Notes under the pieces: generated by a model
What the model was told of the DNA's origin: nothing
What the model saw: the letters and a program-made list of their open reading frames with translations, nothing else
Database searches by the model: none
Virus record (IMG/VR): IMGVR_UViG_2747842506_000001
Span: 1 to 64,000 of that record
DNA length: 64,000 nt
Source: a virus
Taxonomy: Duplodnaviria; Caudoviricetes
Reading direction: 5' to 3' (one strand)
Shown here: piece by piece, positions 1-64,000 of the stretch
How the letters are laid out: every line of letters begins with the position of its first letter
How positions within the stretch are numbered: position 1 is the first letter of the stretch
Made by a program: the position numbers and the translations under genes

Positions 1-1077
1 TTGAAGAGATCTATCATTTTTGCATTGTTTTTTGCCGTTGCATTCGGTTTTTCACAAGAAACTCTGTCCGTTTATAAAAAGGTTGGCGGTACCGTAGACG
101 AAAGTACCCCCGCAGCAACCCTCCAGCTTAATGACTGGATCAAGGAACTGCCCATTCCCCAGGATTCCGTAAAAAAGACCAAGATTGTCAAGGAAAAGGT
201 GGAAGTCAAGGACAAGAAGGGCAATGTCAAGAAAGACAAGAAGGGACGCCCCAAGATGAAGACCGTCAAGAAGAAGGTGGTCTATTATGAAAAGGTAACT
301 CCCTCTGAACCGCCCCGTTTCGTTCCCATCGATTGTAAGTATGGTGCCCTCTGGGTCAAGCGCGCCGACCTGGCCCGTTTCCAGCAGGCAGCCCAGGACC
401 TGAGTGGCGAGTACGCCTCCGCAACCGGTCGCGTTGTCCTCAAGAAGTCTCCTACGAACCCCAGACAGTTTACCTTTATCATCCAGAATGGCCCCGAATC
501 TGGTCGTGCCGAACTGGAAGCCAGCAATGTGGAAATGCGCGAAGCCGGCGGCCAGGGTCGCATGACCTATAGCGAAGAAGGCTGCACCGTTGACCTGGCA
601 ATCGCCAACCGTCGAGTGAAGGTGGCTCAACGTGGCTGCTCCGAATACAACGTGGGCAACTACACTCTCGAAGGCGAATACAACGACTTCAGGGGCATCC
701 GTCGCGTGGTCGAAACCTTCAACATGCCCGAACAGGCTTTCACCTACAAGTACTTCAAGTGGTGCGACAGCGGCTTTGATTCCTGCAAGGAAGAAAAGGA
801 TGAAAACGGAAAGGTGACCATCACCTGGAGTAAGGGCGGCAACGGCTTTATCGAACGTAAGGCTGGCGAAGAAGTCCATACCTATCGTCCCTTCGAACAC
901 GTGATTCCCCACAAGCGCGACTACTTCAAGGGTGAAAAGCCCGTAGCCATCAAGACCAAGCGCACCGATATTAGCGGTGAATGGTGGATCTGGTACTTCT
1001 ACCCCAAGGCTGAACGATTCAGGATGGTTCGTGCCGGCATGCGTGAAGACATCGCCCAGATGGAAATCTACGAGTAA
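1..1077 (+). CDS. Exported hypothetical protein (host)
   Basis: 358-aa ORF, N-terminal signal peptide (MKRSIIFALFFAVAFGFSQ), Lys-rich insert, host-like codon usage. Confidence 0.8.
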   Translation: MKRSIIFALFFAVAFGFSQETLSVYKKVGGTVDESTPAATLQLNDWIKELPIPQDSVKKTKIVKEKVEVKDKKGNVKKDKKGRPKMKTVKKKVVYYEKVTPSEPPRFVPIDCKYGALWVKRADLARFQQAAQDLSGEYASATGRVVLKKSPTNPRQFTFIIQNGPESGRAELEASNVEMREAGGQGRMTYSEEGCTVDLAIANRRVKVAQRGCSEYNVGNYTLEGEYNDFRGIRRVVETFNMPEQAFTYKYFKWCDSGFDSCKEEKDENGKVTITWSKGGNGFIERKAGEEVHTYRPFEHVIPHKRDYFKGEKPVAIKTKRTDISGEWWIWYFYPKAERFRMVRAGMREDIAQMEIYE

Positions 1078-1104
1078 TTACAGCAGGTCAGACACTCTAA
1101 CTTT

Positions 1105-1557
1105 ATGAACAAGGTTATAGAACAGTCCCGCATTCTATTTCTGGATACAAGCGCAGTTGTCCGCCTGCTCCAGATGCATCCGGACTTCTATCCTGTCGTT
1201 TCGTCGGTGCTGGACTATGCTTACGAAAAGAACATCACGATTCTGACTTCTAGCGTCACCCTGTTCGAACTTTCCCGCAAGGCCTGTGTGGCAGGGGAGG
1301 GCGTTCTTGCCCGCCAGTACCGTGAGTTCTTTGAACATTCCCAGAACGTTAAACTCTGTGACGTGAATGGTGAAATCGCGGTGAAGGCTGCAGAACTTTT
1401 TGCATCTGCCAATCGTACAAACCACAAGCTTTCCGAAGAAGATTCCCTGCGACTGGCCACAGCATTCGTGAACGGAGCGGATTGCATCCTTACCGAGAAT
1501 GTGAACTTTGCGAACTCTACGGATATACCCGTGGTAACGCTGGAAGAAGTTTTATAA
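1105..1557 (+). CDS. PIN-domain (VapC-like) protein (host)
   Basis: LFLDTSAVV N-terminal motif, TLFEL, EDSLRLATA...DCILTEN acidic PIN motifs. Confidence 0.8.
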   Translation: MNKVIEQSRILFLDTSAVVRLLQMHPDFYPVVSSVLDYAYEKNITILTSSVTLFELSRKACVAGEGVLARQYREFFEHSQNVKLCDVNGEIAVKAAELFASANRTNHKLSEEDSLRLATAFVNGADCILTENVNFANSTDIPVVTLEEVL

Positions 1558-1590
1558 TTATATTTGCGCCCGACAAAAGAAGGACTCGAT

Positions 1591-2148
1591 ATGGCAAATG
1601 AATATAAGATGCAAATGAACCTGACGTCTCGTCTGGACAAGTATTCCCTGAAGCTGCAGCAGCTCATGGTGAAGTCTAAGTTCACCCTCAAGGCTATGGA
1701 ATACGGCGCAACCCACGGCATGCTCCGCGACCTGATCAAGTACGGTGTCGAAATTGATGGTGCATTCAACAGCGTTGGTGACTTCTGCTTTTCTAAGACC
1801 ACCTTGCCTTTGGAAGAATACGCCCTGGACATGACTGTTCAGTTTGATGCAGTGACTCTCAATGCCCGCCTGATGAGCATCAACATCTCTACCAAGCGCG
1901 TTAAGGATGGCAACACTGAAACGGAATATTCCTTCAACTTCGAAAAGGATGCAGACAAGGATGACTTCGACCTGGTAATCCCTTACTTCAAGGTCAAGGA
2001 AGCCGAAGAAGAAGACGATCCCAACAAGGTTGAAATGGGCGGCCTCCAGGATCTGGTCTCTGAATTGGAAGGCGGTGGAAAGGGCAAGTTCAAGAAAAAG
2101 AAGAAGCGCCCCTTTATCTACTACGATACATACTTCACCATTGAGTAA
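1591..2148 (+). CDS. Hypothetical protein (last host gene before integrase)
   Basis: ORF with host-like codon usage; ATG at 1591 after GAAGGA. Confidence 0.75.
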   Translation: MANEYKMQMNLTSRLDKYSLKLQQLMVKSKFTLKAMEYGATHGMLRDLIKYGVEIDGAFNSVGDFCFSKTTLPLEEYALDMTVQFDAVTLNARLMSINISTKRVKDGNTETEYSFNFEKDADKDDFDLVIPYFKVKEAEEEDDPNKVEMGGLQDLVSELEGGGKGKFKKKKKRPFIYYDTYFTIE

Positions 2149-2343
2149 TTTTGAATTGAGCCGCACTTTGTTAGTGTGGCTTTTTTCTACATTTTCTCTT
2201 GTAAATTTATTGGAGTTAATATGCCTAATTATGACTCCCATATCTACAAAAACCTACAAAAGCGTAAATAGCCCGTTTTTGAACAAAAAACGGCAATTCT
2301 ACCTCTTTGATTTCGTATCAGTAATGTTATCTTTGCATTAAAA

Positions 2344-2373
2344 GCGTCACTTGAGCGTCACTTCTGCGTCACT
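2344..2373 (+). repeat. Three direct repeats GCGTCACT with 11-bp period; probable integrase arm-type sites near attL
   Basis: gcgtcacttga gcgtcacttct gcgtcact, about 30 bp upstream of integrase start. Confidence 0.6.
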
Positions 2374-2405
2374 CGAAACGCGCTGATTAGACATTCGGAG
2401 AGGTC

Positions 2406-3494
2406 ATGACGAAGATTCGTGAAAAGGTTAATTTGCGCAAGCGCACCATGAGAAACGGGGGACAGTCCTTGTATCTTGACTGGTTTTTCCATGGCGCAAG
2501 ACAGAGGGAATTTCTTGGTCTTTATCTGGGAAAGGACAAAGTCCAGAATGCGACTACCATGCGCCTGGCCCAACAGCTCAAGGCGAAGAAAATGGAAGAG
2601 CTGATCGCGATGGAGGCTGGAATCCCCATCAAAAGATTTGAAGCCACCAATATCACGCTAAAAGATTATGCCGCCGAGGTATTGAAAGATTATGACAAGA
2701 AGAACACCGCCAACTCCATGAGGGTTTTTGTAAGAAAACTGCCGGAAAAGGTGGTTTTGGCGGCTGTCGATCGCGATATGTTTGCAAAGATACTGCGTGA
2801 CGGTTGGGGACACCTCAATGTCAATACACAGAACTTGGCGGCATCCTTTCTTCGACTCGTTTTGAAAAAAGCTCACAGGGCAAAGCTAATCAACGAGGTT
2901 CCTGATCTGGAAGGGCTTATTCCTGCGGCACGTCCCGGAAACAAGGTTTTCCTCACGATGGATGAATTGCGCCTGTTTATGAACGTGGAACCGCCCACCG
3001 TGAAAAAGAAAGTGGAAATGTCCAGGTTTAGGTGGAACATGACAAAGAACGCATTTCTGTTCAGCTGTTTCACAGGATTGCGTTATAGCGACATGAGAAA
3101 GATAACCTGGGGTGATATTCAAGATGGAATCCTGGTTCTAGTGCAGCAAAAGACCAGCGAACCCGTTCGCATTCCCTTATCGGCGAATGCCCTGGAATTT
3201 TTGCCGGAAAGAACGAAGGATATGAAGGATCGCGATTCTATATTCCCGTTGCCACTGACTACGTTCCATGCCGATCAGAAGGTCACAAAACTGTCTGAAA
3301 TGGCGGGAATTAAGAAGCACGTCACTTTCCATTGTGCGCGTCATACTTGTGCGACATTGATGCTTTCCTATGGCGCAGACTTGTTCACAGTCAGCAAGAT
3401 TTTGGGCCATACGGACATTAAGACTACCCAAATCTACACAAAGGTGCTGGATGAGGGCAAGCGCAAGGCTGTCGAACTGGTTCCCAAGATTTAG
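2406..3494 (+). CDS. int: Tyrosine recombinase / phage integrase
   Basis: N-terminal arm-binding region (SLYLDWF..RQREFLGL); catalytic TGLRYSD, HCARHT, ILGH, TTQIY. Confidence 0.95.
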   Translation: MTKIREKVNLRKRTMRNGGQSLYLDWFFHGARQREFLGLYLGKDKVQNATTMRLAQQLKAKKMEELIAMEAGIPIKRFEATNITLKDYAAEVLKDYDKKNTANSMRVFVRKLPEKVVLAAVDRDMFAKILRDGWGHLNVNTQNLAASFLRLVLKKAHRAKLINEVPDLEGLIPAARPGNKVFLTMDELRLFMNVEPPTVKKKVEMSRFRWNMTKNAFLFSCFTGLRYSDMRKITWGDIQDGILVLVQQKTSEPVRIPLSANALEFLPERTKDMKDRDSIFPLPLTTFHADQKVTKLSEMAGIKKHVTFHCARHTCATLMLSYGADLFTVSKILGHTDIKTTQIYTKVLDEGKRKAVELVPKI

Positions 3495-3513
3495 AACCTT
3501 GCGGAAATCGTGA

Positions 3514-3549
3514 AAGGGCTATAGACTATCCGTCTATGGCTCTTTTTTT
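3514..3549 (+). terminator. Intrinsic terminator after int
   Basis: aagggctatagac-tatcc-gtctatggctctt followed by T-run. Confidence 0.7.
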
Positions 3550-3675
3550 GTCTATTGAACAATAAAAATTGAAAGAAAATGAAAAATATTTGAATTTTTC
3601 TTGATTTACGTCTTGACACAGCTGTGCGGTTATGTAGATTTGTAGTGTACAAATGAGCAAATAAGGCTGGTTCAA

Positions 3676-3861
3676 ATGAATACAAGAAAGACAAATAAGG
3701 GCGAGTTTAGGTACTATAACGTCGCCTACAAGTTTAACGGGCAACCGAGAACCTGGAGCGTGACTGTTGACGTAGCCAGCAGCAAGAAGGCTGCTATTGA
3801 ATGGGTCAAACGCTACCTTGGCGGAACCGACCACAAGGCTCACCCGGCCTACATCATTTAG
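3676..3861 (+). CDS. Small phage hypothetical protein
   Basis: 61-aa ORF downstream of TTGACA..TAGATT promoter-like site (3613-3640). Confidence 0.55.
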   Translation: MNTRKTNKGEFRYYNVAYKFNGQPRTWSVTVDVASSKKAAIEWVKRYLGGTDHKAHPAYII

Positions 3862-3918
3862 GACCTGCTGATCGGCAGGCCTTTCTTTTAACCACAAACC
3901 CTAAAAAAAGAAAAAATC

Positions 3919-4242
3919 ATGAATAACGAAACCAAAAACACCGAAACCCAGATCGCAAACGTCTTTGACTGTTTGGCAATCACGAACGTGCAGGTTTTCC
4001 CCTTCAAGGAAGGCCCCAGCATGGGCCACATGAAGGGCCTTGCAACTGTTGTTTTCAATGACCAGCTCATGCTTCGTGGCTTGCGCATTATGGACGGTGA
4101 AAACGGTCTTTTTGTTGGCTATCCGAACGATCCGTTCTACAAGGGCGAGGATTTCCGCTGTATCGCCCAGCCCATTACCCGCCAGCTTCGTGAACACATC
4201 GAAAATTGCATCCTGGAAAAATACCAGGCCGCAATCGCTTAA
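3919..4242 (+). CDS. SpoVG-family nucleic-acid-binding protein
   Basis: ITNVQVF...KGLATVVFNDQLMLRGLRIMDGENGLFVGYP...CIAQPIT signature. Confidence 0.9.
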   Translation: MNNETKNTETQIANVFDCLAITNVQVFPFKEGPSMGHMKGLATVVFNDQLMLRGLRIMDGENGLFVGYPNDPFYKGEDFRCIAQPITRQLREHIENCILEKYQAAIA

Positions 4243-4273
4243 AAATCACCATTGAAAATAAGGATTCCAAACC

Positions 4274-4696
4274 ATGAGCTACAATTACCGCGACGCCATC
4301 AAAGAAGATTGTGAAACCGCCATCAAGGAATATCTGGATTACCATAAGGATGAAGTGAAGGGAATGTCGAAGGAAACGCTGACTGAAAAGTTCCATGACG
4401 CGTTCTGGATTGACGATTCCGTCACAGGCAATGCTTCCGGTTCCTATACCTTTTCCTCCTATGAAGCGGAACAGAATCTTGCTGGTAACTGGGACCTGCT
4501 TGGCGAAGCCATGAGCGAGTTCTGTTGCGAGTGTGACGCCATCGCGAAGGGCGCCGAATGGGCTGACGTGACGATCCGTTGCTATTTGCTGGACGAGGGA
4601 ATTGAAAAGGCCATGGAGGAACTGGAGGAATTGATCGACAGCGCGATTGAAGAATCCGAGGAATCCGAAGAAGAACTGGAGGAATCCGAGGCCTAG
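4274..4696 (+). CDS. Acidic phage hypothetical protein
   Basis: 140 aa, DSVTGNASGSYT motif, DVTIRCYLL, very Glu-rich tail. Confidence 0.8.
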   Translation: MSYNYRDAIKEDCETAIKEYLDYHKDEVKGMSKETLTEKFHDAFWIDDSVTGNASGSYTFSSYEAEQNLAGNWDLLGEAMSEFCCECDAIAKGAEWADVTIRCYLLDEGIEKAMEELEELIDSAIEESEESEEELEESEA

Positions 4697-4769
4697 TTTA
4701 AGGCTGTTCAGATTCCTCCTTTTTTATTACTTGAAAAACCTAATTAAGTTAGGTATTTTTAAACAGGGA

Positions 4770-5009
4770 ATGAAAATGGAAATTGAAGAAGTCAAGAAGG
4801 TGCTGCTCAAGGCGCTCTGGGGTTATGAGCAAAAATCGGTGGAACTTCGCAAGACCGCCGAGAACAGCTCCAGCGCGGAGTATCGCAAGTACCAGCGTGA
4901 GCTTTTGGGCGCCGTAGCGGTCCAGAAACAGACTGTAATCGAGATCGCGGCCGCATTTGGACTCAAGGCTGAATGGCAGGCGCGAGAATCCTGCTGGACC
5001 ATCAAATAA
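4770..5009 (+). CDS. Hypothetical protein
   Basis: In-frame ATG after AGGGA within the 4647-5009 ORF. Confidence 0.6.
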   Translation: MKMEIEEVKKVLLKALWGYEQKSVELRKTAENSSSAEYRKYQRELLGAVAVQKQTVIEIAAAFGLKAEWQARESCWTIK

Positions 5010-5039
5010 TCACCACCAAAATTTAAGGGACACCGAATT

Positions 5040-5417
5040 ATGAAAATCAAGGCATTTCTTATTGACGTGATTGGCGGAAACAGCCGCGTCGTTGAAATCG
5101 AAAACAAGCTGGAGGACTATTATCGCGAGCTTCACTGTGAACTGATTGACATCCAGTCGCGCAAGGTCGGCAAGAAGGTATTCGACATTATCTGTGATGA
5201 TGAGGGGCTGATGAAGGAAGATAACAAGATCAGCGCCATCGACAACCTGGGCGCGCCTATGTTTGTGGGCAACCTTCTTGTGGTGAACTGCAAGGATGGC
5301 GTGGAAACCGGACTTGAGGACGATGAAATCGAATACGTTCGCGAGCGAGTCCAGAAACTCTGTACCCGTAACTTTCCGGAAGGCTATGAAATGCTGACCC
5401 AGGTGGAATACTGCTAG
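5040..5417 (+). CDS. DUF3846-like phage protein
   Basis: LEDYY..L.C.LID...IICDDEGL..FVGNLLV..GL pattern. Confidence 0.7.
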   Translation: MKIKAFLIDVIGGNSRVVEIENKLEDYYRELHCELIDIQSRKVGKKVFDIICDDEGLMKEDNKISAIDNLGAPMFVGNLLVVNCKDGVETGLEDDEIEYVRERVQKLCTRNFPEGYEMLTQVEYC

Positions 5418-5426
5418 GAGGCGACC

Positions 5427-5600
5427 ATGGTAAAAGTTGGAGACATTATCAAGATCATTGAAATGCTTGGCGAACCACTTTATACGGGAAAGACTGGCGT
5501 CGTGGAACACATCGACAGCCTGGGCCAGCTGCATGGAAGCTGGGGTGGGCTGGCTGTTCAGCCCGAGAACGATCGTTTCGAGGTTATAGGCCACAAATGA
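5427..5600 (+). CDS. DUF4314-like small protein
   Basis: Manually translated: MVKVGDIIKIIEMLGEP..GKTGVVEHIDSLGQLHGSWGGLAVQPENDRFEV; RBS AGGAGG. Confidence 0.75.
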   Translation: MVKVGDIIKIIEMLGEPLYTGKTGVVEHIDSLGQLHGSWGGLAVQPENDRFEVIGHK

Positions 5601-6010
5601 CAGACCAGCTGGATTTCTTTTCGATACTTGACCGCGTAGAAATCCCCAACAGTGCAAAGCCATGGTGTAAATCGTGGCTTTGCGCCCTTACGAACGATGT
5701 GGGCGTCTATGTGACGAATGTTCACACCTACACGAAGGGCGAGGGCTACATGGCCTATTTGGAGCTTAAATGCGCGCTTCTCTATCCTTATGTCTATTAC
5801 GCCTGCAGCTTGCAGAACCGCATGGCTGGGCGTGGCTCGCCATTGACCCAGGACCCGGAATGCTGCTTTACGGTGTTCGACAATCTGGATCAGATTGAGG
5901 CCAAGGTGACGGACTATCTGGAGAAATGTTCATCCGGGTATGAGCTGAAACCTGGCTGGATAAAGTCTGTGGTTGCAGATATGTTGAAGGACATTCAGCA
6001 ACGGTCTTAA
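5597..6010 (+). CDS. Hypothetical protein
   Basis: 137-aa ORF, ATGA overlap with upstream gene. Confidence 0.7.
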   Translation: MTDQLDFFSILDRVEIPNSAKPWCKSWLCALTNDVGVYVTNVHTYTKGEGYMAYLELKCALLYPYVYYACSLQNRMAGRGSPLTQDPECCFTVFDNLDQIEAKVTDYLEKCSSGYELKPGWIKSVVADMLKDIQQRS

Positions 6011-6040
6011 AATGCTATCTTATCACAAAAGGAAAAATCA

Positions 6041-6319
6041 ATGTTTGAAGATTTCTGTACCTATTACAAGGGCGAGGAAAATTGTCCTTACGAGGCGGGG
6101 AAGGGTCATGCAGGCAAGTTCTGGGTGGCTGAAAATTTCGTCTGCAAGGAGTATGCACGGACTGTTGAAAAACAGACGGAGCTGGACTTCTTTAGGATGG
6201 TCTGCGCCTATATCGCGAAGTGGGCGCCCTATCAGTTTGTAGAACTGATTCGGGAGTACCTCAAGAACTCCAAGGCAAGCGAAGAAATTCGCATGAACGT
6301 CAGCAAGCTCTACTTCTAG
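6041..6319 (+). CDS. Hypothetical protein
   Basis: 92-aa ORF with RBS, C.YYKGE..CP motif. Confidence 0.7.
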   Translation: MFEDFCTYYKGEENCPYEAGKGHAGKFWVAENFVCKEYARTVEKQTELDFFRMVCAYIAKWAPYQFVELIREYLKNSKASEEIRMNVSKLYF

Positions 6320-6332
6320 CAGGGAGGCTCAA

Positions 6333-6488
6333 ATGACAGCTGGAGAACTAATCAAGGAACTTCAAAGGTTTCCCTCGAACTGGGTTGTTTTTTCACAAAA
6401 TGGAAATGGCGATTATCGCCAGGTCGAAAAGCTGGAAAAAGACGACAATTATGACGATCTGCTGATTGTCGCTGGCGACAGGGAATAA
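6333..6488 (+). CDS. Small phage protein (MTAGELIKELQRFP type)
   Basis: Manually translated 51 aa, RBS GGAGG. Confidence 0.6.
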   Translation: MTAGELIKELQRFPSNWVVFSQNGNGDYRQVEKLEKDDNYDDLLIVAGDRE

Positions 6489-6584
6489 GAATTTAAATCT
6501 ATAGACAGTTCTTCAAGGCTCCAAGGTTGCACAAATCTTGGAGTTTTTGTTATCTTGAAATTGAATCCTAAAGGGAAGCTGACC

Positions 6585-6845
6585 ATGAATTACAAAGACC
6601 TTGCTGCATCTGTTGAATTGACGGAATACTGCATGATCCATGATTATTCGATTACATGGTGCCGCTGGTTGGATAACATCATCTTTACCAGGTATTCCGA
6701 TGGATCGGAGTTTACGCCCAAGGCAGGCGCCACCGCAGCAAAGATTTTCAAGGTTGTTCAGGAGGCTAGGGGAAACAGTTCTCTCGATCCTTTGATTGGC
6801 TTTCTGGAACCTGTGAAACCCGCTTCATTGGATATAATTCTTTAG
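6585..6845 (+). CDS. Hypothetical protein
   Basis: ORF after terminator at about 6519-6548. Confidence 0.55.
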   Translation: MNYKDLAASVELTEYCMIHDYSITWCRWLDNIIFTRYSDGSEFTPKAGATAAKIFKVVQEARGNSSLDPLIGFLEPVKPASLDIIL

Positions 6846-6862
6846 AAGCTGTTGGACTTTTT

Positions 6863-7195
6863 ATGCAATGCCTTGAAAATTCCCTAAAAATCTTTGCTAA
6901 AACGGGTGCCGACATTGATTTGGAAACAGCGATGGCGCGCCTTTCGAACTTGACGCGTGACTATTACCGGGAAAAGAAATATCCTGGAAAAAGCGAAATT
7001 CGTGTTTTGGCAAACACCTTTGTCAAAGATTTGAAAATTGGGAAATGGCCTAATGTCTTGCAGGGTGAGTTCAATGATAACTTTCGTAGTAAGACTAAAG
7101 CCTTCCTGGAAAAGATTCATGGTGATGCCCACAAGGCTGCGGAAGCAATGCTGAAACAGTGCAAGGAAACTGTGGATAAGAATGTTCGTGGGTGA
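6863..7195 (+). CDS. Hypothetical protein
   Basis: 110-aa ORF. Confidence 0.6.
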   Translation: MQCLENSLKIFAKTGADIDLETAMARLSNLTRDYYREKKYPGKSEIRVLANTFVKDLKIGKWPNVLQGEFNDNFRSKTKAFLEKIHGDAHKAAEAMLKQCKETVDKNVRG

Positions 7196-7276
7196 TTTTT
7201 CGGTTGTTCCCTTGATGGAGTCTTTGAAACTAAAGCCTACGTTTTTGGATGTTATTCCGTAAATAAGAAGGAAAGA

Positions 7277-8744
7277 GGCTCTTCATCAACATGTGTGGGT
7301 GGCTTCGCCACCCTTTTTTGTTGACTTTCGCCTAAATTAAACAAAAAATGGGCTATTTTCTAAAATTTAATCGCAAAAAAAAACAGAAGAAAAAAGCCCA
7401 TGTCAAAATTATACAAATCCATCTTCAATGTCAACGGCTGTACTGTCGTCAAGCAGGAGCAAACCGACACCACGGTCACCATCACGGTAAGACTCACCAA
7501 GGGCAACGCCAGCAGGTGCGGCTGTTGCGGGCGAAAAGGGAAACTCTACGACAACGGCCGGGAACAGAGGATATGGCGGACGCTCGATCTCGGCACGAAA
7601 ATGGGCTTCATCAAGATGGACACCTACAGGGTGAAGTGCAGGAAGTGCGGCGTAAAAACCGTGAAGGTGCCGTGGGCAAGCCACAGGTCAGGCTTCACCG
7701 ACGCCTTCGAGCAGCAGGTCGCATGGGCCGTATGCAGCATGTCGAAAAAGGCTGTCGCAAAGCAGCTACGCATCGCCTGGAATACCGTGGGAGAAATCGC
7801 CGACCGCGTATGGGAACGCCTGGACACAAGGCCTATCAAGGCAGGCTGCATCTTCAGGCGCATAGGCATCGACGAGACCAGCTACAAGAAAGGGCACAAG
7901 TACATAACGGTGGTAGTGGATCACGACAGGCGCTGCGTGATCTGGGTGCACGAGGGCTACGGGAAGGAGGTGCTGGACATCTTCATGAGGGATCTCAGCG
8001 AAGAGCAGCGCAAGGGCGTGGAGCTTGTGACTTGTGATGGTGCCAAGTGGATAAGGTCAAGCATCGAGGAGTTCCTGCCCAATGCCGAGCGGTGCGTGGA
8101 CAGCTTCCATGTCGTACAGTGGGCGACAGATGCCCTGGACAAGGTCCGTGTGGAAGCCTGGAGGGAGGCCCGCAAGGAAAACCGCAATCCGAAACGGGGC
8201 CGAGGCAGGCCCACGAAGGACAGCGTCCCGAAGGACCGCACCGCGGAGGGGATAAAGAACTCCAGGTACGCTCTGGGCAAGGCTCCGGAAAACCTTAACG
8301 AAAGCCAGCAGAGAAAAATAGAGCTCATAGCCAGCCGCTATCCGCGTCTCTACAGGGCATACCAGCTCAAGGAGGAGCTGCGCATCATCCTGAAGATGGG
8401 CTATGCCGATGCCAGGGAAAATCTGGACAGGTGGCTGTGGCGGGCAAGTCACTCACGCATCGGCTCAGTAAAGGATCTGTACGCAAAGATCAAGCGCAAC
8501 TACGACGGAATCCTCAACACAATCAGGCTAGGCGTGTCAAACGCAAGGATCGAGGCGACGAACAACAAGATAAAGCTACTGATACGGACTGCCTATGGCT
8601 TCAGGAATATGAACAACATGCTGTCGCTGATAATGTTGAGCTGTTCCTATGTAGATGTAAAGATAGCCTACGAATGGGAATCGGAATCGAGAGAATCATC
8701 TAGCAAGGCTGCCTAAATGCTACCACACATATTGATGATGCCTC
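7277..8744 (+). mobile_element. ISL3-family IS, copy 1 (1468 bp)
   Basis: Ends GGCTCTTCATCAACATGTGTGG / CCACACATATTGATGATGCCTC; flanks ggaaaga / ggaaaaga (imperfect TSD). Confidence 0.95.
7400..8716 (+). CDS. ISL3 transposase
   Basis: zf-ISL3 CGCCG...CRKCG, IGIDE, DSFHVV, EATNNKIK..R.AYGFRN. Confidence 0.95.
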   Translation: MSKLYKSIFNVNGCTVVKQEQTDTTVTITVRLTKGNASRCGCCGRKGKLYDNGREQRIWRTLDLGTKMGFIKMDTYRVKCRKCGVKTVKVPWASHRSGFTDAFEQQVAWAVCSMSKKAVAKQLRIAWNTVGEIADRVWERLDTRPIKAGCIFRRIGIDETSYKKGHKYITVVVDHDRRCVIWVHEGYGKEVLDIFMRDLSEEQRKGVELVTCDGAKWIRSSIEEFLPNAERCVDSFHVVQWATDALDKVRVEAWREARKENRNPKRGRGRPTKDSVPKDRTAEGIKNSRYALGKAPENLNESQQRKIELIASRYPRLYRAYQLKEELRIILKMGYADARENLDRWLWRASHSRIGSVKDLYAKIKRNYDGILNTIRLGVSNARIEATNNKIKLLIRTAYGFRNMNNMLSLIMLSCSYVDVKIAYEWESESRESSSKAA

Positions 8745-8893
8745 GGAAAAGAACGTTTTTTTTGCAAAAAAAGACTAAATATATTTACGAATTTGGTCGC
8801 TTTCTGGTTGTATTGATGAAAAATGTTTATTTTTGATGTTTACATTTGAATAAAAATTTATTAGATTTGTAAAATAGAAAACGGAGACACATT

Positions 8894-9949
8894 ATGACTG
8901 ATATGGAAATTTTTATGACGAGGTTAAAGAGTGCCCGACTTATGAAGGGGTATTCTATGGAAGAACTTTGTGAAAAAATGACCCCCAAAGTGTCAAAAAT
9001 GACGATCTCTAAGTATGAAAGTGGCGCTATGCAGCCCAACAGCACTACGCTTCTTTCCATCGCGAAGGCGCTGGAACAGCCTATTGATTATTTCTTTCGT
9101 CCAATCACCTTCAAAATGGGTGCTGTCAAGTTCAGAAAAAAGGCTTCCGTAACTCAGAAAGAAATAAAGTCCATTGAAGAAACCATTATTGATAAAGTTG
9201 AACGTTACATCAATGTCGAGGAAATCTGCAACGAGGTTTCCGTTTCTGCGGAAGTAAAGAAATATCCGGTCGAAACAAAGGATGATGTAAAGAAAACTGC
9301 CCAGGAACTTAGACGGAAATGGAATCTGGGTATCGATGGAATCCCGAATGTTATTGACTTGCTTGAAGAACATGGCTACAAGGTCGTTGAAGTTGATGCT
9401 CCAGATATCTTTGACGGGTTGAGTAGCGCTGACGATGTTAAGCATCCGGTAATTGTCCTAAGGCGTTCTGAAAATGCGGAAAGAAAGCGTTTTACCGCCT
9501 TGCATGAACTTGGCCATTTGATCATGCGCTTTAAGGATGGAATCGAAACGAAGGAAGAAGAAGCTCTTTGCAATCTTTTTGCAAACGAAATGCTGATTCC
9601 GGAATCCGAAATGAAGCGCTTTCTCGGTGTTGCGCGAAAGAGCATTTCCTATAAGGAAGTGGCTCCGTTGCAAACCCGTTTCGGAATTTCCTATGATGCC
9701 CTGATGTACAAAGCCTGTGAATGTGGTGTGATTACGTCTCAATGTTATAAGTGGTACAATATCCACAAAAGCCAGGACCCAAGCTACAAACGTTTTGTAG
9801 AACAGTCCATTTGTCGCAAGGAAGAATCAAACCGCTTTACCAGCCTGGTCTATAAGGCGCTCTATAGCGAATTGATTACTATTTCCAAGGCGGCAAATCT
9901 GTTGCGCATCAACATTGAAGATGTAAGAGAGGATTACGCTCTCGCATGA
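8894..9949 (+). CDS. XRE-HTH / ImmA-IrrE (M78) zinc peptidase fusion; RmrA-like antitoxin or repressor
   Basis: N-terminal HTH (RLKSAR...SKYESG), RKRFTALHELGH, EE.LCNLFA.E.L.P. Confidence 0.9.
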   Translation: MTDMEIFMTRLKSARLMKGYSMEELCEKMTPKVSKMTISKYESGAMQPNSTTLLSIAKALEQPIDYFFRPITFKMGAVKFRKKASVTQKEIKSIEETIIDKVERYINVEEICNEVSVSAEVKKYPVETKDDVKKTAQELRRKWNLGIDGIPNVIDLLEEHGYKVVEVDAPDIFDGLSSADDVKHPVIVLRRSENAERKRFTALHELGHLIMRFKDGIETKEEEALCNLFANEMLIPESEMKRFLGVARKSISYKEVAPLQTRFGISYDALMYKACECGVITSQCYKWYNIHKSQDPSYKRFVEQSICRKEESNRFTSLVYKALYSELITISKAANLLRINIEDVREDYALA

Positions 9950-10467
9950 TGGATGAACGAATTGTCATAAGTGATGCGAACATTTTGTTCGATCTGCTGT
10001 CGGTGGACCTACTGACGCTGTTCTTCGACTTGCCTTGGGAAGTGCATACCACGGACTTGGTGATTGGTGAAATCACAAAACCAGAACAGCTGACGAGAAT
10101 TGAAGGATTCCAGAAGGAAGGAAAACTGAAAGTGGCTGTATTCGAGTTGCAGGAAATGTTTGAAATTTCCGCAATGCAAAGGTCTTGCGTGAATAATGCC
10201 TCCATGCCGGACTGTTCCGTCTGGTATTATGCGAAGAAAGTGAATGGGCGTTTACTGACCGGGGACAGGAAGCTGCGGTCGGTCGCGGAACAGGACTTTG
10301 TGCGAGTCTCCGGCATCCTCTATATATTTGACAGGTTGGTCGAGAAAAGCGTTCTTTTACCTGGAATTGCTGCTGAAAAGCTGGAGGCCTTGATGAAGAA
10401 GAACGTTAGGCTCCCGAAAGAAGAATGCGAAAGTAGAATTATCAAATGGAGAAACTCTGCTATGTAA
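9946..10467 (+). CDS. PIN-domain protein coupled to XRE-ImmA gene
   Basis: ISDANILFDL, SMPDCS, LLTGDRKLR; ATGA overlap. Confidence 0.85.
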   Translation: MMDERIVISDANILFDLLSVDLLTLFFDLPWEVHTTDLVIGEITKPEQLTRIEGFQKEGKLKVAVFELQEMFEISAMQRSCVNNASMPDCSVWYYAKKVNGRLLTGDRKLRSVAEQDFVRVSGILYIFDRLVEKSVLLPGIAAEKLEALMKKNVRLPKEECESRIIKWRNSAM

Positions 10468-10656
10468 TTTTTTGAGAAGGATAAATCCTTTAAAAAAAAT
10501 GCCGGAAAGCCGCATGTGCAGCCTTCCGGCACAATGCTCACCAGGTATTGCTACCAGATAAGACGTAAGGAACCTTTAAAGTAGCAATATAGGTGGGTTT
10601 AGTCAAACCTAGATTTCTGCCGAAAGGCGGAAATCGCTACTCGAAAGGTGAATGCA

Positions 10657-11337
10657 ATGACTGCATTTCTTAACAGCGCCCCTAAAGTCGGCGATATAGA
10701 CTTTGAAGATGAATCCACAGAAGAACTTTTGGATTCCAACCTGGATACAAAAGGTTTTTACAATCGTCACTGGGAATGGGCCTTGGCACAGGCGACAGCC
10801 ATGATGCAACCGATTGCGGAACGACTGGGGCAGAAAGGTGTCACATTTGCACCTCAAAATGATGAACTGGCTGTTTGGCCCAAAGATGAAGTAGATGAGG
10901 TTTGCCATGGCGTTCTGGAAACCTTATCTCCACGCAAATTGTACGGATGTACAACCCAGGAAGATTGGCATGGAAATTATGACGGAAATTACGTAAAGCC
11001 TCGTTCAACAACCTATCTTGCACAGGAATGGGCTGCAGACTATATATCCAATGCTGCTCATCATGAAATTTCCCATCAAGCCATCATTTCTGTACGTCAA
11101 ATGATTCATAAGGATCATATGAACCGACGTAATAATGGTTACCGTTCATTGAGCGACGTTGCCTACAGATGCCTTATGGAAAGATTTGCTAAAATGGACA
11201 AAGAACTGGATTCTATGGATGTCGCCAAATTTGACAACAGGATCGGAAAAATTGTCATAGACAAAAAATCCGATGTCTGGCCAATGTTGAAGGCCTTGGT
11301 TGATGTTTATGGAGAATTTATTCAAATCGGGTATTAG
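10657..11337 (+). CDS. Hypothetical protein
   Basis: About 226-aa ORF, RBS AAGGTG. Confidence 0.7.
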   Translation: MTAFLNSAPKVGDIDFEDESTEELLDSNLDTKGFYNRHWEWALAQATAMMQPIAERLGQKGVTFAPQNDELAVWPKDEVDEVCHGVLETLSPRKLYGCTTQEDWHGNYDGNYVKPRSTTYLAQEWAADYISNAAHHEISHQAIISVRQMIHKDHMNRRNNGYRSLSDVAYRCLMERFAKMDKELDSMDVAKFDNRIGKIVIDKKSDVWPMLKALVDVYGEFIQIGY

Positions 11338-11341
11338 AAAT

Positions 11342-11962
11342 ATGAATAAAGTCGTGAACCTTCTTCTTGCAGGATTGTCAATCCTCTATTGTTCATGTGG
11401 TGATTCCAACGCTGATTCTGCACTGCACAAAGATGGCGTTAAACGTGAAAATCAAGAAACGTCATTTTTTAATTGGGATGGTATACCGCCGTTGGTTGGT
11501 AATAAAATAGAAGCCTGTCCTCAGTGTGAGCACCCAGCAGGTATTATCGTTCACCGAGGTCCATTCAATTCTCGCGTGCCTTATGGCAAACTTGTTGAAG
11601 TTGATTCGGGTTCTTCACTTAGAAGAAGCCAAATAGTACAAGCCGAAGGTGAACGAGGGGGTTTGATAAGAGGCCTGTACCGAAAAACGTTAGAGGAAAT
11701 GCAAGCTGTTGGAGGTGATTCCGCGTATTTTACTGGCGAAATCGTTTTCAAGCAGGTAATCAATGAAAAGGGTTCTGTTGAAAGAAGTGAAATCCTTTCA
11801 TCGAGCACGAATATGCCGAAGTTTGACCAAGAAGTTAAAGATTTGGTTGATGCTGTAAAATTCCCCAAATCCAATGGCAAAACTGTGGTGACATTTCCGT
11901 ACAGGTTTGAGAAAACGGGGTATCCTAGAGGGCATATAGATACCACGATTGGAACGCTATAA
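11342..11962 (+). CDS. Lipoprotein with TonB-C / AgmX-PglI-like C-terminal domain
   Basis: Lipobox-like LSILYCSC; GEIVFKQVINEKGSVE..ILSSS...FP.....VTFPYRF. Confidence 0.7.
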   Translation: MNKVVNLLLAGLSILYCSCGDSNADSALHKDGVKRENQETSFFNWDGIPPLVGNKIEACPQCEHPAGIIVHRGPFNSRVPYGKLVEVDSGSSLRRSQIVQAEGERGGLIRGLYRKTLEEMQAVGGDSAYFTGEIVFKQVINEKGSVERSEILSSSTNMPKFDQEVKDLVDAVKFPKSNGKTVVTFPYRFEKTGYPRGHIDTTIGTL

Positions 11963-12204
11963 CCAGGAATTTCAAGATGGAGGGCTGATTCCATGTAAAG
12001 ATCGGAAGTCTGTAATCAATATTTTCGGTCATCAAAAAAAGCCCTGGAATCGTTGGCGCGATCCAGGACTTCGCCTCAACATTTCTGTAGAAGCTACGGT
12101 TTCCTTAAAATAGAAATAAATGGGCGTTTTGACCACCCCGTCTAAATTGGTTTTAGACGGGTCGTTTCTCGCCATGTTCGGTAAATGCCGAAATTTGGTA
12201 AAAT

Positions 12205-13672
12205 GGCTCTTCATCAACATGTGTGGGTGGCTTCGCCACCCTTTTTTGTTGACTTTCGCCTAAATTAAACAAAAAATGGGCTATTTTCTAAAATTTAATC
12301 GCAAAAAAAAACAGAAGAAAAAAGCCCATGTCAAAATTATACAAATCCATCTTCAATGTCAACGGCTGTACTGTCGTCAAGCAGGAGCAAACCGACACCA
12401 CGGTCACCATCACGGTAAGACTCACCAAGGGCAACGCCAGCAGGTGCGGCTGTTGCGGGCGAAAAGGGAAACTCTACGACAACGGCCGGGAACAGAGGAT
12501 ATGGCGGACGCTCGATCTCGGCACGAAAATGGGCTTCATCAAGATGGACACCTACAGGGTGAAGTGCAGGAAGTGCGGCGTAAAAACCGTGAAGGTGCCG
12601 TGGGCAAGCCACAGGTCAGGCTTCACCGACGCCTTCGAGCAGCAGGTCGCATGGGCCGTATGCAGCATGTCGAAAAAGGCTGTCGCAAAGCAGCTACGCA
12701 TCGCCTGGAATACCGTGGGAGAAATCGCCGACCGCGTATGGGAACGCCTGGACACAAGGCCTATCAAGGCAGGCTGCATCTTCAGGCGCATAGGCATCGA
12801 CGAGACCAGCTACAAGAAAGGGCACAAGTACATAACGGTGGTAGTGGATCACGACAGGCGCTGCGTGATCTGGGTGCACGAGGGCTACGGGAAGGAGGTG
12901 CTGGACATCTTCATGAGGGATCTCAGCGAAGAGCAGCGCAAGGGCGTGGAGCTTGTGACTTGTGATGGTGCCAAGTGGATAAGGTCAAGCATCGAGGAGT
13001 TCCTGCCCAATGCCGAGCGGTGCGTGGACAGCTTCCATGTCGTACAGTGGGCGACAGATGCCCTGGACAAGGTCCGTGTGGAAGCCTGGAGGGAGGCCCG
13101 CAAGGAAAACCGCAATCCGAAACGGGGCCGAGGCAGGCCCACGAAGGACAGCGTCCCGAAGGACCGCACCGCGGAGGGGATAAAGAACTCCAGGTACGCT
13201 CTGGGCAAGGCTCCGGAAAACCTTAACGAAAGCCAGCAGAGAAAAATAGAGCTCATAGCCAGCCGCTATCCGCGTCTCTACAGGGCATACCAGCTCAAGG
13301 AGGAGCTGCGCATCATCCTGAAGATGGGCTATGCCGATGCCAGGGAAAATCTGGACAGGTGGCTGTGGCGGGCAAGTCACTCACGCATCGGCTCAGTAAA
13401 GGATCTGTACGCAAAGATCAAGCGCAACTACGACGGAATCCTCAACACAATCAGGCTAGGCGTGTCAAACGCAAGGATCGAGGCGACGAACAACAAGATA
13501 AAGCTACTGATACGGACTGCCTATGGCTTCAGGAATATGAACAACATGCTGTCGCTGATAATGTTGAGCTGTTCCTATGTAGATGTAAAGATAGCCTACG
13601 AATGGGAATCGGAATCGAGAGAATCATCTAGCAAGGCTGCCTAAATGCTACCACACATATTGATGATGCCTC
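12205..13672 (+). mobile_element. ISL3-family IS, copy 2
   Basis: Same ends as copy 1; 8-bp TSD GGTAAAAT. Confidence 0.95.
12328..13644 (+). CDS. ISL3 transposase
   Basis: Protein identical to copy 1. Confidence 0.95.
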   Translation: MSKLYKSIFNVNGCTVVKQEQTDTTVTITVRLTKGNASRCGCCGRKGKLYDNGREQRIWRTLDLGTKMGFIKMDTYRVKCRKCGVKTVKVPWASHRSGFTDAFEQQVAWAVCSMSKKAVAKQLRIAWNTVGEIADRVWERLDTRPIKAGCIFRRIGIDETSYKKGHKYITVVVDHDRRCVIWVHEGYGKEVLDIFMRDLSEEQRKGVELVTCDGAKWIRSSIEEFLPNAERCVDSFHVVQWATDALDKVRVEAWREARKENRNPKRGRGRPTKDSVPKDRTAEGIKNSRYALGKAPENLNESQQRKIELIASRYPRLYRAYQLKEELRIILKMGYADARENLDRWLWRASHSRIGSVKDLYAKIKRNYDGILNTIRLGVSNARIEATNNKIKLLIRTAYGFRNMNNMLSLIMLSCSYVDVKIAYEWESESRESSSKAA

Positions 13673-13710
13673 GGTAAAATTCAACATTTTTTCTTTTAAG
13701 GAAATTTCTT

Positions 13711-14460
13711 ATGCAAAAGAAAAATCCGCTGCTTCTGGTGAAGCGGCTACTACTCCACTACCTAAAATACTTACTCAAGACGACTATGCGCGGGGAGTTT
13801 GATCTCCCGGAAATGCATTGTCATACGAAGGTGCTGCCAGATTACATCGCCGTATATCAGCAGCCTGGTGATTATCATCGCACTCCTTTTACTGCTGTTT
13901 CATTTTTCAGTTATGATGATACGTTTGATGGGCAGCGGGGACTTTACAATGCTATCTACTATGACAATAAACGAGACCTGGAAAAATTTAGGAAACGGTT
14001 CAAGGGCGTTCGATTTGCCATCGCTCCAGATTGTTCGCAGTGCGGTGATGTTGACCACATTGAAAACTTGTATAGGTTGAAGCGATCTCGAATTATTTCC
14101 TTATGGTTAAACCAGGAAATGGGGATATCTGTGATTCCGCTGATTACCTTTCCGAACTTGAAACATCTTGCTTGGGTGCTTGAGGGCCTGCAGGATTGTA
14201 GCGTAGTTGCGTTTAGTACCAAAGGTTGTGTTGACGATCCCTACGAAAAGAGTGTTCTAATGGAGGCTGTAAGGGTAACCGTAGATACACTGAAGCTAAA
14301 GTCAATTCTTGTTTATGATGTGTGCAAGGATAACCATGCTGTTGATGAAATTTTCGCTTACGCACGCCAGAAAGGAATCGACGTTAAGGTTCCACCCAAT
14401 ATGCTGAAGGAGAGGAATATTGTTCTTGCAAAGGAAAGAAGGGGGAAGAAATGCGCGTAA
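13711..14460 (+). CDS. DUF4417-family protein
   Basis: VSFFSYDDTFD, IAPDCS..GD, R.R....W.....GI.VIP, VAFSTKG pattern. Confidence 0.7.
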   Translation: MQKKNPLLLVKRLLLHYLKYLLKTTMRGEFDLPEMHCHTKVLPDYIAVYQQPGDYHRTPFTAVSFFSYDDTFDGQRGLYNAIYYDNKRDLEKFRKRFKGVRFAIAPDCSQCGDVDHIENLYRLKRSRIISLWLNQEMGISVIPLITFPNLKHLAWVLEGLQDCSVVAFSTKGCVDDPYEKSVLMEAVRVTVDTLKLKSILVYDVCKDNHAVDEIFAYARQKGIDVKVPPNMLKERNIVLAKERRGKKCA

Positions 14461-15038
14461 GCTGTACTAATCTTGCCAGTGGCACTAGGGAGAGTGTTTA
14501 CCTTAGTCTTGAACAACTTGAAAACAAAAAGCATGTAGAAGAAATCGAAAATGAAATCGAACAGCTGTTTCGGCAGCTCAATTCCGAAGAGCCGAGGGAA
14601 CCTGCTGCAATTTTGAACCAACTGGAAAATACCCAGTCGTTTACAAAAGAAGCCTTAAATCATATATTTAGGGGAGAGGTGAACGAAAAAGGAGAATTAA
14701 AAGGATATCATCATGAAGGCGTTCGTGGAAATACGGCGAGGATAATTCCCGGTTCCAAAACAGCTCCTGATAAAAATGGAGTTTACTATGGCAAAGTAAT
14801 GAAGGAATATCACGGGAAAATTCTGGTTAAAGCTCAAGAATCCTCCTTCTTTCCTCGAAATTGGTCTCCACAACAGGTGGTGAACGAAATCAATCACTCT
14901 TATTCAAACGCAACCCCAGTCAATCCACATAGACCAACCATTCTTGAAGGAGTGTCTTTATCGGGAATAACGATACGAGTTATCGTTCATAAAAACACAG
15001 GTAAAATAAGGACAGCTTTTCCGATTAGGGGGAAATAA
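14451..15038 (+). CDS. Bacterial EndoU ribonuclease toxin
   Basis: HIFRGE...GYHH, NGVY, K.SSFFP.NWS..QV, I.TAFP. Confidence 0.85.
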   Translation: MRVSCTNLASGTRESVYLSLEQLENKKHVEEIENEIEQLFRQLNSEEPREPAAILNQLENTQSFTKEALNHIFRGEVNEKGELKGYHHEGVRGNTARIIPGSKTAPDKNGVYYGKVMKEYHGKILVKAQESSFFPRNWSPQQVVNEINHSYSNATPVNPHRPTILEGVSLSGITIRVIVHKNTGKIRTAFPIRGK

Positions 15039-15041
15039 ATT

Positions 15042-15428
15042 ATGAAGTACACTATTGAACACATTGTCCATGACGGAGAAAAGACGGATATCATTTTCGA
15101 TTTTGGTAAGGAACATTCCTTGATAAGTGTATTCCTTTCCAGTGAATGTGATTTGTTGGGGACTTTTCTGGAACACATTGATCTAGTCCTTTCAGATAAA
15201 TTTGAAAGAGCTGAGGTGAGTGGAAATATTTGCTTTGTCGAGATTCATAAAGATTGTTCAAGAGTAGAATATCTTTATCCAGATGAAGATGATGTGGCTG
15301 AGGGTATAATCAACGAGGAAACTGTCAGTACAGTCGAATTAAAACAGCTGATAGTGGAATTCGTTGCTAAACGCGAGGAATTCTTTAGGTTGAAAAAATT
15401 GGGTAAGGGTAGTCAAACGGCTTCTTGA
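15042..15428 (+). CDS. Probable immunity protein for EndoU toxin
   Basis: Acidic 128-aa ORF 3 bp downstream of toxin; SGN.C.VEI motif. Confidence 0.65.
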   Translation: MKYTIEHIVHDGEKTDIIFDFGKEHSLISVFLSSECDLLGTFLEHIDLVLSDKFERAEVSGNICFVEIHKDCSRVEYLYPDEDDVAEGIINEETVSTVELKQLIVEFVAKREEFFRLKKLGKGSQTAS

Positions 15429-15442
15429 GTCTTTGGTTTATC

Positions 15443-18088
15443 CTACAACTTCTCCAGCTTTCCGTTCTTGATGTAATAAACCTCTGCTCCGATGCTTTGC
15501 CATTTCTTGGCTGTTTCAAGATGCTTGGCCCTAGCCTTATCCATCAAGTCATAGGGGTAGGTGAGGGATTCTACGCAATCAATCGTGACGTCGCCATGGA
15601 ACTGTAGTTCCAGGTAGCTTCGGATATTGTTGTCTCGGAAGTTCGCCATGTTGGAAGTGTCAGTTCCAAGTTTTGGCAATTTCCTTTCACTCATGTCGTC
15701 ATAGGAAACAGCCTTTGGATCAGTGACGAGGCTGGGCTGGTAAGTTTCGCCGAGGCTGTCGCCAGCAGTCCAGGTGCAGACGACCTTATCCTTCTTGAAA
15801 CGAACTGTGACATTTCCGTACTGCGTGGCCGGATTGTGGGACTTGAACTCGCGAAGTTTGTCGTGGTCCAGCAGGTTTCCGTATTTTTCGTACTGGCCGA
15901 TCTTGAGCTGGTTTGCTCTGTCGGTGGAACCAAGGCCAAAAAGGTTATGGGCGGCGCCCAAACGCGCGTGAGACTGTTTGATTGAACCGTCCGCGTTTAG
16001 ACTTGGACCACAATAACCGCCGGAGCTTCCCGTTTCAAACGTGTTCTTGAAATGGCTGGTGAATACCTTTTCGAGAATATCGTCGTCAATGTGCATTCCC
16101 AGGTCATGCTGCTGGAAAAGCATCTTCATATTGGCTTCGATTTCCTTGGCGTACTTCTTTGTGTCCGAACCGTACTTTCTGGATTTTTCATACTTGGCGA
16201 TGGCGTCGTCCAGATGTTCAAGCGTCTTGGGGAGGTTTGTTCCCATGGTTGCCTTGAGTTCCGGCAGGGTTACATTCCCAAACGGGACGCCCCCAGCCGT
16301 TCCGCTCTTGATCTTCTTCAAGCGTTCGCGAAGTTCCTTGGCTTCGATTTCAGCCTTTCTTGTTTCGGCCTTCTTCAACAGCTGTTGAAGCTCCGTTCTT
16401 GCTGCGGCGTCACCCTTTGCAATCGCGGCGTCCATATCCTCCGCCAGCTTCTTGATGATCCCGGATTTCGGATGCTTGGCAAGAAAGTCCTTGATTTCGT
16501 CCACGCGTTGAATGTCGGATTCCCATAGGATTTTCTGTTCCACCTCGCGAAGCGCCTTCTTATAGGCGTCCTGTGCGACCTTCCAGCTGGAATACTTCTT
16601 ATGGTCCTCCACCCACTTGATTTCAAATTCAAGGTCATGCTTTCGGCTGGAAAGGGAACGGGGCATCCCGTCGAGTTTCTTCTTGACGGAATCATTGACT
16701 AGAATGGCTGTGTCATAGTCGAAATCCCTGGCGACCTGGATCGGGTCCTCAAGGTAGGTACAGGCCTTGAGCTTCTTGAGGGATTCCTCCAGCTTGGCGC
16801 TCTGGGCTTCCATTTCGCTGTAGGCGCTTTTGCCGCCCTTCTGCAGGGCTTTTTCCAGTTCGTCCTTACCGGACAATCCATGAAGCCCGTTTGCTTCCTG
16901 TAACAGCTTGTGCGCCTCTGTACGGATGGCTGTTCTGCGTTCCAGCTCCTTCCTGATGGCGTTTTCCTGTGAAATAGTCCTTTTTTCATGCCTTTTCTGG
17001 GCAATTTCGGCAATTCTGCGCCTGCGGAGCCTTTCTTCCCAGCGGTTTTGGATATCCGCGATCTGCTGGGGCGTCCTTTCGTGGCGTTTTTCTGCGGCCT
17101 GGATGAGCCTTTGCCTGGATAACAGCGTTTCCTGCTCCATTTTAAGCGCCTGCAGCTGTTTTTCTTGCTGGGCGATAGTCTGTTCCATCTTTTCAAGCTG
17201 GACGCTTGCAGCCTCGCTTGCGCTTTGCTGTGGAGGTTCCGGCTGTCTGACCTGGTATTTCCCGTCGATTTCTGGCTCCCAGGCGACCATGCTGCAACGG
17301 CATTGGAAATCCTCGCCGGGCGTTCCGTGGAACATATCCGAGGTTCTTTGGTGTTCCACAAGCCCTTCCGGGGTTTCCTCGTAATAGACGTCCGGATTGT
17401 CGACGCTACAGATCAAACCGTTCATTTTTGCATGGCTGTCGCGTTCGCGCCCGTCCAAGGTTGTCATCCAGACGTAATACTGGATTCCGACCTTCCTGTA
17501 GATGGATAGGTTTGCCGCGCTGTTGAGCTTTCCCATTTCCGTTCTGGCGATAAGTTCTGCTCGGTGTTTGGTTTCAAACGGCAATTCCCTGCGAATCGCA
17601 GATTCCAGTTGCGATTTGCTCCAGCCTTTCATCCTTGCGTCTGTCGCGAGCCTTGAAATCTTTGCCTTGGCTTCCGTTTCCGCGCTGATGCAGAGCTGCT
17701 GGAAATTGGATTTCCAGGCGTCAAAGATGGACTTTTCCGCTTCCGGGGGGAAATAGGGCTGTCCGACGAGCATCTTGGAGTATTCGCTGAAATTCCAGCC
17801 CGTCTTTACGCCAAGGGCGTCGGCAAGGCTGGAAACCTTCTTGACAAATTCTGGAGAGAGTTCGGTCGTCGCTTTCGCAAGATCGTCCAGGTCGTCCACA
17901 AAGCCCATGAGGGCAATCTGGATATTCTGTTCAAGGGCGCGCGCAAATTCCTCGCGTGTCGCCCTTTGCAGGTCTGCCTCGATTGCGCTGGGATAGAACT
18001 GGTGGGCGCTGAAAATGGGTCTGCGTCCACGCTTCTTCTGTCCGATGCGTTCCACGTTCCTTACGAAATTGAGAAAGCTGCCTGCCAT
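15443..18088 (-). CDS. MuF (SPP1 gp7) minor head protein with coiled-coil linker and DUF3626-like C-terminal domain
   Basis: RAELIARTE, YVW.T..DGRER.SH, PGEDFQCRC; C-terminal FKNTFETGSSGG, EKYG, QYG, WTAGDS, YLELQFHG. Confidence 0.85.
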   Translation of the reverse strand: MAGSFLNFVRNVERIGQKKRGRRPIFSAHQFYPSAIEADLQRATREEFARALEQNIQIALMGFVDDLDDLAKATTELSPEFVKKVSSLADALGVKTGWNFSEYSKMLVGQPYFPPEAEKSIFDAWKSNFQQLCISAETEAKAKISRLATDARMKGWSKSQLESAIRRELPFETKHRAELIARTEMGKLNSAANLSIYRKVGIQYYVWMTTLDGRERDSHAKMNGLICSVDNPDVYYEETPEGLVEHQRTSDMFHGTPGEDFQCRCSMVAWEPEIDGKYQVRQPEPPQQSASEAASVQLEKMEQTIAQQEKQLQALKMEQETLLSRQRLIQAAEKRHERTPQQIADIQNRWEERLRRRRIAEIAQKRHEKRTISQENAIRKELERRTAIRTEAHKLLQEANGLHGLSGKDELEKALQKGGKSAYSEMEAQSAKLEESLKKLKACTYLEDPIQVARDFDYDTAILVNDSVKKKLDGMPRSLSSRKHDLEFEIKWVEDHKKYSSWKVAQDAYKKALREVEQKILWESDIQRVDEIKDFLAKHPKSGIIKKLAEDMDAAIAKGDAAARTELQQLLKKAETRKAEIEAKELRERLKKIKSGTAGGVPFGNVTLPELKATMGTNLPKTLEHLDDAIAKYEKSRKYGSDTKKYAKEIEANMKMLFQQHDLGMHIDDDILEKVFTSHFKNTFETGSSGGYCGPSLNADGSIKQSHARLGAAHNLFGLGSTDRANQLKIGQYEKYGNLLDHDKLREFKSHNPATQYGNVTVRFKKDKVVCTWTAGDSLGETYQPSLVTDPKAVSYDDMSERKLPKLGTDTSNMANFRDNNIRSYLELQFHGDVTIDCVESLTYPYDLMDKARAKHLETAKKWQSIGAEVYYIKNGKLEKL

Positions 18089-18092
18089 TTCG

Positions 18093-19334
18093 CTATTCCT
18101 TTACCGTTACCTTCCAGCTGTGACCGTTTACGAAGATGCTGTCGCGGATGCTGTCCGCGTCGATGGCTCCCATCTGATAGTAGATGTTGAGCGTTTCGCT
18201 CTGCAGTTTCAAAGCCTCCAGTTCCTCCTTCAAGGACATGACGGAAACTGCACCCCATTCAAACTCGCAGCAGGGGGAATGACAGTTCCTTTGTGCAAGT
18301 TCCTCGATGAGCCTTGCTGCGGGACGGTAGAGGTAGCGTGAGCGCCAGCTTTCCACCAGCTCGCCATAGGCCTTGGTGTCGCCCTCGTTCGTCTGGGCGA
18401 GTCCGGTCGCGCTCTGTCCGAAAAGGATACTCATGGGGATGCGGGAATCCGCGCTGACCATGTTCATCGCCTTTTGCAGAATTTCCGGAAGGCCTGCAAA
18501 GTTGTGGCTGAGAATCTGGAACTTGTCATTTGCTCCGCTGAAAACGCCCCGGAAGGAACTCATGGATACTTTTACTAGGCTCATGAGTTCCTGGGCGTCC
18601 CTAATACCACAATCCGGCTTTGAAAGCATTTCGTTGAACCCTTCCAGCGAGAAGAGCATGACGCCAGTTTCGGAAGCCATGTTTACGATGCTTGCCATGA
18701 CGTTGGCGAGGTTCTTTAGGCTATGTTCGCAGGATTTGAGGGCAGGGGAACCGAAGAACCTTTCGCGGAGGGAAACTCCCTGGAGAAGGTCGGGAGCCTT
18801 CTTTCCGTGGATCACGGTGCATCTTGAAGGGTGAATGTCCCTGCGCTGACCGTCCAGAAGCGAGACGCGGAACAGGCGTGGATTGTCGCCCTCAAAGTCG
18901 CTGGCCTCCAGCTCCACCTTTCCCGTGCTATAGACTCGGTACTGTTTTACTTTCGCACTTGGGGAGGGCGGGTTGATAAGGTTTGCCGCATCCAGGTCGT
19001 TTTCGTATTCCGTGACAATGAGCGCGCCTCCCGTGAGTCGCTGGTATTCTCCAGCGACCTGTAGCGCCTCGATAAGCCCAAGGGCGAGACATTCCTTGAG
19101 GACAGTCCCGTCTTCGTCACCGATGATGGAAATATCCTGCTTGAAGGCTGTTTCCGGAACGCATTCCACGATTCTTGCCGCGATACCGTCCTGTACCTTC
19201 ATTCTTGCAAGTTCCTGGAGGTCCGTTCCGCCATAGGGCTTTGCAAATGTGTCTTCCGTCTTGTCGGTGTCCTTTCGACCCATTCCTGTGACAAAGTTGC
19301 CGTAGGCACCGTCCTGAATCTTCTCTGTATTCAT
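18093..19334 (-). CDS. Portal protein (DUF1073 type)
   Basis: DG.GNFVTGMG, IHPSRC, ADSRIPMSILFGQS.TGL...EGD; lies between terL and MuF. Confidence 0.85.
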   Translation of the reverse strand: MNTEKIQDGAYGNFVTGMGRKDTDKTEDTFAKPYGGTDLQELARMKVQDGIAARIVECVPETAFKQDISIIGDEDGTVLKECLALGLIEALQVAGEYQRLTGGALIVTEYENDLDAANLINPPSPSAKVKQYRVYSTGKVELEASDFEGDNPRLFRVSLLDGQRRDIHPSRCTVIHGKKAPDLLQGVSLRERFFGSPALKSCEHSLKNLANVMASIVNMASETGVMLFSLEGFNEMLSKPDCGIRDAQELMSLVKVSMSSFRGVFSGANDKFQILSHNFAGLPEILQKAMNMVSADSRIPMSILFGQSATGLAQTNEGDTKAYGELVESWRSRYLYRPAARLIEELAQRNCHSPCCEFEWGAVSVMSLKEELEALKLQSETLNIYYQMGAIDADSIRDSIFVNGHSWKVTVKE

Positions 19335-19348
19335 GAATGATACTCCTG

Positions 19349-20743
19349 TTAGATGAAGCTGACCATGCCGGAGCCTGTCCCGGTCGATAGGTAGTTGAGC
19401 GCCTGCGTGGTAGAGTCCACGCGGTCGTCGTGAGGCGCTGTGGGGAAGGAGACGAGTTCCTCGATGTAGTCGCGAACCCAGGGGTGTTCTGCATCCTGCT
19501 TGGGGATGAACACGTTGCCAGCCTCAAAGAGGGGGCTGACAGCGAAGGCTCTCGCTTCCTTTGAACCTTGCGGAGTGTAGGGGACGATTCCGCTGATCTG
19601 GTTCTTCAATGCGCTTATGATTGCAGGGCCGTTGGCCTTGTCTTCTATGATTTTTTTCAATGCCCTTGGGTGTTTCACTGTGACCCTCTGCAAAGTCCTT
19701 ATGCTGGAGACGAAATCCATCTTCTCGCAGACGCAATCGATGAGGTAGTATCGCGCGCCTACCTTTCCCCAGACAGTTCCCGCCACGTTGTCGCTGGAGG
19801 CGCTGTCCGTGAAGGTGAAGTCCCAGCTTTGAATGATCTTGTCGAAAACGGTTGGCAGGATTTCATATTCCTGCAGCCATTCCCTCTTGATGATGCTCCC
19901 GCCGACTGGTGCGGGATGCTGTTGGTAGAGTGCGTTCCAGTCGTAGCTTCCGACGTTTGCCCGAATCTTCTGGAGCATTTCCACGGGGTATCTGTCCGGG
20001 TGGAGTGCTTCTCCAATCTTTCTGTGGGGTTCGTCCACTTCCGCGATAGCGGGGTAGTTGATTACCGTCCACTGGTCTCCATCGCCACGCTTCATGGCAT
20101 TGAGCAATCTTCCTGCAAGGTCGTCCTCATGCCAGCGCGTCAGCGTGACCAGAACGCCTCCGCCTGGGGAAAGTCGCGTATAGGCTGTTGACGTGTACCA
20201 GTCCCAAACCCTGTCACGGATCGTGATGCTGTTTGCTTCCTGTCTGTCCTTCAACGGGTCGTCGATACCGAGAATGTCACAGCCCATGCCCGTGATACTT
20301 CCCCCGATACCCGTACTTCTGAAACTTCCTGTGTAGTTGGGAATTTCGATAAGGTTGGTGGAGCGTGTGAATCGGCTTCCTCGCGGGGGGAGGTGTACCT
20401 TGGGGAAGATTCTATGGAACTCGTTCGAGTCCATGATTCTCTGCACGTCCTTATTGACTCGCTTTGAAAGGCTGTCGCTATAGCTGCAGGCCATGAACGA
20501 AATGTTCGGATTGACGCCAAAGCACCAGGCCGGAAAATGCTTGGAGACTAGCTGGCTCTTTCCGTGTCGCGGAGGCATTGTCAGGATGAGGCGCGGACTT
20601 TTCCTTTCCATGACGTCCACGAAGAATCCCATGAGCCTTGCACAGATTTCCCTGTGAACCCAGCCGATGCTATAGGTTGGCATTGTCGCCTTGACGAAGG
20701 CGAGCAGGTTGCTTCTGGCAAGCGATTCAATCTGTGGAGTCAT
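19349..20743 (-). CDS. terL: Terminase large subunit
   Basis: MPPRHGKS Walker A, IDDP.K, TRWHEDDL, EDKANG, HDDRVDS. Confidence 0.95.
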   Translation of the reverse strand: MTPQIESLARSNLLAFVKATMPTYSIGWVHREICARLMGFFVDVMERKSPRLILTMPPRHGKSQLVSKHFPAWCFGVNPNISFMACSYSDSLSKRVNKDVQRIMDSNEFHRIFPKVHLPPRGSRFTRSTNLIEIPNYTGSFRSTGIGGSITGMGCDILGIDDPLKDRQEANSITIRDRVWDWYTSTAYTRLSPGGGVLVTLTRWHEDDLAGRLLNAMKRGDGDQWTVINYPAIAEVDEPHRKIGEALHPDRYPVEMLQKIRANVGSYDWNALYQQHPAPVGGSIIKREWLQEYEILPTVFDKIIQSWDFTFTDSASSDNVAGTVWGKVGARYYLIDCVCEKMDFVSSIRTLQRVTVKHPRALKKIIEDKANGPAIISALKNQISGIVPYTPQGSKEARAFAVSPLFEAGNVFIPKQDAEHPWVRDYIEELVSFPTAPHDDRVDSTTQALNYLSTGTGSGMVSFI

Positions 20744-21179
20744 TTTCGTAGATGCCTAGTTCGCGAGCCTGCCTTCTGATTTCACCCAGTTCTTCCGGAG
20801 TTGGGATTTCTCCGTTGGCGTCGATCGCGACTGTATCCGGGCAGTCCACCATCTTGTCGAGCATCTTGCGCTTTGCGCGCGTGAGCTTTGAATCCTGTGT
20901 CTCCTCCGCTATGTCAAAGACGAAACGAGCCGCCTTGATGTTTCCAGAAAGTGCCATGCCACTCATGACAGAAAGGATGGCTGCTCGAATCTGGATCGGC
21001 TTGTCGACCTGGATTCCTATGTTCCTCAGTGATTCCTTGAGCTTTCCTTCGCCAAGCGAAAACCTGGTGCCGAGAACGCTCCTAGCGACCTCGCGCGCCT
21101 CCTTGGCCTTCTGCTTGCTCCTGGACGCGGCAAGCCCTCCCAGCTTGCCGAGCTGTCTCATATCCACTGGTTCGTTCAT
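20727..21179 (-). CDS. Probable terminase small subunit
   Basis: Overlaps terL start; GKLGGLAA..K N-terminus, GNIKAARF. Confidence 0.6.
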   Translation of the reverse strand: MNEPVDMRQLGKLGGLAASRSKQKAKEAREVARSVLGTRFSLGEGKLKESLRNIGIQVDKPIQIRAAILSVMSGMALSGNIKAARFVFDIAEETQDSKLTRAKRKMLDKMVDCPDTVAIDANGEIPTPEELGEIRRQARELGIYENDSTD

Positions 21180-21182
21180 ACA

Positions 21183-21386
21183 TTAGTCGTTCCTCAAGTC
21201 CTTCCACCAGCGCAGAAAATCCGGCCAGTAGATGGTAATGCGTCCGCGCTTGCAACTGCGACGTACTGGCATCCCGCGCGTATGAATCCACTCATAGACG
21301 GTAAACGGGTTGAAGCCGATTTTCTTTGCGACCTCCTTTACGGTGAGGTAGTCCGTTTTTTGTGTTATTTGGTCTTTTTCAGCCAT
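21183..21386 (-). CDS. Excisionase-like HTH_17 DNA-binding protein
   Basis: YLTVKEVAKKIG...FTVYEWI. Confidence 0.75.
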   Translation of the reverse strand: MAEKDQITQKTDYLTVKEVAKKIGFNPFTVYEWIHTRGMPVRRSCKRGRITIYWPDFLRWWKDLRND

Positions 21387-21425
21387 TGGCTCCCTTCACG
21401 AAAGAATTTTTTATATACGGATTCC

Positions 21426-21977
21426 ATGGCTATTACCACATTTGAAGAACTGCGCATGAAGTTCAATGCGCTCAAGCAGCTGAACGAAAAGACGATTGTC
21501 GCTGGCTGGATAGACTCCAACGGCACCGCGCGAAAGGCGAAGCAGAATCTGGACTACCGGAGAAAAACGGGAAAGAGGACTGCGGCTCTGCGCGAGCCTC
21601 CATCCAATGCGCTTATCGCGAGAACGCTGAATTACGGACGCAAGGAGGGGACAACCCTTGAGGGCGTCCACTATAGCGCCATTCCCGCGCGTCCGTTCCT
21701 GCGCTTCGCCATGGAGCGGTACAGGGCCTTGATGCCAAAGATCGAACAGAAGTATATCCCCCTTGTGATTGCTGGAAAGTTCGATATTGATGCCCTATGC
21801 CTTGAGCTGGGCGTAAGATTGAAGGACTGCATCACGCTCGCCATGCGCGACAGCGCAAGATACGAGGCGTTGCATGAGGCTACGCTTATCGCGCGACGCA
21901 GGGAGAAGAACGACAGTCCGACGCCCCTCATCGACACTCATCAGCTGATTGATTCGGTGACGTTCGAGGTCAAGTGA
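21426..21977 (+). CDS. Phage neck/morphogenesis protein (HK97 gp10-like) on opposite strand
   Basis: IA....YG...IPARPFLR, PLIDT.QLIDSVTFEV. Confidence 0.75.
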   Translation: MAITTFEELRMKFNALKQLNEKTIVAGWIDSNGTARKAKQNLDYRRKTGKRTAALREPPSNALIARTLNYGRKEGTTLEGVHYSAIPARPFLRFAMERYRALMPKIEQKYIPLVIAGKFDIDALCLELGVRLKDCITLAMRDSARYEALHEATLIARRREKNDSPTPLIDTHQLIDSVTFEVK

Positions 21978-22504
21978 TTGCGGAAAACTCCGCTGGAATG
22001 AACAGTCCGAGTCACCATGGAGACGTTCCTTGCGCCTCTTGCTGTGACACAGGCGTGCTTTCCTTCGATGCTCACTTCGACGTCCTCTGAACCAGTCGCA
22101 AGGTGAATGACCTCGGCAATGTCGCTTCCTATCTTTTCCTGGAGCTGGAGACGCTTTCCCACCATTTCCGCGATACGGGCGAACTTGGAAAGTCCGAGAA
22201 CCTTGCCATGGGGAATGTAGCGGATGGAAACCTTCATGTCGTACATGAGCGCCAGATGATGCTCACAGTGGCTGAAAATCGTTATATCGTCAACCTTGAC
22301 AATCTGCCCGTCCGTCTTTTGCTTGAAGCACTTGCCGAACTTCCTTGCAATCTGTTCGTTGGTGTAGTTCTGGCCTTCGAACATTTCCGCATAATAGTCC
22401 GCAACGCGGCGGGGCGTCTCCCGAAGCCCCTCGCGATTCGGATTGTCGTTGAGTGCCTGGAGAAGCTGTCTTACCAGGCTCTCAATTTTCTTCTTCTCGA
22501 TCAT
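21941..22504 (-). CDS. folE: GTP cyclohydrolase I
   Basis: REGLRETP.RVA, SHCEHH, GLSK..R, LQLQE, H.C...RG. Confidence 0.95.
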   Translation of the reverse strand: MIEKKKIESLVRQLLQALNDNPNREGLRETPRRVADYYAEMFEGQNYTNEQIARKFGKCFKQKTDGQIVKVDDITIFSHCEHHLALMYDMKVSIRYIPHGKVLGLSKFARIAEMVGKRLQLQEKIGSDIAEVIHLATGSEDVEVSIEGKHACVTARGARNVSMVTRTVHSSGVFRNHLTSNVTESIS

Positions 22505-22823
22505 ATTCCGCGATGTTTCCTTCGCTTTCCTGTACGACGACGCGATAGCAGAACGGCACCTGTTCGCAAATCCATCTTGCGATGTTTTCCGCAGTCGGAT
22601 TGAACGGGACTACGTCATTGATGTAGGCGTGGTCCAGCTTCTCGGAAATGCTCTGCTTGATCTGCTTGAAATCCACGACCATTCCCTGGGCGTTCAGGGT
22701 CTTGCTCTTGCAACAGACCGTAATAATCCAGTTGTGTCCGTGGAGGCCGTTGCACTTGCTTTCGTAGGGTAATTCCAGACGGTGCGCGCCTGCGATTTCA
22801 AAACGCTTGCTTACCTTGAACAT
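22482..22823 (-). CDS. queD: 6-carboxytetrahydropterin synthase
   Basis: AHRL..Y.SKC..LHGHNW, VVDF, LDH, NPTAENIA. Confidence 0.95.
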   Translation of the reverse strand: MFKVSKRFEIAGAHRLELPYESKCNGLHGHNWIITVCCKSKTLNAQGMVVDFKQIKQSISEKLDHAYINDVVPFNPTAENIARWICEQVPFCYRVVVQESEGNIAEYDREEEN

Positions 22824-23392
22824 TATTCGATTCCTATGAACTTGTGCCATTGAAGTGAAAGAATCCAGCCCGGATTCTGCTTGACCAGCTCAATACAGTG
22901 GTCAAGATTCTCGCGAACAAGATTGTCGCCATCAAAACAGGGGGAAAGGCACATTCTTCTCGCTGTCTTGCATGGGGTAGGTAACGGTTCGCCAGCCTTT
23001 ATGACGAAACGAAGCTCGTCGATATTGTCCGGCTCGATCCTGCTTGTCTTGGGGCTGCAAACGATGTAGTCAATCCCTGCGGGAACTGGCTTTGTGCCGT
23101 TCGTCTCGATGGACTTGTACCAGCCTTCGAAGGCCTTGATAAGTTCCGCGTCAAGCTGGAGCGTCGGCTCGCCTCCGCAGAAGGAGACGCTTCGGCAATT
23201 TCCGCCAACTTCCTTTGCCTTTGCAATAATCTGTTCCGCGGTCATTTCCGTGAAAGGTTCATGATCCGTATCGCAGAAGGGGCATTTCATATTGCACCCG
23301 CTGAAACGCACAAAGACCTGCGGCGTTCCCACGCGCTTGCCTTCGCCCTGGATGCTGAAAAAGATTGTGTTTATCCTGTAGGTCCTAGCCAT
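22823..23392 (-). CDS. queE: 7-carboxy-7-deazaguanine synthase (radical SAM)
   Basis: FFSIQGEG, GCNMKCPFCDT, GGEP, ETNGT, SLQWHK. Confidence 0.95.
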   Translation of the reverse strand: MARTYRINTIFFSIQGEGKRVGTPQVFVRFSGCNMKCPFCDTDHEPFTEMTAEQIIAKAKEVGGNCRSVSFCGGEPTLQLDAELIKAFEGWYKSIETNGTKPVPAGIDYIVCSPKTSRIEPDNIDELRFVIKAGEPLPTPCKTARRMCLSPCFDGDNLVRENLDHCIELVKQNPGWILSLQWHKFIGIE

Positions 23393-24053
23393 TTTCACAG
23401 CCTCCCAGTTTCAAAGCGCGTTCGCGCTGTTTGCAGCTGTCGCACTTTCCACAATGGCGGTCTCCATTGTTGTAACAGCTCCAGGTGTTCTTTTCATAGT
23501 CGATTTCGATCTTGCGCCCGGCCTTGACGATTTCAGCCTTTTCCATCATGGAGAAGGGTGCGCGGATACGGACGTTGAAGGCTGGGCTTGTGCCAAGGTT
23601 TGCAGCCTTCTCGAATGCCTTGATGAAGGGAAGGGTGTCGTCATAGTATTGACCGCTTGCAAGCCCGTTGAAGCCTCCGTAGATTTCGCCTATGCCGTTC
23701 ACTTCCGCGAACATGACCGCGTAAGAGAGCAGGATTCCGTTCCTGAACTCCACATAGCTTGTGGGTATGGAGGAATCTATCTGCTTGAAGTCCCTGTTTA
23801 CGCTGATCTTCGTCTTGGAAATCAGAGAACACTTGCTTCCGGCAAACCCCAGGTCGATGGAGATAATCTTGTAGGGCTGTTTCAGTCGCTTCGCGTTCTG
23901 CGCGGCATAGGCGATTTCCTTGGATAATGTCTGCTTGTAGTCGAAAATGAGGCAGAAAACCTTCTTGCCCTGTTTCGTAAGCTGTTCCAGAACAGTCGTG
24001 CTGTCAATCCCGCCGGATAGCAGCAACACCGCATCACATTTTGATTTTTGCAT
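23385..24053 (-). CDS. queC: 7-cyano-7-deazaguanine synthase
   Basis: LLSGGIDSTT, YV.FRN, TWSCY....HCGKCDSC..R. Confidence 0.95.
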   Translation of the reverse strand: MQKSKCDAVLLLSGGIDSTTVLEQLTKQGKKVFCLIFDYKQTLSKEIAYAAQNAKRLKQPYKIISIDLGFAGSKCSLISKTKISVNRDFKQIDSSIPTSYVEFRNGILLSYAVMFAEVNGIGEIYGGFNGLASGQYYDDTLPFIKAFEKAANLGTSPAFNVRIRAPFSMMEKAEIVKAGRKIEIDYEKNTWSCYNNGDRHCGKCDSCKQRERALKLGGCENG

Positions 24054-24774
24054 ATTGCATTGCCTTGAACCATTGTTGTTTGTTGTGGAATCCAAGAGTT
24101 TTCTTGTCCTTCTTGAATTTCTTTGGCAGATGGATATTCTTCATGACTCCATCCTGAAAGAGGAAGCAGTTTCCGTACCTTTCGCCGAGGCTCCAGGTGC
24201 TTGAATCGCTGCTGAAAAAGTGGAACTTGCGCAAAAGGGGCCAGTTCGTACAGCCCAGCGCGTGAACCTTCGTGTTGTACTTCGCAGCCGTTTCCAGGAA
24301 GAAGTGGAGGGGCTTCCAGTCATTTGCCTTGAGCCACTTGCTGGAATCCGTGAATCCGGAAAGCGAGAGCGCGACGTAGGAAAAGTTTTGGACCATGTCT
24401 AGCCAGCCTTCCTTCTTGCGTCCAAGATGCCAGACGGGGATGCTCTGCTTGCCTGTGGCCCGTTCTATGCGGTTTCGGATTTCCTTGACCTTCTCGTAGC
24501 CCACAATCTCGTCAATATCCATTTCGATATAGTTGTCGATATGCTCGCACTTGATCCAGTCGATATAGGCGTCGATGTACTTGTCGTCAATCTTCTTTCC
24601 GCTCGCCATGGCTGTGAAGGCGCCACTATCCGCGATGAAGTGGTTAAATTCACGAACGTCGTTGCCCATGAGCGACGACTTGTATTCAAAGGACGTAAGG
24701 ATATTGAGTTCCTTCTTGGGGAACTTTGTGTAGAAATCGCCTACGAGTCCATCTGTTGCCATGTGGAGAAGCAT
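24034..24774 (-). CDS. dpdA: Phage DpdA-type DNA guanine transglycosylase (TGT fold)
   Basis: DSGAFTA, EMDID, IPVWH, VHALG, DSSTW; adjacent to queCED-folE. Confidence 0.8.
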   Translation of the reverse strand: MLLHMATDGLVGDFYTKFPKKELNILTSFEYKSSLMGNDVREFNHFIADSGAFTAMASGKKIDDKYIDAYIDWIKCEHIDNYIEMDIDEIVGYEKVKEIRNRIERATGKQSIPVWHLGRKKEGWLDMVQNFSYVALSLSGFTDSSKWLKANDWKPLHFFLETAAKYNTKVHALGCTNWPLLRKFHFFSSDSSTWSLGERYGNCFLFQDGVMKNIHLPKKFKKDKKTLGFHNKQQWFKAMQYAKIKM

Positions 24775-25244
24775 TATTTCTCGAAGCTCTTTCCACAGTG
24801 GGGGCAGGTGATTGTCTTGGGCTTCTTTTCCGGATTTTCCTCGTTGGTAAGGAAACTGTCGAAGTCCACGTCCTCGCTTGGGTTGAAGCCGAACTGTTCG
24901 ACATCAAATGCGATTTCGTTGAGGAAGGACAATTCCTCATTGAGCTTCGTAAAATCCCAGCCACTAGCTTCCGCCACCTTATTGTCGGCAAGTCGGAAGG
25001 CCTTGACCTGGTTTGGGGTGAGATCGTCCGCCATGATGCAGGGGATTTTCTCCATTTCCAGCTGCTGGGCGGCGAGGTAGCGGGTATGGCCGCAGACGAT
25101 TACATTATCGCGGTCGATGATGATTGGAACCTTGAAGCCGAAATTCTTGATGCTGGCGACAACCTTTTCAATCGCCATCTCATTGTTGCGGGGGTTATTC
25201 TCGTATGGCTTTATGTCCGAAATTGGAACTTCTTTTATATCCAT
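24774..25244 (-). CDS. ParB/Srx N-terminal-domain protein
   Basis: IKPYENNPRNN, GHTR..AA, RLADNK, C-terminal CPHCG. Confidence 0.9.
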   Translation of the reverse strand: MDIKEVPISDIKPYENNPRNNEMAIEKVVASIKNFGFKVPIIIDRDNVIVCGHTRYLAAQQLEMEKIPCIMADDLTPNQVKAFRLADNKVAEASGWDFTKLNEELSFLNEIAFDVEQFGFNPSEDVDFDSFLTNEENPEKKPKTITCPHCGKSFEK

Positions 25245-25455
25245 AAAAATTGAATCCTATGCAATTTCAATTAAATATAATGCAATAATAATTGTTTGTA
25301 AATAAAATTATTTGCATAGAAGTCAAATTTTTGTGGGTTTACACTCAAAAAAAGAAAACCTAACTTTAGTTAGGTTTTTGAATGGGGCAGAACTCATTTA
25401 TAAATCAAATGACTATTGACTATCCTTTGACTATCGAAAAATATCGGAGAAACAG

Positions 25456-25620
25456 ATGCCTGCTAAATGTCCCTGCTGTGGAGCGATCTTGACGGATGCA
25501 CAGGTGCGATCCATTCATTCACAGATGATAGGGAGCCGACCGAAGCCTTCTTCCGCAGAAAACGGAAAGAAGGGAGGCAGGCCCAAGGGTTCAAAGAACA
25601 AGCCGAAGGAAAGTGCATAA
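25456..25620 (+). CDS. Small basic protein with CPCC and NGKKGGRPKG (AT-hook-like) motifs
   Basis: Manually translated 54 aa MPAKCPCCGA...SAENGKKGGRPKGSKNKPKESA; RBS GGAG; terminator follows. Confidence 0.65.
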   Translation: MPAKCPCCGAILTDAQVRSIHSQMIGSRPKPSSAENGKKGGRPKGSKNKPKESA

Positions 25621-25656
25621 AAAAAGCCTCGTTCCAAGTGGAGCGAGGATTTTTTT
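25621..25656. terminator. Bidirectional terminator
   Basis: A-run, cctcgttcc-aagt-ggagcgagg, T-run; near-copy at 27615-27646. Confidence 0.65.
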
Positions 25657-25678
25657 GTCAATTTTTAGTTTTTCCTTA

Positions 25679-25723
25679 AAAAATTCAAAAAAAACTTGAC
25701 TTTGTTTTTTTTTGTTTACATTA
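25679..25723 (+). promoter_or_regulatory. Repeated moron promoter element, copy A
   Basis: aaaaattcaaaaaaaacTTGACTttg(T9)gttTACATTa. Confidence 0.6.
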
Positions 25724-25755
25724 CTATCTGAAATTTCATTTTAAGGAGTTATTAT

Positions 25756-26076
25756 ATGGATTATTTTTGCAAGAAATGCGGCTATAAGTGCAGTGATTTA
25801 TGGACTCTGGTAAACAACCCTTGCTCTATGGGCGGAAATCATGAAGCATATGAAGGACATGAAAATGGCCCGTATCACTGCAAGAAGTGCGGCTACCAAA
25901 GCAATGATTTTTGGACTCTGGTAAACAACCCTTGCTCTAAGGGCGGAAATCATGAAGCATATGAAGGACATGAAAAAGGCCCCTATCATTGTAAGAAATG
26001 TGGCTACCAGAGCAGTGACTTTTGGACACTAGTCAACAATCCTTGCTCTAAGGGCGGAAATCACGAAGCTATGTAG
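25756..26076 (+). CDS. Protein of three tandem 37-aa CxxC...C...H repeats (probable Zn-binding)
   Basis: Y.CKKCGY...D.WTLVNNPCS.GGNHEA x3; 111-bp DNA repeat. Confidence 0.8.
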   Translation: MDYFCKKCGYKCSDLWTLVNNPCSMGGNHEAYEGHENGPYHCKKCGYQSNDFWTLVNNPCSKGGNHEAYEGHEKGPYHCKKCGYQSSDFWTLVNNPCSKGGNHEAM

Positions 26077-26099
26077 TTCAAAATTTTTGAGTGATACTT

Positions 26100-26924
26100 A
26101 TGGAAAATGAAGAATTAAAAAAACCTTCTGTTTATGAAAAACAACAAATCGAAGCTATTACTACCTGGGAGAAAGAGCCGCCTTCTGTAGTGAATCAGGC
26201 TTTTGGAGTGGTGAGTAAACCAGTGGCTTGGGTTGTTCAGAAGTTAGTTCCTCAAAAGGCTATTGAAGGTGCGCTAAGTTTAGCAAATGGCGCAGGGAAT
26301 CTTCTTGCGGATACGAAGGACATTCTTAGGGATGGCAAGGTTTCGTCAATTGAAGATTTGAAACATGTAAATCTGGAAGTCTGTGATGGACTCGCCAATA
26401 GCGTCCACAACTGGGCTTTAGGAATTGCAGCCGTAGAAGGCGGCGCTGCAGGATATTTTGGCTTGCCTGGCATGGCTGTCGATATTCCTGCGTTAATTAC
26501 ATTCTCGCTCCGTTCAATACATAAAGTTGGACTTTGCTATGGATATGAGGCAAAGACTTCTGAAGATGAAAAGTTTGTGATGATGGCTCTTTCTTCCGCG
26601 GGTGCAAACAATCCTGCTGAAAAAGCCGCTTCTGTTTTGGCAATGCGTGAAATTCAACAAACCATTTTGAAACAGACTTGGAAAAAGATGGCGCAAACCG
26701 CGGCTGAAAAACAATTAAGCAAAGAAGCGGGAATTATCGCGGTCAAAAACCTTGCTAAACAACTGGGTATCAACATCACAAAACGAAAAGCATTGCAAGC
26801 CATTCCCTTCATTGGCGCTGGCATTGGAGCCACGATGAATGTTCAGTATATAAATGACATTTGTTGGGCCGCTAGAAGATCGTTCCAAAAAAGATGGCTC
26901 GAAGAAAACATGATTGAATTGTAG
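26100..26924 (+). CDS. EcsC-family protein
   Basis: EGGAAG..GLPGMAVDIPAL, IH.VGLCYGY, K.LQAIPFIGA.IGA..N. Confidence 0.85.
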   Translation: MENEELKKPSVYEKQQIEAITTWEKEPPSVVNQAFGVVSKPVAWVVQKLVPQKAIEGALSLANGAGNLLADTKDILRDGKVSSIEDLKHVNLEVCDGLANSVHNWALGIAAVEGGAAGYFGLPGMAVDIPALITFSLRSIHKVGLCYGYEAKTSEDEKFVMMALSSAGANNPAEKAASVLAMREIQQTILKQTWKKMAQTAAEKQLSKEAGIIAVKNLAKQLGINITKRKALQAIPFIGAGIGATMNVQYINDICWAARRSFQKRWLEENMIEL

Positions 26925-26954
26925 AAACTAGAATTGCATAATATGGTTTGAATT

Positions 26955-27602
26955 ATGTTTTCCATTGCTAATGTCTCGGAGCTGTTCAAGGATGCTGAAT
27001 ATGTGAACTTTTACCCCTTTGTGGGTGAAAGTTATTTTTCTGCGTCACATAAAATTCTTGTATTGGGAGAATCTCACTATGGTTCCAAAACCATAAATTC
27101 CAATCGTGATTTTACGAATTGGATTGTGGGTGATGATTATCTTTTGCCTAAAATAGATGGTAAGGGTTTTCCTCGCTACACACGAGGCTTTGATAATACA
27201 GCCCGTGTTCTAGCTGAATGTTCCAATAGGGATTCATACAAGGTTTACCGAGAAATTGCATTCTACAACTATTTTCAAGAAACAGTTGGTGAAGGCAATC
27301 ATCGATCCAAGGCATTTCTGACTCCACAGCTTGTAGAAATATCACGCAAGGCTTTAGCAGAAGTATTGGAAATCCTGAAACCGGATTTGGTTGTGGGTTG
27401 GGGTTATAGTAGGCTGGAATGGGAATGGCTCCCTCATGATCGGAAACAAATTTGGCAAGTTCCAGGCAAACTTCACCTGTTTACCATTGATGAATATCCG
27501 CCAGTTCCTTTTTGGTGTATGAAGCATCCCTCGAATTTCTTCCCGGTGGACTTGCATAGGGAATTATTTGCACTTGTAAAAGAACATCTCTGGGGCAAAT
27601 AA
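26955..27602 (+). CDS. Uracil-DNA-glycosylase-superfamily protein
   Basis: KILVLGESHYG motif A, FYNYFQ, LKPDLVV..G, C-terminal HPS. Confidence 0.65.
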   Translation: MFSIANVSELFKDAEYVNFYPFVGESYFSASHKILVLGESHYGSKTINSNRDFTNWIVGDDYLLPKIDGKGFPRYTRGFDNTARVLAECSNRDSYKVYREIAFYNYFQETVGEGNHRSKAFLTPQLVEISRKALAEVLEILKPDLVVGWGYSRLEWEWLPHDRKQIWQVPGKLHLFTIDEYPPVPFWCMKHPSNFFPVDLHRELFALVKEHLWGK

Positions 27603-27651
27603 TAGATTGTTTCCAAAAAAGCCTCGCTCCATCTGGAACGAGGCTAAATTC

Positions 27652-27810
27652 TTACTTCGCTTCGTGATTGCGAATGTTTTCTAGGGACGCGTAGAGGTGT
27701 TTAGCTCTGGCGTAATGTTCTCCGCCTTCGCCCTGCTTTGCCTTTGCCCATTCTCTATCAGCTTGTTTCTTTCTGAGAGCTAGCAGACGCTCTTTTCCAG
27801 CTTCTGTCAT
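27652..27810 (-). CDS. Small helical hypothetical protein
   Basis: Manually translated 52 aa MTEAGKERLLALRKKQADREW... Confidence 0.55.
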   Translation of the reverse strand: MTEAGKERLLALRKKQADREWAKAKQGEGGEHYARAKHLYASLENIRNHEAK

Positions 27811-27829
27811 TTGGACCATTTAGGAACCT

Positions 27830-28018
27830 CTAGTCATCTCTGCGCAATCTTTCTGCTGCTTCGTAAAGACCAGCAGCTTTTTGATTTGCAATGTTTCTTT
27901 GAGAACTGCTCAGTTTGCGATCACCGACATAGCCGCTTCTTGCTGCGTTTTCGTAGCTTCTTGCGGAGGTTTCTGCACACTTGGAAGCAAAATTCGATAG
28001 CTTATCAAAAAATCCCAT
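27830..28018 (-). CDS. Small hypothetical moron protein
   Basis: MGFFDKLSNF..., RBS GAGG, under promoter copy B. Confidence 0.6.
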   Translation of the reverse strand: MGFFDKLSNFASKCAETSARSYENAARSGYVGDRKLSSSQRNIANQKAAGLYEAAERLRRDD

Positions 28019-28062
28019 ATTTTTTCCTCTCGTGTTTTCGATCAGTTCATTCCGACCATCCT

Positions 28063-28158
28063 TAATGTAAACAAAAAAAAACATTGTCAAGTGTTTTTTG
28101 AATTTTTCTCAAAAAAGTTGTGGATAAACAAAAAAATCCGCCGAAACAGCGGATTTTG
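28063..28158 (-). promoter_or_regulatory. Terminator + repeated moron promoter, copy B
   Basis: Hairpin aaaatccgc..gcggatttt, then (minus strand) TTGACAatg(T9)gttTACATTa. Confidence 0.65.
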
Positions 28159-28181
28159 AGTTGGGTTTTGGCAACAAATAA

Positions 28182-28328
28182 TTATGGCATACTCTTGCTT
28201 AAATCTTCCATGAGTTTTGAAAGTTTTTCTAAAAAGGCAGGGAGTCGTTTTAAGATCGCCCAAAGAACCTTAAATGGAACTTTGATTATTTTTAAAAGAA
28301 CTTGCCCGATTTCTTTAGTAGTTTCCAT
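28182..28328 (-). CDS. Small amphipathic hypothetical protein
   Basis: 48 aa METTKEIGQVLLKIIKVPFKVLWAIL; RBS AGGGA. Confidence 0.5.
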   Translation of the reverse strand: METTKEIGQVLLKIIKVPFKVLWAILKRLPAFLEKLSKLMEDLSKSMP

Positions 28329-28405
28329 GGTCTTTTCCCTTTTTTTGCATGATTTAAAAAGCCTCACTCAAAACTGAGCGAGGTTTTTCGCTTGAAGATG
28401 GAATG

Positions 28406-28603
28406 TTATCCAACGTAGTGGGAATCCTTTTTATTTCCGTTTTCATCATAAACTTCAATCCAACCATTTGCCTTTATTGAAACGGTTGTCGATGTGAATC
28501 CTTGGAGATGATCACCACTCCCAAGGTAAATGGATGCTGATCGATTATTATTTTCATCATAAATTTCAACCCAGCCATTATGTTCGTATGCAGTAGAAAT
28601 CAT
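28406..28603 (-). CDS. Small protein with duplicated NGWxExYDEN repeat
   Basis: 65 aa, internal repeat, under promoter copy C. Confidence 0.65.
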   Translation of the reverse strand: MISTAYEHNGWVEIYDENNNRSASIYLGSGDHLQGFTSTTVSIKANGWIEVYDENGNKKDSHYVG

Positions 28604-28690
28604 GTTTAACCTTCTTATTCAAAGCCTCTTTTGCAGATGCTGTGGTTGAGGCTGACCGAACAGCACTGCAGAATATTTTTCTGCATTTCC

Positions 28691-28786
28691 TAATGTAAAC
28701 AAAAAAAACATTGTCAAGCTTTTTTTGATTTTTCCTCAAAAAAGTTGTTGATAGATGAAAAAATCCACCGTTTCTGGTGGATTTTC
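28691..28786 (-). promoter_or_regulatory. Terminator + repeated moron promoter, copy C
   Basis: About 95-bp near-copy of 28063-28158 with T8 tract. Confidence 0.65.
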
Positions 28787-28790
28787 TGCG

Positions 28791-29228
28791 TCATTTGAAC
28801 AGTTTCTGTCCTCTGGGTGTTCCAACAGTCCAGCCGACATGAATGAACTTAATGGTCGAGGATTTGTCCCCGGCTTTTTTGTTATACATAATCAACTGGT
28901 CAATCTGCATTTCCTTCATCTTGCTTTCCAGAAGCGCATAAAGCTCGCGATTGTCGCTCTCCTTTCCGGAATAGGCGCAAATGTCCGCTGCAAGCGCCTG
29001 CAGGTGCATGGAAGTCTTTGAACCGTCCACAGCTTCATTTACCAGCCTGGAACGGTACACGCTGTTTACGCGGATGGCGCGTCCAAACAGGTTTCTTACA
29101 GTTTGAAGTCTCTTGGCTGTTTCCAGAACATTTTCCAGCTGCTCAAGGGTTGAGGGAAAGTTTGGGAGACCTGTGTTCGTCACCAGCATTTCAGCCAGCG
29201 TGAAGTTCTTTATTTCCTTGGCGATCAT
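28791..29228 (-). CDS. Endolysin, peptidase M15A family
   Basis: NFTLAE, I.VNS.YR...N.AV.G...S.H....AADI, FIHV. Confidence 0.85.
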   Translation of the reverse strand: MIAKEIKNFTLAEMLVTNTGLPNFPSTLEQLENVLETAKRLQTVRNLFGRAIRVNSVYRSRLVNEAVDGSKTSMHLQALAADICAYSGKESDNRELYALLESKMKEMQIDQLIMYNKKAGDKSSTIKFIHVGWTVGTPRGQKLFK

Positions 29229-29680
29229 ACTTTCTCCATCGTGACAAGTTTTGAACATTTGAGGTTATCGTCACCCCAGTGCAGACAGGCGAACCATTCC
29301 AGTGCCTTATCGGCACAGCCAGCCTTGAAACGGCTTATTCCGGAAATACGGAGGATGCCTCGGAAGATGCTGTCGCATTGCTCCCGCGAGAAAACGCCAA
29401 AACCTTTGTTTCCGTAAAGTGCATCGTGAATGATGCCTGCCCAGTTGTAGATTTTGTTGTTATCATCCCAGCTAGGCAAGAACCATTGGAAAATCTTGGG
29501 AACACTTAAACCGTCGCATTTATAGTCTGGCTTGAACTTGAATATGACCTTGTATTCCTTTCCGTCCAGCGTGTACGAAACGCAGACTTTCGTTGCGATT
29601 TGCAGCAAATAGCAATCACGTTTCTTTAGCCAGCAGGTCGGAGGGGCCTCGATTGCCGTTACATGGAGTTCCTGTTTCAC
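29225..29680 (-). CDS. DUF1353-family phage protein
   Basis: DGLSVP, A.IIHDALY, R...D.IF. Confidence 0.75.
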   Translation of the reverse strand: MKQELHVTAIEAPPTCWLKKRDCYLLQIATKVCVSYTLDGKEYKVIFKFKPDYKCDGLSVPKIFQWFLPSWDDNNKIYNWAGIIHDALYGNKGFGVFSREQCDSIFRGILRISGISRFKAGCADKALEWFACLHWGDDNLKCSKLVTMEKV

Positions 29681-29937
29681 TTGTGACCCGCCCTTATTTC
29701 TCCGATAAGCTGGTTCAATGATTCGTTCATCCTGTCAATCTTGCTGTCGAGACTCTTGAAATTGGAATCCCCATCATCAAGACGTTTGTCATTATGCTTC
29801 ATGCGTTCCTCAAGAACTGCAAATCTTTCGTCGATGCTTTTCTTTGCCGAGGCAACCTTGCTGTCGGAGTGAAGTGCTTTCACGACAGCGCCTATGGCGG
29901 TGGCTACCGCGCCTACGTCAAGTCCTGTAATTTCCAT
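29677..29937 (-). CDS. Holin-like / coiled-coil lysis-module protein
   Basis: N-terminal hydrophobic segment plus coiled coil, upstream of lysin. Confidence 0.5.
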   Translation of the reverse strand: MEITGLDVGAVATAIGAVVKALHSDSKVASAKKSIDERFAVLEERMKHNDKRLDDGDSNFKSLDSKIDRMNESLNQLIGEIRAGHK

Positions 29938-29946
29938 GGTTGCTCC

Positions 29947-30726
29947 TTACGGAATGACATATCCGCGCCAGCTTACCTGGGGACTTCTGGAACCGCTGAA
30001 ATTGGTGTCGCCTTCCAGCTTGAGATAGAGATTTGAATGGTCCTCGCTACCTCCGAAAGCGTATCTTCCGACGATTCGTCCGTAGTGCCATTCCTGATCC
30101 GTGTAGCCGGAAAAGTCGAAGGAGTCCACAAGATTATTGTTCCTGTCGAACAGCTTCACGACTGCATGGGAAAGCGGATAGGTAGTGATGTTCTTGAATC
30201 CAATGGTAAAGTCATAGAAGCCTCTGTAATACACTGGATTGAACAAGGTAACGTCCGCCAGAACGGTACTTGCGGAACCGCCGCCTGTGATTGTGACGCT
30301 CTTGCTTCCCTTGCTTGCAGAGAAATCGATATTGTCACCGCTTACATTCCAAATCTTGTCGGAGGTGATGGCGTTTTTTGCAATCTTATCTTCCGTGACA
30401 GCGTTGTCCTTTAGCATTTCCGTTGTGATTCGGTTGTCGCGGATTGTTGTGGAAAGCTGTTTGCCTCCTCGCGTATCAATGACAGAAAACCAGATATCGC
30501 CATGACGATGCTCCGGGCTGTCCGACAGGGAAAATTTCTGTTCAAGGGGGGCTGGGTATTCATCCTCGGAATTGACGATTACCTTGGCACAATGCAGCTG
30601 CAGTCTGGAAAGTTTCAGCTTTCTATCTCGGTTGCTTCCACTTCCATGGACGATGTAGATGAGGTCGTTTTCGGAAAGTTCGCCAGCGTCCAACAGTTCC
30701 AAAAGGGTTGTAATATTTTCTGCCAT
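29947..30726 (-). CDS. Probable tail fibre / receptor-binding protein
   Basis: Position after baseplate; ITTEMLKDNAVTEDKIAKNAITSDKI repeats. Confidence 0.6.
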   Translation of the reverse strand: MAENITTLLELLDAGELSENDLIYIVHGSGSNRDRKLKLSRLQLHCAKVIVNSEDEYPAPLEQKFSLSDSPEHRHGDIWFSVIDTRGGKQLSTTIRDNRITTEMLKDNAVTEDKIAKNAITSDKIWNVSGDNIDFSASKGSKSVTITGGGSASTVLADVTLFNPVYYRGFYDFTIGFKNITTYPLSHAVVKLFDRNNNLVDSFDFSGYTDQEWHYGRIVGRYAFGGSEDHSNLYLKLEGDTNFSGSRSPQVSWRGYVIP

Positions 30727-30741
30727 TATGAAGTCTCCTTG

Positions 30742-31809
30742 CTACACGTCGGAAGCGCCGAAGGAAATGAATGGAATCTTTGCGGCTGTGTTGAAAGAAC
30801 CGTTGATGGGGTCCATGAAGTCAACGCTGTTGCCGAGGGTTGATTCCAGGTTCTGACGGAGGTCAAAATCGTAGAGGTAGTTCGCGTTCTCGCGATCTTT
30901 TGCCGCGAGCTGTACGCCGACAGACCAGACTTGGACTATGTAGCGGGTGTTTCGCTTGATCTTGAGCGTTCCCTGCGATGTTTCTCTCATGTCAAAAGAA
31001 CAGAACTGCGTCCCGCTGGTAAAATCCTTGCCGACGTGGCGCAGACCTGTATGGCCCAGCAGATTACCCCTTGTGTCAAAGACCCCGATGCAGAGGCAGG
31101 CCCAGTCAAGGACGCTTCCAGCAAGAGCGATGGTGCATTTGGTGATGGAACCCTGGGCGTCCGAAATTCTCATGCACTGGTAAATTTTAGCGTTGCAATA
31201 GCTGTAGGAACGGAACTCGTTATCGCCCCATTCTAGTTCCTCGAAGCCATCTTGAAGCCCGTAGGCGCCATAGTTGTTTGTGTTGCTGTCAATCTCGCTT
31301 TCCGGCATTGTGGTGAGTTTCGGGTCACTTTCTCCCGTCAAGTTCAGTCCGATGCGTAAAGTGCCGTTCATGGGCGTAAGCGTGATTTCGTCCGCGTCAG
31401 AAACGAGAATGTCTTTCAGGAAGCCAGCGACAGAATCTTCGTCGATGGAAACCTTGTGATCGCCGGAAGTAGAAACATCATCTTCCCAATGGATTCCGTT
31501 TGGTCCGCCAATCTTGAGAACCTTCATGTCCTGGATTCCGGGAACGTCAATTTTGGGTACTAGGTAGCCAGCGACAACTCCGCCGACATTCAGCTGGATA
31601 ACGGTAGGTGTTCGGACAGTATTCACGCTTACGTCCCCATGGACGGTGGGGGCGTAGGTGCTGGAGGAATAAGTCGCCAGCGAGGCGAACTGTGCGACCG
31701 GAACCTTGAAAGTTTTTCCGTCAATGCTTACGGGAACGTAGCCCTGCGCCTTGATCTCCGCGAGGGTGCTTTCTTCCAGCTCTAAAATCTTGACATTTTC
31801 TTCCGTCAT
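30742..31809 (-). CDS. Probable tail fibre protein
   Basis: Position after DUF2612 gene; KVSID.D..AGFL.D linker motif. Confidence 0.55.
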   Translation of the reverse strand: MTEENVKILELEESTLAEIKAQGYVPVSIDGKTFKVPVAQFASLATYSSSTYAPTVHGDVSVNTVRTPTVIQLNVGGVVAGYLVPKIDVPGIQDMKVLKIGGPNGIHWEDDVSTSGDHKVSIDEDSVAGFLKDILVSDADEITLTPMNGTLRIGLNLTGESDPKLTTMPESEIDSNTNNYGAYGLQDGFEELEWGDNEFRSYSYCNAKIYQCMRISDAQGSITKCTIALAGSVLDWACLCIGVFDTRGNLLGHTGLRHVGKDFTSGTQFCSFDMRETSQGTLKIKRNTRYIVQVWSVGVQLAAKDRENANYLYDFDLRQNLESTLGNSVDFMDPINGSFNTAAKIPFISFGASDV

Positions 31810-31818
31810 TTTCTGTTC

Positions 31819-32439
31819 CTATAGGATGAAGTGCCTGCCATCTTCCGTTAGCAGGGGCAATCCCTGTTCGCTTGAGAGGTATCCGTTGTCGATGATGTTC
31901 TTGTCCTGTGCGACAGCGAGAATGAGCTTGTGTGGCTGTTCCACCGTTGCGAGCGCCTTTCCGGAAGTCAGTCTGAATGAAGCTCCGGGTAAGCCAAGGA
32001 CGCCCGCAGGCGCCAACGAGGCGACAGTCTTGCGACTTAACTGTTTTCCCTTGGGTGTATAGACGAAAAAGACGCCATCAACCTCGTCAAGGTATTGCGG
32101 GTTTCTGTCCTTTGATAGGTCCGCCGCATTCTGGATGATGTTCTGGGGCGTTCCCGCGGTACTCTGCTTGAAAAGGATTTTCAGCCTGTCGCGGTAGCTT
32201 TTGTCACTTTCGCCATCATCGCGCGGCAGGTTTCGCAGTTTTCCGATAATATCAAGCCAGTTCCCGTCAGCTTCTTCGATATTCGCGAAGTTCGCAAGTC
32301 TGTAGGAGCTGTCCTCGATGTCCTGAAAACAGTTGGTCACCTTCTCTATCATGGAGAGAAGGTTGGTGGATTCCTTGTACTGGGTGATTACAAGGCTTTG
32401 CAGCTTTTTCCAGAGATTGTCTATATGTTGGAGAGCCAT
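31819..32439 (-). CDS. Baseplate wedge protein (DUF2612-like)
   Basis: TQY, A.G.WLDIIG, D..YR..L, PAGV. Confidence 0.75.
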   Translation of the reverse strand: MALQHIDNLWKKLQSLVITQYKESTNLLSMIEKVTNCFQDIEDSSYRLANFANIEEADGNWLDIIGKLRNLPRDDGESDKSYRDRLKILFKQSTAGTPQNIIQNAADLSKDRNPQYLDEVDGVFFVYTPKGKQLSRKTVASLAPAGVLGLPGASFRLTSGKALATVEQPHKLILAVAQDKNIIDNGYLSSEQGLPLLTEDGRHFIL

Positions 32440-33419
32440 TATCCCTCCAGCGTTACGGAAACGTCCTCTGCAGCGATTGTAACCGTCGTGTCGTCGCTGA
32501 CGGGGATTCTGCTGCTGGACCAGTTCTCGGAATAGACTTGTGCGACCTGGACCGTGATTGCATCCACGCCTGTGATTCCGCTGTAGATCGGGACGCACAT
32601 TCTCTGCGGGATGATATCCTTTCCGCTGGTAAATTCATTTGAAGCCCAGTCTGAAATGAGCTGCTGGATTTTTTCAGCATAGTCTGTGGGTAGGGCTTCC
32701 TCATCATATTGCGTGATGGAGACCTTGACCTTGTAGGCGATGCCCTTGATGAACTGGAAACAGACCTTGTGAAGGAAACCTGCCGCATCCCTGGCAATGC
32801 CGAAGCTGTCTCCTGTTCCCTTGATTCCCGCAGGCTTGCAGTTCCAAATCTTCTGGGCTATATAGCTTTCCACGCTGTTTTCGCGCGTGGCATCCTCAAG
32901 AATGGAAATCCAGTCCTTATCCGTCTGGTCAATCATGTCGGTTGAAAAGCTGGAAGGGACATAGATGGCGAAATGGTGGGGAGGAATACCTTCGGTTTCC
33001 ACGTCCTCGCAGTTTTCCTTGAGGGCGACGCTGGCGGTGATGTTTTCGCGAAGGTAGGTCAGCATCCCGTTTGGAGTAGCCAAGCCCTCAAAGGTCGCCT
33101 GTTCAATTCTTTCACGCAGCGATTCGTCGCTTTCGCCCTCGTTTCGCGTAAGTCCAGCAATGGAGGCGAGCATATCCAGGAACGCGCCTGTTGCTGTGGA
33201 AACGTCGATGTTTGCGCCTACAGTCTGGATCGCCTGGGCAAGTTCCGTGTACATATAGGCGAGAAGGTCCACCAGCATCCCGTCGGGGGCGCTGGGGTCA
33301 AGGTTGATGCCTGCGCCAAAGACTTCCACAAAGGCCGTGGCTATGGCCTGGCGTATTTCACGAAAGCTCTTGATTGAAATTCCGGAATTGCTGTCGATTG
33401 CGACTGCGCCTATCGCCAT
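32439..33419 (-). CDS. Baseplate J-like protein
   Basis: ATG.FLD, ESDESLRER, GIPPH, KPAGI. Confidence 0.85.
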   Translation of the reverse strand: MAIGAVAIDSNSGISIKSFREIRQAIATAFVEVFGAGINLDPSAPDGMLVDLLAYMYTELAQAIQTVGANIDVSTATGAFLDMLASIAGLTRNEGESDESLRERIEQATFEGLATPNGMLTYLRENITASVALKENCEDVETEGIPPHHFAIYVPSSFSTDMIDQTDKDWISILEDATRENSVESYIAQKIWNCKPAGIKGTGDSFGIARDAAGFLHKVCFQFIKGIAYKVKVSITQYDEEALPTDYAEKIQQLISDWASNEFTSGKDIIPQRMCVPIYSGITGVDAITVQVAQVYSENWSSSRIPVSDDTTVTIAAEDVSVTLEG

Positions 33420-33421
33420 AT

Positions 33422-33772
33422 CTAAAACGCTCCGATGATGTATTCATCGTCCTTGCTTCGGACGCTGAACTTTCCGGAAATGTTTCTTCCGTCTGCCTTG
33501 ATTTCTATGGAGACCACCTCCTTGACGCCATCGACTTTTTCGATCTTCTCGCGGAGTATTTTCTGGGCGACGTCAAGATGGTTCATGGGAAGCCCCGCGA
33601 CCTTTTCAAGCCAGGGGACGCCATGCTCTCGGTTCGTGAATGCTTCGCCTTCTTCTGTCCTTAAAAGACAGTGAACCGCCTGCTGGACGCGCTTCTGCAT
33701 ACGCGAAATGCGGCAGATATGGTCTCCTTGCAGGAAAATGTCGTGGGAACTGTTGAGGGCCAATTCATTCAT
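33422..33772 (-). CDS. Baseplate wedge / sheath initiator (gp25-like)
   Basis: L.T..GE.F.N..HGVPW; directly upstream of baseplate J. Confidence 0.7.
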   Translation of the reverse strand: MNELALNSSHDIFLQGDHICRISRMQKRVQQAVHCLLRTEEGEAFTNREHGVPWLEKVAGLPMNHLDVAQKILREKIEKVDGVKEVVSIEIKADGRNISGKFSVRSKDDEYIIGAF

Positions 33773-33841
33773 TCCCCCTAAATTAGGCACGAAAAAGGCG
33801 CCCCTCAATGGAGCGCCAAACTAAGCCAAAAGACACCAAAA

Positions 33842-33893
33842 TTTGAGAAAAATTCAAAAAGGACTTGACAATGTTTTTTTTTGTTTACATTTG
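33842..33893 (+). promoter_or_regulatory. Repeated moron promoter, copy D (separated from its gene by ISL3)
   Basis: tttgagaaaaattcaaaaaggacTTGACAatg(T9)gttTACATT. Confidence 0.65.
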
Positions 33894-33923
33894 AATGGTG
33901 GATGAAAAATTACCAAAATAATT

Positions 33924-35391
33924 GGCTCTTCATCAACATGTGTGGGTGGCTTCGCCACCCTTTTTTGTTGACTTTAGCCTAAATTAAACAAAAAATGGGC
34001 TATTTTCTAAAATTTAATCGCAAAAAAAAACAGAAGAAAAAAGCCCATGTCAAAATTATACAAATCCATCTTCAATGTCAACGGCTGTACTGTCGTCAAG
34101 CAGGAGCAAACCGACACCACGGTCACCATCACGGTAAGACTCACCAAGGGCAACGCCAGCAGGTGCGGCTGTTGCGGGCGAAAAGGGAAACTCTACGACA
34201 ACGGCCGGGAACAGAGGATATGGCGGACGCTCGATCTCGGCACGAAAATGGGCTTCATCAAGATGGACACCTACAGGGTGAAGTGCAGGAAGTGCGGCGT
34301 AAAAACCGTGAAGGTGCCGTGGGCAAGCCACAGGTCAGGCTTCACCGACGCCTTCGAGCAGCAGGTCGCATGGGCCGTATGCAGCATGTCGAAAAAGGCT
34401 GTCGCAAAGCAGCTACGCATCGCCTGGAATACCGTGGGAGAAATCGCCGACCGCGTATGGGAACGCCTGGACACAAGGCCTATCAAGGCAGGCTGCATCT
34501 TCAGGCGCATAGGCATCGACGAGACCAGCTACAAGAAAGGGCACAAGTACATAACGGTGGTAGTGGATCACGACAGGCGCTGCGTGATCTGGGTGCACGA
34601 GGGCTACGGGAAGGAGGTGCTGGACATCTTCATGAGGGATCTCAGCGAAGAGCAGCGCAAGGGCGTGGAGCTTGTGACTTGTGATGGCGCCAAGTGGATA
34701 AGGTCAAGCATCGAGGAGTTCCTGCCCAATGCCGAACGGTGCGTGGACAGCTTCCATGTCGTGCAGTGGGCGACGGATGCCCTGGACAAGGTCCGTGTGG
34801 AAGCCTGGAGGGAGGCCCGCAAGGAACGCTGCAATCCAAAACGGGGCCGAGGCAGGCCCACGAAGGACAGCGTCCCGAAGGACCGCACCGCGGAGGGGAT
34901 AAAGAACTCCAGGTACGCTCTGGGCAAGGCTCCGGAAAACCTTAACGAAAGCCAGCAGAGAAAAATAGAGCTCATAGCCAGCCGCTATCCGCGTCTCTAC
35001 AGGGCATACCAGCTCAAGGAGGAGCTGCGCATCATCCTGAAGATGGGCTATGCCGATGCCAGGGAAAATCTGGACAGGTGGCTGTGGCGGGCAAGTCACT
35101 CACGCATCGGCCCAGTAAAGGATCTGTACGCAAAGATCAAGCGCAACTACGACGGAATCCTCAACACAATCAGGCTAGGCGTGTCAAACGCAAGGATCGA
35201 GGCGACGAACAACAAGATAAAGCTACTGATACGGACTGCCTATGGCTTCAGGAATATGAACAACATGCTGTCGCTGATAATGTTGAGCTGTTCCTATGTA
35301 GATGTAAAGATAGCCTACGAATGGGAATCGGAATCGAGAGAATCATCTAGCAAGGCTGCCTAAATGCTTCCACACATGTTGATGATGCCTC
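33924..35391 (+). mobile_element. ISL3-family IS, copy 3
   Basis: Same ends; 8-bp TSD AAATAATT. Confidence 0.95.
34047..35363 (+). CDS. ISL3 transposase
   Basis: Near-identical to copy 1 (ERCN / GP variant). Confidence 0.95.
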   Translation: MSKLYKSIFNVNGCTVVKQEQTDTTVTITVRLTKGNASRCGCCGRKGKLYDNGREQRIWRTLDLGTKMGFIKMDTYRVKCRKCGVKTVKVPWASHRSGFTDAFEQQVAWAVCSMSKKAVAKQLRIAWNTVGEIADRVWERLDTRPIKAGCIFRRIGIDETSYKKGHKYITVVVDHDRRCVIWVHEGYGKEVLDIFMRDLSEEQRKGVELVTCDGAKWIRSSIEEFLPNAERCVDSFHVVQWATDALDKVRVEAWREARKERCNPKRGRGRPTKDSVPKDRTAEGIKNSRYALGKAPENLNESQQRKIELIASRYPRLYRAYQLKEELRIILKMGYADARENLDRWLWRASHSRIGPVKDLYAKIKRNYDGILNTIRLGVSNARIEATNNKIKLLIRTAYGFRNMNNMLSLIMLSCSYVDVKIAYEWESESRESSSKAA

Positions 35392-35421
35392 AAATAATTG
35401 CAAAAAAATAGAGGATTGAAT

Positions 35422-35571
35422 ATGGGATTCTTCAAGTTATTAGTCGCCATTGGAGCTGCCGCATACGGAATTTCCCCGGTAGACATAATTCCCGATGTCG
35501 TTCCAGTTGTTGGCTGGGCGGATGATGTGGGGGTGATTTTGACTGCATTAGCTATTATAGCGAAAGCGTAG
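35422..35571 (+). CDS. YkvA / DUF1232-family small membrane protein
   Basis: Manually translated: ...AYGISPVDIIPDVVPVVGWADD...; RBS GAGG. Confidence 0.85.
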   Translation: MGFFKLLVAIGAAAYGISPVDIIPDVVPVVGWADDVGVILTALAIIAKA

Positions 35572-35591
35572 AAAATAATATATATTAGGGA

Positions 35592-35698
35592 TGAAGAACG
35601 TACTGAGTTAGTGGGACGAGGTTATCCACTTGAGCCAACTACTTCTTGAAAGCAAGTGCCTGTATGCAGGAGTTTACCGCCCTGCCTTACGTTCTTCA
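35592..35698 (+). ncRNA. Structured ncRNA, four-way junction, copy 1
   Basis: 11-bp closing stem TGAAGAACGTA/TACGTTCTTCA, three internal hairpins, TATATT upstream, terminator 35709-35736. Confidence 0.75.
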
Positions 35699-35872
35699 CT
35701 TTATTATAAAAGACGTTCCTGATGGAGCGCCTTTTTGTATGATTTTTTTTAACGTTAAATGCCTAGCAAACCCGCATTAAACAAGGGTTTCGTTTTCTTT
35801 ATGTTTTATAGGGGCTGTTTTTGAACCTGGATAAATCTTGATTTTCTCCAAGGAAAGTGGTATATTAGTGGT

Positions 35873-35970
35873 ATAGGATATGCAAGTAAGCGTAAAGTCC
35901 GAAACGCTTGGGAATCTCTAGGAAACTAGAACTTCGTATGGTGAGGTAACGGGCCACCTGCATGTCCTAT
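35873..35970 (+). ncRNA. Structured ncRNA, four-way junction, divergent copy
   Basis: Closing stem ATAGGATATGCA/TGCATGTCCTAT; hairpins AAGCGT/ACGCTT, TCTAG-GAAA-CTAGA, GGTG/CACC; promoter TTGATT-17-TATATT. Confidence 0.7.
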
Positions 35971-36089
35971 TTTGTTTTATTTAGGTTGTTTTGATGCTTA
36001 GGTAAATCTTAGGGTGATTTTCACCTTTTTGTCGTCAATTTCTGTAGTGACCATTTGCATTTCTCTAAGAAAAGTGGTATGTTGATGGT

Positions 36090-36200
36090 TGAAGAACGTA
36101 TGAGTTAGTGGAAAGAGGTTTACCACTTCGGAAGCTAAGCTTTTTGAACGAAGCCACAGTACCGTATGCAAGAGTTCGCCGCCTTGTCTTACGTTCTTCA
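36090..36200 (+). ncRNA. Structured ncRNA, four-way junction, copy 2
   Basis: Same closing stem as copy 1 with compensatory changes inside; promoter TTGCAT-17-TATGTT; terminator 36210-36240. Confidence 0.75.
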
Positions 36201-36245
36201 CTTTATTATAAAAGACGTTCTTGATGGAGCGTCTTTTTTTGTATA

Positions 36246-36940
36246 ACTGAAAACTACCGGCTAGGCCGGTAGTTCCGTAAAAGCCTTCTGGCGGTCATGA
36301 AAAAAGAAATCCTTTGATTAATATTGAAATGCGGTCTGCCAACTGCATCACAATAAAATCAAAGGATTTAAAATGAATGATAGAAATAAATCAACAGCCC
36401 ATACCACATGGAATTGTAAGTACCATATCGTGTTCGCACCCAAGTTTAGAAGGAAAATTCTATACAATCAGAAACGAGAGCTTGTAGGAAGAATTCTCAG
36501 AAAATTGTGCGAATGGAAAGATGTGGAAATAATAGAGGCCGAAGTCTGTCCAGACCATATTCACATGCTGGTCGCCATACCGCCGAAACTCTCCGTTTCG
36601 AGTTTCATGGGGTATTTGAAAGGAAAGAGCAGCCTGGAATTGTATGACACGATTCCTGAATTGCAGAATAAGTACAGGAACCGAGTCTTTTGGTGCCGAG
36701 GATATTATGTTGACACGGCAGGAAAAAACGCAGACCGAATTAAGGCGTATATCCGGCAACAGTTAGAGGAGGACAAACTAGGAGAACAACAGTCAATGTT
36801 TGGCAAGTAGTGCCCGTTTACGGGCGGCCTAGTAAGGACCCTAGCAGGTGGCAGATCGACGTGCGTGCCCTTGCACGCAGCTAGTATTGTAGGGCTACGC
36901 CCGTATATGAAGAACCACCGGCTTCGCCGGTGGGTGCCTT
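36246..36940 (+). mobile_element. IS200/IS605-family element (tnpA only)
   Basis: Terminal hairpins aactaccggc-tag-gccggtagtt and accggc-ttc-gccggt; ends approximate. Confidence 0.85.
36373..36810 (+). CDS. tnpA: IS200 Y1 (HUH) transposase
   Basis: YHIVFAPKFRR, DHIHML, GYLKGKSS, FWCRGYYVDT. Confidence 0.95.
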   Translation: MNDRNKSTAHTTWNCKYHIVFAPKFRRKILYNQKRELVGRILRKLCEWKDVEIIEAEVCPDHIHMLVAIPPKLSVSSFMGYLKGKSSLELYDTIPELQNKYRNRVFWCRGYYVDTAGKNADRIKAYIRQQLEEDKLGEQQSMFGK

Positions 36941-36986
36941 TTTTGTTTAAATCGGTATTTTTTGAGATTAGGGAAATCTTTTGTCC

Positions 36987-37805
36987 TTATACAATAAAAA
37001 AGTCGTCTTCTTTGGCGTTGGGTTCATAGCTGCAATCAACTTGGTTTTTGCTGAGGGGAAATTCTGTGTTAAACCTGCAGTTCTTGTAAACTGATTTAGA
37101 TTCGTGGGGTTTGTCGAGGATGATTGCGCCTTTAGGAAAAAAGAAGTTGCAAGAGTGAAAATTTGCGTCTCCTTTTCCTCCAATGCAGAATGTGTAACGC
37201 CCCTGTTCGTCTGAACCAAAAAAGCGACATTTTGTAAAGATTGTTTTTTCAACGATATTATCCAATAAGGTAACTGGGCCAACAGGATGAAATTCGTCGA
37301 TAGTGTAAAAGTTGCTGAAAAGACAATGATCAAAAGTTGCGAAAGATTCCTTTCCAATTATGACGCCATCGTTTGGTATGCAACAAAATGCACATTTTGA
37401 AAAGTTAGCGCTTGAACCTTCGTCGATATATGCACAAATGGGATCATTTGCGCCATCGGAAGATAAGCGACAGTTTGAGAAATTGCCTGATCCTCCATTG
37501 GATATGTTGAGGCTTACCTCGTCAAGGCCTTCGATCAGAATATCTCTAAAATCACCAAAAGAATCCTTTCCGTCGATGCGAACTTTAAAAAATTCTTCTT
37601 CTTTTTCGTCTCTCTCAACAAAGAGGCCTTTGCCGCCATTTTGAATAGAGACTCCCTCATAACAAAAAGTGCATTTAAGAAAAGTTGGCGATGCTGGTCC
37701 ATCAATAACAACTTCGTCCAAAAATACACAGTGGTCGTATATATCACAACCATTGTTAATAACGAATCGTTCTTCAAAGATTTTTCCTTCGATTTTTTTC
37801 TGCAT
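36987..37805 (-). CDS. Right-handed parallel beta-helix repeat protein (moron)
   Basis: Repeated xF.xC.F motifs (FLKCTF, FSNCRL, FSKCAF, FDHCLF, FTKCRF). Confidence 0.65.
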   Translation of the reverse strand: MQKKIEGKIFEERFVINNGCDIYDHCVFLDEVVIDGPASPTFLKCTFCYEGVSIQNGGKGLFVERDEKEEEFFKVRIDGKDSFGDFRDILIEGLDEVSLNISNGGSGNFSNCRLSSDGANDPICAYIDEGSSANFSKCAFCCIPNDGVIIGKESFATFDHCLFSNFYTIDEFHPVGPVTLLDNIVEKTIFTKCRFFGSDEQGRYTFCIGGKGDANFHSCNFFFPKGAIILDKPHESKSVYKNCRFNTEFPLSKNQVDCSYEPNAKEDDFFIV

Positions 37806-37909
37806 GATGAACTCCTTTGCTGGACGGTCGCTTGATTAACATATATTTTTTTTGTGACAAATAATGACTTGCTTGATTCTGTTGGAATGTTTTTTGAAGT
37901 CTGGAAATA

Positions 37910-38012
37910 AATAAGCCCCTTCAAAAGAAGGGGCTTGTAAAGGCTGTGCCAAACTACACACAGTTTGGCTCTACATGAATCTATAGAGGTGTGCCTCAAA
38001 TCCATGCAGCTT
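37910..38012 (-). ncRNA. Stand-alone structured small RNA with kissing loops
   Basis: Minus-strand TTGACA-17-TAAATT (38045-38017); hairpins GAGG-CACA-CCTC and GCCAAACT-GTGTGT-AGTTTGGC; terminator AAGCCCCTTC/GAAGGGGCTT. Confidence 0.6.
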
Positions 38013-38050
38013 CTCTAATTTACCTTTTCCTGTGACAAATGTCAATCCCA

Positions 38051-38752
38051 TTATGGCTTCGGCGGCGAATATGCCATAGGAGGTGCAGGAGCACCAGTTG
38101 CAGCTGTTGCGTGGGTATGGCCCAGGAACGACAGAGTAGGCGTGGAAAAGTCCGCGCCTTTTACGTTTCCCGACGCTTCTACATCGCCCTTGCTGCTGAT
38201 GTTTCCATCGGAGCTGATTTCCCCTGTGGTTTCAATGTCGCCATCTACGCTTAAAGCTCCTGTGATTTCCACGTTTTCCGCAGAAAGTTCAACTTTTTTC
38301 GCATTTATTTTGACATTTCCCTCACGATCAACCGATATAGTGGTGGAGGCGTCCTCGTTTATACGCCTCATGGGAATCGCCAGAAGATTCAGAAGGTCAT
38401 TCCCGGAAAAACTCATGGGGAGCGCAGCATCTTCGCTCCAGGTTTCCTTCTTCCAGTTTCGTATATCGCGACTGCTGCTTATGCAAAGAACGGTATCGCC
38501 TGCATCCAGCTCATATTCCACATGAACTGTCTTTGTGCCGATCCATAGGACTGGCACATTACGGATTGCCATCAGCTTGTCGTCCTTCAAAGGTTCCATT
38601 TGCATATTGCGCAGACAGTTTCTCACGCTGGGACGAACATTGACTGTTCCATCATCGTTTACGGCATCAATGACAGCGGGGAAGGCTGTTTCAAAGTCCT
38701 CCATCTTATTGTCAAAGAAACGGTCCAAAATTTTTGCGATGCTGTTAGCCAT
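38051..38752 (-). CDS. Baseplate central spike (Gp138-like)
   Basis: TAFPAVI, VNVRP, NVPV, GD..L; C-terminal beta repeats and HTH metal-tip motif. Confidence 0.8.
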   Translation of the reverse strand: MANSIAKILDRFFDNKMEDFETAFPAVIDAVNDDGTVNVRPSVRNCLRNMQMEPLKDDKLMAIRNVPVLWIGTKTVHVEYELDAGDTVLCISSSRDIRNWKKETWSEDAALPMSFSGNDLLNLLAIPMRRINEDASTTISVDREGNVKINAKKVELSAENVEITGALSVDGDIETTGEISSDGNISSKGDVEASGNVKGADFSTPTLSFLGHTHATAATGAPAPPMAYSPPKP

Positions 38753-39750
38753 TACCAGCTTACCTCACTTGCTTCACATTCAACGGTAAAGTCGCCACCA
38801 TGGTTTGAGCCGCGGAAGCAACATTCAGTCACGATAAAGTTTCCCTTGACACAGAGCGATTCTACGCTGTCGTAGGAGTCTCCACAGCTGGAATCCAGCT
38901 TTACATATATGTTGGGAGCGAACTTTGGCGAAATAAGCGCAGTAAAGCGTACTTTCCTTGTACGGTCGATTTCCTTGCTGGGCTTGTTTTCAGCCGACTG
39001 TTCGTCATTTTCGTCCTGGGAGAACAGGTAGAACTGCGGATCGTCTCCAAAATTCACCTTATTTGCACTTTCATCGCGCATTTCCTCCGCATGGAGCAGA
39101 CCGCTTGCATGGTTCAGCTCAATCTGTTCCAGTTCCATCGTCTTTTCATCCTCGTTGACCACAATCATTTCGTTATTGTCGAAATAGAGGTGAAGTCCGA
39201 ACTTGGGGATCAGTATATTGTCCCTAAAACTTATGACAGCCTGCCGGAATGTTGCCGAAACGCCATATTCTATTCCAATGGGTTCCGACAGTTTTGTCTG
39301 GCTTCCAGCTCGAAGCGCGATACCAGCGTAATCGCATAGTTCCTGCAGGCATTTCTTGGCGGTTGTGTCCTCCTTGAACAGGAAGGCGCAATTCAGACGT
39401 GCAAGCTGGTAGAACGTTCCACGCGCAGAAACGCAGGTGAGGATCAGCTCAACGTCCTTTCCGACGCGCCTGGGGACAGCATAACCGATTTGACCGACGA
39501 AGATGTTTCCGACGGTTTCGTCCTGATATCCAGCCTGCAACAGGACGCTGTTTCCTTCACTCATGACAAAGTTGATTGTGTCTGGGGAAGGGTTGAAAAC
39601 GGTAATTGTGGCCTCGTTGTCATACCATTCGATGGATCGGGTCACTTCAAATTCAATGTCGAACTGTGAAAGGTCCTTGCTGTCCTGCGTCGTGAGGTTT
39701 CCCACAGCGAATTTGCCGATAAAGAGACGGACTATCCTTCCGAAAGCCAT
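38752..39750 (-). CDS. Baseplate hub protein
   Basis: F.R.V.L, IEFEV.RS, NEATITVFN, LQAGY, FRGSNHG. Confidence 0.8.
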   Translation of the reverse strand: MAFGRIVRLFIGKFAVGNLTTQDSKDLSQFDIEFEVTRSIEWYDNEATITVFNPSPDTINFVMSEGNSVLLQAGYQDETVGNIFVGQIGYAVPRRVGKDVELILTCVSARGTFYQLARLNCAFLFKEDTTAKKCLQELCDYAGIALRAGSQTKLSEPIGIEYGVSATFRQAVISFRDNILIPKFGLHLYFDNNEMIVVNEDEKTMELEQIELNHASGLLHAEEMRDESANKVNFGDDPQFYLFSQDENDEQSAENKPSKEIDRTRKVRFTALISPKFAPNIYVKLDSSCGDSYDSVESLCVKGNFIVTECCFRGSNHGGDFTVECEASEVSW

Positions 39751-40094
39751 TAGAGCATCCCAGCCTTTTCAAAAACGGTTATATCCTGCTTTGTCAAGTA
39801 GTGGAGAACGTAGGCCACGCCCAGGTTGTCATGCCCAAGGGGGTTCTTGCAGGTCTTTTCACGCTTGAAGATTGCAAGATCGCCATTTTCAAGAACGCCA
39901 TTCCTGCTTTTTAGAAGCCTGCTGTTGGGAACGAGGCGTATTCCACATCTTTTTCCGTTGACGGTCTCGAAGTCCGCAAACCAGCTTCCATCCCGCCAGT
40001 TCCACAAAAGACGGATGGAGAGCATGACGCCCTCAATGTTGACGCGCTCAACCAGATAGGAACCACCGTTGGTTTCTATGGGAATCTTTATCAT
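39750..40094 (-). CDS. Baseplate plug / small baseplate protein
   Basis: L.WN.R...W..D, GIRLV. Confidence 0.7.
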   Translation of the reverse strand: MIKIPIETNGGSYLVERVNIEGVMLSIRLLWNWRDGSWFADFETVNGKRCGIRLVPNSRLLKSRNGVLENGDLAIFKREKTCKNPLGHDNLGVAYVLHYLTKQDITVFEKAGML

Positions 40095-40810
40095 GCGTAC
40101 TCCCTGGCAAGAGATTCGTTCATCTTGTTTACCGCCTCGTCGGCGCTTTCGCTCCCGTCTCCACTGACGTTTCCAGCGTTGGCCTTCTTACTCATTGCCT
40201 GTGACTCGGCGCTGTTCTGTACGCCTGGTTCCGGGGCGTTCCATTCGCCATTTAGGTTTTCACTTTCAAAGGTCGCTGTACGGATTTCCCGGAGAGTCAT
40301 TTCGAACTTTATGGATTCACCATCTTCCGCACCACGCGACGCTTGCAGGCTTTCGATAATCATTTCCTCATAGACTTCAAGGGAGGTGATGATCCGAAGT
40401 TTCTGACGCGCCTTGGCTATGGAACAGAGCTGTTGCCAGCGTGTAAGTGCGGTGTTGGTGACAGCCTCCGCTTCCTCGATTTCAACCTTGTCCTTCCAGG
40501 TTCTGTCATTACGTGTTCCGTCCTCGTTGAGGAAGGCGCCCGTTCCGTTTATGGAATGGTTCGTGAACAAACCCGTCACCTTGACGCTTCGCAGTTTCTG
40601 CTGGACGTGATCGCTGATTGTGGCACCGTTTTCAACGGCATGGTCGGTAATGTCAAATTCCAGCTCATGGCTTTCGTCCACAAGCAGGTCAAAGGGGAGG
40701 TTCTCAAGTCCGAAACGCTCATTCCTCATGAACAGGGACGCAGGAATGACCTGGGGCGGGTTCTTGTAGCGGGAATATATGGCAAGGCCAGTATTTATGA
40801 AGCCAATCAT
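40091..40810 (-). CDS. Dit-like tail/baseplate protein
   Basis: ESH...DITDHAVENGATISDHV, Y.EM.I..L, L.EIR. Confidence 0.8.
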   Translation of the reverse strand: MIGFINTGLAIYSRYKNPPQVIPASLFMRNERFGLENLPFDLLVDESHELEFDITDHAVENGATISDHVQQKLRSVKVTGLFTNHSINGTGAFLNEDGTRNDRTWKDKVEIEEAEAVTNTALTRWQQLCSIAKARQKLRIITSLEVYEEMIIESLQASRGAEDGESIKFEMTLREIRTATFESENLNGEWNAPEPGVQNSAESQAMSKKANAGNVSGDGSESADEAVNKMNESLAREYA

Positions 40811-42669
40811 AGGGCGAGTGCCTTGACGCCTTCCGCGCGCAGGTTGAACGTCAGTTGGGACTGGAGAAGCGTGCGAAGGTTCTCCTTGATAAGTCTTGCC
40901 ATCATGTCGCTGTCGGTCTTGATATTGTTCGTGTAGTCGATGTTCGTGATGTTGGTAGTTCCCTTTGCGTTCTTGGCAACGGATTGCATGGCCTTCTGCA
41001 TTTCCGCCTCAAGGTCAACGGGCGTATAGCTGAAATCCGTCGGCTTGAAATCTACTCCGGGTTCCTTGCTGTTCTTCCAGGGGAGGGAATGATTCCTGTT
41101 CATCTTGGCTTGTCCCTGTCCGACTAGCTTTTGATAATAGTCCTTTGCGCCTTTCGCTGTAGCCCATTTGATAAGCAGGTCTGTCGCACCCGCAGGGACG
41201 CTTCTCATGTCGAAGCCGTTGCCGGAAGCGGGGTCCCATCCCGGATTCCAGGGGATGCTTGGCATCTTCTTCATGAGTTCCTTTTCCTGGGCTGTCATCT
41301 TGCTCTCATATTCCTTCATGGAACGTTCCCAGCTACCTCTTTCCTTTATGGCTCGGTCAATTTCGCCTGCGGCTTCCTCCCTTCGGGCTTCGCGGAGTTT
41401 CTCATTGGCGAGATCGACAAGCAGGTTTCCCGCTTCCCAAATCTTCTGGAGTCCCCAGACGGTTGCGGTAAAGAGACCTGCCTTGAGGAATCCCTGCCAG
41501 CTTGTTCCTAGCCCGTTAAGGGACTTTCCGAATGCGATTGTTCCCTTCTGGGCGCTATCCATCAGAGGGACGACGAACTTGAACGCGCCAACGAAGGCCA
41601 TTGTGGAGACCGGAGCCTTGGCGAACAGGTTCAAGACGTTGGAAATGCCGTTTGCGAAGGTGGAAATTGCGCCAATGTTCTGCGAAACTGTCCCGATAAG
41701 CGATTTCAGGACTTCGCCGAAGCTGTGGAACAGTTTCCTTATCGAGGGCATATTTGCCTTGATTTCGCGAGCTAAATCAGCAAAGACGGGCAGAAGCTCC
41801 TTTCCGACTTCTTCCTTTACGTCGCCGATTTCATTCTGTAGCTGGGCGATCCTGCCAGCATCCGTACCCGCCATTTCCTTTGCAAAGCCCCGGACGCTCT
41901 CGAGCGTCTTTTGCAAGGCGGCGACCTGCATATCCTCGGTGACGGTTGCTCCATCCTGTCGAAGTTTTTGCAGTTCCTTGAGCGCGGTGGTATCAAAACC
42001 CTGTTGTTCCAGCGTCATTGTGCGCCCTGTAGTGACCGCACCAAGCAATGTCTGGGCATATCCCTTCAACTGTTCAGCGTTGGCTTCGCCCCCGTTTGTG
42101 GAACGTGCAGCATAGTCTGCGACAAGCTGCATCATGCGCTTGCTGTTATCGACTCCCTTTATCCGGTTGCTCCAGGTGGAGGCCGCAGTAAGCAGCCCTT
42201 CGTCCCCGTACATGCTGTTCGCCTGTATTCGTCCGGCAAATTCCTTGAGTTCATTGAAACGGTTGGCTGTGCCATTCCGTTCCATCTGGAACTTTAGGCT
42301 TCTTTCTGCACGATCCTGAATCTTGAAGGCGTCCATGGTTTCCTTACCGAAGCCAATGAGCTTGGAAATGCCCTGGAACCCAGCATAGGCGGCGACAGCC
42401 CCTGCTATGGCCTTCTTGAGTCCTCCGAAACTCCCTTCGAGCTTCTTTGTCTCCTTCTGTGCATTTCTGGTGGCTTCGCCAATCTTTTGAGCCTCGCTTG
42501 CGGCCTTGCCAGCTTCCTTTCCGACTTTTTCCGTTTCCTTGGCGACCTTGGCTGCATCAGCGTTGGTTTTGCCCATGGAGTCCTGGAAACGTCCGAGTGC
42601 AGCATTGAGTTCCGCATCCTCGATCTGGAAGCGCACCGTTTGCACAAATTCGTTTTCGTCAGCCATCAT
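40807..42669 (-). CDS. Tape measure protein
   Basis: 620 aa, Ala/Lys-rich helical with hydrophobic segments; follows tail chaperones. Confidence 0.8.
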   Translation of the reverse strand: MMADENEFVQTVRFQIEDAELNAALGRFQDSMGKTNADAAKVAKETEKVGKEAGKAASEAQKIGEATRNAQKETKKLEGSFGGLKKAIAGAVAAYAGFQGISKLIGFGKETMDAFKIQDRAERSLKFQMERNGTANRFNELKEFAGRIQANSMYGDEGLLTAASTWSNRIKGVDNSKRMMQLVADYAARSTNGGEANAEQLKGYAQTLLGAVTTGRTMTLEQQGFDTTALKELQKLRQDGATVTEDMQVAALQKTLESVRGFAKEMAGTDAGRIAQLQNEIGDVKEEVGKELLPVFADLAREIKANMPSIRKLFHSFGEVLKSLIGTVSQNIGAISTFANGISNVLNLFAKAPVSTMAFVGAFKFVVPLMDSAQKGTIAFGKSLNGLGTSWQGFLKAGLFTATVWGLQKIWEAGNLLVDLANEKLREARREEAAGEIDRAIKERGSWERSMKEYESKMTAQEKELMKKMPSIPWNPGWDPASGNGFDMRSVPAGATDLLIKWATAKGAKDYYQKLVGQGQAKMNRNHSLPWKNSKEPGVDFKPTDFSYTPVDLEAEMQKAMQSVAKNAKGTTNITNIDYTNNIKTDSDMMARLIKENLRTLLQSQLTFNLRAEGVKALAL

Positions 42670-42910
42670 CGCTCCTTTGCTGTTGATAGTATTCGCCCCA
42701 GGCGCTCCTGTAGTCGTTTTCCATATCCATGTAGGCGCAGAAGGCCATTATCCTGTCAAAGGTCCAGTTCTGCTCTATATCGGAAAGCGGAACACGCGCC
42801 TTGCTGACTATTCGCCAGATTGGAGCGTATTCCGCTGCTGTGCCGCCCAGCGTCCCGATCCTGCCAAGGCTTGCAATATCCCTGGTGTCGGAATCGCTGA
42901 ACGAGGACAC
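42659..42910 (-). CDS. Tail assembly chaperone, frameshift (GT) extension
   Basis: In the -1 frame of the upstream chaperone, open back to slippery C-CCT-TTC. Confidence 0.7.
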   Translation of the reverse strand: MSSFSDSDTRDIASLGRIGTLGGTAAEYAPIWRIVSKARVPLSDIEQNWTFDRIMAFCAYMDMENDYRSAWGEYYQQQRSDDG

Positions 42911-42927
42911 GATTGGATTGGAATAGT

Positions 42928-43329
42928 CTAGGTTCCAGTCAGCTCCGTTTCCGGAGCCTTTGCGAAAGGGGACAGTTTTTCCAGCTTCCAGACCTTGAGA
43001 AGCACCGCGTACAATTCGTTGCGATTTGCAGCAAATTGTTCCGAAATGCAGTCACTGTTTGCAAGTCGCACAGATTTCTTGCCCCTGTTCACGACTGTGA
43101 CGGTGGAAAGGGTGGTTTCCACAAGCCAGCGGAAATCGGAGTCCGACATATCGGAAATCGTACTCGCGAGCGTTGCAAAGGCGTTCATTTCGTCGGAAAA
43201 GTCCATTCCATATTGAGCCATGCGCCCGATAAGGCCAAGAACCTTTCTGTCGAGGTTTAACGCCTCGAAACCAGTGTGGGGAATGAGCTGATAGTCGCTT
43301 TCACCGATTCTGAAATTTATGACGTCCAT
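42928..43329 (-). CDS. Tail assembly chaperone (G)
   Basis: Between tail tube and tape measure; slippery heptamer near 3' end. Confidence 0.75.
   Translation of the reverse strand: MDVINFRIGESDYQLIPHTGFEALNLDRKVLGLIGRMAQYGMDFSDEMNAFATLASTISDMSDSDFRWLVETTLSTVTVVNRGKKSVRLANSDCISEQFAANRNELYAVLLKVWKLEKLSPFAKAPETELTGT
42964..42970 (-). other. Programmed -1 frameshift site C CCT TTC
   Basis: In-frame X XXY YYZ; -1 frame reads CCC TTT CGC AAA ... ATC GTG TCC TCG TTC into the next ORF without a stop. Confidence 0.75.
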
Positions 43330-43332
43330 TCC

Positions 43333-43746
43333 TTACCCCTCGAATACGGCTTCGCCCTTGACGCGCAGGGTGACTGTTCTTGCCGTTGCAGCGCGTCCTC
43401 GCGTTGCGTCGCCCATGCTATGAATCCAACACTGGCCCAGGATGGAAAATGGGCCGTTCAAGTCCACGAAGGCAAAGACATAGGGACCCGCCTTGGTTGT
43501 TTCGTCTGCGATACGCAGGGTTTCCAGCTTGGCGAGCTGGGGGCTGGTCTGCATGAAGGGAAGGGTGACCTTGTAGAGCTTTCTCACCATTCGGGAGCGT
43601 TCGACGCAGCCGTTGCTACCCTCGGTGACTTCCCATTCGTCACCCTCCTTGGTGATAACAACATCGCCGACAAAATCGGAAAGTTCGACTCCTTCGACGG
43701 AAATGTTTACCAGCGTGTGGTCATAGGTTCCAACAAGATTAGACAT
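43333..43746 (-). CDS. Tail tube protein (DUF3277-like)
   Basis: TYD...VNISV.G, G.NG...RS, MQTSP, F.FVDLNG; follows sheath. Confidence 0.8.
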   Translation of the reverse strand: MSNLVGTYDHTLVNISVEGVELSDFVGDVVITKEGDEWEVTEGSNGCVERSRMVRKLYKVTLPFMQTSPQLAKLETLRIADETTKAGPYVFAFVDLNGPFSILGQCWIHSMGDATRGRAATARTVTLRVKGEAVFEG

Positions 43747-43758
43747 TTGGTGTTCTCC

Positions 43759-44859
43759 TTACAGGGTGACTGTGAGTTCCACGTTCTTGACGGTATGAAT
43801 GGAGTTGAGCCTGGAATAACGGCCCTTTACAAGCGGCAGATTTCGCGCCTGCACATCCGATGCATAGTTGGTCTTGAGGTATTCATAGTTCTTGACGTCA
43901 ACGGTGAAGCCTTCCATGATGTACTGGTGATCGGTGTCAGAAGCCTTGGCGAATACCTGGAGAATGGCTGCAGCGATGCTGTTGATGCCGCTGTCATTGT
44001 AGGTGACGCCATGACCGTCATTTGCTTCGCCAAGAAGGCTGTAGATTTTCGTCTGGACGTTGAAACGAATCCAGTCGTCCTTTGCGATATTGTCGATGAA
44101 GCTGGCCGGGGACTGTTCCCCGGTACTATCCAGCAGGACATTCTTTCCGCTAGTGCTACCCATGAAAACGCGAGCTTCGCCAGCTGCGTTTGCATAGACG
44201 TTGATGTTGGCGGCGACAAGTGCGTCAAAGACGGATTTCTTGTAGCTGTCATATTCCACGTTCTTGACCTTCTTATGGGCGAAAGTGCCGCGAGCGGAGT
44301 CAAGGGCGCATCTGCTGGAGACAAGGGAGGCGGCAAGGTTGCCGGATGCGTGGTGCTGATAGAGAGCCACGCGTTCGCTTGTGGACTTGAGAAGTGTCTC
44401 GGAAAGCGCGATGATTGCAGCGAAGCCTTCGCTAGCATCGTCAAGTTCCAGATGGAGAATCTTGAAATTCTCGCCAAGATAGGTGTTCCAGCCACCAGTC
44501 TTTGTAAACTCGGTGGCGGCAGGAATGACGTTCCCGTCGAACTTGGCTACAATATGGTAGAAGTCCAGGGAGTTATCCTGGGCGAGCTTGATTGCAGCAA
44601 GGGCGTCCGTAAAGGACTGGGCCTTGATTGCGATAACCTTGGCGGGGCAGGCTCCCTGGGAGAAGGCGCTTGCCACCATTCCATAAAGAAGGCTGTCCGT
44701 TCCGAATACCTCCGCATCCTCGGAGCTGGAACATTCAAGGAAATCCGGGCCGTTTTCGGCGGGACCAACGACCGCCATGGTATTGACGCTTGTAGTGGAG
44801 ACTGTGGAAATAGCCTCGTTTATGCTGATCTTGACGATGGAGTCGATAATCTGCGCCAT
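43759..44859 (-). CDS. Tail sheath protein (DUF3383-like)
   Basis: IDSIVKISI, TFAHK.V, NINVY, FID....DW, YND.GI, IH.V. Confidence 0.85.
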   Translation of the reverse strand: MAQIIDSIVKISINEAISTVSTTSVNTMAVVGPAENGPDFLECSSSEDAEVFGTDSLLYGMVASAFSQGACPAKVIAIKAQSFTDALAAIKLAQDNSLDFYHIVAKFDGNVIPAATEFTKTGGWNTYLGENFKILHLELDDASEGFAAIIALSETLLKSTSERVALYQHHASGNLAASLVSSRCALDSARGTFAHKKVKNVEYDSYKKSVFDALVAANINVYANAAGEARVFMGSTSGKNVLLDSTGEQSPASFIDNIAKDDWIRFNVQTKIYSLLGEANDGHGVTYNDSGINSIAAAILQVFAKASDTDHQYIMEGFTVDVKNYEYLKTNYASDVQARNLPLVKGRYSRLNSIHTVKNVELTVTL

Positions 44860-44867
44860 CTGTTCTC

Positions 44868-45338
44868 CTATTGTTTTTCGAATGTTAAGGGTGAGACGGT
44901 TTCAATCCTCTGCAATTCGACCGCGACTTCATCCGTGAAGTTCGCCTGGAACGAGAAACGCCATTGTCGCACATAGAACTTGCCATCATAGGTGTCTATG
45001 GCTGTGACGTCTGTCGGTTGCCAGACTGTGAAGCCGTTCTCCCTTGCGAACTGGGTGAATTGCGGAAGTTCCAGCTCGTTTCTTACGCTTCGGAGCAGGT
45101 TGCCATCGCCTTCAACCTCGACGAGGTGGATGTTGGCGACTTGGCTGAATCGGTAGGCGTCAACGCCTGGGGATGGCGTCAGCTTGCGTCCATATTGTTC
45201 CACTGAATCGATTCCAACAGCGACATAGCACCCAACGGGGGCGGGACTGTTGGTCGGGCTTTTCAGGAACTGGACGGGAAATCTTTCGCTGGTGTTGAAG
45301 TACCTGCAGATCGCTCCCTTTATGTCCTCGACGTTCAC
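44868..45338 (-). CDS. Neck / tail terminator protein
   Basis: Position upstream of sheath, size. Confidence 0.6.
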   Translation of the reverse strand: MNVEDIKGAICRYFNTSERFPVQFLKSPTNSPAPVGCYVAVGIDSVEQYGRKLTPSPGVDAYRFSQVANIHLVEVEGDGNLLRSVRNELELPQFTQFARENGFTVWQPTDVTAIDTYDGKFYVRQWRFSFQANFTDEVAVELQRIETVSPLTFEKQ

Positions 45339-45706
45339 TTGAGCGCCTCCGGAATCTGGGCTGGCGGGACCTTGCTCGCGATGTACTTCCAGTGGGTAAT
45401 ATTCGGAAGATTGCCGTAAACAAGCTCATCAACGATTTCATACCAGTAGCCGCCTTGCTTGACATATCCGATTGCCTCTATACCGTCCTGTGTCCTTGCT
45501 GCAAGTTTCTCGCTGGAATAGACCTTGACCATGCCCGTATTGCGCGAACCTTCGCTGTACGCGATAGCTTCTTCGCCTGTAACGGGTTGAATTGTTCCGC
45601 GAACAGTCCTTTGAGAAAGTTTGCCAGGAACGGAGTTCCCTTCCAGATCGGCGGTAGGCTTTCCCAGTTCGCTATAGAGGAATGTCCTAGCGAATAACGT
45701 TGCCAC
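45335..45706 (-). CDS. Head closure protein
   Basis: GTIQP, EG.R, G.WYEI, HWKYIA. Confidence 0.65.
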   Translation of the reverse strand: MATLFARTFLYSELGKPTADLEGNSVPGKLSQRTVRGTIQPVTGEEAIAYSEGSRNTGMVKVYSSEKLAARTQDGIEAIGYVKQGGYWYEIVDELVYGNLPNITHWKYIASKVPPAQIPEALK

Positions 45707-46097
45707 CGCAGAACCCCTGCATCCTTACTGCGCCCGTAACGCCCGGACGCGGTGAATACTGTTTTCTCAACAGAAGGAACTGTTGTCCGAAGCTGGTGCT
45801 GGAAAGCCAGGCATCATCGTCGTTGCCTTTTGTGCTTCCATAGGAAACGGAAATGTCGCCCTCGCGTTTGCTGGTGACGGTTCCTGCATCCCCGTCAGTT
45901 CCCCTTGACTCAAGGGCGGCAAGATGGCAGACGAGAAGCGAAAGAGCATAGACGTAGGCCTTCTTGAAATAGCAGGCGCTTACATGGTGGGAGGCTCCCA
46001 TGATCCAGGCGTCAAGTCGCTTGCTGTCCGCGTATTCCGGCGGAAGGTAGGCTATGAGTTCGTCCTTCTGTTCATCACTTATTGGAAGCGGAATCAT
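45687..46097 (-). CDS. Head-tail adaptor (DUF4054-like)
   Basis: PEYAD, LLVCH, G.VTSK.EG.ISVSY, T.FGQQF. Confidence 0.8.
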   Translation of the reverse strand: MIPLPISDEQKDELIAYLPPEYADSKRLDAWIMGASHHVSACYFKKAYVYALSLLVCHLAALESRGTDGDAGTVTSKREGDISVSYGSTKGNDDDAWLSSTSFGQQFLLLRKQYSPRPGVTGAVRMQGFCGGNVIR

Positions 46098-46461
46098 TGA
46101 GCTTCTTTGCCTCCATTTCCTGCTTCTGCTGTTTCTGTTTTTCCTTGGCGGCGTCCCATTCGCGGTCAAAGTCGTCAAGTTCCTTCTTCCTTGCGTCAGC
46201 GGCTCGTTTTACGCCAGCGTCCTTCTTCTTGACGCTGTTCTCGATTTCATCCACAATCTTCTGGCTGTTTGCCTTGGAAATGGCGATGGTTGCGACGCCT
46301 GCGGTGACCTTGGACTCAAAGGAAAGGCGACCCTGTTTTTCCAGGGCCTTGATGATTGGGTGATTCCTGTCGATGCTGTTGTCCGGCACAATGTTTGAAC
46401 CCGGAAGCAGAAGGACGCTTCCGATGTGGACTGTGCATTTCTGGTTGTTCATGACGAGCAT
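46075..46461 (-). CDS. Phage virion-module hypothetical protein
   Basis: LLPGSN motif, downstream of capsid. Confidence 0.65.
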   Translation of the reverse strand: MLVMNNQKCTVHIGSVLLLPGSNIVPDNSIDRNHPIIKALEKQGRLSFESKVTAGVATIAISKANSQKIVDEIENSVKKKDAGVKRAADARKKELDDFDREWDAAKEKQKQQKQEMEAKKLNDSASNK

Positions 46462-46572
46462 GGGGATATTCCTGTGGATCACAAATGGGGAAGGGGGTAA
46501 AAAAAACTCCACCGCGACGGAAGGCTGGCCTGGAGAGGTGTCGTCGCGATGGAGCCGGGGAGGTATGCCCTA

Positions 46573-47490
46573 TTAGAGGCCGTCGGCGTAGGCTACGGCG
46601 TTGATGTTCTTGAAGGCAACGCCACCAATGCGGGTATAGCAGGGAACCTTATAGTGCAGCGCATCCTTCTGCGGTTCCTCCTGCTTGAACGGGATGGGAA
46701 GGCAGCGGGTGACCACGCTTGGGCTGTACTTGTAGATCATCGCGCGGGTGACGCCATCGGTTCCTGCGGAATCCAGCTTGGAACATTCTCGCCAGTTGGT
46801 GATGCCCTGTCCCTTGAAAATCTTTTCCAGGTATTCAAGGATGGTGAGGTCGCCGCCCTTTTCATCCTTGGGAGTGGTGGAGAGATAGACAAAGGCGTCA
46901 TGGGGGAGCAAAACGGTGTCCGGCTTGACGGTGCGATGGGTGTTCGTCCTGACGGTGTCAATCATGGCCTGGAAGGTTGCGATGATTTCGTTCAGAGTCT
47001 TGGTCTTGATGGCGGTATCACCGGAAGCACCAACAGGAACAACGACGAGAGGCACGTTGGGGTTGTTGAGGAAGCCAGTGGTATTGGCTTCGGTATCGCC
47101 AACGAACAGAACTTCGTCCACCTTTTCGTCAATCTTTCGACGGGCGGTATCTGCTTCGTCGCGGGAAAGGTCGATGCCAGCGGTGAGCCACTGCATGAGT
47201 TCAAATTCGCTGTAGCCATAGGAAAGGCCGTATTCGCGGATTTCGTTGGTCTTGAGTTCGATTCCGCGGGAAACGGGCGGGAAATCCTCGGTATAGTCGC
47301 TGATGAGCTTTGCAACGCCCATTTCATTGACGATTTTGTAGCTCCAGGAACGGAGCCAGGGACCTACGCCAACCTGTGCTGGGATGAAGGAAAGCGCATC
47401 GAGGCTTTCACGTTCTAGCCCGTAGGTTTCCACGATAATCTGGTTGAACAGGCGGCTGATCCTGTTGAGTTCATTGTCTTGAAAGACCAT
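46573..47490 (-). CDS. Major capsid protein (DUF2184 / HK97 fold)
   Basis: G.AK.I.DY..D.P, YGYS..EL, GFLNNPNV, PDTVLLP, RIGGV. Confidence 0.9.
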   Translation of the reverse strand: MVFQDNELNRISRLFNQIIVETYGLERESLDALSFIPAQVGVGPWLRSWSYKIVNEMGVAKLISDYTEDFPPVSRGIELKTNEIREYGLSYGYSEFELMQWLTAGIDLSRDEADTARRKIDEKVDEVLFVGDTEANTTGFLNNPNVPLVVVPVGASGDTAIKTKTLNEIIATFQAMIDTVRTNTHRTVKPDTVLLPHDAFVYLSTTPKDEKGGDLTILEYLEKIFKGQGITNWRECSKLDSAGTDGVTRAMIYKYSPSVVTRCLPIPFKQEEPQKDALHYKVPCYTRIGGVAFKNINAVAYADGL

Positions 47491-47504
47491 TGTTCTTCTG
47501 CTCC

Positions 47505-47939
47505 TTAAATGATTTCCAGTTCTGCGAGTTCGCCATCTGCGGCGTCAGTCTTGAACATTCCGCCAGGGATTTGAACCGCGCCTGTGGAGGTTGCGGTGAT
47601 GGCGTTGTTGGTCTCGTTGACGTAAGCGGAGTCACCAGCCTTGACTTCGCCAAGCACGCGTACATAGAGACGTCCCTTCTTGAGGACATTGACGGTCATG
47701 CCAGCCTTATAGCTGTCGTTATAGAGGGTGCGCTGGGCAATACCGAGGAAGGCGCCGTTTTCCGGCTTATCCACATAGACCTTGCCAGCTTCGCCAGCCT
47801 CGCCAGTCTTGATCCAGAGAACGAAACCGCCCTCGGAATCCTTATCCTGTTGCATTACGCCAGTTTCAATGGAGTGGGTGACGCAGGGAAATGCAAGTCC
47901 AGGTGCGCCCTTCATGCCATGCTGATTTTCAAAGGACAT
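47505..47939 (-). CDS. Capsid cement / decoration protein
   Basis: FLGIA, VNVLKKGRLYV, AELEI; lies between DUF2213 gene and capsid. Confidence 0.75.
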   Translation of the reverse strand: MSFENQHGMKGAPGLAFPCVTHSIETGVMQQDKDSEGGFVLWIKTGEAGEAGKVYVDKPENGAFLGIAQRTLYNDSYKAGMTVNVLKKGRLYVRVLGEVKAGDSAYVNETNNAITATSTGAVQIPGGMFKTDAADGELAELEII

Positions 47940-47941
47940 TT

Positions 47942-49069
47942 TTAGCCCTCCTTCTTGATGGAGACTTCGCTGTATTTCTTGTTCATGGCCTGGAATGCTT
48001 CTTCCGGGTCAGCGCCATCCGCCATGTGGGTCATGTTCGGGGCGAGCGGGGACTTCTTGTCCTTGGGGGAGGTGGAATCCGCGAGCTTAATCATGGCGGC
48101 GTCATAGGCTGCAGCGATGTAGTCTGCGCTCTTGCCATCGAGAACCATTTCCGGGTAGGCGCTCTTTACCAGCGCGCTTCTGATGGAATCCACGCTGTCA
48201 GTAGCCTTGACTTCCACGCCAAACTTCTTTGCATTGTCAAGCAGGGCGACCTTCTCGTTTACGAGCTGGTTGATAGTGGCTTCGTCCTTTGCCTTCGCCT
48301 TGAGCTGATCCCGTTCGGAGAGGGCTGCGTCGCGAGCTGCAGTCATGGAGTCCAGCTGACCTTGGAGCGCCTTGGACTGTTGCTGTGCTTCGTCGCGAGC
48401 TTTCTGCGCGGCATGGAGGGTGTCAATGACTTTCTCGTCGGCTTCGTATTCGGCACCGTCGATAATGAGCTTTCTTGCCATTCTGTTTTCTCCTGGCCCG
48501 TTCTGGGCTGTTCGTTTTTCACTAAAGATTCTGTCGAAGTCGGCGCTGTCGCCGATTCTAAAGCGCACTCCGTCACCAGCGCGCCCCTCGCGAACGAGAG
48601 CGATATGGTTGTAACGGATATCCTTCATGGCTTCGTCATAGGCGACGCCCTGCCAGTTGCCCTTGCCACGTTCCAGCCCTGCGTCATATCCGCAGGAAAC
48701 AGCTCTTACACGACCCTCGCGCATTTCCTTGATGGCTTCTGCGTCCGTGATCGTCATTGTGACATAGGCGTTCAACCCGTCCCAGCTTGCATCCGTTCCG
48801 GTAAAGCCTACCTGGAGTTTCTTGGCGTTCTCTGGGGAAACGTCCTGCATGGGGTGGAGAAGCGTTACGGGCTTTGAATTAAGGCTGTCGATGCTGTCCT
48901 GTGAGGAAACTTCCTTGACGGGGCGCAGTCTGCGCTTTATTCCGTCCGCGGTCATGTAGCTGAAAACGCCAGCGCCTGTGACGCGGATTTTGCCCGTGAG
49001 ATAGCCCTCCGGGGTAGTCCTGAAAACAGTCTGGTCGAAATCGTTATAATCGCGGAGCGTTTCGTTCAT
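47942..49069 (-). CDS. DUF2213 prohead protease / scaffold
   Basis: TPEGYL, KPVT..HP, SCGY, NHIALV..GRAG, coiled-coil C-terminus. Confidence 0.9.
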   Translation of the reverse strand: MNETLRDYNDFDQTVFRTTPEGYLTGKIRVTGAGVFSYMTADGIKRRLRPVKEVSSQDSIDSLNSKPVTLLHPMQDVSPENAKKLQVGFTGTDASWDGLNAYVTMTITDAEAIKEMREGRVRAVSCGYDAGLERGKGNWQGVAYDEAMKDIRYNHIALVREGRAGDGVRFRIGDSADFDRIFSEKRTAQNGPGENRMARKLIIDGAEYEADEKVIDTLHAAQKARDEAQQQSKALQGQLDSMTAARDAALSERDQLKAKAKDEATINQLVNEKVALLDNAKKFGVEVKATDSVDSIRSALVKSAYPEMVLDGKSADYIAAAYDAAMIKLADSTSPKDKKSPLAPNMTHMADGADPEEAFQAMNKKYSEVSIKKEG

Positions 49070-49249
49070 GCCCCAAATTTAGAGGCGCAAACAGTCTGTA
49101 CGGGGATTTCACCAAAAGGCGTATAAACAGCCCCAAAAACACCAAAAAACAGCGTAAGCGTCGCTACAAGCGCGGTATAGCCTGTGCGGACTGGGTACAA
49201 AAAAAGCCCCGCTTTTTAGCGAGGCTTGTGGAATGAATTGAATGTCTTT

Positions 49250-49651
49250 TTACCTGGACCTTCCTGTACTATGCCCATATTGGTCATAGTAATTTACAGA
49301 ACCGTCATTGTTGATTTGGGCGCGTCCCGTGCTGTGCCCATATTGGTCATAATAGTTGATTGTGTTCCCGTTTCGGACAGCTCTGCCTGTGTTATGTCCG
49401 TACTGGTCATAGAACGTGGACTGGTTGCCATTATAGGAAGTTCTGCCAGTATTATGCCCATATTGGTCATAATGAACAGATTGGTTCTTTCCATGGCTTG
49501 AACGTCCTGTGTTATGTCCGTATTGGTCGTAATATTGGGTTTGATTTCCATTAGTGGAAGATCGTCCGGTGCTGTGACCGTACTGATCGTAGTAATTTTC
49601 TGCAAAAGCAAGGGCTGCAGAAGCAATAATGCAAAGCAAAATTTTCTTCAT
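49250..49651 (-). CDS. Secreted protein of six YDQYGH(S/N)TGR repeats
   Basis: Signal peptide MKKILLCIIASAALAFA; about 20-aa repeats. Confidence 0.8.
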   Translation of the reverse strand: MKKILLCIIASAALAFAENYYDQYGHSTGRSSTNGNQTQYYDQYGHNTGRSSHGKNQSVHYDQYGHNTGRTSYNGNQSTFYDQYGHNTGRAVRNGNTINYYDQYGHSTGRAQINNDGSVNYYDQYGHSTGRSR

Positions 49652-49882
49652 GATGAACCTCCGATTTGTTTACCCTTAATTTAAATCCAGGTGACTGACA
49701 TAAAATGTCAAATTGCAGCAAATCGCAAAATGTCGCCAGCCAAGCGACAAAATTTTTCCTACATTATGGTTCCTCCTAACCCCCAAAAGCTGGCGATAGT
49801 TTCGACTGTCGCCAGTTCTTTTTTTATGGAAAACAAAAATCCCCCAGCCGTGAGGCCAGGGGAGACAAAATTGGAATACTGG

Positions 49883-50476
49883 TTAGATTCGTTGAGCCAT
49901 CTGCACAAGATTGTTTTTGGCACTTACATTGAATTCTACAAATCCGTTATCTTGATAGAATTTGATAAGCTTCGGATTATTTTCGCATTCAAGAAAAACT
50001 ATCCCTCCACCGACCATATGCTGACATTCCTTAATGACGCCCATGCAAATGTTCATCAGGTCATTTCCACTCAACGCATTGCTTGCCTTATCAAGGCAAT
50101 TTTTTCCAAATTGTGCTATAAGATAGGCAGAAGCAACGTAAACTTTACGACTGCTGTCGTATGTGGCGAACTTTGACCATTTTTTCTTTACGACGTTCGA
50201 TTTTTCAACAAATTTTGCGGGGATTGCAATCGGCTTCACGGTAAGGCTAAAGTAGCCTTGCAAACCTAGACCATCTTCGCATAGAACAAGATAGGTGACC
50301 GACAGTTTTTGCTTAGAAAAATCAAGAGCCTTTTTCTTCAGAAAGGATTCCACATCCTCGTTTTTTTGGCCCTCTTTGTATTCGCTGGAAAAATTTTTTA
50401 TTTCTTCCTGAATTTTCAGTTTGCCTTCCGATTCAAGTAAATCTTCAAGCCTAAAATGCAAAGAGGTTGCACTCAT
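49883..50476 (-). CDS. GNAT-family acetyltransferase (probable TA toxin)
   Basis: N.DVE.FL, TYLV, GYFSL, LIAQFGKN, FLECE...KLIKFYQDNGF. Confidence 0.75.
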   Translation of the reverse strand: MSATSLHFRLEDLLESEGKLKIQEEIKNFSSEYKEGQKNEDVESFLKKKALDFSKQKLSVTYLVLCEDGLGLQGYFSLTVKPIAIPAKFVEKSNVVKKKWSKFATYDSSRKVYVASAYLIAQFGKNCLDKASNALSGNDLMNICMGVIKECQHMVGGGIVFLECENNPKLIKFYQDNGFVEFNVSAKNNLVQMAQRI

Positions 50477-50640
50477 TTTGCAAACAGCTTGTTGATTCGT
50501 TTCAGGTCTGATGTTTTCTTGGAACACGCTACGGAAGTCCACTTGGACTTGCGTCCGGACTTTTCCAAAGCGTTCAACAAGGAATCAGCAACGGACTGAC
50601 TCCTTACAGAAAAATCTTTTGAAATGCTTGCAGTAGACAT
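50473..50640 (-). CDS. Small probable antitoxin
   Basis: 55 aa MSTASISKDF...LLNALEK; ATGA overlap with GNAT gene. Confidence 0.6.
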   Translation of the reverse strand: MSTASISKDFSVRSQSVADSLLNALEKSGRKSKWTSVACSKKTSDLKRINKLFAK

Positions 50641-52108
50641 AAATGACCTCTTGTGTAAATATAATAAATCCAAGCAAGAAATGCAAATCAACCGTACCCA
50701 CAAAAGCAGGAAATGTAGCTTATTTCTTTAAAATCAACGCATTCCTGAAGGCCCTGTCAATCTTGAAATGGTTTGTTTCCTGGTAGATTTCTTCCTTCTG
50801 TCCGCCAAGACCAATGCTACGCAGATAAACATTTCGCGGATTGTTGTTGGTCTGGATTCCAGACAGGCGGATATAACGGTTAGAGGCGTTGGTCGTCGTA
50901 AAAATCAAGGAATCCTTACGGATCATTTCAAGAGGGCGCAGGTTGTGTGACGTGAACAGCAGGCGACCCTTGGCCTTGTCATCTATGATATTCAGGATTT
51001 CTCCCAACAGGTATTCATAGATACCCGCATCCAGTTCATCAACAGCCAGGAATGTCGCCGGATTGTTGTAAACGGCAATAAGGATGCTCAGAATGGAGAT
51101 AATCTTCTTGATGCCTTCGGATTCGTAACGTAGAGGAATTGCGTCGGCATCGCCCTTTTTGGAAAGAAGCTCGAAGCGGACACCTTCTTCTCCCTTTGGA
51201 GTCTGCTGGGCACCCTTGTTGTCCACAACGACATTGAGGCCAGGAACGATTTCCTGCAGAACCACGTTCATTTCATTGAAGGACTTGTCGATAATGTCGA
51301 AAAGCTCCTTGACGACGATGTTTGCGCCCTGTAGGGAAATCTGGACGGTTCCGAAGGACAGGTCCCTGTTTTCCTTATGCAGGAAATTGAACGGGAATGC
51401 GAAGTCGATGTTGAACGGACTTTTTCCGTTGCTCTTGATAACAAACAGGTTGACCTGCGCAAAGAAACGGATTCTGTCAATTACGGAAAGCCTGGCGGCG
51501 GGGCTTTTGTCGGAAGCCTTCATAAAGGCGTCGAAGTCCCTGGAGAACAGCATTGACCTGTGTTCGCGGGAAGTGACTTCCTTTTGGACTTCAAACTTGA
51601 TTGAAGATTCCTTGGTTTCAAAAGCGAAAGCGAAGTCCTGGGCCGGGCAAATCCAGTCATTCTGCATGGACTTGTCGATGCTAACCAGAACCTTCGAAGC
51701 CTTTCCCTTTTTCCTTTCGGAAACCTGTTCAAAGAAAACCTCTACACCTTCCTGCTCAATTCGCTTGATTCGGAAGGTATATTCCACAATGCCTTCTGCT
51801 TTGCCATCTGCGTCAAGAACGTCAAACGCGACAGTGCATTCGGCGAAATCCTTTCCGCACATGATCAAGTTCTCGTAGGAATTAGGAAGCGCTTCGCCCC
51901 TTGCGACCTTCTGGAACATTTCCAGGGCGTCAATAAGGGCGGTCTTTCCGGAGCCGTTCTGGCCATAGACCCCAAGAATGTTGTTCTTGAAGTCGACAGA
52001 GCCGGAAACCACGTTCTTGAAGTTCGTGAGAGCTATAGACTTGATCTGGACGAAAGTGTCTTATCCTGAAAAAAGTTGACACTATACAAAAAGGCAGGTA
52101 TAGTGCAA

Positions 52109-52540
52109 ATGGAGACAAAACAGGTCACAAAGTCGGTTCTCGCATACGACGAAAACGGCAACCATTTTTGGAAGGACGTGGTCAAGGAAAAGTTCATCTT
52201 TGACGACGAGGACCGGATAAAAATCGTCGCCGAATACAACGCGGGCAGGATGACCGCGGCGCAGATCGCGGAGAAATACCACCTCAGCAGCAAGCAGGTT
52301 CTCTTCAGCTGGATGGACAAGTACCTGCGCGAAGAATCGCTATCTTTGGAGAGCCAAGACGGAGATGCGATGGCGAAGCCGCCCGAAGAACGGATAAGAG
52401 AACTGGAGCTGGAGAACAAGCGCCTGCAAAAGGCACTGGAGGCCGAGACGCTGAGGTCCAGGGCCTTCGACACGATGATCGAGCTTGCCGAGAGCAAGTT
52501 CAACATACCCATCAGAAAAAAATCTGGCACCAAACGGTAG
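52109..52540 (+). CDS. IS3 OrfA
   Basis: HTH plus leucine zipper, A7 tract near 3' end. Confidence 0.85.
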   Translation: METKQVTKSVLAYDENGNHFWKDVVKEKFIFDDEDRIKIVAEYNAGRMTAAQIAEKYHLSSKQVLFSWMDKYLREESLSLESQDGDAMAKPPEERIRELELENKRLQKALEAETLRSRAFDTMIELAESKFNIPIRKKSGTKR

Positions 52541-53538
52541 GCCTGCTGCGCACGCGGCTTCCGGGAACTTCCCTGGAAGCGCTCTGCGGACTGTTTGGTT
52601 ATAGCAGGCAGGCGTTCTACAAGAGGGATGACGACGACTTCGGGAACGAGGCTGTCGAGTCCATGGTCCTGGACGCAGCCAGGGAATATCGCACGGCCTG
52701 TCCGGGCATGGGATGCACAAAAATCTACAGACTGGTCGCAGGCAAGCTTGGCGGCACGGGCCGCGTGCCCGGTCGCGACTCCTTCACGGAACTCCTCCGC
52801 GAGAACGGCCTGATGGTAAGGATGCGCCGCCGTCGGCACTACAGGACTACATACTCGGATCACAACTACCGGAAGTACAAGAACCTGATCAAGGGAGTCG
52901 TCCCCAGCCGTCCGAACCAGATATGGGTCGCCGACATCACCTATGTCGAGACGGACGAGGGCGTGTGCTACCTGTCCCTCGTAACGGACGCCTACTCGCA
53001 CAAGATCGTGGGCTGGGCGCTCGGCCCGACGCTGGAGACACGCTACCCTCTGGAAGCCCTGAGGATGGCACTCGCGCAGGTTCCCGAATCATCGTTGCCG
53101 TTCCTGATCCACCACTCGGATCGTGGCTGCCAGTACTGCAGCTACGAATATGTCGGCGAACTGAAAAAGCGCAACATCGGCATCAGCATGACGCAGAGCG
53201 GGGATCCGCTCGAGAACGCCGTGGCGGAACGCGCAAACGGAATCCTCAAGACGGAATGGCTATACAAGATGAAGCTCAGGACGCGGTCGGAGTGCCGCCG
53301 TGAACTCGAGAGAATCATCAGGTTCTACAACGAGGAACGCCCGCACATGAGCATCGGCTGGCAGACCCCGGAAAAGGTCCACAGCCAGGAAGGCCCCCAA
53401 AGAAGATGCTGGAGGAACCCGTGGGAACGAAGGCTCGCGAACAAAAATATATCTTTGGAAGAAGATGTCGGACTGGACAACGACAACCATATCGGTGATA
53501 GTGTCAACCAGATCCGTGATACCGAGGGAAAGGTGTAA
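52537..53538 (+). CDS. IS3 OrfB DDE transposase (probably via frameshift)
   Basis: WVADITY, HHSDRGCQY, ENAVAER.NGILK.E; start approximate. Confidence 0.9.
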   Translation, partial: VGLLRTRLPGTSLEALCGLFGYSRQAFYKRDDDDFGNEAVESMVLDAAREYRTACPGMGCTKIYRLVAGKLGGTGRVPGRDSFTELLRENGLMVRMRRRRHYRTTYSDHNYRKYKNLIKGVVPSRPNQIWVADITYVETDEGVCYLSLVTDAYSHKIVGWALGPTLETRYPLEALRMALAQVPESSLPFLIHHSDRGCQYCSYEYVGELKKRNIGISMTQSGDPLENAVAERANGILKTEWLYKMKLRTRSECRRELERIIRFYNEERPHMSIGWQTPEKVHSQEGPQRRCWRNPWERRLANKNISLEEDVGLDNDNHIGDSVNQIRDTEGKV

Positions 53539-53702
53539 ACCATATCAGTGAAACTGTCAACTCGGTCAGTAAAAACACCCCAAAAGTGTCAACCTTTTTT
53601 AGGGAAGGTCAAAGGAATCATAAAAGTATCGAAAAAGTTGAGAAAAACTATGCAAAATGTATAAATTTTATCTTCATTTTTCAATTTTTTATTAAATAAA
53701 AG

Positions 53703-53918
53703 TTAAAAAATAATACAAAATGTATTGAAAATATTTTGGTATGCGTGTGAAAACGCAATTTTGATTGTTTCATAGCTTTTTCCGATTCCTTCAAGCCCAT
53801 TCTGGTCAATGTACCTATAAGTGGCATAAATGAGCCAAATTGGGCTAAACAGAGTGAATTTGATAACAACAAAAACGAACAGAAGCGCAGTCCACACCCA
53901 AATTTTTGCATCGCTCAT
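53703..53918 (-). CDS. Small membrane protein
   Basis: 71 aa, hydrophobic, RBS GGAGG. Confidence 0.55.
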   Translation of the reverse strand: MSDAKIWVWTALLFVFVVIKFTLFSPIWLIYATYRYIDQNGLEGIGKSYETIKIAFSHAYQNIFNTFCIIF

Positions 53919-54112
53919 CGATATTCCTCCTGTGGATATTGTTTAACGGGGGAAAGATAGCTTGTGGAAGGGACTTTTTGTGACAACAATAGTTTGCAAA
54001 ATGAATGAAAGATTAGTGTTCGAATGTATAGATATTTTGTTTTGTAGTCAAAAATCATTCAAAAAATTTTAATGTCACAGTAGTGTCATTTTAATGAACT
54101 ATATTGTACTTA

Positions 54113-55191
54113 CGCGGATTCTCATCGTCAAGTAAATCCGATCTAGGCTGAAAACAAAAAAAATCCCTAGAAAGAGAATTCTAGGGATGGTTAGGTTTCT
54201 AACTTGCGTTTTCGACCAAGAAAAGGACAAGCGATGAGACTTAACCGAGACATAAGATACCAAATTAGCGCACTGTTGGCTGCCGGACATCAACAAAAAG
54301 TCATAGCAAAACTAATCGGAATTTCTGAAGGTGGACTCAGCAAGGAGATTTCCAGAAACGGAGGTCGTAAAAAGTACGATCCGGACAAGGCTGACAAGAG
54401 GGCCCTAAAGCTCCAGCACAAAGCACACATTCACTATGAGTATAGCGATGAAGTTTGGGAGGAAACTGAAGCCCTGATAAAGGAGGACTTGTCACCGGAG
54501 CAAGTTGTTGGACGCAGGGGGTTGGAGGGTAAGAAAACTCCAAGCGTTCCAACGATATACCGCCATATCAAAGGCAGAGACGAATTCAAGCCACACCTTA
54601 GGCATGGGGACAAGAAATATCGAGAGCGGGGTCCTGCAAAGGATGGAAGAGGCTCCATTACGGGACAGGTGCCCATAGACCTGCGTCCGGCGATAGTCGA
54701 CGAGAAAAGTCGCTTCGGCGATTTTGAAATAGACTTGATCAACGGAGCTCATCATAAGGGAAACCTGCTCACCGCCAACGACAGAATGTCCATGCTTTGC
54801 ATCCTGGAGCCTCTACCGACAAAGGATGCAGCCGCCCTGGCAGATACTCTGATAGCGGCCTTTTCGCCCTACAAGAGGCTGCTACACACGGTCACTTCCG
54901 ACAACGGAAAGGAGTTCGCCGATCATGTTCGGATAGCCCAAAAGTTGGATGTCGGTTATTACTTTGCCCACCCTTACCACTCGTGGGAACGAGGTGCAAA
55001 CGAAAATATGAACGGTCTGATTCGCCAGTACCTGCCAAAGGGAACCTCGTTTGAGGACCTGACGAGAGATGAGGTCAAGTGGATTGAGTGGAAATTGAAC
55101 AATCGGCCGAGAAAACGACTTGGATTTCTCACCCCATTAGAGTATATTTCTAGGCAAGTTAAACAAATTTACTTGGCGACTTAAATTCGCC
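54113..55191 (+). mobile_element. IS30-family IS
   Basis: IRs cgcggattctcatcgtcaagtaaat / atttacttggcgacttaaattcgcc; flanking TTA duplication. Confidence 0.85.
54234..55184 (+). CDS. IS30 transposase
   Basis: SPEQ, GDFEID, DNGKEF, WERGANEN.NGLIRQY.PKG, RPRK.LG..TP. Confidence 0.95.
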   Translation: MRLNRDIRYQISALLAAGHQQKVIAKLIGISEGGLSKEISRNGGRKKYDPDKADKRALKLQHKAHIHYEYSDEVWEETEALIKEDLSPEQVVGRRGLEGKKTPSVPTIYRHIKGRDEFKPHLRHGDKKYRERGPAKDGRGSITGQVPIDLRPAIVDEKSRFGDFEIDLINGAHHKGNLLTANDRMSMLCILEPLPTKDAAALADTLIAAFSPYKRLLHTVTSDNGKEFADHVRIAQKLDVGYYFAHPYHSWERGANENMNGLIRQYLPKGTSFEDLTRDEVKWIEWKLNNRPRKRLGFLTPLEYISRQVKQIYLAT

Positions 55192-55321
55192 TTATTAAAA
55201 AACGAGGAGTTTATAAGGTATAAAGCGCGTAAAAAATCCAATTATCTTTTATTGAAGTTGATTTACTGTGTTAAGGGTATCGAATGCTTCAAGTTTAAGT
55301 GTTACCTACAAAAGAGCATTT

Positions 55322-57823
55322 ATGGTCGCAAGTTGGAATAAGACATTTGAAAAACATCAATATGATTTTTCAAAATTAGGTGTCGTGTTGCAAGAGGCTG
55401 ATCTCTCGCAAGGTGTTTCATTCACAGGAATGAAGCCCGTCGCTTTTTGTATAAAAAGTAACGTTTTTGAATTAAATGAACAAACGTGGAAATCTTTGTA
55501 CATCATAACCCTTGCCACTTTATATGCACTGGATTCCTATAGAGTACGCCACGCGATTTATAACGCTCTCTCCGGAAGAACAACTGAATTTGATCATTAC
55601 GCCAAGATTTCTGATCACATGTTTGCAAATATCGGGTTGTCGGCTACTGCGATGATTGGATACATAAAAAAGGCATTGTCTGCTTGTAACATACCTTTGG
55701 ATAGATTCAAAATTGCGTATTATTCGGCAAAAGATTCTGTCACGAGATTCAAAATCGCCAATCAGCTGGCTAGTGAAAATTCTCGGCAAGGCATCAAAAA
55801 AGAAGTTACTGAAATCTTGAAAATGCGACTGGCACCAAAGGAAGGAGCTATTGCGAGCAGCATAAAACAGGATCAATCTTTCAGGCAAGAAAATTCCGTT
55901 GAAAAACTTCTTGATTTTGACAAGTCTTACGACAGCATTGTACCTCTTTACTTTATTTACTTCGATGAGAAGAAGGAAGTTCTTAACTGGGATGATTTGC
56001 ATAAAAAAGTTCTGCGAGAAATTTGTGGAGATTACCCTGCGCTTACGAAAGCAAATCTGCTTGGTAGAGTTATTTTCGACAATCCGTTTGTAGGTGAATC
56101 TCTCGAACGATTAAATGAGAAATTTTACGTTGAGGGAAATCTAAGCCAGCAAGATTCCTTGGGGCAGATTCGTACTGCGCTATATTTGTGCGGAATTCCG
56201 TTCGATAAGGTGAAAGTCTATTATCGTGAGCTGGAATATACAAGTAAACCTGCTAAAGTCATCCTTAATTCTTCTGACGAGTCCTTGCCTCAAAAAAATT
56301 CTTTTGATATTGATATCGAACAGAAGCAGCCTGTACAAGTAGAAATTTTCAACTCATTTGAAATCCAGGATGAAAATCCTTTAATGAGTGAGTTTAAAAA
56401 AGTTCTAAAAGAACGATTTTCTAATGGCTTTAAGTTGGGTAATTCAATTCAGTTGATGCGCTTCAAGAAGTTCTATGAGGAAATAAACGGTTCTCCTCTG
56501 AATATTTGTGATGAAGAAATATCTGAAGGTATTGCAAACTGTGGCCTTGTACATGAAGACCGTCTTTATGTTACAGAGACAATGCTTGAAAATGAACTGA
56601 AATCAAGGTTGCTTCAGTATATTTCAGATAATTTTTACTCTGGAATCCAACGTTTATATTTGACTAAAATTTTTGATGATTTTGCGGACGATTTCAGAAA
56701 TACGCCTATACAAAACGCTGATATTTTGCAAACGTATCTGCAAGAACTATCAAATGAAGAATTTCCTTACTATCTGTATCGAAAAAGTGTTTTCAAGTCT
56801 CCCGAAGACGTAAAAAATTGCAGACCAAGAGATGAAATTCTCCGTTTGCTTCAGGAAGCTCGGGGCCCTGTTTCTGATAATGAGATTTTTGAACAGCTTT
56901 CATACATTCCTCAAAATAAGATTAGAGATGCTTTTATAAACTGTTCTACAACGCGAGAAATTTTGAGCAATGGAGACCATTCTCGATTTGTTCTTGATAG
57001 TTTTGATATTGCCGGTGATCAACTAGATTGGATTGACTCATGGCTGGAAAGCTCTTTAAAAGGCTGTAGTTTCATTACAAGTGCGATGCTTATCGATGCT
57101 GTAAAGAAAAATTATCCAGATATTGCAGAACGAAATGAGGCGTTCTCTGACATTGGCATTAGAAACGCCATTGCATGTCATCTGGAAGATCGATTTAATT
57201 TTAGGGATAACCTTATTAGTCCAAAGAATGTCGAAATCAGTAATGATCAACTTATTGCTGAATTCTGCAAAGAACACGAAAAGTTCACTATATCAGATGT
57301 TGAAGACTTTTGCGAATCACTAGGATTAGCGCTTCAGAGTTTTTATTTCGAAGTCATATATGAAAATGCATTCCGAGTTAGCGAAGAACTTTTTGTAAAC
57401 GAAGTGCCCTACATAGATGTTCATGCCGTAGATTGCGCCATTGCTCAATTCATGGATGGTAGAGATTACATTCCGGTCTCTAAAGTTCAGTTTTTTGTAG
57501 GAGCATTCCCTGATATCGGTTATAAATGGAATTCGTTCTGCTTAGAAAGTTTCCTGTGCAGGTGTAGCCAAGAATACAAGCTTGTCCACAGCAACTTTGC
57601 AAAGTCTGCTTGTGCAGGGGCTATTGTTCGAAAAAATGTGAATATGGATTTTAACGAGATTCTTTCCGATGCGCTTTCTCACGAAGACTGGACCGAATCC
57701 TCTGCAAAAGAGTACCTGAAATCAGAAGGGTACTTGTCACGCCTAAAATGTTCGAATATTGCTCAACTTTTAGAACGAGCAAAGCAAATTCGTACACAAC
57801 GTAACTTAAAGGATTTTGATTAA
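55322..57823 (+). CDS. Large hypothetical defence-associated protein with two repeated N-terminal domains
   Basis: About 830 aa; repeated P..F......W..L...N.S......I..AL..C.IP.D..K..Y unit; abuts PAPS reductase gene. Confidence 0.7.
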   Translation: MVASWNKTFEKHQYDFSKLGVVLQEADLSQGVSFTGMKPVAFCIKSNVFELNEQTWKSLYIITLATLYALDSYRVRHAIYNALSGRTTEFDHYAKISDHMFANIGLSATAMIGYIKKALSACNIPLDRFKIAYYSAKDSVTRFKIANQLASENSRQGIKKEVTEILKMRLAPKEGAIASSIKQDQSFRQENSVEKLLDFDKSYDSIVPLYFIYFDEKKEVLNWDDLHKKVLREICGDYPALTKANLLGRVIFDNPFVGESLERLNEKFYVEGNLSQQDSLGQIRTALYLCGIPFDKVKVYYRELEYTSKPAKVILNSSDESLPQKNSFDIDIEQKQPVQVEIFNSFEIQDENPLMSEFKKVLKERFSNGFKLGNSIQLMRFKKFYEEINGSPLNICDEEISEGIANCGLVHEDRLYVTETMLENELKSRLLQYISDNFYSGIQRLYLTKIFDDFADDFRNTPIQNADILQTYLQELSNEEFPYYLYRKSVFKSPEDVKNCRPRDEILRLLQEARGPVSDNEIFEQLSYIPQNKIRDAFINCSTTREILSNGDHSRFVLDSFDIAGDQLDWIDSWLESSLKGCSFITSAMLIDAVKKNYPDIAERNEAFSDIGIRNAIACHLEDRFNFRDNLISPKNVEISNDQLIAEFCKEHEKFTISDVEDFCESLGLALQSFYFEVIYENAFRVSEELFVNEVPYIDVHAVDCAIAQFMDGRDYIPVSKVQFFVGAFPDIGYKWNSFCLESFLCRCSQEYKLVHSNFAKSACAGAIVRKNVNMDFNEILSDALSHEDWTESSAKEYLKSEGYLSRLKCSNIAQLLERAKQIRTQRNLKDFD

Positions 57824-58200
57824 ATGTACTCGTATACTTGGGATATAGAAACTGGAGGCTTATTACTGAATTCAACACCTCTTGAATTCAGTGCAGAGCC
57901 TCGTCCGGTTTATTATAAGGAACTTGATTTACTTGGTTTTGATAAATTTTGGAACTATCCTAAGGACGACTCTAAGCCTTTGTTGTGGGCTGCGCATAAC
58001 AAGTATTTCTATTTTGGACGTATGGTTGCTCAGATAAAGGGAGGCTCTTTATATACTCCTCCAGAGTTAATTCTTCATGAAGAACCAGAAGCAGCAGGAG
58101 TTGAGTTAAAACCTGTTGACATTGAAAAGATGGTCGAAAAAAATCGTGAAATATTGGATCTCCTTGTTCAAGAGACAATAAAAAAAATCTACAATACTTT

Positions 58201-59668
58201 GGCTCTTCATCAACATGTGTGGGTGGCTTCGCCACCCTTTTTTGTTGACATTCGCCTAAATTAAACAAAAAATGGGCTATTTTCTAAAATTTAATCGCAA
58301 AAAAAAACAGAAGAAAAAAGCCCATGTCAAAATTATACAAATCCATCTTCAATGTCAACGGCTGTACTGTCGTCAAGCAGGAGCAAACCGACACCACGGT
58401 CACCATCACGGTAAGACTCACCAAGGGCAACGCCAGCAGGTGCGGCTGTTGCGGGCGAAAAGGGAAACTCTACGACAACGGCCGGGAACAGAGGATATGG
58501 CGGACGCTCGATCTCGGCACGAAAATGGGCTTCATCAAGATGGACACCTACAGGGTGAAGTGCAGGAAGTGCGGCGTAAAAACCGTGAAGGTGCCGTGGG
58601 CAAGCCACAGGTCAGGCTTCACCGACGCCTTCGAGCAGCAGGTCGCATGGGCCGTATGCAGCATGTCGAAAAAGGCTGTCGCAAAGCAGCTACGCATCGC
58701 CTGGAATACCGTGGGAGAAATCGCCGACCGCGTATGGGAACGCCTGGACACAAGGCCTATCAAGGCAGGCTGCATCTTCAGGCGCATAGGCATCGACGAG
58801 ACCAGCTACAAGAAAGGGCACAAGTACATAACGGTGGTAGTGGATCACGACAGGCGCTGCGTGATCTGGGTGCACGAGGGCTACGGGAAGGAGGTGCTGG
58901 ACATCTTCATGAGGGAACTCAGCGAAGAGCAGCGCAAGGGCGTGGAGCTTGTGACTTGTGATGGCGCCAAGTGGATAAGGTCAAGCATCGAGGAGTTCCT
59001 GCCCAATGCCGAACGGTGCGTGGACAGCTTCCATGTCGTGCAGTGGGCGACGGATGCCCTGGACAAGGTCCGTGTGGAAGCCTGGAGGGAGGCCCGCAAG
59101 GAACGCTGCAATCCAAAACGGGGCCGAGGCAGGCCCACGAAGGACAGCGTCCCGAAGGACCGCACCGCGGAGGGGATAAAGAACTCCAGGTACGCTCTGG
59201 GCAAGGCTCCGGAAAACCTTAACGAAAGCCAGCAGAGAAAAATAGAGCTCATAGCCAGCCGCTATCCGCGTCTCTACAGGGCATACCAGCTCAAGGAGGA
59301 GCTGCGCATCATCCTGAAGATGGGCTATGCCGATGCCAGGGAAAATCTGGACAGGTGGCTGTGGCGGGCAAGTCACTCACGCATCGGCTCAGTAAAGGAT
59401 CTGTACGCAAAGATCAAGCGCAACTACGACGGAATCCTCAACACAATCAGGCTAGGCGTGTCAAACGCAAGGATCGAGGCGACGAACAACAAGATAAAGC
59501 TACTGATACGGACTGCCTATGGCTTCAGGAATATGAACAACATGCTGTCGCTGATAATGTTGAGCTGTTCCTATGTAGATGTAAAGATTGCCTACGAATG
59601 GGAATCGGAATCGAGAGAATCATCTAGCAAGGCTGCCTAAATGCTTCCACACATGTTGATGATGCCTC
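58201..59668 (+). mobile_element. ISL3-family IS, copy 4
   Basis: 8-bp TSD AATACTTT; transposase 58324-59640. Confidence 0.95.
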
Positions 59669-59697
59669 AATACTTTTGTTAAATATCGAAAAAAAAT

Positions 59698-61165
59698 GGC
59701 TCTTCATCAACATGTGTGGGTGGCTTCGCCACCCTTTTTTGTTGACTTTAGCCTAAATTAAACAAAAAATGGGCTATTTTCTAAAATTTAATCGCAAAAA
59801 AAAACAGAAGAAAAAAGCCCATGTCAAAATTATACAAATCCATCTTCAATGTCAACGGCTGTACTGTCGTCAAGCAGGAGCAAACCGACACCACGGTCAC
59901 CATCACGGTAAGACTCACCAAGGGCAACGCCAGCAGGTGCGGCTGTTGCGGGCGAAAAGGGAAACTCTACGACAACGGCCGGGAACAGAGGATATGGCGG
60001 ACGCTCGATCTCGGCACGAAAATGGGCTTCATCAAGATGGACACCTACAGGGTGAAGTGCAGGAAGTGCGGCGTAAAAACCGTGAAGGTGCCGTGGGCAA
60101 GCCACAGGTCAGGCTTCACCGACGCCTTCGAGCAGCAGGTCGCATGGGCCGTATGCAGCATGTCGAAAAAGGCTGTCGCAAAGCAGCTACGCATCGCCTG
60201 GAATACCGTGGGAGAAATCGCCGACCGCGTATGGGAACGCCTGGACACAAGGCCTATCAAGGCAGGCTGCATCTTCAGGCGCATAGGCATCGACGAGACC
60301 AGCTACAAGAAAGGGCACAAGTACATAACGGTGGTAGTGGATCACGACAGGCGCTGCGTGATCTGGGTGCACGAGGGCTACGGGAAGGAGGTGCTGGACA
60401 TCTTCATGAGGGATCTCAGCGAAGAGCAGCGCAAGGGCGTGGAGCTTGTGACTTGTGATGGCGCCAAGTGGATAAGGTCAAGCATCGAGGAGTTCCTGCC
60501 CAATGCCGAACGGTGCGTGGACAGCTTCCATGTCGTGCAGTGGGCGACGGATGCCCTGGACAAGGTCCGTGTGGAAGCCTGGAGGGAGGCCCGCAAGGAA
60601 CGCTGCAATCCAAAACGGGGCCGAGGCAGGCCCACGAAGGACAGCGTCCCGAAGGACCGCACCGCGGAGGGGATAAAGAACTCCAGGTACGCTCTGGGCA
60701 AGGCTCCGGAAAACCTTAACGAAAGCCAGCAGAGAAAAATAGAGCTCATAGCCAGCCGCTATCCGCGTCTCTACAGGGCATACCAGCTCAAGGAGGAGCT
60801 GCGCATCATCCTGAAGATGGGCTATGCCGATGCCAGGGAAAATCTGGACAGGTGGCTGTGGCGGGCAAGTCACTCACGCATCGGCCCAGTAAAGGATCTG
60901 TACGCAAAGATCAAGCGCAACTACGACGGAATCCTCAACACAATCAGGCTAGGCGTGTCAAACGCAAGGATCGAGGCGACGAACAACAAGATAAAGCTAC
61001 TGATACGGACTGCCTATGGCTTCAGGAATATGAACAACATGCTGTCGCTGATAATGTTGAGCTGTTCCTATGTAGATGTAAAGATAGCCTACGAATGGGA
61101 ATCGGAATCGAGAGAATCATCTAGCAAGGCTGCCTAAATGCTTCCACACATGTTGATGATGCCTC
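59698..61165 (+). mobile_element. ISL3-family IS, copy 5
   Basis: 8-bp TSD AAAAAAAT; transposase 59821-61137. Confidence 0.95.
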
Positions 61166-63188
61166 AAAAAAATCGATGTTTTCTACGTTGCCTTTAGTGG
61201 TGGAAAAGACAGTGTCGTTGCATTAGACCTTGTTCAAAGAGCATTGCCTCATAATGAATTCAAAGTCTTGTTTGGAGATACTCGCATGGAGTTTCCGGAC
61301 ACATATAAGACCGTTGATAAAATCGAGCTTCTTTGCAAAGACATGGATGTTGAATTCCTTAGGGCTCGCTCAGACTATGAACCGGATTTTACCTGGTCAA
61401 AATTTGGCCCCCCCGCTGTAACAAACAGATGGTGCTGCACAGTACATAAAACAACACCCCAGATAAGGCTCTTAAAAAAAGCCTCAAAAAATGAAAAGTT
61501 TACTGGAATGGCTTTTACAGGAATTCGCGGAGACGAAAGTGCTAGCCGTAGCGAGTACGATTCTGTAAGTTTAGGAGAAAAACATAACGGACAATACAGC
61601 TGCCACGCAATTCTTGATTGGAATTCTGTTGAACTTTTCACGTATATTTATCAAAATCATCTTATCTTAGGTGAAAGTTATAAGCGTGGAAATTCAAGGG
61701 CGGGCTGCTTGGTGTGTCCTATGTCGTCCGGAAAACACGAGTTTTTCAAGGCGAGCTGCTATCCTGAAGAAGTTGATTCTTTTGTAGAAAGAATTTCATC
61801 GACTAGTGGGAAGCATTTCACTAACAGTGAAATGAAAAAATTCATTGAAGATGAAAATTGGAAGTCAAGAAAATCAGGACGAGAATTAAATTTTGGATTC
61901 GACAAACATATTTTTGTCGACAATAAAGATGCTCTATCTATCAACATAGAGGGCTCGTTAAATCCGGTTTGGAAGGAATGGTGCAAAACAATAGGCTTGT
62001 TAGTCGAAATTTCGAGTAATGAATACCAATTGGAATTTAAGAAAAAAGAATATACAATCAAGTTTGAAACTGTCGAAGGAAACAGTGTCTTGACTTTTCC
62101 GAATTGCGAAAGATCTCGCGATGATATGGAATTTTGGTCACTGTTCAAAAGCGTTATTATAAAAAGTCTTTATTGTGTTTATTGCGGTGTATGCGAAGCA
62201 GAATGCTCTTTTGGCTGTATTGACATGTCTGAAGGATTGAAAATAAAAGATGACTGTAAACATTGTCATAAATGCCACGAAGTTCATGAACATTGCGTGC
62301 GCTATAATTCAATAAGAAACAGAATAGGAACGGAGTCAAAAATGAAAAAAGGTCTTGGAAGATATTTCACGTTCGGAATTCAAGGTGAATGGCTGAGGAT
62401 ATTCCATCAGTATAAGGGAACTGCAGAATTCTGGCATAGCGATGGCAATGGAAAAGTTCATAACAAGAAAAAACAAGCCTTTGCAAATTTCTTAAAGGAT
62501 GCTGACATCGTTTTCCAAAACAAGAAACTTGGCGGCGATTCCTATGAAAAACTCGACATGACCGCTTTTGGAAATAAAATTCTTTCATTCAATTCAACCG
62601 AAGATACTTCTCTTTGGGCACTGATTGTTTGCAATTTGGCGTATGCTCCTGATTTCAATTGGCTAATCAAAACAGTAAAAATTAACGAAACTATTGAGCC
62701 GAAGCAAATGGAACTTTTGCTTAACGATGTTATGCCTAATGATGTAAAAGGAGCTGGCAAAAGAAATGTTGTTGATGGCCTAAAAAATATTTTAATAACA
62801 ACGCCGATTGGTAAGGAAATTGGATTGGGAAATTGTGATTACGAAATGAAAAATGAAAAGATATTCTTCAAATCGTTAACAAGAACTTCCTGGGATAATC
62901 CAAATCCTGTGGTTATTCTTTATTCTCTTTATAAGTTCGCTGAAGCTTGTGGAGACTATTACCAGTTTACATTGTCAAGACTTTTAAATCATGATATTGA
63001 TAGTGCAGGCGTATCTCCAACAGAGATATTCGGTTTAGACGCAGACCAAATGAAAAAGATTTTGACAGGTTTGTCTGCAAATTATCCTGATTTTATTTCT
63101 GTCAGCTTCACGCTCGATCTAGACAATATCAATTTGCGTAAAGACAAAAAATCTTCCGATGTTTTGGATTTGATCTAAGGAGTTTACA

Positions 63189-64000
63189 ATGGCTTTTGGC
63201 GACAAGTATGCAGCGTATTTCGATATCAACCCTGACTATTTTCCGGTAGTTGATCAAAACGTCATCAAACAAAATCCTGACATGTGGAAAAGCTTTTACC
63301 CGCATGAAACATTCCAGAATTTGCTACGAGACGTTGAAAAAATCCTTACTAGAAAAAATAAACTTTCTCTTTGGGTCGAAGGTGCTTATGGTACAGGTAA
63401 ATCCCATGCCGTTTTGACTCTCAAAAAATTACTTGATGCAAATGAAAACGAAGTCAAAGAGTATTTTGAAAAATTCCAATTAGAAAATGACTTTTTGAAT
63501 AAGTTTCAAAATGCAAAAAATGGTGGCAAGATTTTAACTGTTCACCGCTATGGTTCTTCCAAGATTAAGGGTGATGCCGCCCTTGCATTTGCTGTTCAAG
63601 AAAGTATTGAACACGCAATGAAAGATGCGTGTATAGAAAATAAAGAATCAAATGCATTAAAGGAAGGTTTGCTGCAATGGCTAGAAGATTCGGCAAACAA
63701 ATCTTATCTGAATAATATTCTTGAACAAGAAAAAACTCGCTTCGGCGGCGACGATGTAGAATCCGTTATAAAGAAGCTTGCCACCCTTGAAGGTGATGCC
63801 TTGATGGAATTGATGGACAAACTGTTCCAGGTTGCTGAGAAAAGACAGCTCAAATTCCTAGACTTGGACACGAAAAGGCTTGGTGCTTGGATTCGTGAAA
63901 TCATCGAAAAAAATGATTTGAAAGCTTTGGTGTTCATTTGGGATGAATTTACCGAATTTTTCCAGAATAATTTACACAACCTTACTGGGTTCCAGGAACT
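63189..64000 (+). CDS. P-loop ATPase (BrxC/SspC-like), truncated by window end
   Basis: Manually translated MAFGDKYAAYFDINPDYFP...WVEGAYGTGKSH ... FIWDEF Walker B. Confidence 0.8.
   Translation, partial: MAFGDKYAAYFDINPDYFPVVDQNVIKQNPDMWKSFYPHETFQNLLRDVEKILTRKNKLSLWVEGAYGTGKSHAVLTLKKLLDANENEVKEYFEKFQLENDFLNKFQNAKNGGKILTVHRYGSSKIKGDAALAFAVQESIEHAMKDACIENKESNALKEGLLQWLEDSANKSYLNNILEQEKTRFGGDDVESVIKKLATLEGDALMELMDKLFQVAEKRQLKFLDLDTKRLGAWIREIIEKNDLKALVFIWDEFTEFFQNNLHNLTGFQE

What the first reader, a model, noticed from the sequence alone, without database searches (positions are those of the whole stretch)
35581..36240. Array of three independently transcribed four-way-junction ncRNAs with no cognate protein
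Seen: three ~100-110-nt units, each a long closing stem enclosing three hairpins, with GTAT conserved just before hairpin 3. Copies at 35592 and 36090 share TGAAGAACGTA/TACGTTCTTCA and a near-identical terminator, but covary inside (ACTT/AAGT vs GCTT/AAGC; GCAGG/CCTGC vs GCAAG/CTTGT). The copy at 35873 has a different sequence with the same fold. Loop 1 and loop 3 can pair, with polarity flipped between copies: GGT-ACC and GGT-GCC versus GTCCG-CGGGC. Two units have homologous promoters (TTGATT or TTGCAT, 17 nt, TATATT or TATGTT). Inference: the layout recalls DUF3800-associated RNA motifs (from memory, unverified), but no DUF3800 or other toxin gene is nearby. A prophage stockpiling diverged variants suggests RNA decoys or antitoxin mimics against RNA-inhibited defence toxins, i.e. 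an RNA-based anti-defence cassette.
Basis: partly seen in the sequence, partly recalled or inferred. Interest (0 to 1): 0.9.

Follow-up and report, generated by a model that had tools for sequence, protein, structure and literature searches.

The report
Orphan phage RNA array, new family
Three small folded RNA genes in this prophage belong to an undescribed RNA family that, in related Mu-like phages, is swapped together with the RNase-like tail of a head protein, so the RNAs may be that protein's specific partner or inhibitor.

Summary
Window 35591-35702, 35871-35975 and 36089-36204 (+) are three members of one structured RNA family. A model built from A-type copies alone finds the dissimilar middle copy full length. 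Over 8 distinct sequences, 98.8% of cells pair and 13 of 22 pairs show double changes. No Rfam family and no tRNA matches.

Two claims are weaker. Arm 2 is stable in only 2 of 8 sequences. Loop1-loop3 pairing is not above chance.

The new point is a cognate protein. In 5 related Mu-like (pro)virus records the RNA gene is single-copy. It lies antisense between the MuF-like minor head gene and a gpG-like gene. It is exchanged as one sharply bounded block with the last ~145 MuF codons. That domain looks like a BECR/PBECR RNase.

The window's three copies are orphans. They have no such domain nearby, one carries a gpG-start remnant, and they sit between junction repeats and two IS elements.

Best reading (0.35): RNA partner or inhibitor of the MuF C-terminal domain, stockpiled as orphan "immunity". 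Expression and binding are not shown.

The parts
35581..35586 (+). Unit A: -10-like TATATT; the -35 region is poor and lies in the end of the DUF1232 gene
   Evidence: Read. The promoter scan did not call it.
35591..35702 (+). Unit A RNA: closing stem GAAGAACGTA/TACGTTCTTC, hairpin 1 AGTGG/CCACT, variable arm 2, hairpin 3 GCAGG-A-G...C-CCTGC
   Evidence: CM hit of 119 bits; fold; pair counts.
35708..35737 (+). Hairpin plus T-run after unit A (terminator-like)
   Evidence: stem 35714-35729, then T-run; I1 arm 35708-35735.
35799..35839 (+). Junction element, copy 1. An imperfect ~35-40-nt palindrome (GTTTTAT...ATAAATC) that bounds the unit B cassette on the left.
   Evidence: D2. It aligns with the repeats that flank the unit in L118. 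Contigs of other runs join here to 35974 with other sequence between.
35838..35866 (+). Unit B promoter-like site: TTGATT, 17 nt, TATATT, with TG before the -10
   Evidence: The motif TTTCTCYNNNRAAAGWGGTATRTT is shared with 6 homologous loci.
35871..35975 (+). Unit B RNA: closing stem ATAGGATATGCA/TGCATGTCCTAT followed by a U-rich run
   Evidence: Found by the A-type model at E=0.0025. The minimum-energy fold is a four-way junction. 85% identical to the unit of G804/L051.
35970..36010 (+). Junction element, copy 2. It bounds the unit B cassette on the right.
   Evidence: D2, 71% to copy 1; repeated in an RNA-run contig ('goes back 35').
36007..36060 (-). Remnant of the first 18 codons of a gpG-like morphogenesis gene (MQMVTTEIDDKKVKITLR), then a stop
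   Evidence: tblastn against the N-termini of the gpG-like proteins of G803 and G806: E=2e-6, 67% identity.
36055..36083 (+). Unit C promoter-like site: TTGCAT, 17 nt, TATGTT
   Evidence: D3, 80% identical to unit B's promoter. It matches the shared promoter motif.
36089..36204 (+). Unit C RNA. Same closing stem as unit A; arm 2 and hairpin 3 differ.
   Evidence: CM hit of 116.7 bits. 85% identical to the unit of G807/L122.
36210..36243 (+). Terminator-like hairpin (12 pairs) plus T-run after unit C
34047..35363 (+). ISL3 transposase gene; left boundary of the segment. One of five copies in the record.
   Evidence: Pfam DDE_Tnp_ISL3, E=9e-69. The five copies are 435-438 of 438 residues identical.
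36252..36810 (+). IS200 element; right boundary of the segment. It has a 5' structured leader and tnpA.
   Evidence: Rfam STnc490 at 57.4 bits against a gathering score of 56, at 36252-36365. Y1_Tnp at 36373-36810, E=5e-38.

Best explanation
The three units are genes of a previously undescribed family of ~105-nt structured RNAs carried by Mu-like (pro)phages of an animal-gut bacterium, probably Fibrobacter.

In its native place the gene is single-copy. It has its own promoter, and its closing stem plus U-run serves as terminator. It lies on the opposite strand in a ~130-nt gap between the MuF-like minor head protein gene and the gpG-like morphogenesis gene. It is exchanged between otherwise near-identical phages as one block with the last ~145 codons of the MuF gene. 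Those codons encode a rare alpha+beta domain with BECR/PBECR-like features: an invariant His in the first helix region and an invariant Thr in the last strand.

My reading is that the RNA is the specific partner of that domain. Most likely it is an inhibitor, an RNA 'immunity' or antitoxin that keeps a virion-borne RNase quiet in the producing cell.

The window's array is then a set of three orphan partner RNAs. They were cut out of such phages with only a few flanking bases and strung between junction repeats in an unrelated prophage. There they would neutralise the MuF C-terminal domains that superinfecting Mu-like phages bring in.

Shown: the RNA family and its fold, its strand, its native context, the block exchange, and the orphan state.
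Inferred: binding, inhibition, RNase activity, the immunity role, and expression.
For: - Family and fold.
- Strand: 12 G-U cells against only 2 unpaired cells on the + strand. Promoters and U-runs are also on that strand.
- Native context: 5 of 5 related records have one copy each, between genes matching Phage_Mu_F/phrog_220 and Phage_tail_S/phrog_26, downstream of Portal_Mu.
- Block exchange, G803 against G806: DNA identity is 83-98% up to about MuF codon 315. It falls to 30-72% over the MuF C-terminus plus the RNA. It is 85-100% from the RNA promoter onward. For that pair the protein and RNA identities are MuF-N 95%, MuF-C 50%, RNA 64% and gpG 97%. G805 against G807 shows the same shape.
- Domain: 2 of 20 aligned relatives hit PBECR3 (E=1e-5, under the cut-off) and MuF_C. 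The AlphaFold2 model has pLDDT 87. The best PDB matches, though weak, are RelE and CdiA-CT of Klebsiella 342 (E=0.07-0.27). BFVD gives 3 hits at E<=1e-3, plus rows named 'Phage MuF C-terminal domain'.
- Literature, passages read: Mu gp30 carries a C-terminal PBECR domain predicted to bind or cut RNA (PMC5512222). MuF toxin genes are usually followed by a small immunity ORF (PMC5576092).
- Orphan state: the window record has no A8-like domain and there is a gpG-start remnant before unit C. winC is 85% identical to the G807 unit and winB 85% to the G804 unit.
Against: - There is no evidence of RNA-protein binding, of toxicity, or of RNase activity.
- The PBECR link is below Pfam's cut-off and rests on one intermediate protein. 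The five phage proteins themselves hit only Phage_Mu_F. The PDB fold matches are not significant.
- Only 5 native loci are known, forming two or three lineages. The correlation of RNA with MuF-C (rho=0.83) is no better than that with MuF-N (rho=0.79), and the pairs are not independent.
- A recombination hot spot could move two unrelated neighbours together.
- The gene is on the opposite strand to MuF, unlike known immunity genes.
- Discrete transcripts are not shown. Contigs from RNA runs cross promoters and could be DNA or read-through.
Confidence: 0.35

Rival explanations
1. Cis-antisense regulator. The RNA, transcribed against the late operon in the F-G gap, pairs with the late mRNA and controls expression or stability of the MuF or gpG messages. 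The orphan copies in the window would silence the same region of incoming related phages in trans, as an antisense immunity array.
For: In 5 of 5 native loci the gene is antisense to the F-G intergenic region and overlaps the MuF stop codon by about 9 nt. It has its own promoter next to the gpG start. The orphan copies would be complementary to the late mRNAs of phages carrying the same type.
Against: Simple antisense action does not need a conserved fold. Here stems are kept through compensatory changes and G-U pairs on one strand. The RNA does not cover the gpG ribosome-binding site, which lies under the RNA's promoter (read). This reading does not explain why the MuF C-terminal domain changes together with the RNA.
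Confidence: 0.2
2. Virion or assembly RNA. The RNA is bound by the MuF C-terminal domain as a cofactor or cargo: packaged with the head protein, or needed for head assembly, loosely like phi29 pRNA. The orphan copies would poison the assembly of related phages.
For: The gene sits in the head module next to portal and MuF genes. It co-varies with a domain predicted in print to bind RNA in Mu gp30. Two loops could pair.
Against: It is transcribed against the late operon from what looks like a constitutive promoter. Phage Mu itself has no room for such a gene, since F and G overlap by 4 nt. Loop-loop pairing is not above chance. No Rfam family matched.
Confidence: 0.1
3. One reading: tRNA-shaped decoys or antitoxin mimics against host defence toxins (anticodon nucleases, RNA-inhibited toxins). 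That is, an anti-defence cassette unrelated to MuF.
For: The outline is cloverleaf-like, with a variable middle arm. Diverged variants are stockpiled. Cassettes are swapped between strains.
Against: No tRNA call. Arm-2 loops are mostly tetraloops, not 7-nt anticodon loops. The tight linkage to the MuF C-terminus goes unexplained. No defence toxin gene is consistently nearby: DUF3800 in 0 of 5 records, TROVE in 0 of 5, RVT_1 in 1 of 5 and 23 kb away.
Confidence: 0.1
4. Trans-acting moron sRNAs that regulate host genes during lysogeny, with arm 2 as the variable seed.
For: Each unit has its own promoter and terminator, which is moron-like. Arm 2 is hypervariable.
Against: No consistent complementary targets of 10 nt or more were found in the phages' own records. 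The best was a 14-mer for unit B that is not repeated for its near-twin in G804. Host genomes could not be searched. The block exchange with MuF-C goes unexplained.
Confidence: 0.1

Closest known systems
MuF polymorphic toxin / immunity modules of temperate phages (Jamet et al. 2017, PMC5576092; Zhang et al. 2012, PMC3482391; MuF-C/PBECR of Iyer et al. 2017, PMC5512222)
   Same: A conserved N-terminal MuF domain sits after the portal gene. The C-terminal domain is variable and swapped by recombination together with whatever lies immediately downstream. BECR-fold RNase domains are among the known MuF cargoes (passages read).
   Different: The slot after the variable domain holds an RNA gene on the opposite strand, not a small immunity ORF. 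The C-terminal domain reaches PBECR3/MuF_C only through a sub-threshold intermediate. Toxicity is untested.
Type III toxin-antitoxin systems (ToxIN and relatives; recalled, not read here)
   Same: A structured RNA would neutralise an endoribonuclease by direct binding. Both are phage-related.
   Different: Type III antitoxins are tandem short repeats upstream of the toxin gene on the same strand and are processed by the toxin. Here there is one ~105-nt multi-stem RNA, convergent with the protein gene, and the protein is a virion component.
DUF3800-I, drum, skipping-rope and FuFi-1: structured RNAs with their own terminators, some tied to one protein domain in either orientation (Weinberg et al. 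2017, PMC5737381)
   Same: A stand-alone, highly structured RNA that ends in a terminator, is not a riboswitch, and is linked to a specific protein domain encoded nearby on either strand (passages read).
   Different: No match to any Rfam model and DUF3800 in 0 of 5 records. The associated domain here is the MuF C-terminus. The supplement listing all 224 motifs could not be opened.
Orphan immunity gene arrays next to polymorphic toxin loci (recalled from the CDI/Rhs literature)
   Same: An array of diverged protective modules without their toxins, with remnants of neighbouring genes and signs of cassette exchange.
   Different: The modules are RNA genes. They lie in an unrelated prophage between two IS elements and are separated by ~35-nt palindromic junction repeats.
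tRNA and tRNA-like RNAs (bacterial Y RNA YrlA; recalled)
   Same: A four-arm outline, with a 5'/3' closing stem and two hairpins whose loops could touch.
   Different: The closing stem is 10-12 bp and has no CCA. There is no T-loop or anticodon-loop geometry, no ARAGORN call, and no TROVE/Rsr gene in 0 of 5 records.

Membership tests
tRNA | Cloverleaf with a 7-bp acceptor stem, a 7-nt anticodon loop and a T-loop, as detected by tRNA finders | tested here: not met
   ARAGORN finds 0 genes in the window. No Rfam tRNA hit at E<=10 on 35400-36400.
DUF3800-associated RNA motifs (I-XI) | Match to one of the Rfam models | tested here: not met
   No such hit at gathering score, at E<=10 on the units, or at E<=5 on 5 homologous loci. 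That these motifs are in Rfam 15 is recalled, not checked.
DUF3800-associated RNA motifs (I-XI) | A DUF3800 (PF12686) gene nearby | tested here: not met
   0 of 5 records (G000, G803-G806) match. The same search rings in 5 of the 14 control genomes.
Bacterial Y RNA (YrlA-like) | Encoded near an Rsr/Ro60 (TROVE) gene | tested here: not met
   TROVE is found in 0 of 5 records. The control rings in 2 genomes.
Retron ncRNA | A reverse transcriptase gene adjacent to the RNA | tested here: not met
   RVT_1 is found in 1 of 5 records (G803), about 23 kb from the RNA.
Type III toxin-antitoxin | Tandem direct RNA repeats directly upstream of the toxin gene on the same strand | tested here: not met
   Native loci have one copy each, convergent with the protein gene.
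MuF polymorphic toxin module | N-terminal MuF domain encoded just after the portal gene | tested here: met
   Phage_Mu_F at E=1e-20 to 2e-22 in 5 of 5 neighbouring proteins. Portal_Mu lies upstream in G803.
MuF polymorphic toxin module | A variable C-terminal domain exchanged independently of the N-terminus | tested here: met
   Identity by quarters of the protein and the DNA identity profile.
MuF polymorphic toxin module | The C-terminal domain belongs to a known toxin family and is toxic | tested here: inconclusive
   PBECR3/MuF_C is reached only through one relative below the cut-off. BECR-fold PDB hits are weak. BFVD hits to MuF-C and polyvalent proteins have TM 0.55-0.66. Toxicity cannot be tested with these tools.
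MuF polymorphic toxin module | A small immunity ORF (<150 aa) immediately downstream | tested here: not met
   The next feature is the RNA gene on the other strand. After it comes a conserved 172-179-aa gpG-like gene.
Any Rfam 15 family | Covariance-model match | tested here: not met
   The only gathering-level hit in the window is STnc490, on the IS200 leader. Nothing hits the units or their homologues.

The most novel reading that the evidence does not exclude
A phage-borne RNA acts as the immunity factor of a virion-delivered BECR-type RNase domain fused to the MuF head protein. This would be the first polymorphic toxin-like module whose immunity partner is a structured RNA. Prophages then collect orphan immunity RNAs, in cassette arrays bounded by short palindromic junction sites, as an RNA-based superinfection shield.
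Probability: 0.3. Interest if true: 0.9.

Novelty: new variant of a known kind. Interest (0 to 1): 0.72.

Why it matters
Structured RNAs tied to one protein domain are rare, and for most of them (DUF3800-I, drum, skipping-rope) no function is known. This one comes with a concrete partner that can be tested: the C-terminal domain of the MuF head protein. That domain was predicted in print to bind or cut RNA, but no RNA was known for it.

If the RNA inhibits the domain, three things follow. Polymorphic toxin-immunity logic would extend from proteins to RNA. MuF-C would gain a function. And prophages would be seen to stockpile RNA immunity modules.

Even if that reading fails, the family is a clean new structured RNA with covariation support, from a poorly studied rumen and gut lineage.

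Tried and rejected
Similar DNA:
- Nothing similar in E. coli genomes, phages or plasmids.

Pattern scans that found nothing:
- The closing-stem pair in viral contigs.
- The 3' tail.
- The junction element.
- A DUF1232 protein search in viral contigs: 101 pattern matches, 0 confirmed.

Pattern scans that found mostly chance matches:
- The degenerate promoter 19-mer gave 76 loci. Only L051 proved real. Model R2 found nothing at E<0.1 in the other 75 loci plus 23 of the 29 genome loci; the best was E=0.6. L101-L106 were not searched.
- My one genome-contig scan used a palindromic pattern and returned 29 chance inverted repeats in unrelated phyla. That was a design error and it cost the only scan of species genomes.

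Host search:
- 401 Bacteroidota genomes gave only short weak DNA matches in 5.
- 400 Gammaproteobacteria genomes gave ISL3 relatives of at most 40% identity, in 35 of them.
- The terminase, ISL3 and IS200 protein searches did not name a host, nor did the two Atlas look-ups.
- The Fibrobacter assignment rests on one named member of the IS200 transposase cluster. I first suspected Bacteroidota from the integrase arm domain and dropped that because most genes have Shine-Dalgarno sites. No Fibrobacter genome could be reached.

Other tests:
- Antisense targets in the phages' own records: nothing consistent.
- Loop-loop pairing: not above chance.
- MuF C-end remnants next to the window units: tblastn not significant. 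I withdrew my earlier reading of the D2 repeats as such remnants in favour of a junction element.
- The RNA/MuF-C rank correlation does not discriminate.
- PDB sequence search for the domain: nothing at E<0.1.
- Reads laid on the region: all four runs were contigs, so no transcript ends and no expression claim. Uncovered stretches in the RNA runs are not evidence.
- Literature searches turned up no description of this RNA. They cover only the held library, and supplements were closed.
Full report
WHAT IS THERE. The window is the first 64 kb of an 80,080-bp provirus record with 47% G+C. The finding lies in a short segment between two insertion sequences. On the left is an ISL3 transposase gene at 34047-35363, one of five nearly identical copies in the record. 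On the right is an IS200 whose leader matches Rfam STnc490 (36252-36365, 57.4 bits against a gathering score of 56), followed by tnpA at 36373-36810. Between them are a 57-aa DUF1232 gene (35398-35571) and the three RNA units. Baseplate and tail genes on the minus strand surround the segment.

THE OBSERVATION. Units A (35591-35702) and C (36089-36204) share the closing stem and the 3' part. Unit B (35871-35975) has a different sequence. Each folds better than shuffles (z = -2.2 to -2.8). ARAGORN finds no tRNA. Rfam 15 has nothing on the units even at E<=10.

A covariance model built only from four A-type sequences finds every B-type sequence full length. With filters off in a 96.5-kb search, E is 7e-5 for L131 and L132, 1e-4 for L130, 0.0025 for unit B and 0.08 for L051. 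It finds no other copy in the window. A-type and B-type also share the 5' single-stranded motif (Y)RAGTWA, hairpin 1 and the following CTT-GG. So the three units are one family.

HOMOLOGUES.
- Metagenome scan: 4 loci, 2 real (L118 and L120, with the same unit).
- Viral scans: one search gave 7 loci, 2 real (L122, L123). One search gave 8 loci, 6 real (L122, L123, L130, L131, L132, L051). One search gave 4 loci, all already known. These were read.
- Together with the window this gives 8 distinct sequences.
- The IS200 transposase belongs to a 90% cluster with one member named Fibrobacter sp.. Sequencing runs that hold the stretch are animal gut and faeces samples. The host is therefore probably Fibrobacter, on thin evidence.

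STRUCTURE. On the 8 sequences aligned to the model, 98.8% of 171 cells form standard pairs. 13 of 22 pairs change on both sides. 0 of 500 shuffles reach these values. Partners slid by 1-3 columns give 32-53% paired and 1-2 such pairs. That alignment is model-fitted, so these numbers lean towards the structure. The MAFFT-based alignments give the same stems, with 4 and 7 doubly changed pairs.

There are 12 G-U cells and only 2 unpaired cells, so the + strand is the folded one.

Arm 2 beats shuffles in only 2 of 8 sequences; it is a hypervariable, loosely paired arm. Loop1-loop3 complementarity of 4-5 bp is common in shuffled loops, with a single compensatory change in its favour.

NATIVE CONTEXT. 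Model R2 finds exactly one copy in each of the 5 related virus records. The gene order is always large terminase, portal (Portal_Mu), a MuF-like protein of 447-461 aa, the RNA on the opposite strand, a 172-179-aa gene matching Phage_tail_S/phrog_26 (the family of Mu G), and then further head genes. These are Mu-like phages.

The RNA's -35 region overlaps the start codon of the gpG-like gene. The conserved TTTCTCC in the 'promoter' is that gene's ribosome-binding site on the other strand (read). The closing stem is followed directly by six or seven T, so it can serve as the terminator. It overlaps the MuF stop codon by about 9 nt. In phage Mu itself F and G overlap by 4 nt, so there is no room for such a gene.

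THE KEY RESULT. G803 and G806 are 83-98% identical in DNA through the first ~315 MuF codons. They are 30-72% identical across the last ~145 codons plus the RNA gene. They are 85-100% identical from the RNA promoter onward. For that pair the identities are MuF-N 95%, MuF-C 50%, RNA 64% and gpG-like 97%. G805 against G807 shows the same profile. So the MuF C-terminal domain and the RNA gene are exchanged as one cassette.

THE DOMAIN.
- It is rare. There are 4 close relatives among 5.8 billion sequences, and a profile finds 19 clusters among 1.84 billion representatives.
- Pfam sees only Phage_Mu_F in the five proteins. Two of 20 aligned relatives hit PBECR3 and MuF_C; one of them, P0042, hits PBECR3 at E=1e-5 (25.9 bits against a cut-off of 30) and MuF_C at E=1e-4.
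- The AlphaFold2 model is confident (pLDDT 87, pTM 0.83). It shows helices followed by a beta meander.
- Foldseek's best PDB rows are RelE and the CdiA-CT toxin of Klebsiella 342, both BECR-fold RNases, but with E of only 0.07-0.27.
- In BFVD, 3 rows reach E<=1e-3 (a minor capsid protein, a polyvalent 'Nuclease' and an uncharacterised protein). Rows 11, 13 and 28 are named 'Phage MuF C-terminal domain'.
- Iyer et al. 2017 (passages read) state that Mu gp30 ends in a PBECR domain. They describe the active site as a His in the N-terminal helix plus a C-terminal Thr/Ser. They predict RNA binding for inactive versions and RNase activity for active ones. In my alignment H36 (in the RIxH helix) and T115 (last strand) are invariant.
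- The link to BECR RNases is therefore plausible but not proven.

THE WINDOW'S ARRAY.
- The window record has no such domain. Its own 881-aa MuF protein shares nothing with these beyond the MuF domain.
- Just upstream of unit C lie the first 18 codons of a gpG-like gene, followed by a stop (36060-36007, E=2e-6). So the unit was lifted from an F-G gap.
- winC is 85% identical to the G807 unit and winB 85% to the G804 unit. winA is a third type.
- Unit B is bounded by two copies of a ~35-40-nt imperfect palindrome (D2). The same element flanks the unit in metagenome locus L118, which also has no MuF gene beside it.
- Contigs of other runs join the left element to the right one with 204-222 other letters between, and repeat the right element after 145 letters. 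So other strains carry other cassettes between the same junctions.
- All runs laid were contigs, so expression is not shown.

MECHANISM. I commit at 0.35 to this reading. The RNA is the specific partner of the MuF C-terminal BECR-like domain, most likely an inhibitor. The array is a stock of orphan inhibitors that blunt the domains injected by superinfecting Mu-like phages.

Shown: the family, the fold, the strand, the context, the cassette exchange and the orphan state. Inferred: binding, inhibition, enzymatic activity, expression and benefit.

The remaining 0.15 is for something unforeseen.

COMPARISON WITH KNOWN SYSTEMS. It is not a tRNA, not a DUF3800 motif, not a Y RNA, not a retron RNA, not a type III antitoxin and not any Rfam family, all by tests run here. 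The locus meets two defining features of MuF polymorphic toxin modules and fails one, the downstream immunity ORF. In kind it resembles the domain-associated structured RNAs of Weinberg et al. 2017 (passages read).

VERDICT. This is a real, new structured RNA family with an unexpected and testable protein link. Interest 0.72.

Noticed in passing
window 13711-15428 (+): Three + strand genes converge on the end of the window's own 881-aa MuF gene: DUF4417 (13711-14460), a bacterial EndoU nuclease domain protein (14451-15038, E=1e-23), and a 128-aa ORF with no family (15042-15428). This looks like a toxin-immunity pair beside a MuF gene, about 20 kb from the RNA array.
   Followed up: partly
window 35799-35839 and 35970-36010; L118 267-300, 488-523, 1868-1900: A ~35-nt imperfect palindrome (GTTTTAT...ATAA[A/G]AC, with an inner small hairpin) flanks RNA cassettes in two unrelated contexts and marks the points where other strains carry different cassettes. 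It could be a site for a recombinase. No enzyme was identified.
   Followed up: partly
window 7400-8716, 12328-13644, 34047-35363, 58324-59640, 59821-61137: Five copies of one ISL3 transposase gene, 435-438 of 438 residues identical, in an 80-kb provirus record. The closest plasmid-borne relative is only 49% identical.
   Followed up: partly
L118 100-250: Upstream of the first junction repeat in this metagenome locus lies another GC-rich stretch with several inverted repeats. It may be a different structured RNA cassette (read).
   Followed up: no
window 61244-63178 and L107 (G000 63189-72415): A 644-aa protein with a PAPS-reductase domain is followed by ORFs of 1396, 760, 479 and 376 aa. This is possibly a DNA-modification or defence island at the right end of the record.
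   Followed up: no
window 50720-52012 (-): A 430-aa AAA_21 / AbiEii-type ATPase within the prophage.
   Followed up: no
window 38051-38752 (-): The Pfam name of the matched family (PF18352) is printed masked as 'xxxxx_N' in the tool output. It is a phage protein N-terminal domain next to the baseplate hub gene.
   Followed up: no
L081, L082, L087, L092, L098, L101, L102 (one Planctomycetota MAG); L085, L099, L104 (Nocardioides): The inverted-repeat pattern GAAGAACGTA...TACGTTCTTC occurs 8 times in one MAG and 3 times in another genome. These are probably repeat elements of those genomes. R2 found no family member in the ones searched.
   Followed up: partly
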